In this document: positions 1-64,000 of the stretch, piece by piece
How the letters are laid out: every line of letters starts with the position of its first letter
How positions within the stretch are numbered: the first letter of the stretch is position 1
DNA from: an uncultured archaeon
Lineage (GTDB): Archaea; Iainarchaeota; Iainarchaeia; Iainarchaeales; 1-14-0-10-31-34
Assembly (NCBI GenBank): GCA_964608675.1
Contig: CAZSOZ010000002.1
Span: 203,013-267,012 of the forward strand
Direction: 5' to 3'
Length of the DNA: 64,000 nt
Program-made: the position numbers and the translations under genes
The notes under the pieces: model-generated
The model's input: the letters and a program-made list of their open reading frames with translations, nothing else
Databases searched by the model: none
Told to the model about the DNA's origin: nothing

Positions 1-2
1 AT

Positions 3-512
3 TGCTTCTTCATCGTATTCTCCTGTTTCTTGTTTAACTTTTTTTGAATACAAAAAACAGCCTCCAACTGAATTGCCTTTGCTTAAATCAGGGTTATCCG
101 AATACTTTACTATTCCATGAGAGTTCTTTTCAGTGTCAATCAAGAATAAATCAGTGAAAACAAAATCAAAGTTGTTTTCTTTCAGGAAAGAAACCATTTT
201 TTTTATTGCATTAAGTGAATAAAAGTTGTCGTCTGAAGTCCAGCTCAAATAATCTCCTTTTGCATTAGAAAAACCTGAATTTAATGCGGTTGGCAATCCA
301 AAATTTTTTTTGTGTTTAAATGATTTGATTCTCTTGTCTTTGAATTCATTTATGATTTGCTGGGTGTTGTCAGTTGAACCGTCATCAACTATAATTAATT
401 CAATGTTTTTATGGGTTTGATTTAAGCAGGATTCAATGGACTGCTTTAAGTAATCAGAGTATTTTGCCCTGTTGTAGGTAGGCAAAACAATGCTGACTTT
501 TTCTTTATTCAT
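3..512 (-). CDS. Glycosyltransferase family 2 (runs off window edge; not in ORF track)
   Basis: Manual translation MNKEKVSIVLPTYNRAK...IESCLNQTHKNIELIIVDDGSTDNT, a typical GT2 N-terminus; start overlaps the stop of the upstream epimerase. Confidence 0.9.
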   Translation of the reverse strand, partial: MNKEKVSIVLPTYNRAKYSDYLKQSIESCLNQTHKNIELIIVDDGSTDNTQQIINEFKDKRIKSFKHKKNFGLPTALNSGFSNAKGDYLSWTSDDNFYSLNAIKKMVSFLKENNFDFVFTDLFLIDTEKNSHGIVKYSDNPDLSKGNSVGGCFLYSKKVKQETGEYDEEA

Positions 513-1605
513 TTTTTATCTCCTTAAAACAGTCAAAGATTTTTTTTGATGCAGTTCCATTTCCAAAAGGGTTTTCAGCTGAAGCCATTTTATTGTAAAG
601 TTCTTTGTTTTCAAAAAGTTTTTTTGTTTCTTTCACTATTTTTTGTGTTTCAACTCCGACAAGTTTTGCTGCTCCTGTAATAACTGCTTCAGACCTTTCA
701 GTTTTTTTCCTTAAAACCAGAACCGGCTTATTTAAGAAAGGAGCTTCTTCTTGTAAGCCTCCTGAATCAGTCAACAAAATAAAAGATTTTTTCATTAAAT
801 GAACAAAAGTTTTGTAATCCAATGGTTTTGTTAGCAAAACATTTTTTTTGTTTGACAAAATTGAATTTACTTTTTTTCTTACATTTGGATTTAAGTGAAC
901 AGGAAAAACAATAAATGAATTCTCAAACTCAGAGATTTCTTTTATTGCATTGAAAATTTTTTCTAATGGTTTTCCAAAGCTTTCTCTTCTATGGCAGGTA
1001 ACCAAAACAATTCTTTTATTTTTTGGGAGTTCATCAAAAAAAGTTTTTTTTAAAAAAGGTTGTTCAATTATCCAGAGAAGAGCATCAATTATCGTGTTTC
1101 CGGTTACAATGATTTTTTCTTTTTTAATTCCTTCATTTAATAGGTTTTGCTTTGATTCTTTTGTTGGAGCAAAAAATAAATCTGAAACAACATCAATTAT
1201 TCTTCTATTAATTTCTTCTGGAAAAGGCTGAAGCTTATTATAAGTTCTTAATCCTGCTTCAATATGAGCTATTTTAATTTTTTTGTAGTACGCTGCTAAA
1301 CTTGAAGCCATTGCAGTTGTAGTGTCTCCCTGCACTATTAAATAATCAGGTTTTTCTTTTTCTAAAATTTCTGAAAGCTGAATTAAAACTGTTTTAGTTA
1401 TATGTTCTAAAGACTGGTTTTCTTTCATTAAATTTAAATTGTAGTCAGGTTTGATTTGAAAAAGTTCAAGGAAAGGTTCAGCCATTTCTTTATGCTGGCC
1501 TGTTAAACAAATTTTTATTTCAAAATCTGAATTCTTAAATTCTTTGATTACTGGAAAAAGTTTTATTAACTCTGGGCGAGTTCCAAAAACAAAAAATAAT
1601 TTCAT
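505..1605 (-). CDS. wecB: UDP-N-acetylglucosamine 2-epimerase (non-hydrolysing)
   Basis: GTRPELIK, TGQH, VQGDTTT, HIEAGLR, PEEINR, TDSGGLQEEAP motifs. Confidence 0.95.
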   Translation of the reverse strand: MKLFFVFGTRPELIKLFPVIKEFKNSDFEIKICLTGQHKEMAEPFLELFQIKPDYNLNLMKENQSLEHITKTVLIQLSEILEKEKPDYLIVQGDTTTAMASSLAAYYKKIKIAHIEAGLRTYNKLQPFPEEINRRIIDVVSDLFFAPTKESKQNLLNEGIKKEKIIVTGNTIIDALLWIIEQPFLKKTFFDELPKNKRIVLVTCHRRESFGKPLEKIFNAIKEISEFENSFIVFPVHLNPNVRKKVNSILSNKKNVLLTKPLDYKTFVHLMKKSFILLTDSGGLQEEAPFLNKPVLVLRKKTERSEAVITGAAKLVGVETQKIVKETKKLFENKELYNKMASAENPFGNGTASKKIFDCFKEIKNE

Positions 1606-1825
1606 AATTAATTTATATTAAAATAGTTTTTTATAGTTTTTATCTTAAAGCAAGCAAAAAAAAAGCAAACTAATTTATTTTTTGGAGTGATAATTTTTTT
1701 GATGAAAATCAAAAAAAAATTTGGAGAACCCTGAATTGCGTTTAGCCAAAAAAAATAGGCGTGTGCCCAAAAAAAAATTTTTTTCCTTCAAAAAAAGTAA
1801 TTTTGTCTTTCAGGCACTTGAATTT

Positions 1826-3454
1826 TTATTCACTGTATTTTTCTTTTATTTCCTTTATTTTTTTGTCCTGCATTTTTTCTGCTTCAAGTCTTTCTAATTT
1901 GTATTCCTTAAAGTCAACAAACTTTAATTGTTCAGTTAAAAGAGGATGCACTCTTTTTATTTCAGAAGCAATTTTTTGTGCGATTCTCCTGTAATCTGGA
2001 TGGCCGTGCATTGTACTTCTTAATTCAGTTAAATGAAATGCTTCCCTTAAATTTAATTTCATGTACCATCTGATTTTGTATCCAAAAGGAACACAGTATT
2101 GAGCGCTCCAAGAATTTTTTGCTTCAATTCTTTCAAACAATTCTTTTGCGTTCTTCATCAAAGAAGTGAAGTCTTCTGTTAAAGCAATTGAATCAAATTC
2201 AATTGGAGTAATAAAACCATGATGAGTTGACAATAACTGTCTTTCTTGTGTAAGAATTCTGTGCCTGTGCAAATCTCTGAAAATTCCAAAGTTGCCAAGC
2301 AAATCAAAAGTATAAAAAACGTTTTCAAAGGCTCTTCCAGGTTTATGCCTTCTGTTTGTCCTTAACTTTGAATAAGAATTAATTAATTCTTTTTTTTGTT
2401 CTTCACTTAAATTTTTTATTTTTTCTTTTATTTGAGTTAAAGAAAGATGTGAATTAGAATAAAGAACTGCAGAAAGCACTTTGTTTTCTGCATCAGAATC
2501 AAAATCAACTAAAACAACTTCTTGTAAATCAACAGGTTTTTCTTTTTCCAGGATTTCTTTTGTTAAATTATTGGTTTTTTTTCTTGTCCTGCTTAAAAAT
2601 TCGGTTTGCTGTACTCCATATTCAGAGAAAGCTCTTTTAACAAAAGAAGGAATATAAAAAGTTAATTCTGAATGCAATTTTTGTGCAATACTCTGTGTTT
2701 CCTGCAGAGAATAACTGTTTAGTTTTTGAATTAAGTATTCAAATGCACGTCCGTTTCCATACAAGCCGGTGTTAGTTAAAGTTGAAGCAGGCAGAAACAC
2801 TCTTAAAACATCACAAGCTTTTGCTTTAACTGTTGAATTGTATGCACGGTCAGAAACTCCTTCTTCCTGAGGATTTTGTTCTTCAATAAATTTTTTCATT
2901 TCAGGAATTTTTTTAGAATAAACAGAAAACAATTCATCACACAATTCAACGTAAGAATCAGCAAACTCTGATTCCATTAATTCTTTTGGACGAAAATAAA
3001 AATAGTTTCCGTTTTCGTTTTTTTCATCAAAATAAATGTATCTAGTTGATTTTTCTAAAGGAGAAATTCCTAAACGGGAATCCTGAATTAATTTAACTGC
3101 AATATTACTTACTTGTTCTGCTGCAACATGAGCTCCACCTAATTCTGCTACACTGTCATCTCCATAACCCAACAAAATTCTGTCATAAAATTCTTCTGCT
3201 TTTTTTATGGCTACTGCCTGTTCAATTCCTTTTCCTGTCTGATACCCAACAATTTCCTTAAAGCCGGTTTTTTCGTTTTCAATGAATTCATCTAAAAGAA
3301 GCTGTCTTAAAGGTTTAGGCGAACGTGAATAACGGGAAAATAATGCTCCCATTACTACTTCCGGAAGATTTTTTAATACAAAAATATTGTTTTTTGTACT
3401 GGAAACAAAAGCAGACAAAATTTTTTTTTGTTCTTCAGAAAAATTTTCTTGCAT
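1826..3454 (-). CDS. thyX: FAD-dependent thymidylate synthase, long tandem-domain form
   Basis: GALFSRYSRS, GYGDDSVAELG, EKSTRY, RDLHRHRILTQ, ELRS..GHPDYR; 542 aa, about two ThyX domains. Confidence 0.88.
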   Translation of the reverse strand: MQENFSEEQKKILSAFVSSTKNNIFVLKNLPEVVMGALFSRYSRSPKPLRQLLLDEFIENEKTGFKEIVGYQTGKGIEQAVAIKKAEEFYDRILLGYGDDSVAELGGAHVAAEQVSNIAVKLIQDSRLGISPLEKSTRYIYFDEKNENGNYFYFRPKELMESEFADSYVELCDELFSVYSKKIPEMKKFIEEQNPQEEGVSDRAYNSTVKAKACDVLRVFLPASTLTNTGLYGNGRAFEYLIQKLNSYSLQETQSIAQKLHSELTFYIPSFVKRAFSEYGVQQTEFLSRTRKKTNNLTKEILEKEKPVDLQEVVLVDFDSDAENKVLSAVLYSNSHLSLTQIKEKIKNLSEEQKKELINSYSKLRTNRRHKPGRAFENVFYTFDLLGNFGIFRDLHRHRILTQERQLLSTHHGFITPIEFDSIALTEDFTSLMKNAKELFERIEAKNSWSAQYCVPFGYKIRWYMKLNLREAFHLTELRSTMHGHPDYRRIAQKIASEIKRVHPLLTEQLKFVDFKEYKLERLEAEKMQDKKIKEIKEKYSE

Positions 3455-3493
3455 AATTCTGTTAAGAAAAGAATTCTTTTAAAGCAATACTTA

Positions 3494-3507
3494 TTAGGAA
3501 AACCTAA
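3494..3507. promoter_or_regulatory. DtxR/MntR/SirR-type operator TTAGGAAAACCTAA
   Basis: Inverted repeat TTAGG-N4-CCTAA between divergent thyX and the DtxR-family gene; recurs at 32936 and 60987. Confidence 0.7.
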
Positions 3508-3545
3508 AAAAAAGTATAAATACTTTTCCTTACCTTATTTTTTAG

Positions 3546-3986
3546 ATGAAAACAGAAATACAGGACATAGAATTAAAAGAAATAGCTCATGAAAAATCAA
3601 AAGAAAACGAAGAAATGTACTTGAAAGTAATTTATATTTTAGAAGAAAAAGGAGTAAAACCTGTTTGTTCCAGTCATGTCGCAAAATCACTGAAAATTGC
3701 TTTGCCTTCTGTCGTAGAAATGCTTGGAAAACTAGACAAAAAAAACTTAATTAAATACGATGGAAGAAAAGGAATAACCTTTAAACCTAAAGGAAAAAAA
3801 ACTGCAAAAAAAATTGTAAGAAATTTAAGGCTGGCAGAACTTTTATTGACTGACATACTTAAAATGAAAGAAACAAAATATGCATGCAAATTTGAGCACT
3901 GCATGCCGGAAGAAATAATAAAAGCAGTAAACAAAAAATTAAATAACCCAAAAAAATGTCCTCATGGAAAAAAAATTCCAAAATAA
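3546..3986 (+). CDS. DtxR/MntR-family metal-dependent transcriptional regulator
   Basis: EEMYLKVIY, HTH (VAKSLKIALPSVVEMLGKL), RLAELLLTDIL, ACKFEH, CPHGKKIP. Confidence 0.92.
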   Translation: MKTEIQDIELKEIAHEKSKENEEMYLKVIYILEEKGVKPVCSSHVAKSLKIALPSVVEMLGKLDKKNLIKYDGRKGITFKPKGKKTAKKIVRNLRLAELLLTDILKMKETKYACKFEHCMPEEIIKAVNKKLNNPKKCPHGKKIPK

Positions 3987-4024
3987 TCCAAAAAAAAACT
4001 GATTTTATTCAAAAAAGTGATTTT

Positions 4025-5194
4025 ATGCCTGCAAAAAAAACTAAAAAAAATGAAATGCTGTCAAAAGAAAACAAAAACGAACTTAAAAAACAGCAATACA
4101 AAATTTTTTCGCAAAAAAGTTTGATCAAAAAAGGAACTCTTGCGAGTTCAAAAAAAAAAGATTTGATGTTAACAAAAGAAGCAAGAGCAGAATTAGAAAA
4201 ACAGCAGTACAGGATTATTGGAAGCCATTCAGCTGTAAAAGTATGTGGATGGACAAAACAAATGCTGAGAGGAAAAGGAACCTGCTATAAACACAAATTT
4301 TACGGCATTAAAAGCAATCAATGCCTGCAGATGACTACTTCATTAAGTTGCGCTAACAGATGTTTGTTTTGCTGGAGAGGATACAAAGCTCCTGTTTCAA
4401 AGGAATGGAAATGGCAAATAGACGAACCGGAATTTATTTTAGAAGAAAGTTTGGAAGAACAAAAAAAACTGTTGTCAGGTTTTAAGGGATTCAAAGACGT
4501 AAAAATAAATTTATGGAATGAAAGCAATACAGTAAAACATGTTGCATTAAGCTTGAATGGAGAACCAATAATTTACCCAAAAATAAATGAATTAATTGAT
4601 TTAATGCATTCAAAAAAAATCTCAACTTTTTTGGTGACAAACGCGCAATACCCTGAACAAATAAAAAAATTAAAGCCAATCACTCAATTATATATTAGCT
4701 TGGATGCACCAAACAAAAAACTCTTAAAAAAAATTGGCTTGCCTTTGTTTTCAGATTACTGGCAAAAGTTGAACAAAAGCCTGAAAGAATTAAAGAAAAA
4801 AAAACAAAGAACTGCAATAAGAATTACTTTAATTAAAGGATTAAATGACGTTGAACCAGAAAATTACGCTGAATTAATAAAAAAAGCTGAACCTGATTTC
4901 ATCGAAGTGAAAGCTTACATGTTTTTAGGGGAAAGCCGGAAAAGACTAAAAGAAGAAAACATGCCTTTGCATTCAGAAGTAAAAAAGTTTGCAGAAAAAA
5001 TAAATGATTTTTTGGAGGAGTATGAAATTGCATCAGAACAAAAATCTTCAAGAGTAGTTTTGCTGGCAAAAAAATCCTTTAAAAAAAAAGGCAGATGGTT
5101 TACTTGGATTGATTTTGACAAGTTTTTTGAATTGATTTCAAAAAAGAAAAAATTTGAATCAAAAGAATATTTAAAAGAAATGAAAAAAGTTTAG
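4025..5194 (+). CDS. taw1: tRNA 4-demethylwyosine synthase (radical SAM); start may be 4025, 4055 or 4166
   Basis: HSAVKVCGW, CYKHKFYGIKSNQC, CANRCLFCWR (CxxxCxxC), HVALSLNGEP, FIEVKAYM. Confidence 0.93.
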   Translation: MPAKKTKKNEMLSKENKNELKKQQYKIFSQKSLIKKGTLASSKKKDLMLTKEARAELEKQQYRIIGSHSAVKVCGWTKQMLRGKGTCYKHKFYGIKSNQCLQMTTSLSCANRCLFCWRGYKAPVSKEWKWQIDEPEFILEESLEEQKKLLSGFKGFKDVKINLWNESNTVKHVALSLNGEPIIYPKINELIDLMHSKKISTFLVTNAQYPEQIKKLKPITQLYISLDAPNKKLLKKIGLPLFSDYWQKLNKSLKELKKKKQRTAIRITLIKGLNDVEPENYAELIKKAEPDFIEVKAYMFLGESRKRLKEENMPLHSEVKKFAEKINDFLEEYEIASEQKSSRVVLLAKKSFKKKGRWFTWIDFDKFFELISKKKKFESKEYLKEMKKV

Positions 5195-6471
5195 CTTATT
5201 TTTTTTCCATTTAAATGAAAAGTTTTTGCATCAGTTATTTTTGCTTTAACTGTTTTTCCTAAAAGAATTTTTTCTTCAAACAAAACCTGCTTGTAGGAAA
5301 GGTTTCTTCCAATGCTTTGATTTGATTTTTTTCCTTTTTCGTCAATTAAGACTGAACAGATTTTGCCAATCCACTTTTTGTTGTTTTTTAAAGAAATTTC
5401 TTCAAACAAATTAGTTAGTTTCCTGGAACGGGATTTAATTTCGCTTCCAGTTAACTGAAACATTTTTGAAGCCAAAGTATTAGGGCGGGACTGAAAACGA
5501 GAAATATTCAAGACTTCAGGTTTAGTTTCTTTTACTAAATCAAGTGAATCCTGAAACTGTTTTTTTGTTTCAGTTGGAAAGCCCACTATGATATCAGTAG
5601 CAATAGTCATTTCAGGAAATTCTTTTTTGAATTCTTTAATAATTTTTTTGTAGCCTTCAACAGAATATCTTCGATTCATTTTTTTAAGTATTTCATTGTT
5701 TCCTGATTGAACTGGAACATGCAGAAACTTAAACACTTTTTTGTTTTTGAATGACTGAATTAATTCAGAAAGGCTTTCAAGAATGTAAGTAGGATTGGTC
5801 ATTCCAATTCTAATTAAAAAATTTCCTTCAAGCAAAGTGATTTTATTAATTAAGTCCGGCAGTTTTGATTTGCCGTTTTCTGTTCCATAAGCCCCATTAT
5901 CCTGAGAAGTAACCCAAATTTCCTTGCAGCCGTCATCCAACGCAGTCTTCACTTCTTCAAGGATTTGTTTTTCCGGAAAAGAAACCAAAGAACCTTTAAT
6001 TAATTTAGTTGAACAATAAGAGCAAAAATCATTGCATCCTGAAAGAATTGGAATTATTCCTACAATTTTGTTGATTCTTTTTTTAGGGTAATTTAATTTA
6101 ATTTTTTTTTTAAAAGAAATAAAATTTTTTTCTTTTTTTATTGCATCAAAAATGTGTTCAATGTTATGAGTATTAACTACAAGAATTTTTTCATTGATTA
6201 ACTTAATTTGTTTAATTGTTTCTTTTGGAACACAACCAGCAACAACAATTCTTTTTTTTGGGTTTTTTTTCAGTAATTTTTTAATTGAATTCAGGCAGTG
6301 GTTGACTGAAGGGCCTTTAACTGAACACATATTGAACACAATTATGTCAGCTGAATCAAATTCATTTGATTCTTCTGCTTTAAAGCCTTCTTTAATTAAA
6401 ATGCCTGCCATGGCCTCTGATTCAGAGAAATTATTGCTGCAACCGTAAGTTTTAAAGACAACCTTTTGCAT
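5191..6471 (-). CDS. tRNA methylthiotransferase, MtaB/MiaB-like radical SAM with TRAM domain
   Basis: TYGCSNN, NMCSVK, VAGCVP, GCNDFCSYC, HVPVQSG, TDIIVGFPTET; probably archaeal e-MtaB (ms2t6A). Confidence 0.9.
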   Translation of the reverse strand: MQKVVFKTYGCSNNFSESEAMAGILIKEGFKAEESNEFDSADIIVFNMCSVKGPSVNHCLNSIKKLLKKNPKKRIVVAGCVPKETIKQIKLINEKILVVNTHNIEHIFDAIKKEKNFISFKKKIKLNYPKKRINKIVGIIPILSGCNDFCSYCSTKLIKGSLVSFPEKQILEEVKTALDDGCKEIWVTSQDNGAYGTENGKSKLPDLINKITLLEGNFLIRIGMTNPTYILESLSELIQSFKNKKVFKFLHVPVQSGNNEILKKMNRRYSVEGYKKIIKEFKKEFPEMTIATDIIVGFPTETKKQFQDSLDLVKETKPEVLNISRFQSRPNTLASKMFQLTGSEIKSRSRKLTNLFEEISLKNNKKWIGKICSVLIDEKGKKSNQSIGRNLSYKQVLFEEKILLGKTVKAKITDAKTFHLNGKKIS

Positions 6472-6513
6472 TAAAAAAGTTTGGCAAAAAAAGTTTTTAT
6501 AGAGGTGTTAAAT

Positions 6514-6735
6514 TTGACTGAATTAATTACAAGAAAAACAAATATCAGTGAACTTGTAAAAAAGTATCCTGAAGTAATCCCTGTTTTGTTTGAAAAAGGA
6601 ATTCACTGTGTGGGGTGCCAGGCAGCAGCATTTGAAAACCTTGAACAAGGATTAAAAGCACATGGATTAACAGAAGAAGAAATACAAAAAACAATAGATG
6701 AATTAAATGCAAAAGCAGAAGAAAAAGAAAAGTGA
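6514..6735 (+). CDS. DUF1858 / hybrid-cluster-associated redox disulfide domain protein
   Basis: ISELVKKYPE...GIHCVGCQAAAFENLEQG..AHG; TTG start after GAGGTG SD. Confidence 0.8.
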   Translation: MTELITRKTNISELVKKYPEVIPVLFEKGIHCVGCQAAAFENLEQGLKAHGLTEEEIQKTIDELNAKAEEKEK

Positions 6736-6739
6736 TAAA

Positions 6740-7687
6740 ATGAAAGTAGAAAAAGTTTTTTTGGTTTCTCCAAGAGGGTTTTGTGCAGGAGTAAAAAGAG
6801 CAGTGGAAGTAGTTGAAGATTGTTTAAAGCTTTTTGGAAGTCCGGTTTATGTAAAGCATGAAATAGTTCACAACAAAAGAGTTGTAGAAGACTTAGAAAA
6901 AAAAGGCGCAGTAACAATAGAGGATTTAAATGATGTTCCTGAAAATTCTGTTGTAGTGTTTTCTGCTCATGGTTCTCCGCCAAAACATTATGAATTAGCA
7001 AAAAAAAGAAATTTAAAGGTAATTGATGCAACCTGTCCGCTGGTAACCAAAGTTCACTTGGAAGTAAAAAATTTTGCAAAAGAAGGATTCAAAATCATTT
7101 ACATTTGCCATAAAAATCACATTGAAGCAAAAGGAGTTATGGCTGAATTAAAAGAAGGAATTTATCCAGTGGAAACAATTGAAGACATACAAAAACTTGA
7201 AATAGGAAAACCCCAAAAACTTGTTTATTTAAGCCAGACAACCTTAAGCGTAAACGAAACAAAAAAAATAATTGAAGCAGTCAAAAAAAAGTATCCGTAT
7301 ATTACTGACCCCCCAAAAGAAGACATTTGTTATGCAACAACAAACAGACAGAAAGCAGTAAAAGAATTAGTGAAAAAAGTTGATTTAATTTTAATTATAG
7401 GCTCAAAAACTTCATCTAATTCTCAAAGACTAAAAGAAACCGCTTTGTCTCACGGAAAAAAAGCTTTTCTTGTGGGCAGAATTGAAGACCTCAAAGAAGA
7501 ATGGTTTGAAGGAATAAAAAACGTTGGAATAAGTGCCGGTGCAAGTTCTCCTGAAAAAGTAGTTGAAGAAATAGTTGACTATTTTTTAAACAAAGGAGCA
7601 AAAAAAGAACAGCTTTTAATTTTAGAAGAAAAAATGCAGTTTGTTGAACCATTTGAATTAACTAAAATGAAAAAAGAGAAAAAATAA
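6740..7687 (+). CDS. ispH: 4-hydroxy-3-methylbut-2-enyl diphosphate reductase (LytB)
   Basis: PRGFCAGV, HEIVHN, SAHG, DATCPLVTKVH, QTT, DICYATTNRQ, SSNS, AGAS; all three Fe-S cysteines present. Confidence 0.95.
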   Translation: MKVEKVFLVSPRGFCAGVKRAVEVVEDCLKLFGSPVYVKHEIVHNKRVVEDLEKKGAVTIEDLNDVPENSVVVFSAHGSPPKHYELAKKRNLKVIDATCPLVTKVHLEVKNFAKEGFKIIYICHKNHIEAKGVMAELKEGIYPVETIEDIQKLEIGKPQKLVYLSQTTLSVNETKKIIEAVKKKYPYITDPPKEDICYATTNRQKAVKELVKKVDLILIIGSKTSSNSQRLKETALSHGKKAFLVGRIEDLKEEWFEGIKNVGISAGASSPEKVVEEIVDYFLNKGAKKEQLLILEEKMQFVEPFELTKMKKEKK

Positions 7688-7699
7688 AGAAAAAATTAT

Positions 7700-8185
7700 T
7701 TACTCTCTTTTTGCCAGCTGAGAGTCAATCATCAGCAAACCGTTTTTTGAGTTTTCAACCATTTTTAGTTTTTCAACGATTTTTCCTGCGGTGTCTTCTT
7801 CTTCAACCTGCTCTGAAACAAACCATTGAATGAAAACTTCTGTAGCAAAATCTTTTTCTGTTTTTGAAAGCTCAAAAATATTGTTTATCTGGGATGAAAC
7901 AAGCTTTTCGTGTTTTAAAGCGTCTTCAAATGCATGCAAAGGAGACTTCCATTCTGTTTCAGGAGCATTAATTTCAGTTAAAATCATTTTTCCTCCTCTT
8001 TCATGCACGAAATCAAATATTTTCATTGCATGAATCCATTCTTCTTCTGATTGTTTTTTCATCCAATGAGCAAAACCCTCTAAATTCAACGAATCAAAGT
8101 AGGCTGACATCGACAAATACAAATAAGAAGAAAAATACTCGCTATTAAACTGCTTGTTTAAAATTTCCTCTATTTTTTTATTCAT
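7700..8185 (-). CDS. ftnA: Non-heme ferritin
   Basis: EYFSSYLYLSMS, EEWIHAMK, HEKLVS, QWFVSEQVEEE ferroxidase ligands. Confidence 0.93.
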   Translation of the reverse strand: MNKKIEEILNKQFNSEYFSSYLYLSMSAYFDSLNLEGFAHWMKKQSEEEWIHAMKIFDFVHERGGKMILTEINAPETEWKSPLHAFEDALKHEKLVSSQINNIFELSKTEKDFATEVFIQWFVSEQVEEEDTAGKIVEKLKMVENSKNGLLMIDSQLAKRE

Positions 8186-8256
8186 TCATTTCACCTCAAA
8201 TTTTTTTTGTTTTTTTTTATTTATTTTCATTTTATTTTTTAAGTTTTTTTTTGGCT

Positions 8257-8862
8257 TTATTTTTTTGCTTTTAAGTAGTGTTCGTTAACTTTGTTCCAGT
8301 TAATTACATTAAAGAATGCTTCAATGTATTCAGGTCGCTTGTTTTGGTATTTCAAATAATAAGCGTGCTCCCATACATCCAAAACAAGCAAAGGAAACAT
8401 TCCTGCAGTCAAAGGACTTTCCTGGTTTGGAGTCTGAATTATTTCAAGTTCTCCTTTGTTTAATACCAGCCAAGTCCATCCGCTTCCAAACAAAGTTCCT
8501 GCAGAATCAGAAAATTTTTTTTTAAAGTTTTCATAGGAACCAAATTTTTCTTTTATTTTTTCTGCGATTTCTCCTTTAAATTCAATGTCTTTTTTGAGGA
8601 TTGTCCAAAAAAAGTTATGGTTGGCTACTCCTCCGCCGTTGTTTTTTACTGCAGTCCTTATTTCATTTGGAAGAGAATTTAAAGCTGAAACCAGTTCTTC
8701 AGGAGATTTTTTTTGCAGTTCTTCATGACCCTCCAATGCCTTATTTAATTTATTTACATATCCTTGATGATGCTTTGAATAATGCACTTCCATTGTTTTT
8801 GCGTCAATGAAAGGCTCTAATGCATCATACGAAAAAGTAAGCTTCATTAATTCATATTTCAT
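8257..8862 (-). CDS. sod: Fe/Mn superoxide dismutase
   Basis: HYSKHHQGY, NHNFFW, FGSGWTWL, DVWEHAYY; AGGAGG SD before ATG at 8862. Confidence 0.95.
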   Translation of the reverse strand: MKYELMKLTFSYDALEPFIDAKTMEVHYSKHHQGYVNKLNKALEGHEELQKKSPEELVSALNSLPNEIRTAVKNNGGGVANHNFFWTILKKDIEFKGEIAEKIKEKFGSYENFKKKFSDSAGTLFGSGWTWLVLNKGELEIIQTPNQESPLTAGMFPLLVLDVWEHAYYLKYQNKRPEYIEAFFNVINWNKVNEHYLKAKK

Positions 8863-8922
8863 TTTTAATTCCTCCTTAAAAAATAATTTTTTTAATTTTT
8901 TATTTTTCATTCAATTTTAAAT

Positions 8923-9486
8923 TCAAATTTTTCCAACTAAATTCAAGCCGGGTTCAAGGGTTTTGTCTCCTTCCTTCCAGCCTGCAGGACAAACCTGCCC
9001 TTTATGTTCTTCTGTAAATTTTGCTGCCTGAATTTTTCTGATTAATTCAGAGGTACTTCTTCCAATGTCATTGTGATGAAATTCAAATGCTTTAATTATT
9101 CCGTCAGGGTCAATTACAAAAGTTGCTCTGACACTTAATCCTTCTTCTTCAATTAAAGTTCCAAAAGAAGCACATACTTTTCCTGTAGGATCTGCAACCA
9201 TCGGAAAACTTATTTTTTTGATTGTTTCAGAACTGTCATGCCATGCTTTATGAACGAATTCAGTGTCCTTGCTTACACTTAAAATTTCGGTGTTCATTTC
9301 CTGAAATTTTTTGTAGTTGTCTGCCAGTTCTCCTAATTCTGTGGGGCACACAAAAGTGAAATCAGCAGGATAAAAAAATAAAACAACCCATTTTCCTTTG
9401 AAATCAGAAAGCTTTAATTCTTTTATTTTGCCGTCATGGAAAGCTTTGGCAATGAAATTAGGTGCTTTTTCATTAATTTTAATCAT
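8923..9486 (-). CDS. ahpC: 2-Cys peroxiredoxin AhpC
   Basis: FYPADFTFVCPTE and GQVCPAGW; ATGA overlap with upstream gene. Confidence 0.95.
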   Translation of the reverse strand: MIKINEKAPNFIAKAFHDGKIKELKLSDFKGKWVVLFFYPADFTFVCPTELGELADNYKKFQEMNTEILSVSKDTEFVHKAWHDSSETIKKISFPMVADPTGKVCASFGTLIEEEGLSVRATFVIDPDGIIKAFEFHHNDIGRSTSELIRKIQAAKFTEEHKGQVCPAGWKEGDKTLEPGLNLVGKI

Positions 9487-9887
9487 TTTTTTACCTTCTT
9501 TTTGCTGCATTCAGAACATAAACCATAAAAAATTACGTTAACTGAATCAGGCTTGAATTCTCTTGACTTGAATTTGTCAAGCAGGTCTTTTGGAAAATTT
9601 TTGTCAGTGTATTCAATTATTTTTCCGCAGTTCCTGCATACACAGTGTTCATGAAGATTACAGTCAGCATCAAATCTGAATTCCCCGTTAATTTCAAGCC
9701 TGCAGATTTTACCTAGTTCAGCCAGCTTGCTTAAATTCCTGTAAACCGTTGCACGGGTAATTGACGGAACCTCTTCTTTTACTGCATTATAAATTGTTTC
9801 TGCATTAGGATGGGATTTAACTTTTTTCAGGTAATCAAGAATTTTATGCATTTGAACTGTGTTTCTTATTTCTAAAGACATAAACAA
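9483..9887 (-). CDS. Fur-family regulator, PerR-like
   Basis: SHPNAETIY, ATVYRNL, HEHCVCRNCG, C-terminal CSEC; heads the ahpC-sod-ftn unit. Confidence 0.88.
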   Translation of the reverse strand: MFMSLEIRNTVQMHKILDYLKKVKSHPNAETIYNAVKEEVPSITRATVYRNLSKLAELGKICRLEINGEFRFDADCNLHEHCVCRNCGKIIEYTDKNFPKDLLDKFKSREFKPDSVNVIFYGLCSECSKKKVKK

Positions 9888-9979
9888 ACCTTATTTATAA
9901 TAAATATTAATTAGTAGCAATTATTATTTAAAGCTTTTGGTTGGTTTTTTGGTTTAAAAGAAATTTTTTTCATAAATAT

Positions 9980-11038
9980 TTATCTATTTAAATATGCTTC
10001 AAACAAGATGTCTGAACCTGATTTGCAGAAAACCGGATTTTTTAATTGAATTGATTTGCTTATTTTTTTTGTTTCAAGCTGACCAAAAACAGGAACTGCA
10101 TCATTTCCAAAAATTTTTGGAGAAATAAAAAACATTAATTTGTCTGCAAGTTTTTCCTTCAAAAAAGAAGTAAAAATTTGAGAGCCTCCCTCAACTAAAA
10201 CAGAAGAAATATTTCTTTTTCCGAGTTCAATTAAAAGTTTTTTTAAGTCAACTGAATTGTTTTTTCCTTTAATTTCTATTACTTTTTCTTTGAATTTTTT
10301 TTCTGGAAAAAGTTTTTTGTCTGTTCCTGCAATCAAAAAGTTTTTATCAGAAAAAACATTTAAGCTGGAAGAAATTTTTTTGGAGCAAACAATTATTCTT
10401 AAAGGGTTTCTGCTTTTTGGAATCCTTGAAGTAAGTTTTGGATTGTCTTTTTTTGCAGTATTTTCTCCGATTAAAACTGCATCAATTTTTGAACGAAGAG
10501 CATGCACTAGTTTTCTTGATTCAAGGGAAGAAATCCATTTTGAATCAAAGTTTTTTAATGCTATTTTTCCATCCAAAGAAACTGCTGCTTTAAGGACTAC
10601 AAAAGGCTTTCTTGTTTTTTGAAATTTAATGTATGCTTCATTTATTTTTTTTGCTTTTTTTTCAAGCAGGCCTGTTTCAACTTTTATTCCTGCTTTTTTT
10701 AATTCGTTTATTCCTTTTCCATTAACTAAAGGATTCGGGTCCTTTAAAGCAACTGCAACTTTTTTTATGCCTGACTGAATTATTGCTTTTGTGCAGGGAG
10801 GAGTTCTTCCGTAATGAGAGCAGGGTTCAAGAGAAACAAACATTTCAGCATTAACTGCTTTTTTTCCTGCTTTATTTAAAGCATTAATTTCTGCGTGCTT
10901 TCCTGCGTTTTTTTCATAAAATCCTTCGCCAATAATTTTTTTGTTTTTAACTATTATACAGCCTACGAAAGGATTTGGAGAAACATTTGCTTTAAGGGAA
11001 ATTTCCAAGGCTCTTTCCATGAATTTTTTTTTGTTCAT
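9980..11038 (-). CDS. ribD: Bifunctional pyrimidine deaminase/reductase
   Basis: PNPFVGC, HAE, LEPCSHYGRTPPC, AVSLDGKIA, VLVEGG. Confidence 0.95.
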   Translation of the reverse strand: MNKKKFMERALEISLKANVSPNPFVGCIIVKNKKIIGEGFYEKNAGKHAEINALNKAGKKAVNAEMFVSLEPCSHYGRTPPCTKAIIQSGIKKVAVALKDPNPLVNGKGINELKKAGIKVETGLLEKKAKKINEAYIKFQKTRKPFVVLKAAVSLDGKIALKNFDSKWISSLESRKLVHALRSKIDAVLIGENTAKKDNPKLTSRIPKSRNPLRIIVCSKKISSSLNVFSDKNFLIAGTDKKLFPEKKFKEKVIEIKGKNNSVDLKKLLIELGKRNISSVLVEGGSQIFTSFLKEKLADKLMFFISPKIFGNDAVPVFGQLETKKISKSIQLKNPVFCKSGSDILFEAYLNR

Positions 11039-12222
11039 AACAAATGGCCTAATTTTTCTTTTTTTGTCTGAAAATAATTTTTTGAAAAATTTGTTGGAGA
11101 AATCTTTAAGGGAATTCTTTTGCTTACAGTTATTCCGTTTTCTTTCAACTGCTTAATTTTTTCAGGGTTGTTGGTCATTAACTTAATTTTTTTTGCTCCA
11201 AGTTTTTTGAGGATTTCAGCTGCAACAGCAAAACTTCTTTCATCAGGTTTATGGCCTAAAGCAGTGTTTGCCTGAACTGTATCAAAACCCTGTTCCTGCA
11301 AATGATAAGCCTTAATTTTTTCAATTATTCCTATTCCCCTTCCCTCCTGAAACAAATAAACCAGAATTCCTGCGCTTTCCTCATTTATTTTTTGAAGAGA
11401 AGATTCAAGCTGGCTTCCGCAATCGCATTTAAGAGAATGAAAAATTTCTCCAGTAATGCACTGAGAATGAAGCCTTACCAAAACTTCCTTGTTTTTTATT
11501 TCTCCTTTAACTAATGCAAGATGAACAGAATTATCAGAAGAAAAACTGAAAGCCATTAATTTCATTAAACCAAATTTGGTTGGAAGAACAGCAGAAGACT
11601 CAATTTTAACTAATTCATCAAATTCTTTTCTGAATTCAATTAAATCATCAATTGAAACCATTTTAATTTTGTGTTCATCAGAAAACTCCTTTAATTCATT
11701 CAAGTTTTTAACTGAACCATTTTTATTTACAAGCTCTCCTATGACTCCTGCAGGATAATGCTCAGAAAGCCTTGCTAAATCAACTGCAGCTTCTGTGTGG
11801 CCTTCTCTTCCAAGAACTCCTAAAGGATGAGCAAACAAAGGAAAAACGTGGCCAGGGAAACCAAAATCCTTTTTTTCTGCAGAAAAAGAAATTAATGTCT
11901 TAATTGTTTGATTTCTGTCTTTAGCTGAAATCCCTGAACCTACTTTATTGACGGCATCAACAGAAACAGAAAAACTTGTATTAAAATTATCTGAACTTTT
12001 TTTAACCATTCTTGGAATACCCAATTCATTAAGCCTTTTTTCCTGCATTGGAACACAAATTATTCCAGAAGTATGGTTGACCATGAAAGCCATTTTTTGT
12101 TCAGTTAATTTTTCTGCAGGAACAAACAAGTCTCCTTCGCTTTCCCTGTCTTTATGATCCACTACAATCAAAAAATTTCCTTTCTTTAATTCATTCAAAG
12201 CTTCAGAAACAGACGAAAACAT
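11035..12222 (-). CDS. ribBA: DHBP synthase / GTP cyclohydrolase II
   Basis: DRESEGD, PGHVFPL, REGHTEA; RLHSQCITG..SLKCDCG, QEGRGIG, TNNP. Confidence 0.95.
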   Translation of the reverse strand: MFSSVSEALNELKKGNFLIVVDHKDRESEGDLFVPAEKLTEQKMAFMVNHTSGIICVPMQEKRLNELGIPRMVKKSSDNFNTSFSVSVDAVNKVGSGISAKDRNQTIKTLISFSAEKKDFGFPGHVFPLFAHPLGVLGREGHTEAAVDLARLSEHYPAGVIGELVNKNGSVKNLNELKEFSDEHKIKMVSIDDLIEFRKEFDELVKIESSAVLPTKFGLMKLMAFSFSSDNSVHLALVKGEIKNKEVLVRLHSQCITGEIFHSLKCDCGSQLESSLQKINEESAGILVYLFQEGRGIGIIEKIKAYHLQEQGFDTVQANTALGHKPDERSFAVAAEILKKLGAKKIKLMTNNPEKIKQLKENGITVSKRIPLKISPTNFSKNYFQTKKEKLGHLL

Positions 12223-13104
12223 TTATTTCACCTTTAATGATTTAAAAACTGATTCAACTGAATGCCTTGCATAAGATTCAATTCTTTTAACTGCCTGTTC
12301 CTTTGAAATCCCTGGACCAGAAACTCCAAAAGCAACAGGTTTATTGAATTCAAGACTTAAAGAAAAAACTTTGTCAGCACAAGTAAAAGCAACAACTTCG
12401 TCATGAAAAGTTTCTCCTTTAATTACTGCCCCCAAAACAATCACTGCATTAATATCCTTCTCCTTTAAAAGAAATTTGACTGCCAGAGGAGCATCCAAAA
12501 CGCCTGAAACATGAATTGATTCTTTTACCAGCATTCCAAGTCTTTCTGCATGAATTAAAGCAGTTGACTTCATTTTATGAGTGATATCTGAATTATAATC
12601 CGAAACAACCAAACCAAGTTTTATTGTTTTACTGAAAGGAGGCTTAATTTGCCCTTCATCAGAAAAACCCTGGCGTCTTCCTTTTCCAGCAAATTCAGAA
12701 AGAACAGTTTTGCTTTCAAGTAAAGCCAAAGCATTCAAAACATGCTTTTTTGTTCTTTGTTCAGCTATACTGTAAAGTTGTTCTTCAGTTTTTGCTTCAT
12801 CCATATGAACAAAAACTTCAAGAATAAACTTGTTTTCCGACAACTGCACGCGCTGAATAGAAAGAGAAGCTTCATGAGAACAAGTTTTATCAATTTTTTC
12901 AGGACCGGGCATCCCCAAAGCAATAACCAAATCACAATTGTGTTGCTGGAAAAGTTTTTGACAGGCAACAGGAAGGTCTTTAATGCCTGGAACCGTAAAT
13001 CTTTCAATGTCTCCCTGAAAACCTGATTCAGTTAATTGCTGTTCAACAAAATCAAACATGTTTACTCTGGAAAAAGTTGTGTCAGCAATACCAATTTTAA
13101 CCAT
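12223..13104 (-). CDS. Fusion of archaeal-type riboflavin synthase (RibC) and 6,7-dimethyl-8-ribityllumazine synthase (RibH)
   Basis: N-half IGIADTTFSRVNM, TVPGIKDLPVAC, GMPG..IDK.CSHEAS, EVFVHMDE, GKGRRQG; C-half LGLVVSDYN, GAVIKGETFHDEVV, KPVAFGVSGPG; single open frame. Confidence 0.88.
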   Translation of the reverse strand: MVKIGIADTTFSRVNMFDFVEQQLTESGFQGDIERFTVPGIKDLPVACQKLFQQHNCDLVIALGMPGPEKIDKTCSHEASLSIQRVQLSENKFILEVFVHMDEAKTEEQLYSIAEQRTKKHVLNALALLESKTVLSEFAGKGRRQGFSDEGQIKPPFSKTIKLGLVVSDYNSDITHKMKSTALIHAERLGMLVKESIHVSGVLDAPLAVKFLLKEKDINAVIVLGAVIKGETFHDEVVAFTCADKVFSLSLEFNKPVAFGVSGPGISKEQAVKRIESYARHSVESVFKSLKVK

Positions 13105-13205
13105 AAAATAAAAAGAAAACAGATTACTTAAAAATGTTTGGCTACTCAAAAAAGAGTAGATGCTTTGGGGAATGCATTCTGCTCAAAAACAAAAACTTTT
13201 TTTTG

Positions 13206-14411
13206 TTATTCTTTGTCACGCAGTGCTTCAACAGGATCCATTAAAGAAGCTCTTCTGGAAGGAATAAAACCTGAAATCACTCCAACAAAAAAAGCAAAAC
13301 CAAGAGAACCTAAAAAAAGAAATAAATTAAATTCAATAAACAAATCAACTCCTGATGAGCTTGCAATGATTCCTCCAATTAAAGCCAAAGCAAAACCAAT
13401 TAAATAGCCGATAAATCCTCCAATTAAACCAATGATTCCTGATTCAGTCAAAAAAAGCGAAAGAACAATAGTGTTTGTTGCGCCCACTGCTTTCATTACT
13501 CCTATTTCTTTTGTGCGCTCAACAACAGACATAAGCATTGTATTCATTATTCCAATGCCTCCTACAACCAAAGAAATTGCAGCAATAAAAACCAAAACAA
13601 TCTGAATTAAACCTAAAACACTTAAAGCAGTTTCCTGTATTTGGGATGCAGTTAAAATCTGAAAATCTTCTTGTCCGTGAGCTCTCTCTAATTCTCTTTT
13701 AATTCTTTCTTTTACTTCAGAAACATCTTCTTTATTTACTGCTTTAGCAAAAATTCTATAAGGAGTTAATTCTTTTCCTGTTATTTCCTCTAAAGTTTCA
13801 TAATTCATTACAACCGCATTATCAAACATTGAACCAAAAGACTGACCTGTTGCCTTAGTGATTCCAACAACTTTTAATGAACCTCCTTCAAGAACAAGAT
13901 TCTGCTTTAAATTTATTTTATTTTCAAACTTGTCTTCAGCAAAAGTTTCTCCAATTAAAACAGAATAGTTATCTGAAGAAGCCAAATGCCTTCCTTTATT
14001 TACAGTTAAAACACCCAAATCTTCAAGCAAAGACTGTTTTTTTACGTCAATTCCCAAAATCAAAGCAATTTTTTTTTCGTCTTTGAATTCAATGTTTTCA
14101 GTTGACAAATACAAAGGAGTAGCTGATTCAACTCCTTTGACTGCTTCAACTCTGTCCGCATCTTTTTCATCAAGTTTAGCAAAAGCAGAACTCACAAAAC
14201 TGGAGCCAGGCAAAACAATCAAAGTGTTTGAACCAAGTTTTTCAAATTCTTTTTCAACTGATTTATTAAATCCTTCTCCTATTGAAATTAATGCAACAAC
14301 AGAACCAATTCCAATAATTATTCCAAGCAAAGTCAAAAAACTTCTGAGTTTCTGCTTTTTAAGGTTTTCAAATGCATTAAAAAATAATTCTCTGAAATCC
14401 ATTTTTTTCAC
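13206..14411 (-). CDS. MacB/FtsX-family ABC transporter permease
   Basis: RSFLTLLGIIIGI, GGIGIMNTMLMSVVERTKEIG, DPVEALR. Confidence 0.92.
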   Translation of the reverse strand: MKKMDFRELFFNAFENLKKQKLRSFLTLLGIIIGIGSVVALISIGEGFNKSVEKEFEKLGSNTLIVLPGSSFVSSAFAKLDEKDADRVEAVKGVESATPLYLSTENIEFKDEKKIALILGIDVKKQSLLEDLGVLTVNKGRHLASSDNYSVLIGETFAEDKFENKINLKQNLVLEGGSLKVVGITKATGQSFGSMFDNAVVMNYETLEEITGKELTPYRIFAKAVNKEDVSEVKERIKRELERAHGQEDFQILTASQIQETALSVLGLIQIVLVFIAAISLVVGGIGIMNTMLMSVVERTKEIGVMKAVGATNTIVLSLFLTESGIIGLIGGFIGYLIGFALALIGGIIASSSGVDLFIEFNLFLFLGSLGFAFFVGVISGFIPSRRASLMDPVEALRDKE

Positions 14412-14437
14412 TTAACCAATTTTCTTTTTTTAATTTT

Positions 14438-15655
14438 TTATTCAAATCTTAATGCCTCAACTGGATCCATTTCTGCTGCTCTTTTTGCAGGAATCCATCC
14501 AGAAACCATGCCAACAACCAAAGAAAAAATTAATGCACCTGCAATTAATTCAATTGAAGGAAAAGCATTAAATGCAAAACCTGCATAAGAAGCAGTAAAA
14601 GACGCAAACAAAGCAATCAAAGAACCCAAAACTGCTCCTACAATTCCTCCAATTAAACCAATTAAAGCTGATTCAAACAAAAAAATCCCAAGAACTGTAG
14701 TGCTTGTAGCACCAATAGCTTTCATTATGCCGATTTCTCTTGTTCTTTCCATTACAGCCATTAACATTGTATTCATTATGCCTATTCCTCCTACTACAAG
14801 AGAAATTCCTGCAATCACAAAAACAATTAATCCTACCAAACCAAGTATTGCGTCTGCTCCCTGAAGCAGATTCTCTGAAGTCATTGTATAAAAGTCTTTT
14901 GCCCCGTGCTTTTTTTCTAATTCGTCTTCAATTTCTTCCTGTATTTCATTAATTCTTTCAGTGTCTTCAACTGTAACCAGCAATTCAACAGGATTTTTTT
15001 CATTAAAATAGTCTTCAACCACTCTTTTGTTTACTAACACCATATTAGAAACGCCAAAAGAAGAAGCAAAAGCATTAGGTTTGCTTATTGCAATAACACG
15101 AAATTTTTTTCCGTTTATTTCAATGTTTTCTCTTACCTGAATTTCTTCATCAAAAGTTTCAGAAGCAAAATCAGAATACAAGCCAACAGAAAAATTGTCT
15201 GTTGAAGTAAATTCTCTTCCTTCAATTATTTGCACGTAACCCATTTGTTCAAGCAAATACATTTTGTCTGCTTCCATTCCAACTAAAATCACTTCCACTT
15301 CCTGTCCTTTGTATTCAAGTATTGCAGAAGTTTCCCAAAAACCAGTAGCATCTTCAACTCCTCTAACTCGCTTAATTACATCCAAATCATCTTCTTTTAA
15401 AGTACGGGCAATAGCAGTAGTGATTCCTGCTTCAGAACCAGGTTCAACAAAAATAGTGTTCATTCCAAGAGACTGAAGTTCTCCAGTAATGAATCCCTGC
15501 AGACCCTGAACAATAGCAATCAAAGAAACAATTGCAGCAATGCCAATAATTATTCCAAGCAAAGTCAAATAACTTCTAAGCTTCTGGTTTCTGATGTTTG
15601 TAAAAGCAACAGAAAAGGTTTCAAAATCAATCATTTGCACCTTTCCTTTTTTCAT
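14438..15655 (-). CDS. MacB/FtsX-family ABC transporter permease (paralog; start may be 15634)
   Basis: RSYLTLLGIIIGI, GGIGIMNTMLMAVMERTREIG, DPVEALR. Confidence 0.92.
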   Translation of the reverse strand: MKKGKVQMIDFETFSVAFTNIRNQKLRSYLTLLGIIIGIAAIVSLIAIVQGLQGFITGELQSLGMNTIFVEPGSEAGITTAIARTLKEDDLDVIKRVRGVEDATGFWETSAILEYKGQEVEVILVGMEADKMYLLEQMGYVQIIEGREFTSTDNFSVGLYSDFASETFDEEIQVRENIEINGKKFRVIAISKPNAFASSFGVSNMVLVNKRVVEDYFNEKNPVELLVTVEDTERINEIQEEIEDELEKKHGAKDFYTMTSENLLQGADAILGLVGLIVFVIAGISLVVGGIGIMNTMLMAVMERTREIGIMKAIGATSTTVLGIFLFESALIGLIGGIVGAVLGSLIALFASFTASYAGFAFNAFPSIELIAGALIFSLVVGMVSGWIPAKRAAEMDPVEALRFE

Positions 15656-16851
15656 TTATTTTTTTTAATGAATTTTTTATAAACAAACCTTCCTGCAAAA
15701 AACAATACAATCAAAACAACAATCCAAAACCATAAATTAAAATCGGAAACAGAAACTTCAGCAACATCATAAACTTTTAAAATTAAATTTTTGGTTATTG
15801 TTTTATCTGCACCATACTGGTCTTTGTACTGCATTATAATTTGAACAGGATATTCTCCTTTCTGCAAATCAGAATTCAAGTTAATTGTTTCTTTAAAAGA
15901 ATCAAAGTCATCCGCATTCATGGTTCCAATAAAATGCTTTGGATTCTCAAATTCTCCTATTTCAGTTGAAAGCAGTACAACAAGAGATTTTGCATCTCCT
16001 ACTCCAACATTAAATAAATCAAAAGTTAATTCAGTTGTCCCCCCAGAATAAGGCTTGACTGAATAATTACTTATAACTGCATCCATTTCAGCGTTCTCTG
16101 CTACCTTAATTCCAATGTATTTTGTTTCAGTGTAATCAGTTAATTCTTCGTCTTTAAATTTAATTGTAATCGGCACCATATAAGTTTTCTGGTCTGCTTC
16201 AGGATTAACCCCCAAAATAATTGCAACAGTTTTTTCCTGTCCTTCCTTTAATTCATTCAAAAAAACAAAAGAACTTCCCAGCTGTTTTATTTCTCTTTCA
16301 ACAACCACTCCGGTGCTGGTTACAGTTCGATCTTCAGTGCTTCCCACTAAAATATTCAAAGCTTTCCCTGAACCAACATTCTTTAAATTAAGGTTTACTT
16401 GAATGGACTGCCCTGGAGCAATCTCTGTCGGTTGAGCAGAAACAACTTCAATCTGAGGAGAAATCCTTAATACATCAATAGAATAAGGAACGCTTTTTTT
16501 TATGCCGTCTTCTTCAAGTACTTTCATTCTAATACTATAACTTCCATTTAATGCTTCAGAATTAACTCTGACTTTAAATTTAACTAAAAGGTTTTCGTTT
16601 CCTCTGATTGTTCCAAGCTGTTTTTCAGCTGAAACCCCTGGATCCAAAGAAAAAGGGTAATCTAAATCCAAAACAAATGAAACAGGATTTGATTCAGCAG
16701 AACTTTTATTTTTTACTACAATCCATAATTCAGTGTATTGTCCTGGAACAGCAGGAGAAGGCGAATAAGTAACAGAATTAATATCCAAATTTACTGCAGA
16801 AACAATTCCTACAAAAAACAAAACCAAAAAAAACAATAAAAATTTCTTCAT
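15652..16851 (-). CDS. COG1361 S-layer-domain protein (signal peptide, Ig-like repeats, C-terminal TM)
   Basis: PSPAVPGQ, LKNVGSGKALN, FNVGVGDAK repeats; usual partner of archaeal MacB-type ABC operons. Confidence 0.75.
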   Translation of the reverse strand: MKKFLLFFLVLFFVGIVSAVNLDINSVTYSPSPAVPGQYTELWIVVKNKSSAESNPVSFVLDLDYPFSLDPGVSAEKQLGTIRGNENLLVKFKVRVNSEALNGSYSIRMKVLEEDGIKKSVPYSIDVLRISPQIEVVSAQPTEIAPGQSIQVNLNLKNVGSGKALNILVGSTEDRTVTSTGVVVEREIKQLGSSFVFLNELKEGQEKTVAIILGVNPEADQKTYMVPITIKFKDEELTDYTETKYIGIKVAENAEMDAVISNYSVKPYSGGTTELTFDLFNVGVGDAKSLVVLLSTEIGEFENPKHFIGTMNADDFDSFKETINLNSDLQKGEYPVQIIMQYKDQYGADKTITKNLILKVYDVAEVSVSDFNLWFWIVVLIVLFFAGRFVYKKFIKKNK

Positions 16852-16939
16852 TTTTTACACCTCAAAATGACTCGGGGTATTGCATTAAATAATTTGAATC
16901 CTGCAATAATAATTTAAATCAATAATTTAATAAACGCTT

Positions 16940-17647
16940 TCAATTTTTTTTTAGTTTTTTGTCGTCAACAATTTTTCCGTCTTTTAAAAAAATTATTCTC
17001 TGAGCTTTTTCTGCAATATCCTGTTCATGAGTTACGATTAAAATAGTTTTTCCTTTCTTTGAATGCAAATCAGAAATTAAATCCATTATTTGGTCTCCTG
17101 ATTTTGAATCAAGGTTTCCAGTAGGTTCATCTGCAACAATAATATCAGGATTAACAGCTAATGCACGAGCAATAGCCACTCTCTGCCTTTGGCCTCCGGA
17201 AAGCTCGCTTGGCTTATGGTTAATTCTGTCTCCTAAACCAACATCAGACAAAATTTTTTCTGCAGTTTTTTCTCTTTCGTTTCTTGAAGTCCCCTGAAAC
17301 CACAAAGGAAGCATTACGTTTTCTTTTGCAGTCAAACGATTAATTAAATTAAATGTCTGAAAAACAAAACCAATAGTTTGTCCTCTGATTTTAGCTAATT
17401 CATTGTCATCCATTTTTGAAATCGGCTTATTATTAATAAACACTTCTCCTGAACTAGGACGCAGTAAAACACTTAAAATGTCAAGCAAAGTTGTTTTGCC
17501 TGAACCAGAAGGCCCCATAATAGAAAGAAATTCTCCTTCCTTTAATTCAAAGTTAACTCCATTCAAAGCATTAACTTTAACTTTACCCATAAAATAAGTT
17601 TTAACTACATTTTCTGCTTTAATAATTGTTTTTCCTGCCATCAGCAC
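16940..17647 (-). CDS. ABC transporter ATP-binding protein (LolD/MacB-like)
   Basis: [29 protein letters not shown]. Confidence 0.95.
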
Positions 17648-17742
17648 ACCAAAAAAAAAAGTTTTTCAATAAAAAATGAAGTCAAATCAATTTAAATAAT
17701 TTTTGAAATGTAATTTTTTTATTAAAAAAAAAAGAGAAAAAA

Positions 17743-19278
17743 ATGAATAAAAAAGATTTAATAAAAAAAATAAAAGAAAACTGCACTTTAATTAAAAATC
17801 CTTTACCAGAGGAATTAAGAGAAACTGCCAAGCCAATGGAAAAAACAACTGAATTTGGTTCAGCATCATATGTGACAAAAATAAGAAGCAGAAGCGCAAA
17901 AAAAACTTTTATTGTGCCAGAAATAAAACTGGGAATAAAACAACAGGAAATAAAAGAAAAAGAAGCAGATGAACTCGCAGAAAAAGTTTTTGAATACCTT
18001 AAAGGAAAAGAATTAATTCAATTAGACAAAACAATGTGTACAAAACAGGAATACGAAATTCCCTGCAGGCTTTATGTAAGCAAAGAACAAGCAAAACTTG
18101 CTTTCATGTGGAATTATATGCTGTTTGAATCAAAGCCTGCTGAACCGGAAATGATTTCAATTCATATTCCTGAATGGCCTGAAACAAAAATATTTTGTTA
18201 TCCAAAACAAAAAATTACTTTTTGTCTGGGTTCAGATTACTTTGGAGAAGTAAAAAAAAGTTTTCTGAGAATGGGCATGTTTTATCATAAAGAAAGAACA
18301 AAAGGATTAGGATTTCATGCAGGAAGCAAACTACTTAAAGTAAAAAACAAAAACAATGAATTAAAAGAAACCGGTTTTATTATGTTTGGATTAAGCGGAA
18401 CAGGAAAAACCACTTTAACAATCCACAACCATAACTTAACAGGAGAAGAAGAATACAGCATAAGACAGGATGACGTAGTGTTTATGAACGAAAAAGGATT
18501 CTGTGCAGGAACAGAATACGGTTTTTTTATTAAAACAGAAGGATTAGATGAAAGCCAAAAAGTTTTATATGAAGCAGCCACAAAACCCACTGCAATCTTT
18601 GAAAACGTAATGGTAAAAGAAAACGGAAAAATAGACTTCAAAGACTTAAGTTTGACTTCAAACGGAAGAGGCGTTTTGCCCAGAAATTCAGTTGAAGGCG
18701 CAGGACCAGAAATAAATTTGCCTAAAGCACACAAAATAATTTTTATTACAAGAAGAGAAGACATTGTTCCAGTAATAGCAAAACTTTCACCAGAGCAGGC
18801 AACAGCATTCTTTATGTTAGGAGAAAGCATTGAAACTTCAGCAGGAGATCCTTCAAAAGCAGGGCAGTCAAAAAGAGAAGTTGGAACAAACCCATTCATT
18901 ATAGGAAAAGAAGAAGAAGAAGGAAACAGATTATATGAAATACTCAAAAAAAACAAGGACATTGAATGCTTTGTAATGAATACAGGAGGCATTGGAAGAA
19001 CAGGATTCGGAAAAGGAAAAAACATTTCAATTAAACTGTCAACCGATATAATGAAATTTATTGCAAAAGACATGATTGAATGGATAGAAGACTCTCACTG
19101 GAATTATTTAGTGCCAAAAAACATTCCTGGATTTGATTTCTCTGAATTTGATCCGGCAAAATATTATTCTCCAGAAGAATTCGAAGAAAAAATCAATAAA
19201 CTAAGAACAGAAAGAAAAGAATGGTTAGCTCAGTTTCCTGGACTAAAAAAAGAAATAATTGAATCAATTGAAAAATGA
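17743..19278 (+). CDS. pckA: Phosphoenolpyruvate carboxykinase (ATP-type)
   Basis: GSDYFGEVKK, HAGSK, FGLSGTGKTT, QDD, GTEYGFFIKT, NGRG, MNTG. Confidence 0.85.
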   Translation: MNKKDLIKKIKENCTLIKNPLPEELRETAKPMEKTTEFGSASYVTKIRSRSAKKTFIVPEIKLGIKQQEIKEKEADELAEKVFEYLKGKELIQLDKTMCTKQEYEIPCRLYVSKEQAKLAFMWNYMLFESKPAEPEMISIHIPEWPETKIFCYPKQKITFCLGSDYFGEVKKSFLRMGMFYHKERTKGLGFHAGSKLLKVKNKNNELKETGFIMFGLSGTGKTTLTIHNHNLTGEEEYSIRQDDVVFMNEKGFCAGTEYGFFIKTEGLDESQKVLYEAATKPTAIFENVMVKENGKIDFKDLSLTSNGRGVLPRNSVEGAGPEINLPKAHKIIFITRREDIVPVIAKLSPEQATAFFMLGESIETSAGDPSKAGQSKREVGTNPFIIGKEEEEGNRLYEILKKNKDIECFVMNTGGIGRTGFGKGKNISIKLSTDIMKFIAKDMIEWIEDSHWNYLVPKNIPGFDFSEFDPAKYYSPEEFEEKINKLRTERKEWLAQFPGLKKEIIESIEK

Positions 19279-19349
19279 AGCGGATTGATTTAAATTTGTT
19301 TTGCGCATTCTATTTTATGAAAAATTATGAAGTTTTTTGGAGGGGTTGA

Positions 19350-20549
19350 ATGCCGGAAATAAGTAATAGAACAAAAAATTTAGGAACCGAAAATGCTTTT
19401 GTTGTGTTAGGAGAAGTCAACAAAAGAATTGCACAAGGAGAAAAAATAATTAGTTTTTGTATAGGCCAGCCTGATTTTGATGCCCCTGAAAACGTAAGAG
19501 AAGCAGCAAAAAAAGCAATTGAATCAAATAAATCAGGGTACACTTCTTCCTGCGGAGTGCCTGAATTAAGAAAAGCAATAGCAGAATACGAAGGAAAAGC
19601 AAGAGGAATAGAAATTAACCCTGACTGGATTGTAGTTGATTCAGGAGCAAAAAGCTTTATTACTCATTCAATTATGACAACAACAGACTACGGAAAAGGA
19701 GACGAAATAATGTACCCTAATCCAGGATACCCAATTTATTCAGCACAAACAGAAGTAAACGGAGCAACAGGAATCCCCTACAATATTCTGGAATCAAAAA
19801 ACTTTAATTTTGATTTAGAAGAATTCAAAGAAAAAGTTTCAAATAAAACAAAATTAATTATAATTAATTCCCCGCAAAACCCAACAGGAGGAGTTCTCAC
19901 AAAAGAATCATTAAAAGGAATAGCAGACATTGCATTAGACAAAGACATATGGGTTTATGCAGACGAAATCTATCAGCACATAATGTTTGACGGAAAATTT
20001 GAAAGCATTGCTTCATTAGAAGGAATGCAAGAAAAAACAATTATTGCAACAGGAGTAAGCAAAACTTTTGCAATGACCGGCTGGAGAATAGGATATGCAA
20101 TAAACGAAAAATTAGCTAAACCTTTTACTACCTGGGTTACAAACATTAATGCATGCGCAGGACACGTCAACCAGTTTGCAGCAATAGCCGCACTAAAAAC
20201 AGCAGAAGAAGACGCAAAAAAAATGACTGAATCCTTTCACAAAAGAAGAGATTTAATTGTAAAACTAGTTAACGAAATTCCCGGATTCAAATGCTTGAAT
20301 CCAAAAGGAACTTTTTACATTTATCCAAATGTAAGTGAAGCATGCAAAATGATTAACACAAAAGATTCAGAAGAATTAAGAAAAAGAATTTTAGATGAAG
20401 CAAAAGTAGCTGTTCTGGCAGACATTCATTTCGGAAAAAAAATCCCGTCAGAAGGCGAACACTTAAGATTTTCTTTTGCAACATCAGACGAAAACATAAA
20501 AGAAGGAACACAAGCAATAAAAGAATTCATGGAAAAAAACTCAAAATAA
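19350..20549 (+). CDS. PLP-dependent aminotransferase class I/II (aspartate aminotransferase-like)
   Basis: IGQPDF, NSPQNPTGG, DEIY, SKTFAMTGWRIGY, LRFSFA. Confidence 0.92.
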   Translation: MPEISNRTKNLGTENAFVVLGEVNKRIAQGEKIISFCIGQPDFDAPENVREAAKKAIESNKSGYTSSCGVPELRKAIAEYEGKARGIEINPDWIVVDSGAKSFITHSIMTTTDYGKGDEIMYPNPGYPIYSAQTEVNGATGIPYNILESKNFNFDLEEFKEKVSNKTKLIIINSPQNPTGGVLTKESLKGIADIALDKDIWVYADEIYQHIMFDGKFESIASLEGMQEKTIIATGVSKTFAMTGWRIGYAINEKLAKPFTTWVTNINACAGHVNQFAAIAALKTAEEDAKKMTESFHKRRDLIVKLVNEIPGFKCLNPKGTFYIYPNVSEACKMINTKDSEELRKRILDEAKVAVLADIHFGKKIPSEGEHLRFSFATSDENIKEGTQAIKEFMEKNSK

Positions 20550-20551
20550 AA

Positions 20552-21784
20552 TCAAGAAGAATTTGAATCCATGGGAACAACCTGTTCTTGAACATCCTTC
20601 TCCACTTGAGAAGAATTTAAACTGCATACAGCTATTTCAGAATAATCAAAGTCATTCAAAAAATAATTAAAAGTAAAATTTTCTTTTACATTAAAAGAAG
20701 AAAAATCACCAGACAACGAAATTGCAGTAAAAACCCCCGGCTTTAAAGTATAAGGACAAACAACACATTCAGTTTCCAAAACAGAAGTTGTCACATCATT
20801 TAATTGAATTTCGTTTTCAGTTAAATTAATTAAACCAAAAACAAGAAAATTGTCCTGCAAAGAAACAGATTGAATTTTAATGTTAGATGAAATAAAAGTG
20901 CATTCACTTTCTTTTTGAGGGCTTTCAGAGTTCATAATGCTGACTCCCATCATCAAAGCCTTAAAGCATGCTCCAACGGCTTCAAAAGCTTCAGTCATTT
21001 CTTGGATTTCTTCTTTAGAAGCATGCGTTGAAGTAAGCTGTCCAGAAATCAGCTGAGCAGAATTATTATTTAAATTAACTTCAATTACAGCAATGTCATC
21101 CTGGTCTTCAAATTCCCTTGAAGAACTATAACCCTGATAAAAGCATTCTCCTAAAGCTTTAATTGAATAAGAAACAAGAAATTTTTTGCTTCCAGAATTA
21201 CTTATTTCTCTTTTTAAAACAAGACTGCAGGATTCAATATTAGAAATTTGTTTCTCCAAATAAGAAATTTGTTGAGAATCAAGAGAATCCAAAACATCAA
21301 GTGAATCAGAACTCAAAGAAGACAATTCATAAAAATCCTTTAAATTATTAATGTAAATCCGGGCATTGCATTCATTTTGTTTTAAAAGAGAATCATCAAT
21401 TACCTTCAACATTTTTCCTACAGGAGTTTTTGATTCAGCCAAAGAAAAAATTTTATTATCAAGGCTTGATTCATTAAATTCCACTTGAATTTCATCAGAA
21501 AAAACTGTTTCTCCTGCAAAAACAGTAATAACTGCAGTTGAACCAAAAGAAACACAATTTAATTTAATTTTATTTGCGCCCTGAATCAAAGAAAAATCAT
21601 CATCACACAAAATTTCATCATCAGCAGAAGACAACTGGACTTTAACATCAACCTGCTTGTTTGAATGCAATTCAATCAAAGTTGAATCTCCTTCAACTGA
21701 CGCAGACTTAATTAAAATCTGAGGCTGAAGAAGACAGCCAAAAAAAACAACAACCAAAACTAACAACAAGAAAAATTTTTTCAT
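20552..21784 (-). CDS. Hypothetical secreted protein / lipoprotein
   Basis: MKK + hydrophobic stretch + FFGC lipobox-like motif; Ser-rich; no family recognised. Confidence 0.7.
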   Translation of the reverse strand: MKKFFLLLVLVVVFFGCLLQPQILIKSASVEGDSTLIELHSNKQVDVKVQLSSADDEILCDDDFSLIQGANKIKLNCVSFGSTAVITVFAGETVFSDEIQVEFNESSLDNKIFSLAESKTPVGKMLKVIDDSLLKQNECNARIYINNLKDFYELSSLSSDSLDVLDSLDSQQISYLEKQISNIESCSLVLKREISNSGSKKFLVSYSIKALGECFYQGYSSSREFEDQDDIAVIEVNLNNNSAQLISGQLTSTHASKEEIQEMTEAFEAVGACFKALMMGVSIMNSESPQKESECTFISSNIKIQSVSLQDNFLVFGLINLTENEIQLNDVTTSVLETECVVCPYTLKPGVFTAISLSGDFSSFNVKENFTFNYFLNDFDYSEIAVCSLNSSQVEKDVQEQVVPMDSNSS

Positions 21785-21837
21785 TTAAACTAAAAAGTAA
21801 AAACACTTATTTAAACCTTTGCAAAAATTAAAGTTTT

Positions 21838-22401
21838 ATGGAATTAATTATTGCAACAGGAAACAAACACAAAGTCCAGGAAATCAAAAAAATTTTAGGA
21901 AAAAAAATTACATTAAAACAGTTAAATGTTGAACTGCATGAACCAAAAAGCAGTTCACTTGAAAAAATTGCAGAAGCAAAAGTCAGACAGGCATACAAAA
22001 AAATAAGAAAGCCATTGATTACAGAAGATACAGGAATTTACTTTACTGACTTAAATAATTTTCCTGGAACAGAACCAAAAAGATGGTTTCTAAAATTAGG
22101 TTTTGATGGAATTCTAAAAAAACTTAAAGAAAAAAAAAGAAATGCCTACTACAAAACAGTTATCTGTTTTTTTGACGGAAAAAAAAGCAGGTTTTTTACA
22201 GGAAAATTACAAGGAAAAATCACAAAAAAAGTTTTTTTTCCAGAAAAAGATGTAATGGCATACGAAAAAATATTTATTCCAAAAGGCAAGAAAAAAGTTC
22301 TTGCATTCTATTCAAGGAAAACAAAAAACAGTTTTTCTCATCGCGCTAAAGCAGGCAAAAAATTAAAGGAATTTTTGAAAAAAAAATTCACAAAAAATTA
22401 A
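21838..22401 (+). CDS. Non-canonical purine NTP pyrophosphatase (Ham1/RdgB/ITPase)
   Basis: ATGNKHKVQE, EDTG, FPG, KNSFSHR. Confidence 0.9.
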   Translation: MELIIATGNKHKVQEIKKILGKKITLKQLNVELHEPKSSSLEKIAEAKVRQAYKKIRKPLITEDTGIYFTDLNNFPGTEPKRWFLKLGFDGILKKLKEKKRNAYYKTVICFFDGKKSRFFTGKLQGKITKKVFFPEKDVMAYEKIFIPKGKKKVLAFYSRKTKNSFSHRAKAGKKLKEFLKKKFTKN

Positions 22402-23395
22402 TTATAGGATTTAAAATCAAATAGCTTAAAGCTCCAATAAAAGCAGTAACAGGAATAGTTAAAATCCATGCCCAAACAATGTTTCTTGCAATACTCCATC
22501 TTACAGCTGAAGCCCTCCTGCTTAAACCCACTCCCATAATTGAACCAGAAATTACATGAGTAGTGCTAACAGGAATTCCAAACAAAGTGCTTGCAATAAT
22601 TACTCCTGCCCCGGAAGTTTCAGCACAAAAACCATTAACAGGCCTTAACTTGGTTATTTTTGTACCCATTGTTTTCACTACTCTCCAGCCTCCTGCAATA
22701 GTCCCTAAAGCAATCACCGAATGAGACAAAATTATAACCCACCAGGGAACATCAAACTGGCTTCCAAGCATTCCTCCAGAAAAAAGAAGCAAAGAAATTA
22801 TTCCCATTGTTTTTTGAGCGTCATTTGTTCCATGGCCCAAAGAATAAACTGAAACAGAAATCAATTGAAGACGCTTAAACAAATTATTTACTTTTCCAGG
22901 AGGAGTTTTTTTAACCAGCCTTAAAATCAACGCAGAAAACAAAAAAGAACCAACCATTCCAAGAACCGGCGCAACAAAAATAAAAGCAAAAATAATTATA
23001 ATACCTGAAACAATCAAAGAATTAAATCCTGCTCCAATTAATGCTGAACCAACAAGACCGCCAATTAAAGCATGAGAAGCAGAAACAGGCAAACCAATAA
23101 AAGAAGAAAAATAAACCCAAACAATAGATCCTATTAGACCAGCTAAAACAATTGTAGTAGTAACAACTTCAGGATTCACTAATCCTTTTCCAATAGTTTT
23201 TGCTACAGCAACAGAAAAAAGAAATGCAGCAACAAAATTAAAAAAAGCAGAAAGAAGAACTGCCGCACGAAGGGAAAGCACCCTTGTAGCAACAACAGTT
23301 GAAATTGCATTAGCAGCATCATTTAATCCATTTCCAAAATCAAAAGCCAAAGCCAAAACAATTCCAATTAAAACCAAAATAAAAAGATCAAGCAT
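22388..23395 (-). CDS. pit: Inorganic phosphate transporter, PiT family
   Basis: NGLNDAANAI, PVSASHA, HGTNDAQK, PVSTTH. Confidence 0.93.
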   Translation of the reverse strand: MLDLFILVLIGIVLALAFDFGNGLNDAANAISTVVATRVLSLRAAVLLSAFFNFVAAFLFSVAVAKTIGKGLVNPEVVTTTIVLAGLIGSIVWVYFSSFIGLPVSASHALIGGLVGSALIGAGFNSLIVSGIIIIFAFIFVAPVLGMVGSFLFSALILRLVKKTPPGKVNNLFKRLQLISVSVYSLGHGTNDAQKTMGIISLLLFSGGMLGSQFDVPWWVIILSHSVIALGTIAGGWRVVKTMGTKITKLRPVNGFCAETSGAGVIIASTLFGIPVSTTHVISGSIMGVGLSRRASAVRWSIARNIVWAWILTIPVTAFIGALSYLILNPIINFL

Positions 23396-24029
23396 GCTTT
23401 ATCACAATGCCTTCAATTATTCTTGCAACATCCTGTGTCCTGTCAATTAATGCCTCTAATTCAGTATACAACTCCTTTCTTCTAATAATATTTACAGGAT
23501 TCTTTTCTTTTTTGAATAAGTCAGTCATTGCCCTAAAATAAATTTCGTCTCCTTCATCTTCAAGGTCATGAATTTTTCTTAAATGAGAAGAAATATTTTT
23601 TGGTTTTTTTAAGCAGGAAACAGCCTTATAAACTTCATGCAATGACTTCAAAGAAACAACAGACAATTCAAACAAGTCTTTGGGAATTTTGTTTATCTGA
23701 TACTGAAGGCATTTTTGGGAAATGTCGTCCATTGAGTCAACTAAATCATCAAGCAATTCAGTTAACTGATGAATGTCTTCCCTATCAATCGGAGTAATAA
23801 AACTTTTATGCAATAATTCAACTGTTTCATGAATTAATTTGTCTGCTTCATGCTCTCTGTCATTTATTTCCCTGATTTTTTTCTTTCTTTGAGACCAAGA
23901 CAAAGAATCATAATCCCTTAAAAACTTGCCAAACAAAGTTCCTGTTTCACAAACCACTTGAGCCTGGTTTTTTAATAAATCGAAGAAAATGTCTTCTTTT
24001 GGCATAAAAAAATTAATTATTCTCTTCAT
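23388..24029 (-). CDS. DUF47 phosphate transport regulator (PhoU-like)
   Basis: EHEAD, FITPIDREDI, LEDEGD; coupled to pit. Confidence 0.9.
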   Translation of the reverse strand: MKRIINFFMPKEDIFFDLLKNQAQVVCETGTLFGKFLRDYDSLSWSQRKKKIREINDREHEADKLIHETVELLHKSFITPIDREDIHQLTELLDDLVDSMDDISQKCLQYQINKIPKDLFELSVVSLKSLHEVYKAVSCLKKPKNISSHLRKIHDLEDEGDEIYFRAMTDLFKKEKNPVNIIRRKELYTELEALIDRTQDVARIIEGIVIKHA

Positions 24030-24118
24030 TCAAAAATTTGCTCAAGAAAAATATTTAAACAGTTCTCAAACAAAAGAAACTTTAAAATAAAAACTTTTGG
24101 CAATACAAATAAATGTCT

Positions 24119-24202
24119 GCAGGAGTAGGAAAGCGGTCAAATCCGCAGGGTTTAGGACCCTGTCCCTTAGTGGGTTCGCAGGTTCGAATCCTGTCTCCTG
24201 CA
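24119..24202 (+). tRNA. tRNA-Leu (anticodon TAG), CCA not encoded
   Basis: Acceptor GCAGGAG/CTCCTGC, anticodon arm CAGGG-TTTAGGA-CCCTG, long variable arm, T-arm GCAGG-TTCGAAT-CCTGT. Confidence 0.95.
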
Positions 24203-24265
24203 AAACCTTTTCCAAAAGGTTTAACAAAATGTAGGGGGCAAGCCCGTACTGCAAAAAATTAAAGG

Positions 24266-25087
24266 ATGTTTATGTTTGCGACAGATTTAGGTTTAAGTTC
24301 ATTCAAAGCAGTTGAATTCAAAAACAAAAAAATCAAAAAAAAGAAAAGAATTTTTTTAAACGAAAAAGAAAGCATTGAAAAACAAATAAAAAAATTTTTT
24401 TCAAGCAGATTTTTTCCAAGAAAAAAAGCAATTGCTTTAACTGGAGCACACTCACAAAAAGCTGTTTCAATATTAAAAAAAAAAAAATTCATTTTAGTAA
24501 ACGAAATTGAATCAATTGCAAAAGGAACTGCATCAATGTCAAAACAAAAAGAATTTCTTGCAGGTTCAATCGGAACAGGAATCTGTTTTGTTTCAGTGAA
24601 AAAAAATAAATGCATGCACATAGGAGGCACAGCAGAAGGAGGAAAAACAATAACCGGTTTAGGAAAGCTTATTGCAAAAGAAAAAAACTTTAAAAAAATT
24701 GAATTGAATGCAAAAAAAGGGAACTATAAAAAAATTGATTTAATGCTTTCAGATGTTTATCCAAAAGGAATAGGTCTGCTTAAAGGAAATGTTTCAGTTG
24801 CAAACTTTGGAAAAATAAAAAGCAAAAAAAAAGAGGATTTATGCGCAGGAATATTCAACATGGTTTGCCAGGGAATTTCAACTCATGCATTGCTTGCAGC
24901 AAAATCTGCAGGACACAAAAAAATAGTTTTTGTAGGAAGCCTGGCTGAAAGCAGTTTATTCAAAAAGACTTTCAATGAATGCAGGAAAGTTTTTCCTTTA
25001 GCCAAAGGAATTTTTCTGAAAAATGCAGGTTATGCAACAGCAATCGGAGCAGCATTAATTGCATCAGAAACAAAAAAGAAAAAATGA
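24266..25087 (+). CDS. Type II pantothenate kinase-like (fumble/CoaW family)
   Basis: DLGLSSFK, LTG, NEIESIAKG, SIGTG, GGTAEGGKTITGL, GNYKKIDL..SDVY, ANFGK. Confidence 0.8.
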   Translation: MFMFATDLGLSSFKAVEFKNKKIKKKKRIFLNEKESIEKQIKKFFSSRFFPRKKAIALTGAHSQKAVSILKKKKFILVNEIESIAKGTASMSKQKEFLAGSIGTGICFVSVKKNKCMHIGGTAEGGKTITGLGKLIAKEKNFKKIELNAKKGNYKKIDLMLSDVYPKGIGLLKGNVSVANFGKIKSKKKEDLCAGIFNMVCQGISTHALLAAKSAGHKKIVFVGSLAESSLFKKTFNECRKVFPLAKGIFLKNAGYATAIGAALIASETKKKK

Positions 25088-25119
25088 GTTTTAATATAAC
25101 TTTTTTTAAAAGTTGTTTT

Positions 25120-25192
25120 AGGAGAGTGGTCTAGTGGCTATGACAACGGCCTCACACGCCGTAGATCGGGAGTTCGACTCTCCCCTCTCCTA
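25120..25192 (+). tRNA. tRNA-Val (anticodon CAC), CCA not encoded
   Basis: Acceptor AGGAGAG/CTCTCCT, anticodon arm ACGGC-CTCACAC-GCCGT, T-arm GGGAG-TTCGACT-CTCCC. Confidence 0.95.
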
Positions 25193-25195
25193 CTT

Positions 25196-26692
25196 TTAAG
25201 ATTTTTTTATCACTAAAACTTTGCCGGTAAAGCCGTTAGCACGAATTTCAGACAAAATCGAATTCATTCCCCATAAATAAGAAACTTTTTCTTCTACAAC
25301 CAAATCAGTTGAATTTTCTTTAAAATTATCTTTTTTTTCAAGAACCTTTATTCCAAGAAAACTGTCTTTAATTAATTTGTTTGAATCAAATTCGTTGTTA
25401 AACCACAAAATTTTATATGCTTCAATTTCTTTTACAGGAGTTGACTGTTCCACATACAAATAAGAATTTTCGCTGAATTTTTTCTTTAAAATTAATTCCA
25501 ATTCAGACATGCGAAAATTTCTTTCAGGTTTAATTAAAACAAAATAACTCCAGCCTGATTTATCAGAATAAATTATTTTGCCAAACTGTTCTGCTTCAAA
25601 ATCAACTTTTTCTTTTTCTAGTTCTTCAGGAAGCCCGTAAACAAACAATCCTCCTTCTGCTTTTTCTTCCTGAAAAGAATAAATAAAATAATTCGGCTGT
25701 ATTTCCCTGCCAAAAGAAAAATCAAGAAACTGGGAAGCCGACAAAACAAAAGAAGCCAACAAAATTAATGCAAGAACTGCATTCAAAAAAGAAAAAGAAA
25801 GTTTGCCAAGTTTTTTTTCAATAAAAAAATAGTAAGCCAAACCAAAAAACAAAATCATAGAAGATGCATAAAAATTATTTCCAATTTCCAAAGGAAGAAT
25901 TACATCAGCAAAACCAATAAAGCTTATTACAAACAAAGGAAGCAAAGTCGCAATCGAATGATTTTTTAAAGACAAATAATTCCTTGAAAAAAACAATGCA
26001 AGAAAGAATACAGCCATCATTGCTGCACCAGAAGCAATTCCTCCATCCAAAACAGAAATTAATACTGCAAGAAAGCCTGCAAGAAATACAAGGAAATCAA
26101 ACAAAGAGATTTCTTTTAATTTAGAGTTAATGTAAAGCAAAGCAGAAAAGAAAACAATTAATTCAATTAAAAGATAAAAGACAGCCCACAAACCAGCATC
26201 GGGAATAAAAGAATACCATGGAAAACCATTGTCATAATTCCCCCCAAAATTGGCTCCTAAATTTTTTTCCAATACATACAACGAAGCCTTGGGAAAATGA
26301 TTATGGCTTAACTTTGAAGCCTGCCAGCTGATTCTTTCATTATTTTCTGCAATTGTAGCAAACGGCCCCAAAGAATTAAATTCCATTGAAATCAAGCCAA
26401 ACTGAATTAAACCCAAAGCATAGCCTAAAAAAGCAAAAAACAAAAAAACACGCAGAAATGTTTTTGAATAAACTTTAAGTTTTTCAGTTAAATTAAATTT
26501 CAAAAACAAAAAAGAAATTAAAGGCAACAAAAAAAACCATAAAAGCATTACAAAAGTTTTTCCAGTTGAATTTCCTTCAAAAACCGCCTGGCTTAATCCA
26601 TGCAATAAAAGCATGAAAAAATCAATTAAAATTGCAAGTAAAGCAAAAACCACAGTAAAAGCTGAAAACAACAAAAGAATTTTTTTATTCAT
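25196..26692 (-). CDS. Hypothetical polytopic membrane protein
   Basis: About 10 hydrophobic segments, HNHFPK and LDGG motifs, soluble C-terminal domain. Confidence 0.7.
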   Translation of the reverse strand: MNKKILLLFSAFTVVFALLAILIDFFMLLLHGLSQAVFEGNSTGKTFVMLLWFFLLPLISFLFLKFNLTEKLKVYSKTFLRVFLFFAFLGYALGLIQFGLISMEFNSLGPFATIAENNERISWQASKLSHNHFPKASLYVLEKNLGANFGGNYDNGFPWYSFIPDAGLWAVFYLLIELIVFFSALLYINSKLKEISLFDFLVFLAGFLAVLISVLDGGIASGAAMMAVFFLALFFSRNYLSLKNHSIATLLPLFVISFIGFADVILPLEIGNNFYASSMILFFGLAYYFFIEKKLGKLSFSFLNAVLALILLASFVLSASQFLDFSFGREIQPNYFIYSFQEEKAEGGLFVYGLPEELEKEKVDFEAEQFGKIIYSDKSGWSYFVLIKPERNFRMSELELILKKKFSENSYLYVEQSTPVKEIEAYKILWFNNEFDSNKLIKDSFLGIKVLEKKDNFKENSTDLVVEEKVSYLWGMNSILSEIRANGFTGKVLVIKKS

Positions 26693-26764
26693 TTAAATAC
26701 CCAAGTAATTAAAACAAGATAAAATTAAATAGATATTCTGTATTAATAAATTTGGTGGGATTAA

Positions 26765-27454
26765 ATGATTAATGAAAAAGTTCAGTTAAGAGAAGCAATA
26801 AAAAAAACTGAAAGCAGTTTATATAAAATTTCCAATCAATTTGAAGAAACAGAAAAAACAATTCAAATGTTAAAAGAAATTTACAGTAATATTCTTTTAA
26901 TGGAAAAAATAACCGAAGAAAATCCTTCTCTGAATTCAACTGCAACAAATGCAATAAAAGAAAAAAAACTGGTTTCTTTACACAAAAAAATGCAGGAAAA
27001 ATTTGAAAAAATAAAACAGCAAATTAATTCATTTGAAGATAAAAGCATGAGAGCACAGCTTTTTCTGGAAAACTTCAGGACTGCAAGAACATATGAATTC
27101 AAAGACACGAATTCAATGGCAGAATTCGTAAAAGAAGCTTATCCATTATTTTCTATTTCAAGAATTACATTCAAGCCGGAATTCATTGGAACCGTTGACC
27201 TAAAAAAAATAGCAGAAGAAATCAAAGAAGAACCCAAAGGAAACCAAATGATTCAAATTCCAACAGAAAAACTTCCAGAACTAATTGAATTAATAGAAAA
27301 AAAAGGATTATTCAAAAACGCAAAACTTGAAAACGAACTCCTCAAAGTTTTCTTAAAAGGGAACACAGAAGTAGTAGTTGATTCAGACAACACAAGAATA
27401 AGAAGACTGGACAGGTTATGCAAGCAATATGATGGGGAATGCAAAGAAGACTAA
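26765..27454 (+). CDS. Hypothetical protein with N-terminal coiled coil
   Basis: 229-aa ORF, E/K-rich heptads, GGTGGGA SD-like upstream. Confidence 0.65.
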   Translation: MINEKVQLREAIKKTESSLYKISNQFEETEKTIQMLKEIYSNILLMEKITEENPSLNSTATNAIKEKKLVSLHKKMQEKFEKIKQQINSFEDKSMRAQLFLENFRTARTYEFKDTNSMAEFVKEAYPLFSISRITFKPEFIGTVDLKKIAEEIKEEPKGNQMIQIPTEKLPELIELIEKKGLFKNAKLENELLKVFLKGNTEVVVDSDNTRIRRLDRLCKQYDGECKED

Positions 27455-27532
27455 ACAAAACTTTTAGAAAAAGTTTTATCAAAAGAGGATTGAACCAAAA
27501 AAATAAAAACCAATAAAGCAAGTGATTTATTT

Positions 27533-28402
27533 ATGAAAAGAGAAAGAATAAACAAAGGCCTGGCAAAAATGTTCAAAGGCGGATGCATAATGGATGTAAC
27601 CAACGCCAAACAAGCCAAAATTGCAGAAAAATCCGGAGCCGTATCAGTAATGGCATTAGAAAGAATTCCTGCTGACATAAGAAAAGACGGAGGAATAGCA
27701 AGAATGTCAGACCCTGCACTAATAAAAGAAATAATGAAAACAGTTTCAATTCCGGTAATGGCAAAAGTCAGGATAGGGCACTTTGGAGAAGCACAAATTC
27801 TAGAGTCATTAGGAGTGGATTTTATTGATGAATCAGAAGTATTGACTCCAGCAGACCAAGAATTTCACATAGACAAAAAAAAATTTAACACTCCATTTGT
27901 TTGCGGAGCAATAGATTTAGGTCAGGCTTTAAGAAGAATAAATGAAGGAGCTTCAATGATTAGAACAAAAGGAGAAGCAGGAACAGGAAACATAATAGAA
28001 GCAGTCAAACACATCAGAACAATTAACAGAGAAATAAAAGAACTAAAAGAAAAAGATTCAGACAGACAGAAAATTTGGGCAAGACAGCAAAAAATTCCTT
28101 TTCCATTATTAGAAGAAACACTAAAAAAAGAAAGAATTCCTGTTGTGAATTTTGCTGCAGGAGGAATATCCACTCCAGCAGACGTAAGTTTGGTAATGCA
28201 GTTAGGAGTAGAAGGAGTATTCGTAGGTTCAGGAATCTTCAAGTCAAGCAATCCACTAAAATTAGCTAAAGCAATAGTTCAAGCCACAACATACTTTGAT
28301 GACCCAAACAAACTGGCAAAAGCTTCATTTAATTTAGGGAAAGCAATGAAAGGAAACGAATTAAGTGAACTAAAAGAAAGATACGCCAAACGCGGAAAAT
28401 AA
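27533..28402 (+). CDS. pdxS: Pyridoxal 5'-phosphate synthase lyase subunit
   Basis: [48 protein letters not shown]. Confidence 0.96.
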
Positions 28403-28416
28403 AAAAAAGTGATTTA

Positions 28417-28980
28417 ATGCTGATTGGAATTCTTGCATTACAAGGAGATTTTGCTGAACACAAAAAAATCCTGGATAAACTAAAAGTTGAAAACATCTTT
28501 GTAAAGACAAAAGAAGATCTAAAAAAAATTGACGGATTGATTTTACCAGGCGGAGAATCAACCACAATAGGCAAAATGTTAAAAGAAACAGGAATAGGAA
28601 AACAAATTATTTCAAAATTCAAGAAAAACAAATTAGCTGTTTTTGGAACCTGTGCAGGCGCAATCTTGTTGTCAAAAAAAGTGATTGGAAACAAAGTTTT
28701 TTCCCTTGGATTACTGGATGCTGAAATTGAAAGGAATTCTTATGGAACACAAAAAGATTCTTTTGAAGAAAAAATTCAAACTGAATTTGGAGAATTAACT
28801 GCTTCTTTTATTAGGGCGCCAAAGTTTAAAAAACTAGGAAAAAAGACAAGGGTTCTTGGAAAAATAAAAAAACAGCCAGTGATTGTACAACAAAAAAAAA
28901 TTCTTGCTTCAACATGCCATCCGGAAATAACTTTGGACTCAAAATTGCATGAATATTTTTTGGGAATGATTAAAACTTAA
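28417..28980 (+). CDS. pdxT: Pyridoxal 5'-phosphate synthase glutaminase subunit
   Basis: LALQGDFAEH, PGGEST, GTCAG, RNSYG, FIRAP, HPE. Confidence 0.96.
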   Translation: MLIGILALQGDFAEHKKILDKLKVENIFVKTKEDLKKIDGLILPGGESTTIGKMLKETGIGKQIISKFKKNKLAVFGTCAGAILLSKKVIGNKVFSLGLLDAEIERNSYGTQKDSFEEKIQTEFGELTASFIRAPKFKKLGKKTRVLGKIKKQPVIVQQKKILASTCHPEITLDSKLHEYFLGMIKT

Positions 28981-29758
28981 TCCATACACAAACTTGAAGA
29001 AGTTTCTTCTAATACTTCAACTTTATTTTTCCATGGATCAATATTAAAAGAAAGCAAATATACTTGTTGACAACCCCTCTCCTCTTTAATTTCAGAATGA
29101 ATTATTGCTCCAATAACATCATCAGATATTCCTTCTTCAGGGTTTTTTATTTTCCAGCCAACCAAACCATACCTAGAATTTGAGTATTCTTGTTTAAATT
29201 CGATTAATTCTTCATTTTTTTCTAAAAGTTCTAAAGATTTTTCAGCTAATTCATCTGGAACATCATAACCCGCTGATTGATGCCAAGTGTCTAATTTAAA
29301 AGAGCGTGTTTCTGGATCAAAATCTAAATAAAAAGAAAAATCATCAAAGCCTGTATTAGAATAATCCCGTAATGGACTGTGCTTTAAAGAAAGATCAAAA
29401 TTTCCTAAAGTTTTTTCTCCAGTATAAGCTCTCACATAAACTGTTATCCTGTTTTCTATAGAAGCAACAGGGCTAATATTAACCATTTCAACATGTTTAT
29501 ACTGATAACCTTTAATAGCTCTAACATAAGGCTGAATTATCTTCAATAAATCTTCAGTTTCTTTTTCGTTTAATTCTGGAGGAAAAGTTCCCTTATAAGT
29601 GGTAACCTTAAAAAAATTTACTTTTTCTTTTAAAAGAGTCAAGGAGTTTGCTTAATTTCTTCTGATAGCCCTAAACCTTGATTTTTATCCTGTTTAATAA
29701 TATCAGTACAACCAAAAAGAAAAAAAATTAAAAAAACTAAAACAAAAAATTTTTTCAT
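28977..29758 (-). pseudogene. Lipoprotein gene split by a 1-nt frameshift (or sequencing error)
   Basis: ATG at 29758 gives MKKFFVLVFLIFFLFGCTD...QTP* (39 aa); the 221-aa body 28977..29642 continues in another frame. Confidence 0.6.
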
Positions 29759-29764
29759 TTCAAA

Positions 29765-31060
29765 TCACTCAGTGAAAGCAGAAGCAGTTACGCCTCCGTC
29801 CCAGGAAAATCTAGGTCTAATCTTAACCATCCACAAATTCTCTGTATTGTCGTCAAGTATGAGTGCAAAGCCTTTTGAGCGAGGCATTTCTTGATAATAC
29901 CTGTCAAAGTTTTGATGCATGTAAGAAGGCCTTAAAGCAGAAACAGCCTCAATGTCTGGCTGGGAAGTCATTCTGTGGCTAATGAAAAGGTCACACTGGG
30001 AAATGGAATCAGGATGCAATTTGTTCGGCCTCTGGGTAGCAAGAACTAAACTTAGGCCAGGCTGTCTTCCAACTCGAACCCATTCAAGCAGGACTTTGAG
30101 AGCAATACTTTCACGGTCTTTTGGCATAAACATATGAGCTTCATCAATCAGCATCCAGACAATAGGCATATCTGATTCTTTTTTTTCTCCTTCAATTAAC
30201 TTTATTTCTTCTTCTTTTCTATACAGCATTCTTTCTTCAAATAATTTTTTTCCAAGCAAAGCAACAATGATTTCTCTTGTGCCTTCCATTCCAATTGCCT
30301 GCCTGTAAGCAGAAACATCAATAATAGTTATTTTTCCTGGTTCAGCTAAATCCTTGATTTTGGTTCCTTCTTTTTCAAACAAGCCCCAAGATTTTGCTAC
30401 TTTTAATCTTCCAATAACTGCGTCCTTTGTTTTTTTGTCTGCATCCTTGTCTAATTTAACTGCATCAATTAATTTCTTGAAGCCATACAATGTTCCAAGC
30501 TTTTCTTTTACTTCCTCAATTATTCTTGAAAGAAGAACTCCTTCTGGTTCCTTCCATGAAAGATTAAATAACGCAAGCCATTCTTCTGCTTCCAGTTCTG
30601 AAACCTTTAAAGTAAAAGGGCCATCCACAGGAATCTTTTTTTCTTTATAGAAATCAATTTTTCCTTTTGGAACCAAAACTCTTGCATCAGTTTTATCCGG
30701 AGTCAAATCCCAATTAAATAATTCAGCTTTTTCTTCTTTGTTTGGAATCTTTAAAGTCCAAAAAATTCCCACAGTATCAATTGCAATAACTGAAATTCTT
30801 TTTCTAACACTGATTGGAAGCCTTGCAAATTCTTCTAACATTACAGATAGAGTATATGACTTTCCGCCTCCGCGCTTTCCGCAAATTAAAACTACATGAG
30901 GTTTGGCTACATCCATTAAAATTTTTCTTCCCAAAACAGGGTTTTCCCCTGAACTCATTACAACTTTGCCGATATAAGCAGTGCCTTTTTCTTTATATTT
31001 TTCTAAATCATGAAGGCTTCTTCCAATAACCGTTTTTTTTTCACTTAAATCCAAAGCCAT
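29765..31060 (-). CDS. HerA/FtsK-superfamily P-loop ATPase (DUF87)
   Basis: PHVVLICGKRGGGKS Walker A, IDEAH Walker B, RVGRQPGLSLVLATQRP. Confidence 0.88.
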   Translation of the reverse strand: MALDLSEKKTVIGRSLHDLEKYKEKGTAYIGKVVMSSGENPVLGRKILMDVAKPHVVLICGKRGGGKSYTLSVMLEEFARLPISVRKRISVIAIDTVGIFWTLKIPNKEEKAELFNWDLTPDKTDARVLVPKGKIDFYKEKKIPVDGPFTLKVSELEAEEWLALFNLSWKEPEGVLLSRIIEEVKEKLGTLYGFKKLIDAVKLDKDADKKTKDAVIGRLKVAKSWGLFEKEGTKIKDLAEPGKITIIDVSAYRQAIGMEGTREIIVALLGKKLFEERMLYRKEEEIKLIEGEKKESDMPIVWMLIDEAHMFMPKDRESIALKVLLEWVRVGRQPGLSLVLATQRPNKLHPDSISQCDLFISHRMTSQPDIEAVSALRPSYMHQNFDRYYQEMPRSKGFALILDDNTENLWMVKIRPRFSWDGGVTASAFTE

Positions 31061-31267
31061 AAATCTCAATAATACAACACAAAACACAATTAAATAGTTT
31101 GCGTTTTTAATTGGATTATATAAAAAAAATATTGTTAACTCTTTATATTCAAAAAACCTATTTAAACACAAAAACTTAATTTAAAGTTTTTAGACAACAC
31201 TGTTTTAGTTTTTTTGTTTTAAAAACTTCCAAAAACCAATAAAAATAGTTTTAAACAAAAAAATATT

Positions 31268-31840
31268 ATGGAATACATTATAATTGACACTGAAACCTGT
31301 CCGGTGAAACTGGAAAAATATTTAGAATTAAGCGAAACAGACAGAAAAAAATTATTGAATCCAATTGACTCAAAAGTGTTTGCAGTCGGTTTAAGATATA
31401 ATTCAAAAAATATAGTTATTCAAAACAACAACGAAAAAGTAATGCTGGAAGAATTCTGGAAAGAACTTGAAAACTTTATCGGCAAAAACTTAAACAAAAA
31501 AATTGCAGGATTTAATATAAAAGATTTTGATTTGCCTTTTCTGGTTACAAGAAGCTTCATTAATAACGTAAAGGTTTTCCCATTTAAACTAAAAGAAATA
31601 ATTGATTTAAGAGAAAAAGTTTCAGCTTTCAGGTACGGATTTACAAGAGGAAAACTAAAAGAATTCGGAAAAGCATTAGAAATTGAACTGCCTGAAATGA
31701 ATGGAAGCATGGTTGCAGAAGAATGCATTAAAGGAAACACAGAAAAAATCAAAGAATACTTAAACAAGGACTTGGAAATAACAGAAAAAATGCTTAAAAG
31801 AATAATTGAAACAAACATAATTGAAATAGAAAGATGGTAG
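31268..31840 (+). CDS. DnaQ/RNase H-like 3'-5' exonuclease (DEDDy)
   Basis: IDTET (ExoI), GFNIKDFDLPFL (ExoII), EYLNKDL (ExoIII). Confidence 0.8.
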   Translation: MEYIIIDTETCPVKLEKYLELSETDRKKLLNPIDSKVFAVGLRYNSKNIVIQNNNEKVMLEEFWKELENFIGKNLNKKIAGFNIKDFDLPFLVTRSFINNVKVFPFKLKEIIDLREKVSAFRYGFTRGKLKEFGKALEIELPEMNGSMVAEECIKGNTEKIKEYLNKDLEITEKMLKRIIETNIIEIERW

Positions 31841-31857
31841 CCTAAAGCAATGCCAAA

Positions 31858-32934
31858 TTAAAAAAAGACATTGAATAAATAACCCAAAACAAGAATTTGA
31901 GGCACAGTAATTAAAGGAACAAAAAAAGCAGTTCTTTTTCCAATGTTGCTGTACAACAATCCAATCTCAGTGTAATCAGTTGCAACTCCAGCCATCAAAA
32001 AAACAAAACTGTTTCCAAAAGCTCCTGTCTGATTAAAGATTTCAAAAGCCAAGGGAGCAGTTCCCTCACTGCACACTTCAATTATTGTTGCAAGAATCAA
32101 AGTAATGAACAACCCAAAAATGGTCGCGCCCAAATAAGCTGAAAACATTTCATGAGAAATATAAGCTCTTGCAAGGCTGGCGAAAAACATTCCAATCAAA
32201 ATCCACCATAAAACCATTTTAGTTAACCTCCAGCTTCCCTTTAAAATTCCAATAAAAGTTTTTTTTAAAGCAGAAAAAGAAAAAGAATAATTCTGAAACC
32301 TTTGCTTTACATCCTTCCTAATAGAAAAAATTTTATCTTCTTTAACCTGCCTGCTTGGTTCAATTAAATTTTTTCTGTCAAGAGCCTGAAAAACTAATCC
32401 AGTAATAACTGCAATAATAACAGCAGAAACAATAATGAAAAAAGCCTTAACACCAAAAAACCCAAACAATAAAATTGTTATCGGCAAATTTGCCCAAGGA
32501 GAAGCAATCAAAAAAGCAATAACAGAAGGAATTGAAGCTCCCTTTTTATATAATTCAATTGCAATAGCAAGAATTCCATGAGAACACGCAGACATCAAAA
32601 AACCAAAAATAACTGAATAAAAAATAGTTCTCTTCTTTTTTTTAGATAAAAATTTTTGAATGTATTGCTCAGGAACAAGATAATCAATTACTCCTCCTAA
32701 AAAAAAACCTAAAAGCAAAGCCCACCAAATTAAATCCAAATAATCAACAAAAGCAGTTAAAACTGGATTCAAAAAAGAAACAAAAAAAGAAATTACAAGA
32801 AAAATTCCAATAAATAAACTAACCAAAAAAAGCTTTTCCTTGTACCATTTTTTTTGAGGTTCAGCACAATGAATGCATTTTTCTTCACTTTCTTTTTGTA
32901 AATGATTATGTTCATAGTCAAGTCCATGTTTCAT
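31858..32934 (-). CDS. DUF318/ArsP-like permease with His/Cys-rich N-terminus
   Basis: ACSHGILAIA, FLIASPWAN, EVCSEG, FLMAGVATD; N-terminal HNH..CIHC. Confidence 0.82.
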   Translation of the reverse strand: MKHGLDYEHNHLQKESEEKCIHCAEPQKKWYKEKLFLVSLFIGIFLVISFFVSFLNPVLTAFVDYLDLIWWALLLGFFLGGVIDYLVPEQYIQKFLSKKKKRTIFYSVIFGFLMSACSHGILAIAIELYKKGASIPSVIAFLIASPWANLPITILLFGFFGVKAFFIIVSAVIIAVITGLVFQALDRKNLIEPSRQVKEDKIFSIRKDVKQRFQNYSFSFSALKKTFIGILKGSWRLTKMVLWWILIGMFFASLARAYISHEMFSAYLGATIFGLFITLILATIIEVCSEGTAPLAFEIFNQTGAFGNSFVFLMAGVATDYTEIGLLYSNIGKRTAFFVPLITVPQILVLGYLFNVFF

Positions 32935-32935
32935 A

Positions 32936-32949
32936 TAAGGTTTACCTAA
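32936..32949. promoter_or_regulatory. DtxR-type operator (TTAGGTAAACCTTA on minus strand)
   Basis: One mismatch to TTAGG-N4-CCTAA, immediately upstream of the permease ATG. Confidence 0.6.
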
Positions 32950-33250
32950 GAAAAGTATTAAAAGAATTAGTGGAAAAACGCTTTGCTAAAAAGCAAAGCG
33001 CTCCAAAGTTCTGCAAATTTTTAGGAAGTTTTTTTTCTTTTATGGCAAAGAAGGTTTTTTTGGTTTTTAATGAACCTTTTTTGAAAAAGGTTCTGGTATT
33101 GAAAGTAAAGGAAGTTAAGCAACTTTTTGGTTTTTTGATAAATCTTTTTTCTGAAAAAAGGTTTTGTGCCAAACTGAAAATTTTTTTTTAAAACTGGGGG
33201 GTTTTAATTAGTGATTTTACAGCTTGGCACAAATGGTGGGAGTAAACTCT

Positions 33251-33718
33251 TTATCTCTTGATAAAGTATAATACTTTTTTTCCTGACTGGGCTTTCTTTA
33301 GGTATCCTTCCTTAAACAATTTATTTAACCTCTGAGAGGCAGCATTAACTCCTTTGTAATCCAGTTTTGACTGAACTTCAGAGGCAGTGACTGCGTTTTT
33401 TTCTGAGATTAAATCCATTATTTTTTTGTCTTGTTCTGCAAGCAAAACAAAAGAATTTTCTTCTTTTACTTCAGAAGGAGAACCTGTTTTTAATTCCAGC
33501 ATTATTTTGTCGTATTTTTCGTTGATGTCATTGAGTATTTTGTTTGTTGCTTCCCTTTCCTGTGCCAACTTAAATAACAGCATTGCAACGAACATTGGGT
33601 CCTTGCTTTGCTGGAACACTTCATGAATGTCCATAGTAAGTTCATCGAATTTCGGAGAAAGCTTTTTTACGGTTTCCCTGCTTTTCAATAACTCTTCAAA
33701 CATGTCATGATTGTTCAT
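33251..33718 (-). CDS. Coiled-coil plus C-terminal winged-helix DNA-binding protein
   Basis: C-terminal LAEQDKKIMDLI..VTASEVQSKLDY..AASQRLNKL..GYLKK..GKKVLY wHTH pattern. Confidence 0.7.
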   Translation of the reverse strand: MNNHDMFEELLKSRETVKKLSPKFDELTMDIHEVFQQSKDPMFVAMLLFKLAQEREATNKILNDINEKYDKIMLELKTGSPSEVKEENSFVLLAEQDKKIMDLISEKNAVTASEVQSKLDYKGVNAASQRLNKLFKEGYLKKAQSGKKVLYFIKR

Positions 33719-33742
33719 GTCATATCATGATAGCATCATGAT
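33705..33742. promoter_or_regulatory. Helically phased TCATG(A) palindrome array over the start of the wHTH gene
   Basis: TCATG at 33705, 33715, 33725 and 33736, adjoining a TTTAAATA box on the minus strand. Confidence 0.5.
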
Positions 33743-33885
33743 ATTTAAATACTTTTCGTTCGAGGAAATAAAACCAGCATTTATAAAGGAAAGTTATATA
33801 TGCAAACCCAGAACCGGTTTTCTTCAAATTCCTTTCAATTATTTTTTAAGTCATGCTGTTCATTTTTTCTTCAAGCTCTCTTTCT

Positions 33886-34056
33886 TCAGTCATAAGTAAA
33901 AGCAGTCACTTCTCCGCCAGTTATTTCCTGAAAGCCTGCAACAAATTTTCCGCCAACCCCTCTTGTTCTACAAGTTATTCCTATAACCAAACCCAAATTT
34001 TTTACTATCTTATATTCATAGAGAATAGGCATAGTCACCATACAGATATCAACCAT
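33886..34056 (-). pseudogene. Truncated YbjQ/UPF0145-family gene
   Basis: MVDICMVTMPILYEYKIVKNLGLVIGITCRTRGVGGKFVAGFQEITGGEVTAFTYD*; N-terminal half of YbjQ only. Confidence 0.7.
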
Positions 34057-34120
34057 AAAATCAGCTAAATAATAAAGCTTTCTTTATTTTAAATATTCCT
34101 CGTTTTACGTTATGTTTAAG

Positions 34121-34156
34121 CCATATATATAATTAAAACCAAAAACAACACTTTCA
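34121..34156. repeat. 36-bp direct repeat, copy 1
   Basis: ccatatatataattaaaaccaaaaacaacactttca; 33/36 identical to 34866..34901. Confidence 0.85.
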
Positions 34157-34567
34157 CAAAAATTCAACAAGTTGTTTTGTTGAATAAACCTTGACTTTAT
34201 TTTGTTTCTTGAAATGCTTGTCGTCAGACCAAATAGGAATATTTCCTAACTCAAGTGAAAGAGCAATAAAAACAACGTCATCAACATCAATTTCTTTCAT
34301 TATTTTAAGTGCCTTATTAATTGAATTCTTTGAAATTTCTTCCTCAGAAAAAACCTTTATTTTAGACATCAATTTTTGCATTAACGAATTAAATTCATCT
34401 TCATTAATTCTGGCTTTCTTTTTTATTAAGGGCTTGTATTTGACTACTTCCTTTAAACCAAATTCAACTGTAAAGAAAGAAAACTTCCTGCTTAAAAGAA
34501 TTCTCCTGCTATACCCATCTTTAATCAAAGAGGCGATAATCCTGTTTGAGTCTGCAACTAGCTCCAT
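34154..34567 (-). CDS. PIN-domain toxin (VapC-like)
   Basis: LVADSNRIIASL, DVDDVVFIALSL, IWSDDKHF. Confidence 0.88.
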   Translation of the reverse strand: MELVADSNRIIASLIKDGYSRRILLSRKFSFFTVEFGLKEVVKYKPLIKKKARINEDEFNSLMQKLMSKIKVFSEEEISKNSINKALKIMKEIDVDDVVFIALSLELGNIPIWSDDKHFKKQNKVKVYSTKQLVEFL

Positions 34568-34797
34568 GAACCAAACCTTTTCTCAAACCTTTTCCTGATT
34601 TCAGCCTTAATTTTATGCCCTATTTCTTCAGCATCCTTTTCAGTAAACTCGCTGTCCTTTAAAACCTTATCCATCCACTCCAGTTCTTCAACTCTTTTCT
34701 CAAAAGCTTCTCTTGCAACCTCGCTCCATCTCACTTCAGAATGCTTTTTCATTCTCTCCCTTAAAGGATTTGGAATAGCCAAAGTCATATTAGCCAT
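34558..34797 (-). CDS. Putative ribbon-helix-helix antitoxin
   Basis: MANMTLAIPNPLRERMKKHSEVRWSEVAREAF; overlaps the PIN gene start. Confidence 0.8.
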   Translation of the reverse strand: MANMTLAIPNPLRERMKKHSEVRWSEVAREAFEKRVEELEWMDKVLKDSEFTEKDAEEIGHKIKAEIRKRFEKRFGSWS

Positions 34798-34865
34798 AAA
34801 AATACCACCAAAATAATTATGTGAAAACACATATTTAAACATTTGGTTTGTTTTCAGAAAATCCT

Positions 34866-34901
34866 CCATATATATAATTAAAACCAAAACCATTACTTTC
34901 A
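34866..34901. repeat. 36-bp direct repeat, copy 2
   Basis: ccatatatataattaaaaccaaaaccattactttca. Confidence 0.85.
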
Positions 34902-34960
34902 TAAATATATTTTTCGGTTTAAAATTTCAATAAAAAGATAAATTATATAAATTTATATAA

Positions 34961-35251
34961 TTAGATTTTTGAAAGGAATTTTTCTAAATCCCTGTAATTC
35001 TTTTTTCTTTCAAGAAGACACACAAGCAAAATGTTTGGTTCCAAAATAACATAAATTAATCTGGTTTCTTTTCCCTGAAGATTAAACCTGACTCGAAAAA
35101 CTTTTCTGAAATGCCTTGAGCGAATTGCTTTAAACCTGAAAGGATCCTGTTTTATTAATTTGATTTTTTCTTTTATTTTTGCCTTGCTTTTCTCATCCAA
35201 AGCATTTACTTGCCTAATAAAAGTTCCCAAAGACTTAACCTGAAAAGTCAT
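34961..35251 (-). CDS. RelE/ParE-family toxin
   Basis: Basic 96 aa, FIRQVNALD..KIKEKIKLIKQDP, FRVRF, RLIY; ATGA-coupled to upstream gene. Confidence 0.75.
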   Translation of the reverse strand: MTFQVKSLGTFIRQVNALDEKSKAKIKEKIKLIKQDPFRFKAIRSRHFRKVFRVRFNLQGKETRLIYVILEPNILLVCLLERKKNYRDLEKFLSKI

Positions 35252-35502
35252 TCCAGTGCCTTCATCAGCTCTTTTTCATCAACAAAATCTTTTTTCTTTA
35301 AAGACTTTTCAATTATTTTATCAATCAACTCAATCTCTTTTTCAGAAAAAGATTCATCATAATCACTTTTCTCAAAAATCTTTTCCCTTAAAGAATCTGC
35401 AATCAAATCCTGGACATTCCTGTAGCCATAGCTTTCAGCAAAGGACTCGGCAGACTTATACAGAACAGAAGACATCTTAACATTAACCTGTTTGGTATCC
35501 AT
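35248..35502 (-). CDS. Putative RHH antitoxin
   Basis: QVNVKMS..LY..AE..AESYGYRNVQDLIADSLREK with acidic tail. Confidence 0.72.
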   Translation of the reverse strand: MDTKQVNVKMSSVLYKSAESFAESYGYRNVQDLIADSLREKIFEKSDYDESFSEKEIELIDKIIEKSLKKKDFVDEKELMKALE

Positions 35503-35549
35503 AGATATCAATAGATACCTAAGGTTTTTTAACTTTTTTTGTTCGTTGA

Positions 35550-35735
35550 TTCAGGATTTCCATATTCTAAAAAACAAATTTGCAAATAACTTAAAATTCA
35601 AGAGAGGAACTGGAATGATTAATGAAGTTCTGGTAAAATCCTTTTGCCAGAACATCTGTGTATTAATTCAGGAAATCCATGAAATTGGCTTAGAAGTCAA
35701 TTATTGTGCAAAAATCATGCCCTGTACAACAAACA
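35550..35735 (+). mobile_element. C-terminal remnant of a DDE transposase (IS4/IS5-like); boundaries approximate
   Basis: FHILKNKFANNLKFK..GMINEVLVKSFCQNICVLIQEIHEIG resembles the F.MIK.KFG...S.....NE.L.K.ICHNICV.IQE.HELG tail of archaeal DDE transposases; N-terminus missing. Confidence 0.6.
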
Positions 35736-35994
35736 CTTTTATTGAATTATTTGCCATGCAAAGCCTGCACCTGTTTTTAAAAAAAAAGTTTTTAAACTTT
35801 AAAAAATATTGTTTTTCAATAAAAACCAAAAAAAAGTTAACTTCAAAAAAAAACCCTTAAAAAAAGAACAAAAAATGGAAGAGAAATAACTTTTGAAAGA
35901 AATACTTTAAGCAGGCTGATGGATTTGGAATCCAAAAATTGAATTCAGAAAAAAAACTTAAAAAATAAAAAGAAAAAAAAGAAGGGAATTGAAA

Positions 35995-36267
35995 TCATTT
36001 TTTCATTGTGATTTCAATTGAAGAAACTTTTAAGGGCCCACCTTCTTCTGATGGAATCTCTTCTGTTGCAGTTGTAATTGAATCAACTTTTAGGTCTTTC
36101 ATAAACTTGTTTCTGACAATTTCTGATACATCAACTGCTCTTGAAATTGCTTTTCCTCTGGCTTTAATTGTTATATCACTTGCTCCTGAATTAACTTGAG
36201 TTACAACAGCTAAAACATAAGCCATGGTCCCTTTTTTTCCGATAAAAATAGTATTTTCTTCTGCCAT
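35995..36267 (-). CDS. albA: DNA/RNA-binding protein Alba
   Basis: [37 protein letters not shown]. Confidence 0.96.
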
Positions 36268-36397
36268 AATTACTGCACCTCCAAAATGTTATTTATAGTT
36301 TACTGAATATGGCTGTAATTAATAATGAAAGCTTGTATTTATTAAACTTGCGTTAAAGAAAAAAAACAGAAAAAATAAGAAGAAAACTTGAGATAAT

Positions 36398-37246
36398 TTA
36401 TCTCAAGTAGTTTAGTGTTGCATCAAAGATTCCTTTTGAAATTCCGGGATCGTATCCAAAATAAAGGCTTTTTCCAATTACAAGCTTTTTTTCTACGATT
36501 GCCGGATACTGATTTACTTCCTGTTCGAATGGATACATTTCAATCCATGCAATCTGATTTCCTGAAATATTAACCGGAAGAGTTTCAAGCAAATAATTAT
36601 AGCCTTCTTCTCTTGGAGCATAATCGATTCCTTTCATTATAGAATGCTTTGGGTCATCCCTGTAAATTCTTCCTGTAACATACACGTTTTTAATACAGCT
36701 GGGAATATCATCTTCTCCTTCTAAATCACAGGTAACAGGAACAATGTCTCCAAAAGTTGCTTCCCATCCAAGAATAGCTGAATCATTTGTTCTTCGAATT
36801 CCTGAATCCATTACTAAAATAAATTTGCCTCCAGAAGAAACATAACTCTGAATTGCTTCTCCTAACTGCCTTGAAATATCTTTTTCTGCTTCCAGATGCT
36901 GATCTAAAACAACAACATCATATTGAGCTAAAGTTGCTTCAGGATTTGTTTTAAGCCTGTCAGCACTTCTAATTTGATACCTTACTAAATCCTTTGATTG
37001 ATTTAAAACAGTTTTAAAGTCATCTGAAGGGCTTCCAATAATCAGCATTTCCATTGGACCTCTGTCTGTAAGGCCAGGAATATGCCAGAAACCAAATTGA
37101 TGCCCTAAAAAAGCAATTATAACAAGAATTAAAATTAATGGAATTATTCCTTCCAAAGAATACTTTAATTTTGACTGAACTCCTGAATCCCCTGAATCAA
37201 AATCCTGTGGAACTGGTTCAGGTGCCATTCCGCCTTCATCGTACAT
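36398..37246 (-). CDS. Membrane-anchored hypothetical protein with GATase1-like Rossmann domain (paralog of 38184..39146)
   Basis: N-terminal TM; LAQYDVVVLD...IQSYVSSGGKFILVMDSG; GGAGG SD. Confidence 0.65.
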   Translation of the reverse strand: MYDEGGMAPEPVPQDFDSGDSGVQSKLKYSLEGIIPLILILVIIAFLGHQFGFWHIPGLTDRGPMEMLIIGSPSDDFKTVLNQSKDLVRYQIRSADRLKTNPEATLAQYDVVVLDQHLEAEKDISRQLGEAIQSYVSSGGKFILVMDSGIRRTNDSAILGWEATFGDIVPVTCDLEGEDDIPSCIKNVYVTGRIYRDDPKHSIMKGIDYAPREEGYNYLLETLPVNISGNQIAWIEMYPFEQEVNQYPAIVEKKLVIGKSLYFGYDPGISKGIFDATLNYLR

Positions 37247-37417
37247 TCTCTTTCCTCCTAAACTTTTTATATACATTAATTGTATTTAGTTCTTTAAATA
37301 TTTTATGTTAATTAAATGGAAATATTAAAGCTTTTTAATATTTAAAGCTTTCTAATGCATTTTTTTTGCTTCAAAAAAAAAGAAAAATTAATAAACAAAA
37401 AAAAATAAAGTATTAAC

Positions 37418-38077
37418 ATGAAAAAAAATTTTTTGATTTTAATTTTAATTTTAATTGTTTTCTTTTTTGGCTGTTACGGCCCTGAACCTGCAGGAGAACT
37501 TGAAATGCAATTTGAATCCAGCGGATGCAAGAAAAACTTTAACGCAAATAAAACAATTGAACAAAAATGGCTGGATGAAGCAACACTTCAAATTAAAGTT
37601 TTTGTCAGCCTGAATTGCGCAGACAAAATAATTGAAGGAGACTTAGATATAAAAGGAAACAAAATGGTTTTATCATTACTGGAATCAGACAATTACCCTA
37701 AACTGAAATGCACATGCCTTCAAGAAGCAAAATACACAATACATAACTTGCAAAAAAGAGATTATGAAATAGAATTATACAGAAAACAAAAAACAATTAC
37801 TGAAGGAAACTTTGAATGGAAAAAAGAAAAAGAAGGAATCTGGAAAAGAACAAAAATTGAATGCGAATACGAATTCAATTATTTATGCGAAGAATTCTGT
37901 TATGAAAACAAAGAAGTTGAAGTAATTGAAAACATTAAATGGAATCCATGGAACTGCGAATGGAAGGAATTCTTTGAAAAAACCACGGCTCCTGACAAAA
38001 AAAAAGTTTTATGCTTTGAACACGGTTGCATGCCCGAAAAAAACTGTGAACTGGCCTGTCCTGATTACCAAAACTGA
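37418..38077 (+). CDS. Cys-rich hypothetical lipoprotein
   Basis: MKKN + hydrophobic stretch + FFGC; NCAD, KCTC and many C-terminal Cys. Confidence 0.7.
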   Translation: MKKNFLILILILIVFFFGCYGPEPAGELEMQFESSGCKKNFNANKTIEQKWLDEATLQIKVFVSLNCADKIIEGDLDIKGNKMVLSLLESDNYPKLKCTCLQEAKYTIHNLQKRDYEIELYRKQKTITEGNFEWKKEKEGIWKRTKIECEYEFNYLCEEFCYENKEVEVIENIKWNPWNCEWKEFFEKTTAPDKKKVLCFEHGCMPEKNCELACPDYQN

Positions 38078-38140
38078 ACAAAGTAAAATAGAACATGTTC
38101 TTAAATAGTAAAACAACAAGTCTCACATCAGTTGATTTCA

Positions 38141-38184
38141 GTGCTATCCCAGATAGCACGCATTACAGCCGGACGCAACCGGCT
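38141..38184. other. Tandem GC-rich hairpins between convergent genes
   Basis: GTGCTATC-cca-GATAGCAC and AGCCGG-acgcaa-CCGGCT. Confidence 0.55.
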
Positions 38185-39146
38185 TATTCAATCAAAGCAT
38201 AATACATGTTTTCTACAAACAAAAAAGTTTTTTTAGGCTGTCCTTCCATTGCAAAAGTTTCAGGAGGAACAGCATAATACACTACGCTTTCACCTAAACC
38301 TGAAGGAGAAGAAACCATTATTACAGGAAAAGTGTCACCGTAATTTGTTCCCTTAGAATCAACAATTCCTTTTTCGTCAATTACTGCACTTAATGAATCA
38401 ACAGATAAAACTTCATTGTTATATTTATCCAAGCGTTTTTTTACAATAGAAAAATTTCCTCTCATTTCAAATTTAGGATTAAGTCCTTTAATTAAATCAT
38501 GTGCTTCCCCAGGAGTTTTTCTAAAGTAGCCAATAAAAGGAAGATCATTCTGGCATTTTTTTATTTCACAAAAATTTCCAATAAATTCAACAGACAAAAG
38601 CTTGTCTAATTCAACTGCATAATTTCCGTCGTCTCTTGAAACTTTTCTTGCCCACGGACTAATTGGGGTATCAGGGCTTCCTGGATTTCTTTCTGATTCC
38701 AACAAAAGTTTGTCGTCTTCATACGGTTGAGTTCCTGAATCAGCAATCCAAACTAGTTTTCCTCCTGCTGCAGCATAATCAATAAACAACTGCATTTCTT
38801 CAGTACTCATTTTTTTTGCTCTGTCAACAATAACTAATTTATAGTTTTTTAATAAACCCGGACTAATGTATTTTAATTGATACAAATCTGCTCTCTTGCC
38901 TAAATGTTGGGGATGCTCAATTGCATTCTTTAACAAAAAGGGATCCCCTAAACCTTCTTCTCCGTAAACAATCAGAATATTTGGTTCTCCTGCAAAAAAA
39001 TAATAAACAGAACACCATCCAGGAATAGAAGAACATTTTGTTATACCTGCCCAAGTTAAAATTCCAAGGATTACTGCAACCAAAAAAATTAAAGTTAAAA
39101 CATGAAATGTGTCAGTTAAATATCTTCTTATCTGAGTTTCTTCCAT
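38184..39146 (-). CDS. Membrane-anchored hypothetical protein with GATase1-like Rossmann domain
   Basis: N-terminal TM; LKNYKLVIVD...FIDYAAAGGKLVWIADSG. Confidence 0.65.
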   Translation of the reverse strand: MEETQIRRYLTDTFHVLTLIFLVAVILGILTWAGITKCSSIPGWCSVYYFFAGEPNILIVYGEEGLGDPFLLKNAIEHPQHLGKRADLYQLKYISPGLLKNYKLVIVDRAKKMSTEEMQLFIDYAAAGGKLVWIADSGTQPYEDDKLLLESERNPGSPDTPISPWARKVSRDDGNYAVELDKLLSVEFIGNFCEIKKCQNDLPFIGYFRKTPGEAHDLIKGLNPKFEMRGNFSIVKKRLDKYNNEVLSVDSLSAVIDEKGIVDSKGTNYGDTFPVIMVSSPSGLGESVVYYAVPPETFAMEGQPKKTFLFVENMYYALIE

Positions 39147-39240
39147 TAAACATTACCTTTTTAATTCCTCTTAAATCCAATTATAATAGAATTTATTTCT
39201 TATTAAACTTTTTGTTAAAAGAATATTAAAGTGATGTTTA

Positions 39241-39414
39241 ATGGTTAAAATGACTAAAGGGCCCGGCGCCCAAGGGCCAAGTTCTTCTCTGGGAATAATG
39301 CGGTTTTTTGATGTAGATACAGGCGGACCAAAACTTTCTCCTGAATTTGTAGTTATTACAGCTTTAATGCTGATTATAGTAATTGTTTTAGTTAAAAACT
39401 TGAATTTAATTTAA
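39241..39414 (+). CDS. secG: Preprotein translocase subunit Sec61beta (not in ORF track)
   Basis: MVKMTKGPGAQGPSSSLGIMRFFDVDTGGPKLSPEFVVITALMLIIVIVLVKNLNLI*; G-I-M-R-F-F-D..KLSPE motif plus C-terminal TM. Confidence 0.88.
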   Translation: MVKMTKGPGAQGPSSSLGIMRFFDVDTGGPKLSPEFVVITALMLIIVIVLVKNLNLI

Positions 39415-39471
39415 CTAAAAAAAAAAGAAAAGATTTAAATTAAGTGAATTGTTTTTATTTAATGAGATAAA

Positions 39472-39651
39472 ATGCCTAAACCAAAAAAACCATTTAAAAA
39501 AAGGCTTCCAAGAGAAACCGCATACTTAAAAAGCACTTCAGCAAAAATCCCTGTTATTGAGTCTGCAAAAAAACTTGCCGGACAAGGAAATAATTTTGTT
39601 GGAATCAAAAAAAATGCTGAAGGAAAAAAAGTTTTTGTTTACCGAAAATGA
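39472..39651 (+). CDS. Small basic hypothetical protein, MPKPKKP N-terminus (not in ORF track)
   Basis: MPKPKKPFKKRLPRETAYLKSTSAKIPVIESAKKLAGQGNNFVGIKKNAEGKKVFVYRK*. Confidence 0.55.
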   Translation: MPKPKKPFKKRLPRETAYLKSTSAKIPVIESAKKLAGQGNNFVGIKKNAEGKKVFVYRK

Positions 39652-39721
39652 TTTTTTGATTTTCTTGGGGAAAAAAAACAAAACAAACTTTTTTAACTTA
39701 CTTTAACCTAATTTTAGAGAA

Positions 39722-42343
39722 ATGACAGAATATTATTCTTTAAATTTGAATGAAACATTCAATAAATTGAATTCAAATGAAAAAGGATTAAATGATGCAG
39801 AAGCATTCAACAGAAAAGAAAAATACGGTTTAAACAAATTAAAAAAAGAAAAAAAAACAAGCAAACTTGAAATTTTAGTTAATCAATTCAAAAGCCTGAT
39901 TATCTGGATTTTAATTGCCGCAGCATTAATTTCTTTTTTTATAGGAGAAACAGTTGATTCAATAGTAATACTTGTTTTAGTGATAATTAATGCAGTTATT
40001 GGTTTTATTCAGGAATACAACGCGGACAAATCAATTGAAGCACTAAAAAAATTAATGAACTTAAAAGCAGTAATAAAAAGAAACGGAAAAATAATTGAAA
40101 TAAATGCAGAACAGCTTGTGCCGGGAGACATAATTTTATTAGAAGAAGGAGCAAAAATTCCTGCAGACATAAGATTAATTGAAGCAGTTTCACTTGAAGC
40201 AATAGAGGCATCTTTAACAGGAGAAAGTCTTCCAGTAAAAAAGCAGACAAACAAACTAAATAAAGGCATTAATCTTGCAGAAAGAACCAACATGCTTTTT
40301 TCAGGAACAATTATTTCAAGAGGGAAAGGAAAAGGAATTGTGACTGCAACAGGAATGAATACAGAAATAGGAAAAATTGCAGGAATGCTTCAAGAACAAA
40401 AAGAACCGCCTACTCTGCTTCAAAAAAGGCTTGCAGTTCTTGGAAAATGGATTGCAATAGCAACCATAATAATTTGCATAATAGTTTTTTTCAGTCAAAT
40501 AATTCTTCATTTAGAAGGAATAACAGAAAAAGAAATAACAGAAGCATTTATGACTGCAGTAAGCCTTGCTGTTGCAGCAATTCCTGAAGGCCTTCCTGCA
40601 ATAGTAACTATTTCTCTTGCATTAGGAATCCAAAGAATGGTTAAAAAAAAGTCTTTAATCAGAAGGCTTCCTGCAGTTGAAACTTTGGGAAGCGTGGACG
40701 TAATTTGTTCAGATAAAACAGGAACTTTAACTAAAAATGAAATGACTGTAAGAGAAATATATTTTTCAGGAAAAAAAATTAAAATAACAGGAGAAGGATA
40801 CCAAACAAAAGGAAACTTTATTTCAGAAACCAGTGAATCAGTTGACTTAAGTTTGATTTTAAATGCAGGAGTTTTATGTAATAATTCTATTTTAGAGGAA
40901 ACCGAAAGAATAGGAGACCCCACTGAATTAAGTTTGCTTGTTGCAGGAGAAAAAGCTGGAATAAAAAAATTCAAGTTAGAACAATTGTATCCAAGAACAA
41001 GCGAGATTCCTTTTAGTTCAGAAAGAAAAATGATGACAACAATTCATTCACATAAAGGAAAAAAAATTTCTTTTACAAAAGGAGCGCCTGATGTAGTATT
41101 AGAATTGTGCACAAAAATATTTGAAAACGGAGAAATAAGACAAATAACATTCAAAGACAAACAAAAAATAAAAGAAATAAACGAAAGAATGGCAGAAAAA
41201 GCAATGAGAGTTTTAGGGTTTGCATTCAAAGAAGAAAATGAAAGCCCGGCAGAACAAAAACTTGTTTTTTTGGGTTTGCAGGCAATGAATGATCCCCCCA
41301 GAAAAGAAGTCAGGCATTCAATTGAATTATGCAGACAGGCAGGAATAAAAGTAATAATGATTACAGGAGACTATTTAGGAACAGCAAAAGCAATAGCACA
41401 AGAATTAAGTTTGGGAATTAATTCAATGACAGGAAAAGAATTAAATGAAATAACAGAAACAGAACTTGCAGAAAAAATTGAAGGAATAGATATTTTTGCA
41501 AGAGTTAATCCATCACATAAAATGAAAATTATTAAAGCATTGCAGGAAAAAAACCATGTTGTTGCAATGACCGGAGACGGAGTAAACGATTCCCCTGCAT
41601 TAAAAAAAGCAGACATGGGCATATCCATGGGAATAAAAGGAACAGACATCGCAAAAGAATCCAGTGAAATGGTTTTAATGGACGACAATTTTGCTTCAAT
41701 TGTTGATACAGTAAAAGAAGGAAGAGGAATTTACGACAACATAAGAAAGTTTGTGAATTATTTGCTTTCATGCAATTTAGGCGAAGTTCTCTTGATTTTT
41801 TTTGCAATATTAATTTGGTGGAATGAACCAGAAATAATTATTCCTTTAGTACCAATTCAATTATTATGGCTTAATATTGTCACAGATGGACTCCCTGCAT
41901 TAGCTTTAGGATTAGATCCAGCAGAAAAAGGAATAATGAAAAGAAAACCAAGAAAAGCAGAAGAACAAATATTAAATAAAAAAATGTTTTATTCAATTGC
42001 ATTTATTGGTGTTTTGATTGCAATAGGTTCTCTTGCATTATTTGCATTTCATTTGCCTGACTTAAGGCTGGCGCAAACAGTTGCATTCACTTCATTAGTT
42101 GTATTTGAAATCTTTAGACTGCAAACAATAAGAACAGAATTTAATATAGGAATTTTTTCAAATAAATGGTTAATAGGGGCAGTAATAACATCAATTCTGC
42201 TTCAACTTGCAGTAATTTACACTCCTTTAAATGTCTTCTTTAAAACAGTTCCATTAGGAATAAATGAATGGATTTTAATTATTGCAGTTTCAATACTGCT
42301 TTTTTTGACTGCAATGATTTTCAACAAAATAATAAAAGATTAA
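39722..42343 (+). CDS. P-type cation-transporting ATPase (type IIA, Ca2+-like)
   Basis: [43 protein letters not shown]. Confidence 0.95.
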
Positions 42344-42347
42344 ATAA

Positions 42348-42857
42348 TTATTTTTGAATGATTTGAGTTTCTTTTGTTCCAAAAATAATTTCACAAAATT
42401 TTTTGAGTCCGGTTACAATCAAATCACGACAATAATCAATTATATCTGGTTCATCCAATACAAAAACATTAAAAAACCCTGTTCCTGTGTACCCTGATCC
42501 AGTAATGATTTCTGCAGTATAATCTCCTGTATGCCAGAGGGAACCAAAAGCCAAAGAAGCACTTGTATCAAGAGTCCAGAAAGCTTTTCCCTGCGAATTT
42601 GTTAATTTAGAATCATCAAGAGGAATGCCTTGATTTTGGTTTTCGTCAATAATTCTTAATTCAACTATTTCTCCTGAAACAGGATGTTTTGTTTCATATT
42701 CATCTAAAGTATAAACATAAACAGTTATTACAGTTGAATCTCCTTGTTCAACAAAAAGAGGGTCAGCAGAAACTTCAACATGTTGAACTACAGCAAAAAC
42801 AAAACTTATAACTAATAAAAAACAGAAAAAAAATAATACACTAAACTTTTTATTCAA
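42348..42857 (-). CDS. Secreted hypothetical protein, Ig-like beta fold likely
   Basis: Signal peptide; beta-rich, LTNSQGKA and GDYTAEI motifs. Confidence 0.6.
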   Translation of the reverse strand: MNKKFSVLFFFCFLLVISFVFAVVQHVEVSADPLFVEQGDSTVITVYVYTLDEYETKHPVSGEIVELRIIDENQNQGIPLDDSKLTNSQGKAFWTLDTSASLAFGSLWHTGDYTAEIITGSGYTGTGFFNVFVLDEPDIIDYCRDLIVTGLKKFCEIIFGTKETQIIQK

Positions 42858-42932
42858 TTACTCCAAAAAAAAAAATAATGAAACAAACTATTTAAAAAAT
42901 AGTGGATTGAAAACGAAATCAGCCAAAAAGAC

Positions 42933-42983
42933 AAAAAAAAAATATTTCGGTTGACTTTTGCTTTTAGTGCATTCAACCGAAAT
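42933..42983 (-). terminator. Hairpin followed by a U-tract downstream of the thioredoxin-fold gene
   Basis: 11-bp inverted repeat ATTTCGGTTGA (42944-54) / TCAACCGAAAT (42973-83), then T10 on the minus strand. Confidence 0.5.
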
Positions 42984-42989
42984 CAAATT

Positions 42990-44582
42990 TTAACAGCTTC
43001 CTGCAGGAACTGTGCCGGAATTTCCTGAAAGCTCTGCATCACAGCCTTCCAAGCCGGAATTATAAGAACAAACTATTTTCTGTATTTCTGCAGGAGTATA
43101 AGTAAAAGTCTGGCTTGGCTTCAATACAATTTGTCCGTTAAAAACAAAGTTTGGTGAACCGCTTACTCCATATTCAGATGCAACAGAAATGTTTTCTTTA
43201 AATAATTCTTTTCCTTGAGTTGAATAACAGGATTCAATTGTTTTTACATCAATTTCGTTCTTAATTGCACAGGCTTTCCAGTTTCCTTCAACGTTTTTAA
43301 TGTCTTCATTAACACATTCAAGGTAATCCAGTAATTTATCAGGATAATTTCTTTGAATGCAAACCTGCCTTATTCCTTCGTTTACTTCAACTTGTCCATG
43401 CAAAGAACTAAAACCTGATTCAGTTGTTTCGTCTTCTGAAGCAATAAAATAAAAACTGTAAGTTAAATCAGGCATTACTTCAGCAACCTGCTTTAAGTTT
43501 GTTTCAGCTTTTATTCCATAAGGACACTGGCTCATAACAAACAAATCAATATGATTTGGTTTTTCTGTTCTTTTAAAGAATTTTATTCCATTAAAATTCA
43601 AGGCATACAATTCCTCGTTTTTTGCAGTATAAATTTTAAAGTCTTCAAAATTATAGTGTTTAGTTAAAGTTTCATCAAAGTACATAAAAGGAAGTGTTTC
43701 AACCTGAAATTTTTCTAGAACTGTTTTTCCTTCCTCTGAATCAAAACTTATTTCTTTAACATTTAATTCAGGAAACCAGCTTTTTATTTGAGGAATAATC
43801 CAGGAAACATCACATTCACTGCAAGTTGAATCATTTACAATAAAAAAATTCACTGGAGTTTCTTCTGGAAGAGTTGAACAAACTTCTGCGTCAGTCAAAG
43901 AACACAAATGCCTTGTAATTTGTTCAGCTGTTCTTCCCTCTGAATAAAGTTCATCGTTAATGTAATAAGTAGGAGAAGCATTAACCATTAAGTCTTTAGA
44001 CAAAGCAACATTTTCTTTGAATGATTGTTTTCCTTCCTCTGAATTAACGCATGATTCAACTTCTGAAGGATTAATTCCTACTTTTTCTGCACAGGATTTC
44101 CAGTTTGACGCAACATTAGAAATATCAGAATTAACGCATTCAAGGTAATCAAATAATTGTTTTTGAGAATAATTTTCCTGAATGCAGTTCTGCCTCATGT
44201 CTTCCTGCAGTTCAGCCATTCCATGCAAAGAAACAAAACCGTTTTCTGTTTCAGATGCAAGGAAATATAATTTAAAGTCAACTTTGTCTCCAAAAGACTC
44301 AATTACAGGCATTATTGTATCTTCTGCCTGTGTTCCATAAGGACACTGACTCATAACAAACAAATCAAGAGAAACAGAATCAGCGTTTGTTTTATTGCCA
44401 GCATCTGTTTTATTGTTATTGTTGTTTAATAAAATAATTTTTCCTGTTGGATTCAATTCATTAAATCCATATGTTCCAAATGCAATTCCTACAATTAAAA
44501 TTACAGCCAAAGATATAATCAAATTTCTTCCAGCCAAAAAAGTTTTCGGTGCAATTTTTTCTGAATTACTCTCTTTTTCCAA
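42990..44582 (-). CDS. Membrane-anchored multi-thioredoxin-fold (DsbA/GILT-like) protein
   Basis: Two repeats of DLFVMSQCPYG...SLHG..E..E..RQ.CIQ...SP, central CSEC domain, N-terminal TM. Confidence 0.75.
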   Translation of the reverse strand: MEKESNSEKIAPKTFLAGRNLIISLAVILIVGIAFGTYGFNELNPTGKIILLNNNNNKTDAGNKTNADSVSLDLFVMSQCPYGTQAEDTIMPVIESFGDKVDFKLYFLASETENGFVSLHGMAELQEDMRQNCIQENYSQKQLFDYLECVNSDISNVASNWKSCAEKVGINPSEVESCVNSEEGKQSFKENVALSKDLMVNASPTYYINDELYSEGRTAEQITRHLCSLTDAEVCSTLPEETPVNFFIVNDSTCSECDVSWIIPQIKSWFPELNVKEISFDSEEGKTVLEKFQVETLPFMYFDETLTKHYNFEDFKIYTAKNEELYALNFNGIKFFKRTEKPNHIDLFVMSQCPYGIKAETNLKQVAEVMPDLTYSFYFIASEDETTESGFSSLHGQVEVNEGIRQVCIQRNYPDKLLDYLECVNEDIKNVEGNWKACAIKNEIDVKTIESCYSTQGKELFKENISVASEYGVSGSPNFVFNGQIVLKPSQTFTYTPAEIQKIVCSYNSGLEGCDAELSGNSGTVPAGSC

Positions 44583-44687
44583 ATATATTCCTCCAATTAA
44601 AAAGGCAAAAAAAAACCCTTATTTTCTTAATTAATAAGGGTTAAAAAAGTATTTAAAGCATTTTATTTGGTTAGCTTTAAATGTAAT

Positions 44688-45092
44688 TCAGCACAACTGA
44701 ATTGTATCTAATTTATCAAATTCTGTATTGCATTCATGAGAATCAATGCATTTTCTTGTTTGAATGCCTTTAGTGCATGGCCCCCATTCCTGACATTCCC
44801 ATTCTTCAATGCAGTCTTGAATTCTAGGGCAGCCGTCATTTGGAACGTCTTTGCATTCAAGCCATACGCCGTTAGAACAATGCTGTATTCCCTGACAGTC
44901 TTCCAAAGCAACACAAGGCCTTGATTCATTGTCATTGCATTCAGGTTCACCTGCATCAGAAGAAACTGAAATTTTGTTATCAGCTTTTTCCTTTGAATTC
45001 AAATTTATTATAGCGTTTCCAGTGGGTTCCTCTGAACATCCAGAAAAAGCCAGAATTAAAACTAAAAATCCAACAAAAAACAGTTTATTCAT
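44688..45092 (-). CDS. Cys-rich lipoprotein with TSP1-like repeat
   Basis: AFSGC lipobox; CQGIQHCSNGVWLEC and CIEEWECQEWGPCTKGIQTRKCID. Confidence 0.7.
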   Translation of the reverse strand: MNKLFFVGFLVLILAFSGCSEEPTGNAIINLNSKEKADNKISVSSDAGEPECNDNESRPCVALEDCQGIQHCSNGVWLECKDVPNDGCPRIQDCIEEWECQEWGPCTKGIQTRKCIDSHECNTEFDKLDTIQLC

Positions 45093-45155
45093 TTTTTTTT
45101 CCTCCAAAAAATTTTTCATAACAAACTAAACCCAGTTCTCATATAAAAACTTTTC

Positions 45156-45581
45156 TTAAATTTTTGATTTAATTTGAGACAAACTTTCTTTTATTTGATC
45201 CAAGTCTTCCTGCATGTCTTCAATTTCTCTTTCAGCTTTACGGTTAATCCTGTAATCTCTTTCAGCTTTAGTTCTGTCTCTCTGCATCTGTCTGTTCTGG
45301 CTCATTAAAATAATTGGAGCCTGAATTGCAGCCAACAAACTTAAACCAAGGTTAAGCAAAATGAATGGATAAGGATCCCATACTCCAACAATCAACCCAT
45401 ACAAATTTAAAGCAATCCAGACAACAACAACCATTCCAAAAATAATTATAAAAGTCCAGCTTCCTCCAAATTCAGTTATAACATCTGCTGCTTTTTCTCC
45501 AAAATTCCTTTTTTTTGGATAATAATGAGAATTCACATTAAAAGCATCTAGTTTGTTTATTGGCTTTTTTATTTTTTTCAT
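45156..45581 (-). CDS. DUF1003 membrane protein
   Basis: FGGSWTFI, DPYPFILLNL, AIQAPIILMSQNRQ. Confidence 0.92.
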   Translation of the reverse strand: MKKIKKPINKLDAFNVNSHYYPKKRNFGEKAADVITEFGGSWTFIIIFGMVVVVWIALNLYGLIVGVWDPYPFILLNLGLSLLAAIQAPIILMSQNRQMQRDRTKAERDYRINRKAEREIEDMQEDLDQIKESLSQIKSKI

Positions 45582-45653
45582 TCACAAAGAAAAGGAAAAA
45601 CTAGTTAATAAAAATTACTATTGATGTTTTTTTGTTTTAATAGGATTGGCTGA

Positions 45654-45899
45654 TCAAAAAACAGGTTCTTCTTTTATTAGTTTACCTGTATTTCCATCAA
45701 AAATTCTTCTTTTTGTATTTAAAGAATGAGGGCGTATTTCAATATATGTATGGGTTTTTGGGTCATAATGAAAATGCCTGCTTTTGTTATTGAAGGCCTT
45801 CATCATTTCTTTTTCAGTTAATTGTTTTCCTCTTAAAACATTAAATAAAGTTCTTATTTTTCTAATTGGCTTTTTCTGAAAAAAAGGTTTTTTTGGCAT
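45654..45899 (-). CDS. Small basic hypothetical protein, MPKKP N-terminus
   Basis: MPKKPFFQKKPIRKIRTLF...; directly after the valS stop. Confidence 0.6.
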   Translation of the reverse strand: MPKKPFFQKKPIRKIRTLFNVLRGKQLTEKEMMKAFNNKSRHFHYDPKTHTYIEIRPHSLNTKRRIFDGNTGKLIKEEPVF

Positions 45900-45907
45900 A
45901 AAAAAAA

Positions 45908-48295
45908 TCACTCCACAAGCTTTATATGAAAGTTTCCTTCAGAAACTTTTTTTGTATTCAAAACAGCTTTCAAGTCATTCAAAGCATTATCTATTCTGTT
46001 CAGCTTTTTTTTCTCTAAAGTTAATTCTATTTCTGCTTTAACTGAAACCTGCTTTGATGCCTTAAATTTCCTTACAGAAGAAATAACTTTAACTGCTTCT
46101 TCTCCTGCAAGAAAAGCTTTTTCATTTACAAGAGTTTTATTAAATTCAGGGAAATTAGATATATGAATACTTTTTTGTTTTTCTTTTTCTGAAAAATACA
46201 AATGATAAATTTCTTCTGTAATAAAAGGCATGATTGGAGCAAAACCCTTTAAGATGCCAAACAAAATTTTTTCTAAAGTGAATTGAGCAGACTGTTTTGA
46301 TTGTTTTCCTCTTTTGTCAGGATTATAAATTCTGTCTTTAATTAACTCCAAATAATTGTCTGTAAAATCCTGCCAAAAAAACAATTCAAGTTCTGCTTTT
46401 GCTTTGCTGTATTCATATTTATCAAAATGATCAGCCATAGATTTAACAACTGAATTAAATTTATGCAAAATCCATTCATCCATTAACTCAAGTTTTAAAG
46501 GTTTTTTTCCGTCAAAATCTTCCAGATTCATAATTGAAAACTTTGAAGCATTCCAGAGTTTAGTAATTAATTTTTGTCCTGTTTGAACGTCTTTTTCCTG
46601 AAAAGGAGCATCGTTTCCTAAATTAATGCTTGAAGCCCAATACCTTAAAGCGTCAGCTGAATATTTTTCAATTATCTGCTGAGGAGTAATTATATTTCCT
46701 TTTGATTTGCTCATTTTTTTTCCTTTTGAATCCAAACCCCATCCTGAAATCATTATGTTCTCCCATGGAATTTTCTTTGTATGCAGAATGCTTTTTACAA
46801 CTGTATTGAAAGCCCAAAAAGAAATAATATCATGAGCCTGAGGCCTTAAATCCATAGGAAAAACTTTTTTATTGAAATTTTTTCCATTCCATTCAGCATT
46901 AATTAAAGGAGTCAAAGAACTTGTAGCCCAGGTATCTAAAACATCTTTTTCGGATTCAAATTCATTTGAACCACACACACAAGATTTTTTTGGTTTGTCT
47001 TTTAACGGGTCAACAGGCAAATCTTTTTTGTCTGCCAAAATTATTTCTCCGCATTTTTTGCAGTACCAAACCGGAAAAGGAATTCCATAAAATCTTTGGC
47101 GGGAAATACACCAGTCCCACTGCAAGCCTTTAATCCAGTTATCATATCTGTGCTTCATGTAATCAGGAAACCAGTTTAATTCATTTCCTGCTTTTAAAAA
47201 ATCTTCTTTCAAGTCAAGGTATTTGATAAACCATTGTTTTGTAACCAAAAATTCAATAGGTGTCTGACATCTTTCATGCACATTTACTGTGTGTTTTATT
47301 GGCCTTTGCTCTTTCAATAAACCTTTTGATTTCAATTCATCTAAAATTGCTTTTCTTGCTTCAAAAAGTTTAAGGCCTGCAAACTTTCCTGCTTTTTCAT
47401 TTAATCTGCCGTTTTCATCAATAATGATTCTCAAAGGAAGATTATATGCTTTCCACCACTCCATGTCCACTTGGTCCCCAAAAGTGCAGTTCATTACAAT
47501 TCCGCTTCCCTTTGATGGATCAACTCTTGTATCTCCAATTACTTTCACTGAATAATTCATTAAAGGCACTTTAATTTTTTTTCCAATTAAATCTTTGCTT
47601 CTTTTGTCTTCAGGGTTAACCATTACAGCAACACAAGCAGGAATTAATTCCGGGCGGGTAGTAGAAATAATAATTTTTTTTCCGCCCTCTAATTCAAAAA
47701 AAATGTCATTAAAAAAAGAATCAAATTCTTTGTCTTCTAATTCAACCTGTGAAATAGCTGTACGGCAGTCAGGACACCAGATTGTAGGAGCTTCCTTTCT
47801 GTATTCTCTTCCCATTTCATACAATTCAATAAAAGAAAGCTGGGAAATTTTTCTTGCTTCAGGGCTTATAGTACTGTAAAATAAATTCCAGTCACAGCTG
47901 ATTCCAAGGCTGTCCCAGACTTTTTTATATTCTTCTTCTGCTTTAGCTGTTTCTTCCAAACAAATTGAAATAAATTCATTTCTGTCCATTTTATTTGCTT
48001 TAATTTTTCTTTTTTTTTCAACAAATTTTTCTGTCGGGAGGCCGTTGTCATCAAAACCAAATGGATAAAATACATTGAATCCTTTCATTCTCTTATATCG
48101 GGCAATAAATTCTGCCTGTGAATAAGAAAAAGCATGGCCTATATGAATTGTTCCAGAAATAGTCGGCGGAGGAGTATCAATTGAATAAACTTTTTTGCTG
48201 TTGTCTTCCCTGAAAACAAAAAACCTTTCTTTTTTCCAAAAAGCACTCCACTTTTTTTCTGATTCCTTTGAATTATACTTTTTTGGCAGTTCCAT
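45908..48295 (-). CDS. valS: Valine--tRNA ligase (archaeal type)
   Basis: DTPPPTISGTIHIGH, WDWCISRQR, DTWATSS, KMSKSKGN. Confidence 0.96.
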   Translation of the reverse strand: MELPKKYNSKESEKKWSAFWKKERFFVFREDNSKKVYSIDTPPPTISGTIHIGHAFSYSQAEFIARYKRMKGFNVFYPFGFDDNGLPTEKFVEKKRKIKANKMDRNEFISICLEETAKAEEEYKKVWDSLGISCDWNLFYSTISPEARKISQLSFIELYEMGREYRKEAPTIWCPDCRTAISQVELEDKEFDSFFNDIFFELEGGKKIIISTTRPELIPACVAVMVNPEDKRSKDLIGKKIKVPLMNYSVKVIGDTRVDPSKGSGIVMNCTFGDQVDMEWWKAYNLPLRIIIDENGRLNEKAGKFAGLKLFEARKAILDELKSKGLLKEQRPIKHTVNVHERCQTPIEFLVTKQWFIKYLDLKEDFLKAGNELNWFPDYMKHRYDNWIKGLQWDWCISRQRFYGIPFPVWYCKKCGEIILADKKDLPVDPLKDKPKKSCVCGSNEFESEKDVLDTWATSSLTPLINAEWNGKNFNKKVFPMDLRPQAHDIISFWAFNTVVKSILHTKKIPWENIMISGWGLDSKGKKMSKSKGNIITPQQIIEKYSADALRYWASSINLGNDAPFQEKDVQTGQKLITKLWNASKFSIMNLEDFDGKKPLKLELMDEWILHKFNSVVKSMADHFDKYEYSKAKAELELFFWQDFTDNYLELIKDRIYNPDKRGKQSKQSAQFTLEKILFGILKGFAPIMPFITEEIYHLYFSEKEKQKSIHISNFPEFNKTLVNEKAFLAGEEAVKVISSVRKFKASKQVSVKAEIELTLEKKKLNRIDNALNDLKAVLNTKKVSEGNFHIKLVE

Positions 48296-48349
48296 TCTAA
48301 AAACAAGCAAAAAAAGAATTAATAAAGTATTCCAACAAAAAGTATTATT

Positions 48350-49102
48350 ATGGCTGAAATAAAGAAAGAAAAAGGAAAAATTTTTCTGGAATTAAATGAA
48401 AAAGAACAAAAAGAGCTTGAAACAGAAAAAAACTTGTTTGAATTAAACAAAGTGAAAGATGTTTTTTTACTGACTGAATCAGAACAAGAAATAAAAAAAG
48501 AAAATAGTTTGTTTGACGAAAAAAATCAAAAATTTGATGAAAAAATTTTTGAACTGCTTTCAGAAAAAGGAAAGCAGGCTTTATCAAAAAAAGTTGAAGG
48601 AGAATTCGAAAAACAGTTGTCAGACAAAGAAAAACAAAGATTTGAAGAATTACTGAAAGAAGGATTAATAGAAAAATTCAAGTTAAATGAATCATACAAA
48701 AAAGCAATTTACAGGATTTCATCAAAAGGAAAAAAAATAAATAAAAAAAACTTTGATATTAATTCAAATGCAAAAACCATTGAATCAAACGGATTTCAGG
48801 TAATGGTAAATGAAGGGCAAGCAAAAAATTTCTGCGAACAGTTTGCAGGAGAAATAAAAGAAAATCAAATTAAAGGAACAAGAGGATTTGACGGATACTT
48901 TTATGCAATAGATTCAAGCCTGCTTGAAGAATTAAAACCAAAAATAATTAATGCATTAAAACAACAGAACACTGTTTCTTTATCACAGTTAAATGAAAAA
49001 ACTTCACTTCCAAATCCATTAATCAAAGGAATACTGGAATTCTTAAAAGAAGACGGAGAAGTTTTAGAAAAAAGAAAAGGAATCTATCAATTAATCGAAT
49101 AA
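48350..49102 (+). CDS. Hypothetical protein with C-terminal winged helix
   Basis: KGTRGFDGYFY; C-terminal LSQLNEKT..LIKGILEFLKEDGEVLEKRKGIY. Confidence 0.65.
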   Translation: MAEIKKEKGKIFLELNEKEQKELETEKNLFELNKVKDVFLLTESEQEIKKENSLFDEKNQKFDEKIFELLSEKGKQALSKKVEGEFEKQLSDKEKQRFEELLKEGLIEKFKLNESYKKAIYRISSKGKKINKKNFDINSNAKTIESNGFQVMVNEGQAKNFCEQFAGEIKENQIKGTRGFDGYFYAIDSSLLEELKPKIINALKQQNTVSLSQLNEKTSLPNPLIKGILEFLKEDGEVLEKRKGIYQLIE

Positions 49103-49162
49103 ACATACTTGATTAATGGTTGTAGAGGTAAGAATTTTAAACCAGTAAAGCGTTATTCAATT

Positions 49163-49756
49163 ATGAAAGTATTAATTCCTCTGTTATCAAAATATGAACT
49201 GAATGAAGATTTTTTGGATAAAGCAGTTAAAGGCTCCAGTGAAGTAATTCTATTAATGGTAATTGATGCAGAAAAAGGAAGTTCATTAAAGGCATCAGAT
49301 ATTTCAAGTTCAACTCATTTCATGGAAGAAGTAAAAAAAGCAATAGGAAAAAAAAGAAAGTCCTGCGAAGAATTCACTGAATGGGGGGAGCCCGCAAAAA
49401 AAATCAAGAACACTGCAATCATAAATAAGGCAGACAAAATCGCTTTATTAAAACAGGAAAACCAGTGGTTTGAAAAAATCCTTGAAGAACTAAAAAAAGA
49501 AAAAGAAATCAAAAACAGGCTTCATGTAATTGAAGTTGATTTTCAAAAACCTGAAATAGAAGATTTAAAAGACTGGGAAGAAAACAAAGAAAAAACAAAA
49601 AAAGAAAACAAAGAAACAGAAGAAGAAAAAAAACTTGTTCAAAAAAAAGATTTAATAAATGAAACAAAAAAAATTGCAGACAAACTCCTTAAAACAGGCT
49701 TCAAAGGAATTGATTCAATCAAAAAAATCCGATTCAAAAAAAACAAAGAAGACTAA
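49163..49756 (+). CDS. Universal-stress-protein-like domain with charged tail
   Basis: MKVLIP, VILLMVID, EWGEPAKKIKNTA..NKADKI. Confidence 0.6.
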   Translation: MKVLIPLLSKYELNEDFLDKAVKGSSEVILLMVIDAEKGSSLKASDISSSTHFMEEVKKAIGKKRKSCEEFTEWGEPAKKIKNTAIINKADKIALLKQENQWFEKILEELKKEKEIKNRLHVIEVDFQKPEIEDLKDWEENKEKTKKENKETEEEKKLVQKKDLINETKKIADKLLKTGFKGIDSIKKIRFKKNKED

Positions 49757-50397
49757 CGAATGTCAATTAAAGGCATGAAAATAAACTGCTTTTTTTTGTT
49801 TACGCCCAACAATAAAATATTGGTTGGCATAATGCTTATTTCATTAAAAAGCTGGATTGCTGCACTTTCAAGTTGTTCTTTGTTTACGCCGTGCTTTTTG
49901 CTTAATTTTCTGAAAAACCTTGTTCCTTTTATTGTGGTTGAAGACAGAACAACTCCTTTAGAATCAAAATATTTAATATGGCCTAAAATTTCATTAACTG
50001 AAGGCTTGTTTGTTTTAGCCATTGCAACCAAACCGTTTCCAATATCATATGCAATCGGTTCACGAAGAACAAAACTTTCATTTCTTTTTTTTTGCTGTTT
50101 TATTTTTTTATTGTAATTTTTTACTCTGGATTGTATTTCTTTTAATTCTGTGTGTGTTGCTGTTCTGTCATTATGCGTTCTCTTTACAACCAATTTTACT
50201 TCAGGATAATTTCTTGAAACATTCATCTGCCTTATTCTTCTGCCCCACTCAAAAGTATTTTCAGACATTATTTTTTTTCTGCTGAAATCATTTTTTCTGT
50301 AATCAACATTCTTCATTTTTCCAAGAAAGCGGACAATAACACTTGAAACTTTTTTCAAGCGAAAAACCAATGATTTAGGCAAAGGCTTAACAGGCAT
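49753..50397 (-). CDS. Basic hypothetical protein, MPVKPLPK family (paralog of 54643..55251)
   Basis: Shared blocks RQMNVSRNYP, PIAY, VAM.KTNKP, NILLLG.NK..F.FMPL.D. Confidence 0.75.
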   Translation of the reverse strand: MPVKPLPKSLVFRLKKVSSVIVRFLGKMKNVDYRKNDFSRKKIMSENTFEWGRRIRQMNVSRNYPEVKLVVKRTHNDRTATHTELKEIQSRVKNYNKKIKQQKKRNESFVLREPIAYDIGNGLVAMAKTNKPSVNEILGHIKYFDSKGVVLSSTTIKGTRFFRKLSKKHGVNKEQLESAAIQLFNEISIMPTNILLLGVNKKKQFIFMPLIDIR

Positions 50398-50428
50398 AAA
50401 AAAAATAGAAACTTCTTTCTTTAAATAG

Positions 50429-51517
50429 TTATTTAATGAATTTCCACTGCTTTTTTCGCTTTTTTGCACGCTCAAGTTTTTTCTGGAAATCTTTTTGAAA
50501 AGAAATCATTAAATTGCATGCATTCTGTTTATCTTCTTTGCATAACAGTTTTCCTGCTTTGCAGTCATCATAAATTTTCTGCAGTTTTTTGTTGTCTTCA
50601 ATTAAATGTTGTTTGTATAATTCAAAAACCATGCATTTTTCTGGAATGCCTCCAAGCTTTTTTTGTTCTTCAATTGTATTTCTTCCTCCAGTTAAAGCTT
50701 TAAGCATTTTTTTTCCTGCCTGTTCAGGGTTTTCAGGAATAGAAATAAAAGAATCAGGAGAAGACTTTGACATTTTTGTTTCTCCCTGCAGAGAAGGAAC
50801 AAACTTATGATAAGTAGCAGAAGGCAGAAAAAAATTGAATTCTTTTTTTGTTCTCCTTACAATGTCCCTTGTCAAACGAATATGAGGACTCTGGTCTATT
50901 CCGACTGGAATCACTCCAGGCATTCTTTCCTCTAACTGAGGAAACAAAATATCTCCTGCCTGAGTTAAAGTTGAAAGAATTCTTGAAGGATGAATATTTC
51001 CATAAATGCTTCTGAATTCATTCAAAGTAATTTTTTGGGAAAACAAATAAGTTAAATTTTTTACTTCAGTGTTTTCTGACTGAAAATAAAAAAAAGTTTT
51101 TTTTGGATCTAAACCCAAAGCAATATATGCAGGAATATAAAAATTTAAAGCTCTTTCTCTTGCTTCCTTTAAAGAAATTCCCCGTGTAGCAGCAGACTCC
51201 AGGTCTGCAATCAAAACAAAAGTTTTTGCTTTTTGTTTCTGAAAATATTTAACCATTTCAATAACAGATTTGGTTCCAAAATGAATTCTTTCAGAAGAAG
51301 GCATTATTCCGGTAAGACAATAAAACGATTTTTTTTCTTGAATTGCTTTAGATAATTCATTCAAACCCTGTCCTGCAAAAACAATTTTTCTTTGCATTAA
51401 ATGATTTGGTTCAGGAAAATACTTCAAAAAAGAATCCATTGGCTCCAAACCAAAATCCTTAATTAATCTGGAATAATCTTCAATTAAATGAGTACTCCAA
51501 GGATCAATTTTATTCAT
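50429..51517 (-). CDS. trpS: Tryptophan--tRNA ligase (archaeal type)
   Basis: TGIMPSSERIHFG, QAGDIL, PVGIDQSPH, KMSKS, ALTGGR. Confidence 0.94.
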   Translation of the reverse strand: MNKIDPWSTHLIEDYSRLIKDFGLEPMDSFLKYFPEPNHLMQRKIVFAGQGLNELSKAIQEKKSFYCLTGIMPSSERIHFGTKSVIEMVKYFQKQKAKTFVLIADLESAATRGISLKEARERALNFYIPAYIALGLDPKKTFFYFQSENTEVKNLTYLFSQKITLNEFRSIYGNIHPSRILSTLTQAGDILFPQLEERMPGVIPVGIDQSPHIRLTRDIVRRTKKEFNFFLPSATYHKFVPSLQGETKMSKSSPDSFISIPENPEQAGKKMLKALTGGRNTIEEQKKLGGIPEKCMVFELYKQHLIEDNKKLQKIYDDCKAGKLLCKEDKQNACNLMISFQKDFQKKLERAKKRKKQWKFIK

Positions 51518-51646
51518 GATAAAAATATGCCGGAATAATATAATAATCTTTTCATTTTAGGAAAAACAGTTAATTCAACCAAAAAAAAAGATTAAAATAA
51601 TATATAATCTTTTTCTTTCAATAAATGAATACAAAAAGAGGATTTT

Positions 51647-52165
51647 ATGGCAGTAAAAAATTTGCTTTTAGCAGACAAAATTTTAGTTAAAAAAAACAAA
51701 GACAAAAGTTTGTTCAGCCAGAAATCATTTGGAGAAAAAAACAAGCTTGATTATGTATTGGATTTAATTGAAGGCTATTATTTAATGGAAAAAGGAAAAC
51801 TTGAAATAGAAGACAAAAAAGGAAAAAAAATTGAATCAGAAGAACTATTAAAAAAAAGCCAGAAAAAAATCAAGGATTTTTACAAAAAATTTTTGGTTTA
51901 CCAGGATTTAAGAGACAGAGGATATGTAATTAAAACCGGATTCAAGTTTGGATTTGATTTAAGAGTTTATCCGAAAGGAAAAAAACCCGGAGAAGAACAC
52001 ACTCAATGGGTTATTGCAGTCAAAGGACAAAATGACAGAATTAATTTTATTGAATTAAGCAGAAAAGTAAGGTTAAGCGGAAACATTAAAACAAAATTAA
52101 TGTTTGCAGTAGTTGATTCAGAAAATGACATTAACTATTATGAATGCGTCAGGATAACTCCTTGA
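51647..52165 (+). CDS. endA: tRNA-intron endonuclease
   Basis: LDLIEGYYL, VYQDLRDRGY..KTGFKFGFDLRVY, EEH, catalytic Y/H/K. Confidence 0.92.
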   Translation: MAVKNLLLADKILVKKNKDKSLFSQKSFGEKNKLDYVLDLIEGYYLMEKGKLEIEDKKGKKIESEELLKKSQKKIKDFYKKFLVYQDLRDRGYVIKTGFKFGFDLRVYPKGKKPGEEHTQWVIAVKGQNDRINFIELSRKVRLSGNIKTKLMFAVVDSENDINYYECVRITP

Positions 52166-52204
52166 GTTTTAAAAAAAGGAAGAAATTGAAAAAATTGATT
52201 AAAA

Positions 52205-52330
52205 ATGAATTCTCCTGAAAAAAAGAAAGGGCCTCCCTTCAAGAAAAAAAAGAAAAAGAAAATCAAGATTCCAAAAGAAGATATTCAGCAATTGCCTTCA
52301 GAAAAAGAATACGGTGACAAATACCATTAA
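52205..52330 (+). CDS. Possible small Lys/Pro-rich ORF
   Basis: MNSPEKKKGPPFKKKKKKKIKIPKEDIQQLPSEKEYGDKYH*; short and unverified. Confidence 0.3.
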   Translation: MNSPEKKKGPPFKKKKKKKIKIPKEDIQQLPSEKEYGDKYH

Positions 52331-52598
52331 AAAAATGTCAAAAAAAAAGCAGGGGAAATCAGGAAGCATCCGGCTCAAAGACTGCCAGAGAAATTTCAAA
52401 AGAAAAATCTTTTATCTGCTTCCTGAAAAGCGAGAAATCTGAACTAATTGATTTCATTTCAACCTCAAAGATTACTTTACAGCAAAACTTAAAGTTTTGG
52501 AAACCCCTTGATGCCGGTGAAACAAAATTGCATGGGATTTAAAAACTTTTTTTGAGAACAAATAGTAAAAACCAAAACTGTTTTGGGGGGAAAAATAA

Positions 52599-54617
52599 AT
52601 GGAATTAGTTTTTTATTCAATTATTGCAGGCTTAATTGCATTGCTTTATACGGTTTTATTAAACAATAAAATTTCTTCAAAAGAAACCGGAAACCAGAAA
52701 ATGAAGGAAATCAGTTCAGCTATAAGAGAAGGAGCAATGGCTTTCCTTAAAAAAGAATACAAACTGCTGGCAATATTTATTGCAGTTGTATTTGTTATTC
52801 TCACTATTTTAAGCCAGATTTATCCAACAGCAATGAGTATTTTTGTAGGAGTATCTTTTATTGCAGGAGCATTATGTTCTGGTTTAGCTGGCTGGTTGGG
52901 GATGAATACAGCAACAAAAAGCAATGTGAGAACCACACAAGCAGCAACAACTTCAATGTCTGAAGCACTAAAAATAGCTTTTTCTTCCGGAGCAGTAATG
53001 GGATTAAGTGTAGTAGGACTGGGAATTCTTGGAATAAGTTTATTGTATTACATTTACGGAAACATAATGGGTTTTCCTGACCCAACTGTTTTATTGTTTG
53101 GATTCAGTTTTGGGGCATCAAGCATTGCATTGTTTGCAAGAGTAGGAGGAGGAATTTACACTAAAGCAGCAGATGTAGGAGCAGATTTAGTCGGCAAAAT
53201 AGAAGCCGGAATTCCAGAAGATGACCCAAGAAACCCTGCAGTAATAGCAGACAATGTCGGAGACAATGTAGGAGACGTTGCAGGAATGGGAGCAGACTTA
53301 TTTGAAAGTTATGTTGGAAGCATTATTGCTTCAATGGCTTTAGGATTAATTGCATTCAATTTAATTGGAATGGAATTTCCTTTGGTTTTAGCATCAATAG
53401 GAATTATTGCATCAATTTTAGGAATAATTTACGTTAATTTAATGAGTACAGAAAAAGGAGTTCATTCAGCTTTAAGAAACGGCACACTTGTTGCAGCAGG
53501 AATAATGGTTGTATTAACTTTTATTGCATTAAATTATATTCCTGTGTTTTCAGGAATTCCAATTGAAGTATTTTATGCAATGGTTACAGGATTAATTGCA
53601 GGACTTTTAATAGGATTTTTAACTGAATATTATACTGCACATGAATACAAGCCGACAAAAACAGTAAGCAAAGCCAGTGAAACAGGAGCAGGAACAAACA
53701 TTATAGCAGGACTGGCATTAGGATACAAATCAACAGCACTTCCGGTACTTGTATTAGGAATAGGAATTTATTTGGCTTACTATTTTGCAGGCTTATACGG
53801 AATAGGAATTGCCGCAGTAGGAATGCTTTCAACTTTAGGAATTACTTTAGCAGTAGATGCATACGGACCTGTAGCAGACAACGCAGGAGGAATAGCAGAA
53901 ATGGCAGGACTAGGAAAACCAGTAAGAGACATAACTGATTCCCTGGATGCAGCAGGAAACACAACAGCAGCAATAGGAAAAGGATTTGCAATAGGTTCAG
54001 CTGCATTAACTGCATTGGCTTTCTTTGCAACTTACGGACAAACAATAGGACTGCAATCAATTGACATTCTTGAAACAAACGTAATGGTAGGATTATTGTT
54101 TGGAGCAATGCTTCCATTTTTGTTCAGTTCATTTGCAATGACAGCAGTAGGAGAAGCAGCACAAGAAATGGTTGAAGAAGTAAGAAGGCAGTTCAGAGAA
54201 ATAAAAGGATTAATGCAGGGAAAAGGAAAACCAGACTACAAAACCTGCGTTGAAATTTCAACTTCAGCTGCAATGAAAAAAATGGTTGTTCCTGGTTTGC
54301 TTGCAGTGCTTGCTCCAATTATAGCAGGATTAATTTTAGGCCCTGAAGGATTAGGCGGACTGCTTGCAGGAGCTCTGGCATCAGGAATAATGATGGCAGT
54401 AATGATGGCAAACGCAGGAGGAAGCTGGGATAATGCCAAAAAGTATATTGAATTAGGAAATTTTGGAGGAAAAGGAAGCCAAGCACACAAAGCAGCAGTC
54501 ACAGGCGACACCGTAGGAGATCCATTCAAAGACACTGCAGGACCTTCACTGAATATCCTGATAAAATTAATGAGTATTGTATCATTAATTTTTGCTTCAA
54601 TTTTAGTGGTTTTATAA
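52599..54617 (+). CDS. hppA: Membrane-bound Na+/H+-translocating pyrophosphatase, K+-dependent type
   Basis: [34 protein letters not shown] (Ala marks K+-dependent), [10 protein letters not shown]. Confidence 0.95.
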
Positions 54618-54642
54618 ACCCCTTATTCTCTTTTTTTTTTAT

Positions 54643-55251
54643 TCAATAAACATCCACTAAAGGCATAAAAACAAATTTTCCTTGTTTATTGATTCCTAAA
54701 AGAAGAATATTGCAGTGATCTAATTTAGTTAAAGAACTTGCTTTTCTGGCAGATTTTTCTAATTCCTGCAAAGTAATTTTATGCTTTTTTTTAAGTTCTT
54801 TAAAAAAATTTTTTCCTCTGCGGGTTCCCCCATATTTAAGCGGACTCAAAATTTCAGTTAAATTAGGTTTATTTGTTTTAGACATTGCAACAAAATCTTG
54901 ACCTAAACTATAAGCAATAGGCATTTTTAATTCATAATTTAGTTTGCCTGCATTTTTTCTTTTATTGTGGTTTCTTACTCTCTGCCTTAATTTATTTAAG
55001 TCATCAGAATAGTGCATTTTTTTAATTACAACCCCTAATTTAGGATAATTTCTTGAAACATTCATTTGCCTTACTCTACTGTATTCCAAACCATTGCCAT
55101 ACTGTTCAACAAGCCATTTTTTTCTGTGGTCAATGTTTTTCATTTTCTCCAAAGAAGAAACAAGATCATTAATGCCGTGGACTTTATTTCTTTTCTTTAA
55201 AATCCTGCGCAGTCTTAAAATCAATGTTTTCGGCAAAGGTTTAACAGGCAT
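54643..55251 (-). CDS. Basic hypothetical protein, MPVKPLPK family (paralog of 49753..50397)
   Basis: Same conserved blocks; TTTAAATA box about 25 nt upstream of ATG. Confidence 0.75.
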   Translation of the reverse strand: MPVKPLPKTLILRLRRILKKRNKVHGINDLVSSLEKMKNIDHRKKWLVEQYGNGLEYSRVRQMNVSRNYPKLGVVIKKMHYSDDLNKLRQRVRNHNKRKNAGKLNYELKMPIAYSLGQDFVAMSKTNKPNLTEILSPLKYGGTRRGKNFFKELKKKHKITLQELEKSARKASSLTKLDHCNILLLGINKQGKFVFMPLVDVY

Positions 55252-55324
55252 AAAAAAAAAAGGAATTAGATATTTAAAAACGTTTGCAAATAAAAAAAAA
55301 TAAAAAAAAAAGAAAAAGGAAACC

Positions 55325-55501
55325 TTAAAGGTCATGTGGTTTTAAGGTTTTTCTTCCGTTATCAGAGCATCTTTTTACTGCTTCATCAATCATACATTGA
55401 ACGCTTGCATTCAAAGCATTATAGGTATCAGAACCCATCTGCATATTCTTTGATTTAACGTAATCTCCGATTTTGCTTCTAACAATCATCATGTCAGCCA
55501 T
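55325..55501 (-). CDS. Small prokaryotic histone, truncated-alpha3 (face-to-face/DUF1931-like) class (not in ORF track)
   Basis: MADMMIVRSKIGDYVKSKNMQMGSDTYNALNASVQCMIDEAVKRCSDNGRKTLKPHDL*; IVxSK start and R-K-T-x-x-x-x-D end; GGGGGG SD-like. Confidence 0.85.
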   Translation of the reverse strand: MADMMIVRSKIGDYVKSKNMQMGSDTYNALNASVQCMIDEAVKRCSDNGRKTLKPHDL

Positions 55502-55678
55502 AAACTATTACCCCCCAAAAAATACTAAAAAAGCAATAAAACTCATGCTTTTTCAAATTAAATAGAAAAAAAAGATATATAAAGCTAGCAGTTAAAAACC
55601 CTAAAAAAACCAAAAAAAGAGGAAAAAAAGAAGGGAAAAGCTTTTTTTTGAAAAAAAAAACAAATTAATTATGTATAC

Positions 55679-56596
55679 TTAATTGTGTGTTTTTCCTATT
55701 ATTTCACTTAATTTTGAATAATTGTTTTGGGTCATCCATTCCTCTATTTCTTTTACTATTTCAAAAAAACACTGTTTTCCTCTGGTATAAGTAATGCTTC
55801 CTATTCCTACTGCAGAAGCTCCTGCCATCATTAATTCAACTGCGTCTTTTCCGTTTGAAACTCCTCCAATTCCGAGAATTGGAATTTCAACTGATGAATA
55901 AATGTCATAAACGCATCTGACTGCAACAGGCTTGATTGCAGGACCTGTATAACCTCCTTTCTTGAATGAAAGCAAAGGTTTTCCTGTCTTTAAATCTAAT
56001 TTCATTCCAGGACCAACTGAATTAATTGCAGTGATTGCATCAGCTCCTGCTTCCTGACAAGCTTTTGCCACTCCTCCAATATCATTTGCCTGAGGAGTAA
56101 GTTTTGGTATTACAGGAATTTTATTTGAAACATTTTTTACTTTTTCAACAATCTTTGAAGCAGTTTTTGGGTCACAACCAAAGAGCATGCCAAATTTTTC
56201 TACATTAGGACAGGAAACATTCAATTCAATTATTTCAGGTTTTTTTCCTGCAACAAATTCTGCTACTTCAGCAAACTCATTTATAGTTGTGCCGTAAATG
56301 CTTGCAATCAAAGGAAAATTTCTTTTCTGCATTTTTTCCCAGAATTCATTCATGTTTTTGTATCCTGAAGTAGGAAGCCCCACTGCATTCAAAAAACCGT
56401 ATTCGGTTTTTGCAATAATCGGATGCGGATGGCCTTGTTTTGGTTTCGGTCCAATGCTTTTCAAAGTTATTGCGCCTGCACCATAATCATAAATTTCCTG
56501 CATTTCCTCAAATTTTTCTCCATAAAAACCTGAAGGCAAAACAGTTGGATTACGAAAATCAAATACTTTGTTTTTTACTTTTAAATCTGGTTTCAT
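55679..56596 (-). CDS. pyrD: Dihydroorotate dehydrogenase family 1
   Basis: NAVGLP, ELNVSCPN, KLTP, AINS, GGYTGPAIKP, GIGG. Confidence 0.93.
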   Translation of the reverse strand: MKPDLKVKNKVFDFRNPTVLPSGFYGEKFEEMQEIYDYGAGAITLKSIGPKPKQGHPHPIIAKTEYGFLNAVGLPTSGYKNMNEFWEKMQKRNFPLIASIYGTTINEFAEVAEFVAGKKPEIIELNVSCPNVEKFGMLFGCDPKTASKIVEKVKNVSNKIPVIPKLTPQANDIGGVAKACQEAGADAITAINSVGPGMKLDLKTGKPLLSFKKGGYTGPAIKPVAVRCVYDIYSSVEIPILGIGGVSNGKDAVELMMAGASAVGIGSITYTRGKQCFFEIVKEIEEWMTQNNYSKLSEIIGKTHN

Positions 56597-56623
56597 CCTG
56601 ATTAAATGAAATCCAAAAAGCTT

Positions 56624-57778
56624 TTATTTTGAGTTATTGTCTTTGACTGCCAGCAATAAAAGCAATGAAATAAGAGTAGTTATTATTCCAAAATAAAAAG
56701 TGTATTCCTGTGAAATATCCCATAAATAGCCTGCAATTAATCCGCCCGGCAAAGCAGAAAAAGCAATTGAAAAATGATAAAATCCAAGCGAAGTGCCTTT
56801 ATATTCTTCTGAAGAAATATTTGAAACAAACGCTCTCTGCATTGAATTGCTTAAAGCATAAACTATTCCAAAAGCAATGAATAATAACACAAGAGAAAAA
56901 ATGCTTTGAAGGAAAATAAACCCAAAATTTGTAAGAACATACAAAATGTATGCAGACACTAAAAGTTTTTTTTGGCCTATTGAATCAGATAATTTTCCTG
57001 CAGGAAAAGAAATCAAAGAAGAAGCAATCTGAAAAACCGTGTATAAAACTATTGGCATTGCAATTGCTAATTCAATTGGAAAAGCATTCTGGCTTCTTAA
57101 AACAAAAAACATGTAGCCAAAATTTCCTAAAGCAAAAACAGCAGAAGAAAAAACAAGCATTTTTAATGGATTTGAAAGGCTTGAAAGACCTTTCTTAAAA
57201 CTAATTTTTTTTGGTGTTTCATCTGCTTCCTTTACAAAAATAAATGGAATAATTGAAAAAAACGCAAGAATTCCTGCGGCAAGAAAAATTTCCTGAAAAC
57301 TTAAACCTAAATAAAAAAACAAAAACAATGCAATCAAAGAACCTAAAACTGCGCCACCGGAATCAAAAGCGCGATGAAAACCAAAACCTGAACCTTTTTT
57401 TCCTTTTTCAGATGCCTTTGAAATCAAAACATCAACCGGCGCAGAACGAATTCCTTTTCCAAGCCTTTCTCCTGAACGAAAAACTAAAACATGCTGCCAG
57501 ATTGAAGCAAAAGCAAACATTAATTTAAAGAAAGCAGAAACAAAATACCCTGAAGCCGCAAGAAGCCTTTTGTGTTTTATTTTGTCTGCAATATAACCTG
57601 AAGCCAGCTTCATTACACTTACAATACTCTGGCTTAAACCTGAAATTAAGCCGACTGCAAGCCCTGTTCCTCCTAAAGACACAATAAAAAAAGGCATTAA
57701 AGGAAGAATTATTTTGCTTGAAATATCATTAATAAAAGAAACAATAGACAAAACCAGAATATTTTTTGGAATCTTCAT
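56624..57778 (-). CDS. MFS transporter
   Basis: SFINDISS, ERLGKGIRSAP.D, GFHRAFDSGGA, GKLSDSIG; about 12 TM. Confidence 0.9.
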   Translation of the reverse strand: MKIPKNILVLSIVSFINDISSKIILPLMPFFIVSLGGTGLAVGLISGLSQSIVSVMKLASGYIADKIKHKRLLAASGYFVSAFFKLMFAFASIWQHVLVFRSGERLGKGIRSAPVDVLISKASEKGKKGSGFGFHRAFDSGGAVLGSLIALFLFFYLGLSFQEIFLAAGILAFFSIIPFIFVKEADETPKKISFKKGLSSLSNPLKMLVFSSAVFALGNFGYMFFVLRSQNAFPIELAIAMPIVLYTVFQIASSLISFPAGKLSDSIGQKKLLVSAYILYVLTNFGFIFLQSIFSLVLLFIAFGIVYALSNSMQRAFVSNISSEEYKGTSLGFYHFSIAFSALPGGLIAGYLWDISQEYTFYFGIITTLISLLLLLAVKDNNSK

Positions 57779-57844
57779 AAAAATAATTTAAATAAAAAAG
57801 CTTTTATAGTAAAAAGCCGTTTGTTTTCTCAGGTGAAAAAAAAA

Positions 57845-58459
57845 ATGAAATTAAATAATTTAAAGCTTCATTTATTTGGATTAATTGTTTTGCTGGCAGT
57901 AATCCTGATTTATTTTATAAGTGATTCAAACAAAGGAATTGCAGAATACACTCTTTTCATAAGAATTTTTGGTTTTGCCGGAATAATTTTTCTTTCATTA
58001 AGTTTTTTGTTAGGGCCTTTAAGAAGTTTTGTTCCTTCTACAGCAAAATACTTGAAATACAGAAAAGATTTAGGGTTGTGGGGAGCTTATTTAATAATAA
58101 TTCACGCTGTTATTGCTTTGCATCTTCATTATGAATGGAATTTTTCTGCTTTCCTGAATTTCGATGACCCTTTTGGATTTCCTTTTACTATGGCAGTAAT
58201 TTCATTCATCATATTTATTGCAATGACTTTAACTTCAAACACTGAATCAATGCAGAAACTGGGATTAAGAAAATGGAAATGCCTGCACAGAATAGGCTAC
58301 ATTGCATTATTTTTAGGAATCCTTCACGCATTATATATTCCTTCAAGTGTTTTCTTTTCAACGAGGCATGGAATGTTTTTAGTTTTCCTTATAGTGATTG
58401 CATTGCTGTTAAAAGCAGTTTCAGTCATTAAAGACATTAAAAAACACCCAGTGTGCTAA
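57845..58459 (+). CDS. Ferric reductase-like heme-b membrane protein (MsrQ/YedZ-like)
   Basis: YRKDLGL..YLIIIH, LTSN, WKCLHRIGY, LH. Confidence 0.8.
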   Translation: MKLNNLKLHLFGLIVLLAVILIYFISDSNKGIAEYTLFIRIFGFAGIIFLSLSFLLGPLRSFVPSTAKYLKYRKDLGLWGAYLIIIHAVIALHLHYEWNFSAFLNFDDPFGFPFTMAVISFIIFIAMTLTSNTESMQKLGLRKWKCLHRIGYIALFLGILHALYIPSSVFFSTRHGMFLVFLIVIALLLKAVSVIKDIKKHPVC

Positions 58460-58471
58460 AAATGAACTAAA

Positions 58472-58972
58472 ATGAAAAAAAAAGTCACCGTAAACGATTT
58501 AATGCAAAAAAACTACACTTATTTTTTAAGTAAACCAAAAGGAAAAAGCTTTGATTCAGAATTCAAACCGGAATTAACTCCAAAAGAAATGCTTGAATTA
58601 GGAGTTTTTGGCGGAAAATACATGACTGACTGCAAAAAAGAATTTCCCAAATGGTTTAAAAAAGCAAAATTATGCCATGAAAAACATAAAGATGAATTAA
58701 ATTTTTTTGGAGTAAATGCTTCTCAACCGCTTTCAGTTTGGAAAAAAAAAGGATGGATTTACAAAGAAGATCCAAGAGGATGGTTTCAATGGTACTGCAG
58801 ATACTATAAAGGAAGAAGATGCAAAGACGACGGAAGACAAATAAAAAGATGGAAAGCAATCAAAAGGCATGCTTCTCAAATTAAAAAAAACTGCAAAAAA
58901 AAAGAATTAACCTGCAGAAAAAAACAAAGACAAGTGTTGCTTCATTGGGCATATGATTCAAGAAAAATTTAA
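58472..58972 (+). CDS. Conserved hypothetical protein (DPRGWFQWYCRY family)
   Basis: FKPELTPKEMLELGVFGGKY, NFFGVNAS, DPRGWFQWYCRYY, RQIKRW, RQVLLHWAYD. Confidence 0.75.
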   Translation: MKKKVTVNDLMQKNYTYFLSKPKGKSFDSEFKPELTPKEMLELGVFGGKYMTDCKKEFPKWFKKAKLCHEKHKDELNFFGVNASQPLSVWKKKGWIYKEDPRGWFQWYCRYYKGRRCKDDGRQIKRWKAIKRHASQIKKNCKKKELTCRKKQRQVLLHWAYDSRKI

Positions 58973-59049
58973 AGATGATTAAAAAAATAAAAGAATATTT
59001 AATTCTTTTCTAGGACAACTTTTTTCAGGAAAAATAAAAAGTGATTTAA

Positions 59050-60081
59050 ATGAAAATTGGAGTTTTAACCGGAGGAGGAGATTCCCCTGGATTGAATGCC
59101 TGCATCAGGGCAATCTATTACAGAGCAAAAGAATACAAATGGAAAACAATCGGAATAAGAGAAGGCTGGAAAGGATTAACCTCAGAAGGAAAAAGCCTTG
59201 AATTAACAGAAGAAGAAGTTGAAAGCATTTTTGACAAAGGAGGGACATTATTAGGTTCTTCTAGAACTAATCCATATAAAACAAAAGAAGGGCCAGAACA
59301 AGCGGTAAAAAGATTTAAGGATTATAAATTAGATGCAGTAATTGCAATTGGAGGAGAAGATACTTTAGGGGTAGCAGGAAAATTATACAAAGACTTTAAG
59401 ATTCCGGTTGTAGGAGTTCCAAAAACAATTGACCACGATATTGTGGGAACAGAATACACGATTGGATTTGACACAGCAGTAAATGTTGCAGCACAGACAA
59501 TCGACAGGCTTCACACAACAGCAAAATCACACGGAAAAGTTTTTGTAATAGAAATAATGGGAAGGCATGCAGGGTGGCTTACTCTGCGTTCAGGAATTGC
59601 CGGCGGAGCACACATAATTTTGATTCCTGAAAAACCTTATGACCTGAAAAAAGTTTGTGAAACCATTACAAAAAGAAAAAAAGAAGGAAAGCATACTTTG
59701 ATTGCAGTATCTGAAGGAGTAAAGCCTCCAAAAAAATTAAAAGAAAAAAAAGATGAATTTGGCCACATAGGATTAACTGACAGAGGGCTGGCATATGCAT
59801 TCAAAGAAATAATAGACAAACAATGCAGTACTGATTCAAGAGTAATGGTAACAGGATACATGCTTAGAGGAGGAAGCCCTACAGCTTACGACAGAATAAT
59901 GGCATCAAAAGTCGGAAGTGCGGCAATTGAATTCATTAAAGAAAAAAAATTCGGAAAAATGACTGCAGTAAAAGGCGGGGAAATAAAACCTTTTCCACTA
60001 AAAGAAGTAGTTGAAAAATACAGAACGGTTTCAGACCAGGAATACAAACTTCTTCAAAGCCTGTTTGAAGGAGACATTTAA
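59050..60081 (+). CDS. pfkA: PfkA-family 6-phosphofructokinase, probably PPi-dependent
   Basis: TGGGDSPGLN, GGTLLGSSR, GGEDT, PKTIDHD, MGRHAGW. Confidence 0.9.
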   Translation: MKIGVLTGGGDSPGLNACIRAIYYRAKEYKWKTIGIREGWKGLTSEGKSLELTEEEVESIFDKGGTLLGSSRTNPYKTKEGPEQAVKRFKDYKLDAVIAIGGEDTLGVAGKLYKDFKIPVVGVPKTIDHDIVGTEYTIGFDTAVNVAAQTIDRLHTTAKSHGKVFVIEIMGRHAGWLTLRSGIAGGAHIILIPEKPYDLKKVCETITKRKKEGKHTLIAVSEGVKPPKKLKEKKDEFGHIGLTDRGLAYAFKEIIDKQCSTDSRVMVTGYMLRGGSPTAYDRIMASKVGSAAIEFIKEKKFGKMTAVKGGEIKPFPLKEVVEKYRTVSDQEYKLLQSLFEGDI

Positions 60082-60506
60082 CTTCTTTTTTTGAAATTCA
60101 AAGAAACTGAATTAATACAATACCTTTTCTGAGTTGGTTTTGGGCCGTCATCAAATACATGGCCTAAATGGCTTTTGCATTTTGCACAAATTACTTCAAT
60201 TCTATTCATGACAAAAGAATTGTCTTCAACGAATTCAACTGCATCTTTTTTTGCATTAAAAAAACTAGGCCAGCCTGTTTTGGAATCAAATTTTGTTTTT
60301 GAATCAAACAATTCGTTTTTGCATGCAACACAAACATAAACTCCTTTTTCTTTTTTATTCAAAAATTTTCCAGTAAAAGCCTTTTCAGTTCCTTTTTTTC
60401 TTAAAACCTTAAATTGTTCATCTGAAAGCTTTTTTTTCCATTCTTTTTCAGATTTAACTGCTTTTTTTGCATTCATTTCTTTTTTGTTTTTTATTTCTTT
60501 TTCCAT
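60078..60506 (-). CDS. msrB: Peptide methionine-R-sulfoxide reductase
   Basis: GTEKAFTG, CVAC, GWPSF, CAKCKSHLGHVFDDGP, RYCINS. Confidence 0.96.
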   Translation of the reverse strand: MEKEIKNKKEMNAKKAVKSEKEWKKKLSDEQFKVLRKKGTEKAFTGKFLNKKEKGVYVCVACKNELFDSKTKFDSKTGWPSFFNAKKDAVEFVEDNSFVMNRIEVICAKCKSHLGHVFDDGPKPTQKRYCINSVSLNFKKRS

Positions 60507-60517
60507 TCAACGGCCTT

Positions 60518-60979
60518 CTAACAGGATTTAATTCCATTTTTTTCATAATATTTTTGATGGTATTCTTCTGCTTCAAAAAATTCTTTTGCGGGCTCAATTG
60601 CAGTGGCAATCCTTTCATTTAATTCTTTTTGTTTTTCTTTTAATGATTGTTCTGCTTCTTTTTTTTGTTTTTCATTAAAATAAAAAATAACTGAACAATA
60701 TTGTTTTCCTTTGTCCGGTCCCTGCCTGTTCAATTGAGTTGGATCATGAATTCTCCAAAAGGTTTCCAGAAGAGCCTGAAAAAAAATTTTTTCAGGATTA
60801 AATTCAATTAAAACAACTTCAACATGGTCTGTTTTTCCTGAACACACCTCTTCATAAGAAGGATTTTTTGTTTGGCCGCCCATAAAACCGGCTTTTGTTT
60901 TAATTACTCCGTTCAGTCTGCTGAACGCCTGTTCAACACCCCAAAAGCACCCTGCTCCAAAAACAATTCTTTCTTCCAT
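60518..60979 (-). CDS. msrA: Peptide methionine-S-sulfoxide reductase
   Basis: GAGCFWGVE, YEEVCSG.T.H.E, HDPT, AEEYHQKY. Confidence 0.96.
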   Translation of the reverse strand: MEERIVFGAGCFWGVEQAFSRLNGVIKTKAGFMGGQTKNPSYEEVCSGKTDHVEVVLIEFNPEKIFFQALLETFWRIHDPTQLNRQGPDKGKQYCSVIFYFNEKQKKEAEQSLKEKQKELNERIATAIEPAKEFFEAEEYHQKYYEKNGIKSC

Positions 60980-60986
60980 ACATAAA

Positions 60987-61002
60987 ATTAGGTAAACCTA
61001 AT
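60987..61002. promoter_or_regulatory. DtxR-type operator ATTAGGTAAACCTAAT
   Basis: Perfect 6-bp arms, lying between a TATAAATA box and the msrA ATG. Confidence 0.7.
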
Positions 61003-61011
61003 AGTTTTTAT

Positions 61012-61569
61012 TTATATTTCTTGAATTTTTTTTCCGCTTTTAACTGATTTTGGCTGTGATTTGACAACATTTTTTCTTGCATCAGCCTGTTTGTCGTTAT
61101 GTTTTATTAAAAGCCATCTTTTTTTGCCTATTTTAATCAAAGAAAAACCGCCTTCAAGTTTTTTTCCTTTAAGTTCAACAGAAATTTTTCCTTCATTTAA
61201 AGCTTTTTCAATTAAAATTTTTTTGTTTTTATTTTTTGAAATGTTCTTGTACGTTCCTTTATCCCATATAATTACTTTTCCTGCACCGTATTCGCTTTCA
61301 GGAATTGTTCCTTCAAAATCAGCGTAATCTAAAGGATGGTTTTCTGTTTGCATTGCAAGCCTTTTTGTTTTAGGATTAAGAGAAGGGCCTTTTGGAACAG
61401 CCCATGAAACCAGCACTCCTGAAATATTCAGCCTGAAATCATAATGCAGACTTGAAGCATCATGCTTTTGAACTACAAAAATTTTCTTTTTTTTCTTTTG
61501 TGCAGAAGGCTTGGGTTCTTTTGTTTTTTTAAAATCTCTTTTTTTTGAGTATTTTTTTAATTTTTTCAT
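61012..61569 (-). CDS. Stand-alone LigD 3'-phosphoesterase (PE) domain protein
   Basis: FVVQKHDASSLHYDFRL, SWAVPKGPS, RLAMQTENHPLDY, YGAGKVIIWD.G.Y. Confidence 0.92.
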   Translation of the reverse strand: MKKLKKYSKKRDFKKTKEPKPSAQKKKKKIFVVQKHDASSLHYDFRLNISGVLVSWAVPKGPSLNPKTKRLAMQTENHPLDYADFEGTIPESEYGAGKVIIWDKGTYKNISKNKNKKILIEKALNEGKISVELKGKKLEGGFSLIKIGKKRWLLIKHNDKQADARKNVVKSQPKSVKSGKKIQEI

Positions 61570-61647
61570 TTTTTTTCTACCTTAATAGAAAACAAGGTTT
61601 TTTGATGATTTAAAACTTGCGATAAAATTTTTAATAAAACAGAAAAG

Positions 61648-62397
61648 TCAGGCATTCAAAAAATTTAATTCATTTAATGCTTCTTTGTGGTTTTTTCCTT
61701 TGCATCTTAAATAAATGTAATCCCATCTTTTTTCTGCAGGAAGATTAATGTAAATCCATTGGCTTAACCTGTTGCCTAAATCATAACTCCATTCAGGTTC
61801 ATTTAATTCATTTACATCAATTTTTTTTGGAATCCTGTCAAATTCGAAAGCAGAAGGCATTCTTGTTTTTTTATTTAATTTAAGAAAACCTTTTTCTAAA
61901 GCATAAAGCCTGTCTGCTGTCTGAGCAAAAGGAACATCAACTTTAATAATTTTCTTTTTCTGCAGAATATGAAGAATTTCATGCAAAGGAGTTGCCATAG
62001 ATTTACAGTCCAAAGAAAAATTTTTTCTTAAATAAATTTTTCCGGTGTTATCATCAATTAAACCCATATAAATGTTTCCTGTTTTCTTCATATAATTATA
62101 TAATTCGATTTCATTTCTTTTCTGTTGTTCAGGACAAAATTTTTCTTTAACTGCAATATTAACCGATAAAGCATTTCTGGAAAAAAACTTTAAGAGTTTT
62201 TTTTCTAAAACAGGAAGCAAATCAGGATTTAATTCTTTTCCAAAAATCCTTAAAGCAAAATTTGTCTGCTCTTGAATTTGCTGGAAATCATTAACTGAAA
62301 GTCTTCCTCCAAAACAAAATTTTCTTTTAGCAGAAGGACTTCTAAAAAATTCTGTTTCTTTTAAAAACAAGTATTCCAAAGGCTTAATTTTGGGCAT
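61648..62397 (-). CDS. Hypothetical basic protein with HExxH motif, MPKIKP N-terminus
   Basis: GKIYL...TPLHEILHILQ, later YDLG helix, consistent with a zincin-like fold. Confidence 0.6.
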   Translation of the reverse strand: MPKIKPLEYLFLKETEFFRSPSAKRKFCFGGRLSVNDFQQIQEQTNFALRIFGKELNPDLLPVLEKKLLKFFSRNALSVNIAVKEKFCPEQQKRNEIELYNYMKKTGNIYMGLIDDNTGKIYLRKNFSLDCKSMATPLHEILHILQKKKIIKVDVPFAQTADRLYALEKGFLKLNKKTRMPSAFEFDRIPKKIDVNELNEPEWSYDLGNRLSQWIYINLPAEKRWDYIYLRCKGKNHKEALNELNFLNA

Positions 62398-62460
62398 ATC
62401 AATACAACCAAACCTTTAAACAAATAATTAATAAATCCTTTCTCTGAAAAAAAGAATTTA

Positions 62461-62613
62461 ATGAAACTTACAGGAAAAGATTGCCGAAAACAAGTATTGC
62501 CAGAAAGACAAAAAGTAATTTTATCACAAGGGTTTGCAGTCAAAGGAAAAGAAGGACCATTAGAAGAAGGCGAACTAGAAAAAGCAAAAAACTTGGCTAA
62601 AAAAATTGAATGA
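62461..62613 (+). pseudogene. Flavodoxin C-terminal remnant
   Basis: ...QGFAVKGKEGPLEEGELEKAKNLAKKIE*; the N-terminal FMN-binding loop is missing. Confidence 0.55.
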
Positions 62614-62615
62614 AA

Positions 62616-62876
62616 TTAATCTGTTTCTTCTTTTGTTGTTTCTTTTTTTATTTCAATTCCATAACCTTTAAATCCAAAATAAATTAATGGAACAGAAAAA
62701 ATAATCAACAAAGAAGCAAGCATTTGTTCTCGAACAATTATTGCAATGCATAAAAGCATTGCAGGAATAATGAATCTTCTATAAAAGCATTTTTCAAGTG
62801 TTCCAGTATAAAAAAATAAAACTGAAAAAGCAAAAACAATGATTCCAATAAAAGCAATTATTTCATTTTCCAGCAT
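62616..62876 (-). CDS. Small membrane protein
   Basis: Three hydrophobic segments; AAGGA SD-like. Confidence 0.55.
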   Translation of the reverse strand: MLENEIIAFIGIIVFAFSVLFFYTGTLEKCFYRRFIIPAMLLCIAIIVREQMLASLLIIFSVPLIYFGFKGYGIEIKKETTKEETD

Positions 62877-62924
62877 AAAAATTCCTTTAAGTAATCAAAA
62901 CCAACCTGTTTTGAATTCAATGAT

Positions 62925-63079
62925 TTATTCTCTTGCCATTTGGCTTCCGCATTAGGGCATTTTGTTTCAGTACAAGGAATGCCTATTTTGTGAAGAATTT
63001 TGTTGCCACAAGAAAGACAAATGCATTCTCCGCTTGGACCTAAAGCAGAACCCTTCATTCTTCCTCTTCCATTAACCAT
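62925..63079 (-). pseudogene. Small Cys-rich zinc-ribbon protein with 1-nt deletion (or sequencing error)
   Basis: MVNGRGRMKGSALGPSGECICLSCGNKILHKIGIPCTETKCP; adding one base restores xCGSQMARE*. Confidence 0.6.
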
Positions 63080-63323
63080 TTTAATCTCATTAAAGTAAAT
63101 AACCGCGTATTTAAAAAGATATTTAAAATTTAAGTTAAAAAAAAAACAGGAATTCAAATCAATTATTTACTGTATTTTCCAGTAATCAATTATGAAATTA
63201 AAATAATTAGTTTTAAGGCAAAAATAAAGGAATCTAATTATTTATTAATTCTCTCAAATTTTACAATCATGCAACTAAAAAAAGATTTAAAAGATTTTAC
63301 TTCCTTCTAAATTAAGTGGTTAA

Positions 63324-63755
63324 ATGAAAGTCAGGGATGTCTATGAAAAAAACTCTGGTTTTGTAGACAAAGTCCTGGAAACCGACAGCATTGAAAAAGT
63401 AGTTGAAGTAATGTCATCCAATAAATCCACAAGAACAGTTTTTGTGATTGACAAAAAAATGAAGTTAGTTGGAGTAATAACTATTCATGAAATTTTTGGG
63501 CAAATATTTAATAAAATGAAACCTAAAATACTAAAACTATTTAACAAAAAAAAGGATTTAAAAGCAAGAGATGTGATGAAAGTAGCAATGTCAGTTTCAT
63601 TAGATGATAGCTTAGACAATGCTTTCCGTGCAGCAATTGTATCCGGCTTTCAGGATCTTCCTGTATGCGAAAAAGGAAAACTCGTTGGAGAACTTGACTG
63701 CTTTGAGTTATTAGATGGTTTAATTGGAGAAAACAAAAACTACTTTAATCAGTAA
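63324..63755 (+). CDS. CBS-domain pair protein
   Basis: MKVRDV, VFVID..KLVGVIT, ARDVM, LPVCEKGKLVG. Confidence 0.88.
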   Translation: MKVRDVYEKNSGFVDKVLETDSIEKVVEVMSSNKSTRTVFVIDKKMKLVGVITIHEIFGQIFNKMKPKILKLFNKKKDLKARDVMKVAMSVSLDDSLDNAFRAAIVSGFQDLPVCEKGKLVGELDCFELLDGLIGENKNYFNQ

Positions 63756-63757
63756 AA

Positions 63758-64000
63758 TTATTTGTAATCAAATTCAGTTCTCTTAAACCAGCTCAATTCG
63801 AAATTCCTGTCTTCTTTAATGTCTTTAAGAATAGTTTTGACTTTATCCGCAGTTACAATTGAAGGCACAAGAACAAATTCAATTCCTTCCGCACAAAGTT
63901 TTTGGGCATCCTGCACAGTATGAGACAAAACAATAAGGCTTGCACCAGCATCTTTTTTTTGCAATTTTTTAGCCAAAACAATATTTGAATCTACATTCAT
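63758..64000 (-). CDS. C-terminus of an RCK/TrkA-N domain protein, probably Kef-type cation:proton antiporter (partial)
   Basis: NIVLAKKL...LIVLSHTVQDAQKLCAEGIEFVLVP; runs off the window edge. Confidence 0.6.
   Translation of the reverse strand: MNVDSNIVLAKKLQKKDAGASLIVLSHTVQDAQKLCAEGIEFVLVPSIVTADKVKTILKDIKEDRNFELSWFKRTEFDYK

Follow-up and report, generated by a model that had tools for sequence, protein, structure and literature searches.

The window analysed here, a 64,000-nucleotide stretch of an archaeal contig, carries on its minus strand at 12223..13104 a single stop-free frame of 293 aa, seen both in the list of open reading frames and in the translation, in which an archaeal riboflavin synthase (RibC) is joined to a lumazine synthase (RibH). 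An earlier sequence-only reading of this DNA had likewise described one 293-aa frame; the frame is open without an internal stop, and only the strand was missing from the description. The list of open reading frames also contains an alternative TTG-started frame of 308 aa for this gene; since homologues begin at an ATG (M-x-K-I-G-I), position 13104 was taken as the start. The fusion gene is the first in a packed operon, followed by ribBA and ribD; the ATG of ribBA stands directly after the TAA of the fusion gene, and ribBA shares its last 4 nt with ribD. The features of the locus are as follows:

12223..13104, minus strand: ribC-ribH fusion gene (protein P0001), ATG at 13104, TAA at 12223-12225, 293 aa
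12646..13104, minus strand: RibC half, aa 1-153, archaeal pentameric riboflavin synthase domain (TIGR01506 and 2b98 matches)
12625..12645, minus strand: linker, aa 154-160, KPPFSKT (translation and model pLDDT)
12226..12624, minus strand: RibH half, aa 161-293, 6,7-dimethyl-8-ribityllumazine synthase domain (TIGR00114, alignment with 4v7g)
11035..12222, minus strand: ribBA, DHBP synthase and GTP cyclohydrolase II, 395 aa (PF00926, E-value 7.6e-72; PF00925, E-value 2.6e-63)
9980..11038, minus strand: ribD, deaminase and reductase, 352 aa (PF00383, E-value 3.2e-20; PF01872, E-value 2.7e-42)

Screening of the region 9800-13500 for an FMN riboswitch and for further RNA families gave nothing at the family threshold, and nothing convincing as a regulator site was found upstream of the fusion gene, where short A/T-rich inverted repeats alone were seen. 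The association with other riboflavin genes extends beyond this genome, with ribA and/or ribB adjoining 16 of the 17 fused loci examined.

Both halves of the protein could be assigned to their families with the use of equivalog models. Residues 3-153 match the archaeal riboflavin synthase model TIGR01506 (ribC_arch) over its entire length (model positions 1-151 of 151), with an E-value of 4e-51 and a score of 172.8 bits against a cut-off of 100.55, and residues 161-291 match the NCBIfam lumazine synthase model TIGR00114 (E-value 5e-39, 133.5 bits against a cut-off of 84.6). The Pfam family DMRL_synthase (PF00885) was detected in two stretches of the fusion, with 156 bits against a cut-off of 26.7. 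Assignment of the RibH half to the decameric type-II lumazine synthases was considered and rejected, the score for the RibH2 model NF009084 being 33.7 bits, far below its cut-off of 160. The motifs quoted in the sequence-only reading are all present in the translation, namely ADTTF (7-11), SHEAS (76-80) and LEVFVH (95-100) in the RibC half, KPPFSK (154-159) in the linker, and GETFHD (230-235) and AVKRI (271-275) in the RibH half. With both equivalog models above their cut-offs and both halves retaining their family signatures, the proposed single chain of RibC, linker and RibH was upheld.

The same reading had called for a check that no stop lies in the linker. Logan contigs of two samples, which are low-depth contigs and not raw reads, showed no differences from the window there: a contig of the possible source sample spans the whole stretch with 0 differences, and in a second sample of the same study the linker codons (12625-12645) lie inside a contig that covers 12513-12695, again with 0 differences. 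Stop-free fusions were also found in four further genomes of the same genus, one of them ending at a contig end. The junction is thus no peculiarity of a single sample's assembly, and the fused gene is confirmed as real and conserved.

Among solved structures, the RibC half has its best match in the pentameric riboflavin synthase of Methanocaldococcus (2b98; E-value 1e-42, aa 3-152), while a sequence search of the PDB with the whole protein related the RibH half to many solved lumazine synthases with E-values of 1e-8 to 1e-11. An AlphaFold2 monomer model of the fusion, built on an alignment of 120 fused homologues (alignment A1), has a mean pLDDT of 95.1 and a pTM of 0.74; the model of P0030, a fusion from an independent Micrarchaeota clade, has a pLDDT of 95.8 and a pTM of 0.83. 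In the linker region, pLDDT falls to 73-76 over residues 141-160 in the fusion and to 81-82 in P0030. The modelled RibC half superimposes on 2b98_C with a TM-score (normalised by the target) of 0.95, an rmsd of 1.2 and 51% identity over the aligned structure, and the RibH half gives target TM-scores of 0.77 against 1hqk and 0.82 against 1w19. A structure search of the PDB returned no chain spanning both halves, the best TM-score by query length being 0.50. In the ESM Atlas, a 72-member archaeal cluster of similar length was observed.

Conservation was scored across the same 120 fused sequences. Altogether, 30 columns are invariant, 20 in the RibC half and 10 in the RibH half. The former comprise F11, T37, G40, K42, D43, G64, G67, D72, C75, H77, E78, E103, R117 and H121, as well as the segment A139-G140-x-G142-x-R144-Q145-G146, which closes the RibC half, and the latter are M178, G201, P206, G230, T232, H234, D235, P256, G260 and R274. 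In the alignment with the Bacillus anthracis lumazine synthase 4v7g, Y170, H234 and R274 pair with Phe, His and Arg, which we take to be Phe22, His88 and Arg127 in Bacillus subtilis numbering. The characteristic histidine H234 and arginine R274 of lumazine synthase are kept in all 120 fusions, and position 170 is aromatic in 118 of them (F in 111 and Y in 7). G146 and the aromatic residue at position 170 are spaced by 23 residues in this protein; among the 120 fusions the spacing varies between 19 and 33, and 87 of them fall at 21-23.

Lumazine synthase condenses 5-amino-6-ribitylaminouracil with 3,4-dihydroxy-2-butanone 4-phosphate to form 6,7-dimethyl-8-ribityllumazine, and archaeal RibC makes riboflavin by the dismutation of two lumazine molecules, releasing the pyrimidine that lumazine synthase uses as its substrate. 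The genome, which has a size of 1.2 Mb in 53 contigs and is 94% complete, was searched with profiles for further genes of these functions. No DMRL-fold domains besides the two in the fusion were found in this 94%-complete assembly, and the bacterial-type RibE (Lum_binding, PF00677) gave 0 matches in it, whereas 11 of 14 control genomes were matched. An archaeal CTP-dependent riboflavin kinase is present, and the bacterial flavokinase was not found in the genome. Since the two halves of the fusion are the only DMRL domains, RibE is missing, ribBA and ribD belong to the same operon and the kinase is present, the pathway would depend on activity in each half; provided that riboflavin is made by the organism, both must work. 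The fusion is therefore very probably, as judged from the gene content of the genome and the conserved residues, a bifunctional enzyme that catalyses the two final steps of the riboflavin pathway.

To determine how widespread the fusion is, 5.8 billion proteins were screened with a word-indexed search restricted to lengths of 161-513 aa; it returned 491 matches, clustered at 90% identity. Among the 120 matches listed of these 491, RibC followed by RibH in one chain was found in 119, including the query. In an exhaustive library clustered at 50% identity, seven representatives (P0121-P0126 and P0128) match at least 280 residues of the query. The sequence-only reading had implied that the fusion is rare, an impression that does not survive these 119 of 120 listed matches, the frequency in Micrarchaeota-labelled genomes (61 of 131, see below) and its several origins on the trees.

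In the phylum of the source organism, 57 of 215 genomes carry ribC and ribH, at 58 loci, and ribC lies directly upstream of ribH at all 58. Six of these loci are fused, five of them in the genus of the source organism and one in another family; among the unfused ones, 16 have the two genes in the same frame with at least one stop between them and 36 in different frames. A second, larger phylum, labelled Micrarchaeota and reached via Candidatus Bilamarchaeum dharawalense, was sampled by drawing 401 genomes evenly. The genes were found in 131 of these, and the fusion, by hand count, in 61 of the 131, comprising 59 that are stop-free across both halves and 2 partial stop-free matches over the junction; the rest are 21 genomes with in-frame stops and 49 with separate matches or one half only. 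When this scoring was calibrated in the phylum of the source organism, absence of a stop indicated fusion at 6 of 6 loci and presence of a stop indicated separate genes at 13 of 13.

In species-representative genomes, the adjacent ribC-ribH pair occurs far beyond the small archaea, under labels that include Methanosarcina, Methanoregula, Thermoplasmata and Promethearchaeota, among others. Of the best 80 loci in these genomes, 11 are fused, 59 have a stop between genes that share a frame, 9 have the genes in different frames and 1 is incomplete; the ranking favours long continuous matches, and these proportions therefore say nothing about frequency. By label, the 11 fused loci are nine of Micrarchaeota, Micrarchaeia or LFW-283_2, one of 'ainarchaeum' and one of Thermoplasmata, the last with a longer linker. 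The fused lineages seen are all small-genome archaea, apart from the one locus labelled Thermoplasmata.

The comparison of these loci shows that the fusion derives from the widespread archaeal pair ribC-ribH by loss of the ribC stop codon and the spacer. Stop-codon read-through in relatives with an in-frame ribC-stop-ribH arrangement was considered and rejected: in the unbiased set from the phylum of the source organism, the 16 in-frame loci among 52 unfused ones amount to about a third, the share that chance alone would give; the stop codons are of all three kinds, and a separate start codon for each ribH follows a few codons later. The 59 in-frame loci among the 80 from species representatives are explained by the ranking.

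The evolution of the fused and split states was followed on trees of the concatenated RibC and RibH halves (quick search, LG+G4); since they are quick-search trees rooted at the midpoint, they indicate changes between the two states and not the direction of these changes. A tree of 175 rows, from which the partial rows L007 and L021 were left out, requires 6 fused/split changes, at least three of which are forced by branches with an SH-aLRT of at least 95, and none of 500 label shuffles gave as few as 6 changes. With the addition of 78 of 80 further loci (L130, without RibH, and L133, with truncated RibH, were left out), a tree of 253 rows requires 10 changes. One clade of 106 tips, with a support of 92 and including Micrarchaeota-labelled records, is wholly fused. 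The clade containing the fusion of the window consists of 13 tips, 12 of them fused, with a support of 99, and lies beside split loci labelled Woesearchaeota, although the joining branches are weak. Its position apart from the clade of 106 tips indicates that the fusion in this genus is independent of that in the large clade, and on these trees the fusion has arisen several times.

Compared with genome G011, the single split member of the genus (genome G014) is missing 14 nt of the linker; the deletion runs ribC into a TAA, and the ATG of ribH overlaps that stop. This looks like a tidy re-splitting of a fused gene, with an assembly error as another possible reading. The re-splitting, together with the mostly separate genes in relatives, implies that the covalent linkage is dispensable and that the geometry of the two halves may not be fixed. 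The variation of the linker spacing (19-33 residues across the 120 fusions) likewise argues against a fixed geometry.

In both the RibC and RibH families, the active sites lie between neighbouring subunits of a pentamer. Since both parent enzymes thus need pentamer interfaces for catalysis, we infer that five fused chains would form both rings, stacked coaxially and each with five members; the RibC ring would rest on the outer, N-terminal face of the RibH ring, fastened to it by a linker of about 8 residues. According to the available part of a published account, lumazine synthase has both its N- and C-termini on the outside of the pentamer, and its assembly usually survives terminal fusions (PMC7369331); with termini pointing outward, RibC would sit on the outer face. 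In such an assembly, the RibH half would make lumazine, and the RibC half would dismutate it and hand the pyrimidine back to RibH. The two activities would be held at a fixed 1:1 ratio with short diffusion paths, lumazine moving one way and pyrimidine the other, so that the coupling would be one of proximity, with no sealed tunnel. The pTM values of 0.74 and 0.83 hint at a compact, defined packing of the two domains in the models, since they exceed the roughly 0.5-0.6 that we estimate for freely hinged domains. We give the coaxial double ring about an even chance of being the basic unit of the fused chain; taken as a whole, a bifunctional fused enzyme, with RibC and RibH rings that may be stacked, is the best explanation of the data and probably the right one.

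Several other explanations have to be weighed against it. That a stop or frameshift missed in the assembly joined two separate genes would fit a metagenome-type assembly in 53 contigs and the existence of a split version within the same genus, but it is contradicted by the contig of the second sample, which crosses the linker with 0 differences, by four other separately assembled genomes of the genus that are also fused, and by the occurrence of the fusion in 118 other protein clusters from many sources (among the 120 matches listed of 491), which makes such an artefact extremely improbable. It is also very unlikely, though slightly less so, that one half is catalytically dead and serves as a scaffold or regulator, the missing activity being supplied from elsewhere or by a host. 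No result obtained here favours this, and its appeal lies in the dependence of many small archaea on partner cells, described in the available part of PMC8561730; against it, both halves exceed their equivalog cut-offs, the His, Arg and aromatic residue of RibH and 20 positions of RibC are invariant or nearly so in 120 fusions, and the genome contains no other DMRL-fold gene and no Lum_binding gene that could stand in.

The two remaining alternatives accept both activities and concern the assembly. One could hypothesise that the fusion is a neutral tether, a by-product of stop loss during genome compaction, with the rings on flexible linkers and neither contact between them nor kinetic benefit. 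The frequent exchange of fused and split states (6-10 changes on the trees), the re-splitting of G014 inside a fused genus, and the 16 of 52 unfused loci of the phylum that are in frame with a stop or two between the genes, where one mutation would produce a fusion, all agree with this, as do the variable spacing of 19-33 residues between G146 and the aromatic residue and the near-restriction of fused lineages to small-genome archaea, with one Thermoplasmata-labelled locus as an exception. However, the large clade is stable, with 106 of 106 tips fused, and 61 of 131 sampled genomes of that phylum carry the fusion; a spacing of 21-23 residues is kept in 87 of 120 fusions, although relatedness may explain part of this; an independent fusion family of reverse order exists; and the pTM values of 0.74 and 0.83 lie above our estimate for two free domains. 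A tether of this kind is therefore a serious, if rather unlikely, reading. Less probable still is a cage in which the RibH halves form a 60-subunit icosahedral shell with 12 RibC pentamers outside on the five-fold axes. Some archaeal lumazine synthases form T=1 capsids with outward N- and C-termini, and terminal fusions rarely stop 60-mer formation, as stated in the available text of PMC7369331, and the RibH half belongs to the ordinary TIGR00114 family rather than to the decameric type II (NF009084, 33.7 against 160 bits). On the other hand, PMC13376624, in its accessible part, places archaeal lumazine synthases among pentamers or dimers of pentamers, the RibH half begins at its first strand, right behind the short linker, and, given the geometry of the capsid, the active sites of lumazine synthase would point away from external RibC rings. 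The accessible parts of PMC7369331 and PMC13376624 disagree on the assembly of archaeal lumazine synthases. If it did exist, such a cage would amount to the bacterial heavy riboflavin synthase turned 'inside-out', and to a naturally occurring enzyme cage of matched symmetries.

The fusion was also compared with characterised systems. Free lumazine synthases occur as pentamers, decamers or 60-mer capsids; the C-terminal half of the fusion shares the fold, family and aromatic, His and Arg positions of the enzymes from Aquifex (1hqk) and Bacillus anthracis (4v7g), but its N-terminus is tied to RibC. The N-terminal half belongs to the same equivalog family as the RibC of Methanocaldococcus jannaschii (2b98, 2b99), with 51% identity, but the solved enzyme is free-standing, with 156 aa, whereas the C-terminus of RibC in the fusion continues into lumazine synthase. 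Archaeal RibC is described as a paralogue of lumazine synthase in the available part of PMC7369331.

The Bacillus subtilis heavy riboflavin synthase and the cage that Aquifex lumazine synthase forms around riboflavin synthase likewise bring together the same two consecutive activities, with lumazine passed on and the pyrimidine recycled. According to the available text of PMC13376624, the heavy riboflavin synthase consists of an unrelated trimeric RibE trapped non-covalently inside a 60-mer via a C-terminal signal peptide. In that complex, lumazine synthase subunits far outnumber those of riboflavin synthase and RibE lies inside the cage, whereas the fusion joins a pentameric archaeal riboflavin synthase covalently and at a 1:1 ratio to an outward-pointing terminus of lumazine synthase. 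Classification of the fusion as a heavy riboflavin synthase of the bacterial type was rejected, as no RibE-type gene was found in the 94%-complete genome.

Fusions of neighbouring enzymes of the pathway are also represented by RibBA and RibD (PMC13151069, in the part available), both encoded in this operon; unlike these, which join unrelated folds, the RibC-RibH protein joins paralogues of the same fold and ring symmetry. Engineered Methanocaldococcus RibC pentamers, namely the channel fusions 4y7j and 4y7k and the designed cage 5im5, resemble it in having a symmetric partner attached or packed against them, and they show that the RibC pentamer tolerates such a partner, the pentameric-channel structures being fusions. 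In contrast to the natural fusion, all three are man-made, are attached via other surfaces or the N-terminus, and contain no second enzyme.

The sequence-only reading had allowed for the fusion being already described and common. It did prove common, but no description of a RibC-RibH fusion was found in the literature searched, which covered the main text of articles outside subscription journals. The words 'fusion' and 'fused' are absent from the searchable text of a 2026 pathway review (PMC13151069), and Figure 3 of PMC5397151, a source available in part, marks gene fusions in archaeal rib loci. The fusion thus appears to be a new architecture of known enzymes, recurrent, common in one phylum and undescribed in the searchable literature. 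It is a natural covalent 1:1 pairing of the enzymes, both slow, that complete vitamin B2 synthesis, paralogues with equal five-fold symmetry, and, next to the caged enzymes of bacteria, a simple system in which to ask whether proximity helps the riboflavin pathway. Protein design uses lumazine synthase as well as the archaeal RibC pentamer as building blocks, and natural stacking would offer it a ready template; for studies of evolution the family provides a clean case of repeated fusion, with at least one apparent re-splitting, of abutting genes.

In databases, the fused proteins are mostly named 'riboflavin synthase', and one JGI entry gives both activities. Names that state a single activity may therefore lead pathway reconstructions to report a false lumazine synthase gap or an incomplete pathway.

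A small family fused in the reverse order, in which a type-II lumazine synthase precedes an archaeal RibC, was also found, in P0171 and 8 relatives. These make up 9 of 120 listed proteins, all from metagenome contigs, and P0171 scores 215.7 bits with NF009084 and 130.4 bits with TIGR01506. This family resembles the RibC-RibH fusion in carrying the same two activities in one chain and differs from it in the opposite order of the domains and in the lumazine synthase subfamily to which its N-terminal half belongs.

The riboflavin pathway of the genome carrying the window is a mosaic, in which the layouts of two operon genes are of bacterial style, while the synthase and the kinase are of archaeal types. 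The ribC-ribH fusion heads a rib operon with ribBA, which joins RibB and RibA in one chain, and ribD, which joins the deaminase and the reductase. In the fused loci labelled as Micrarchaeota, the fusion is flanked by ribB and ribA as separate genes. The features considered here are as follows (the first two in the window, the third in locus L141, C7 of the same genome):

9980..12222, minus strand: ribBA and ribD, in fused, bacterial-style layouts
13206..15655, minus strand: a pair of paralogous ORFs, each about 400 aa long, directly upstream of the rib operon and on its strand
1210..1857, plus strand: CTP-dependent riboflavin kinase, a 215-aa ORF

At the N-terminus of this ORF, about 90 additional residues precede the kinase domain. 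Such an arrangement appears to correspond to that of RbkR, an archaeal kinase/regulator described in PMC5397151. A binding site was looked for upstream of the rib operon in the window, and none was found. Both of the paralogous ORFs located there are hydrophobic at the N-terminus and carry a second hydrophobic block in the C-terminal part, and on these sequence features they look like membrane permeases.

Within the genus of the window, whose members otherwise carry the fused gene, the only split locus is L022, in genome G014. Relative to genome G011, 14 nt of the linker are missing at its junction, resulting in a stop codon of ribC that is overlapped by the ATG of ribH; this looks like gene fission, unless the assembly is at fault. 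Among the genomes sampled from the second phylum, Micrarchaeota by record titles, in-frame stops between ribC and ribH were found in 21, and the predominance of TGA (15 of the 21, counted by hand) is taken as ordinary stop usage.

The opposite domain order characterises a small family of proteins of 312–326 aa (P0171 and P0276–P0283), which among the matches listed come from metagenome contigs only. In these chains the type-II lumazine synthase (NF009084, 215.7 bits) comes first and archaeal RibC (TIGR01506, 130.4 bits) second. Since the nearest relatives of the lumazine synthase half are bacterial proteins, this fusion may belong to a bacterium that makes use of a riboflavin synthase of archaeal type.

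Other architectures were also detected among the homologous proteins. In P0235 (327 aa), a bacterial-type lumazine synthase is present twice, and the copies are letter-for-letter identical; the duplication has the look of a repeat introduced by the assembly, not of a genuine tandem. In P0133, P0137, P0181, and P0189, the archaeal RibC or RibH domain is preceded by 140–350 residues of proline/alanine-rich low-complexity sequence.
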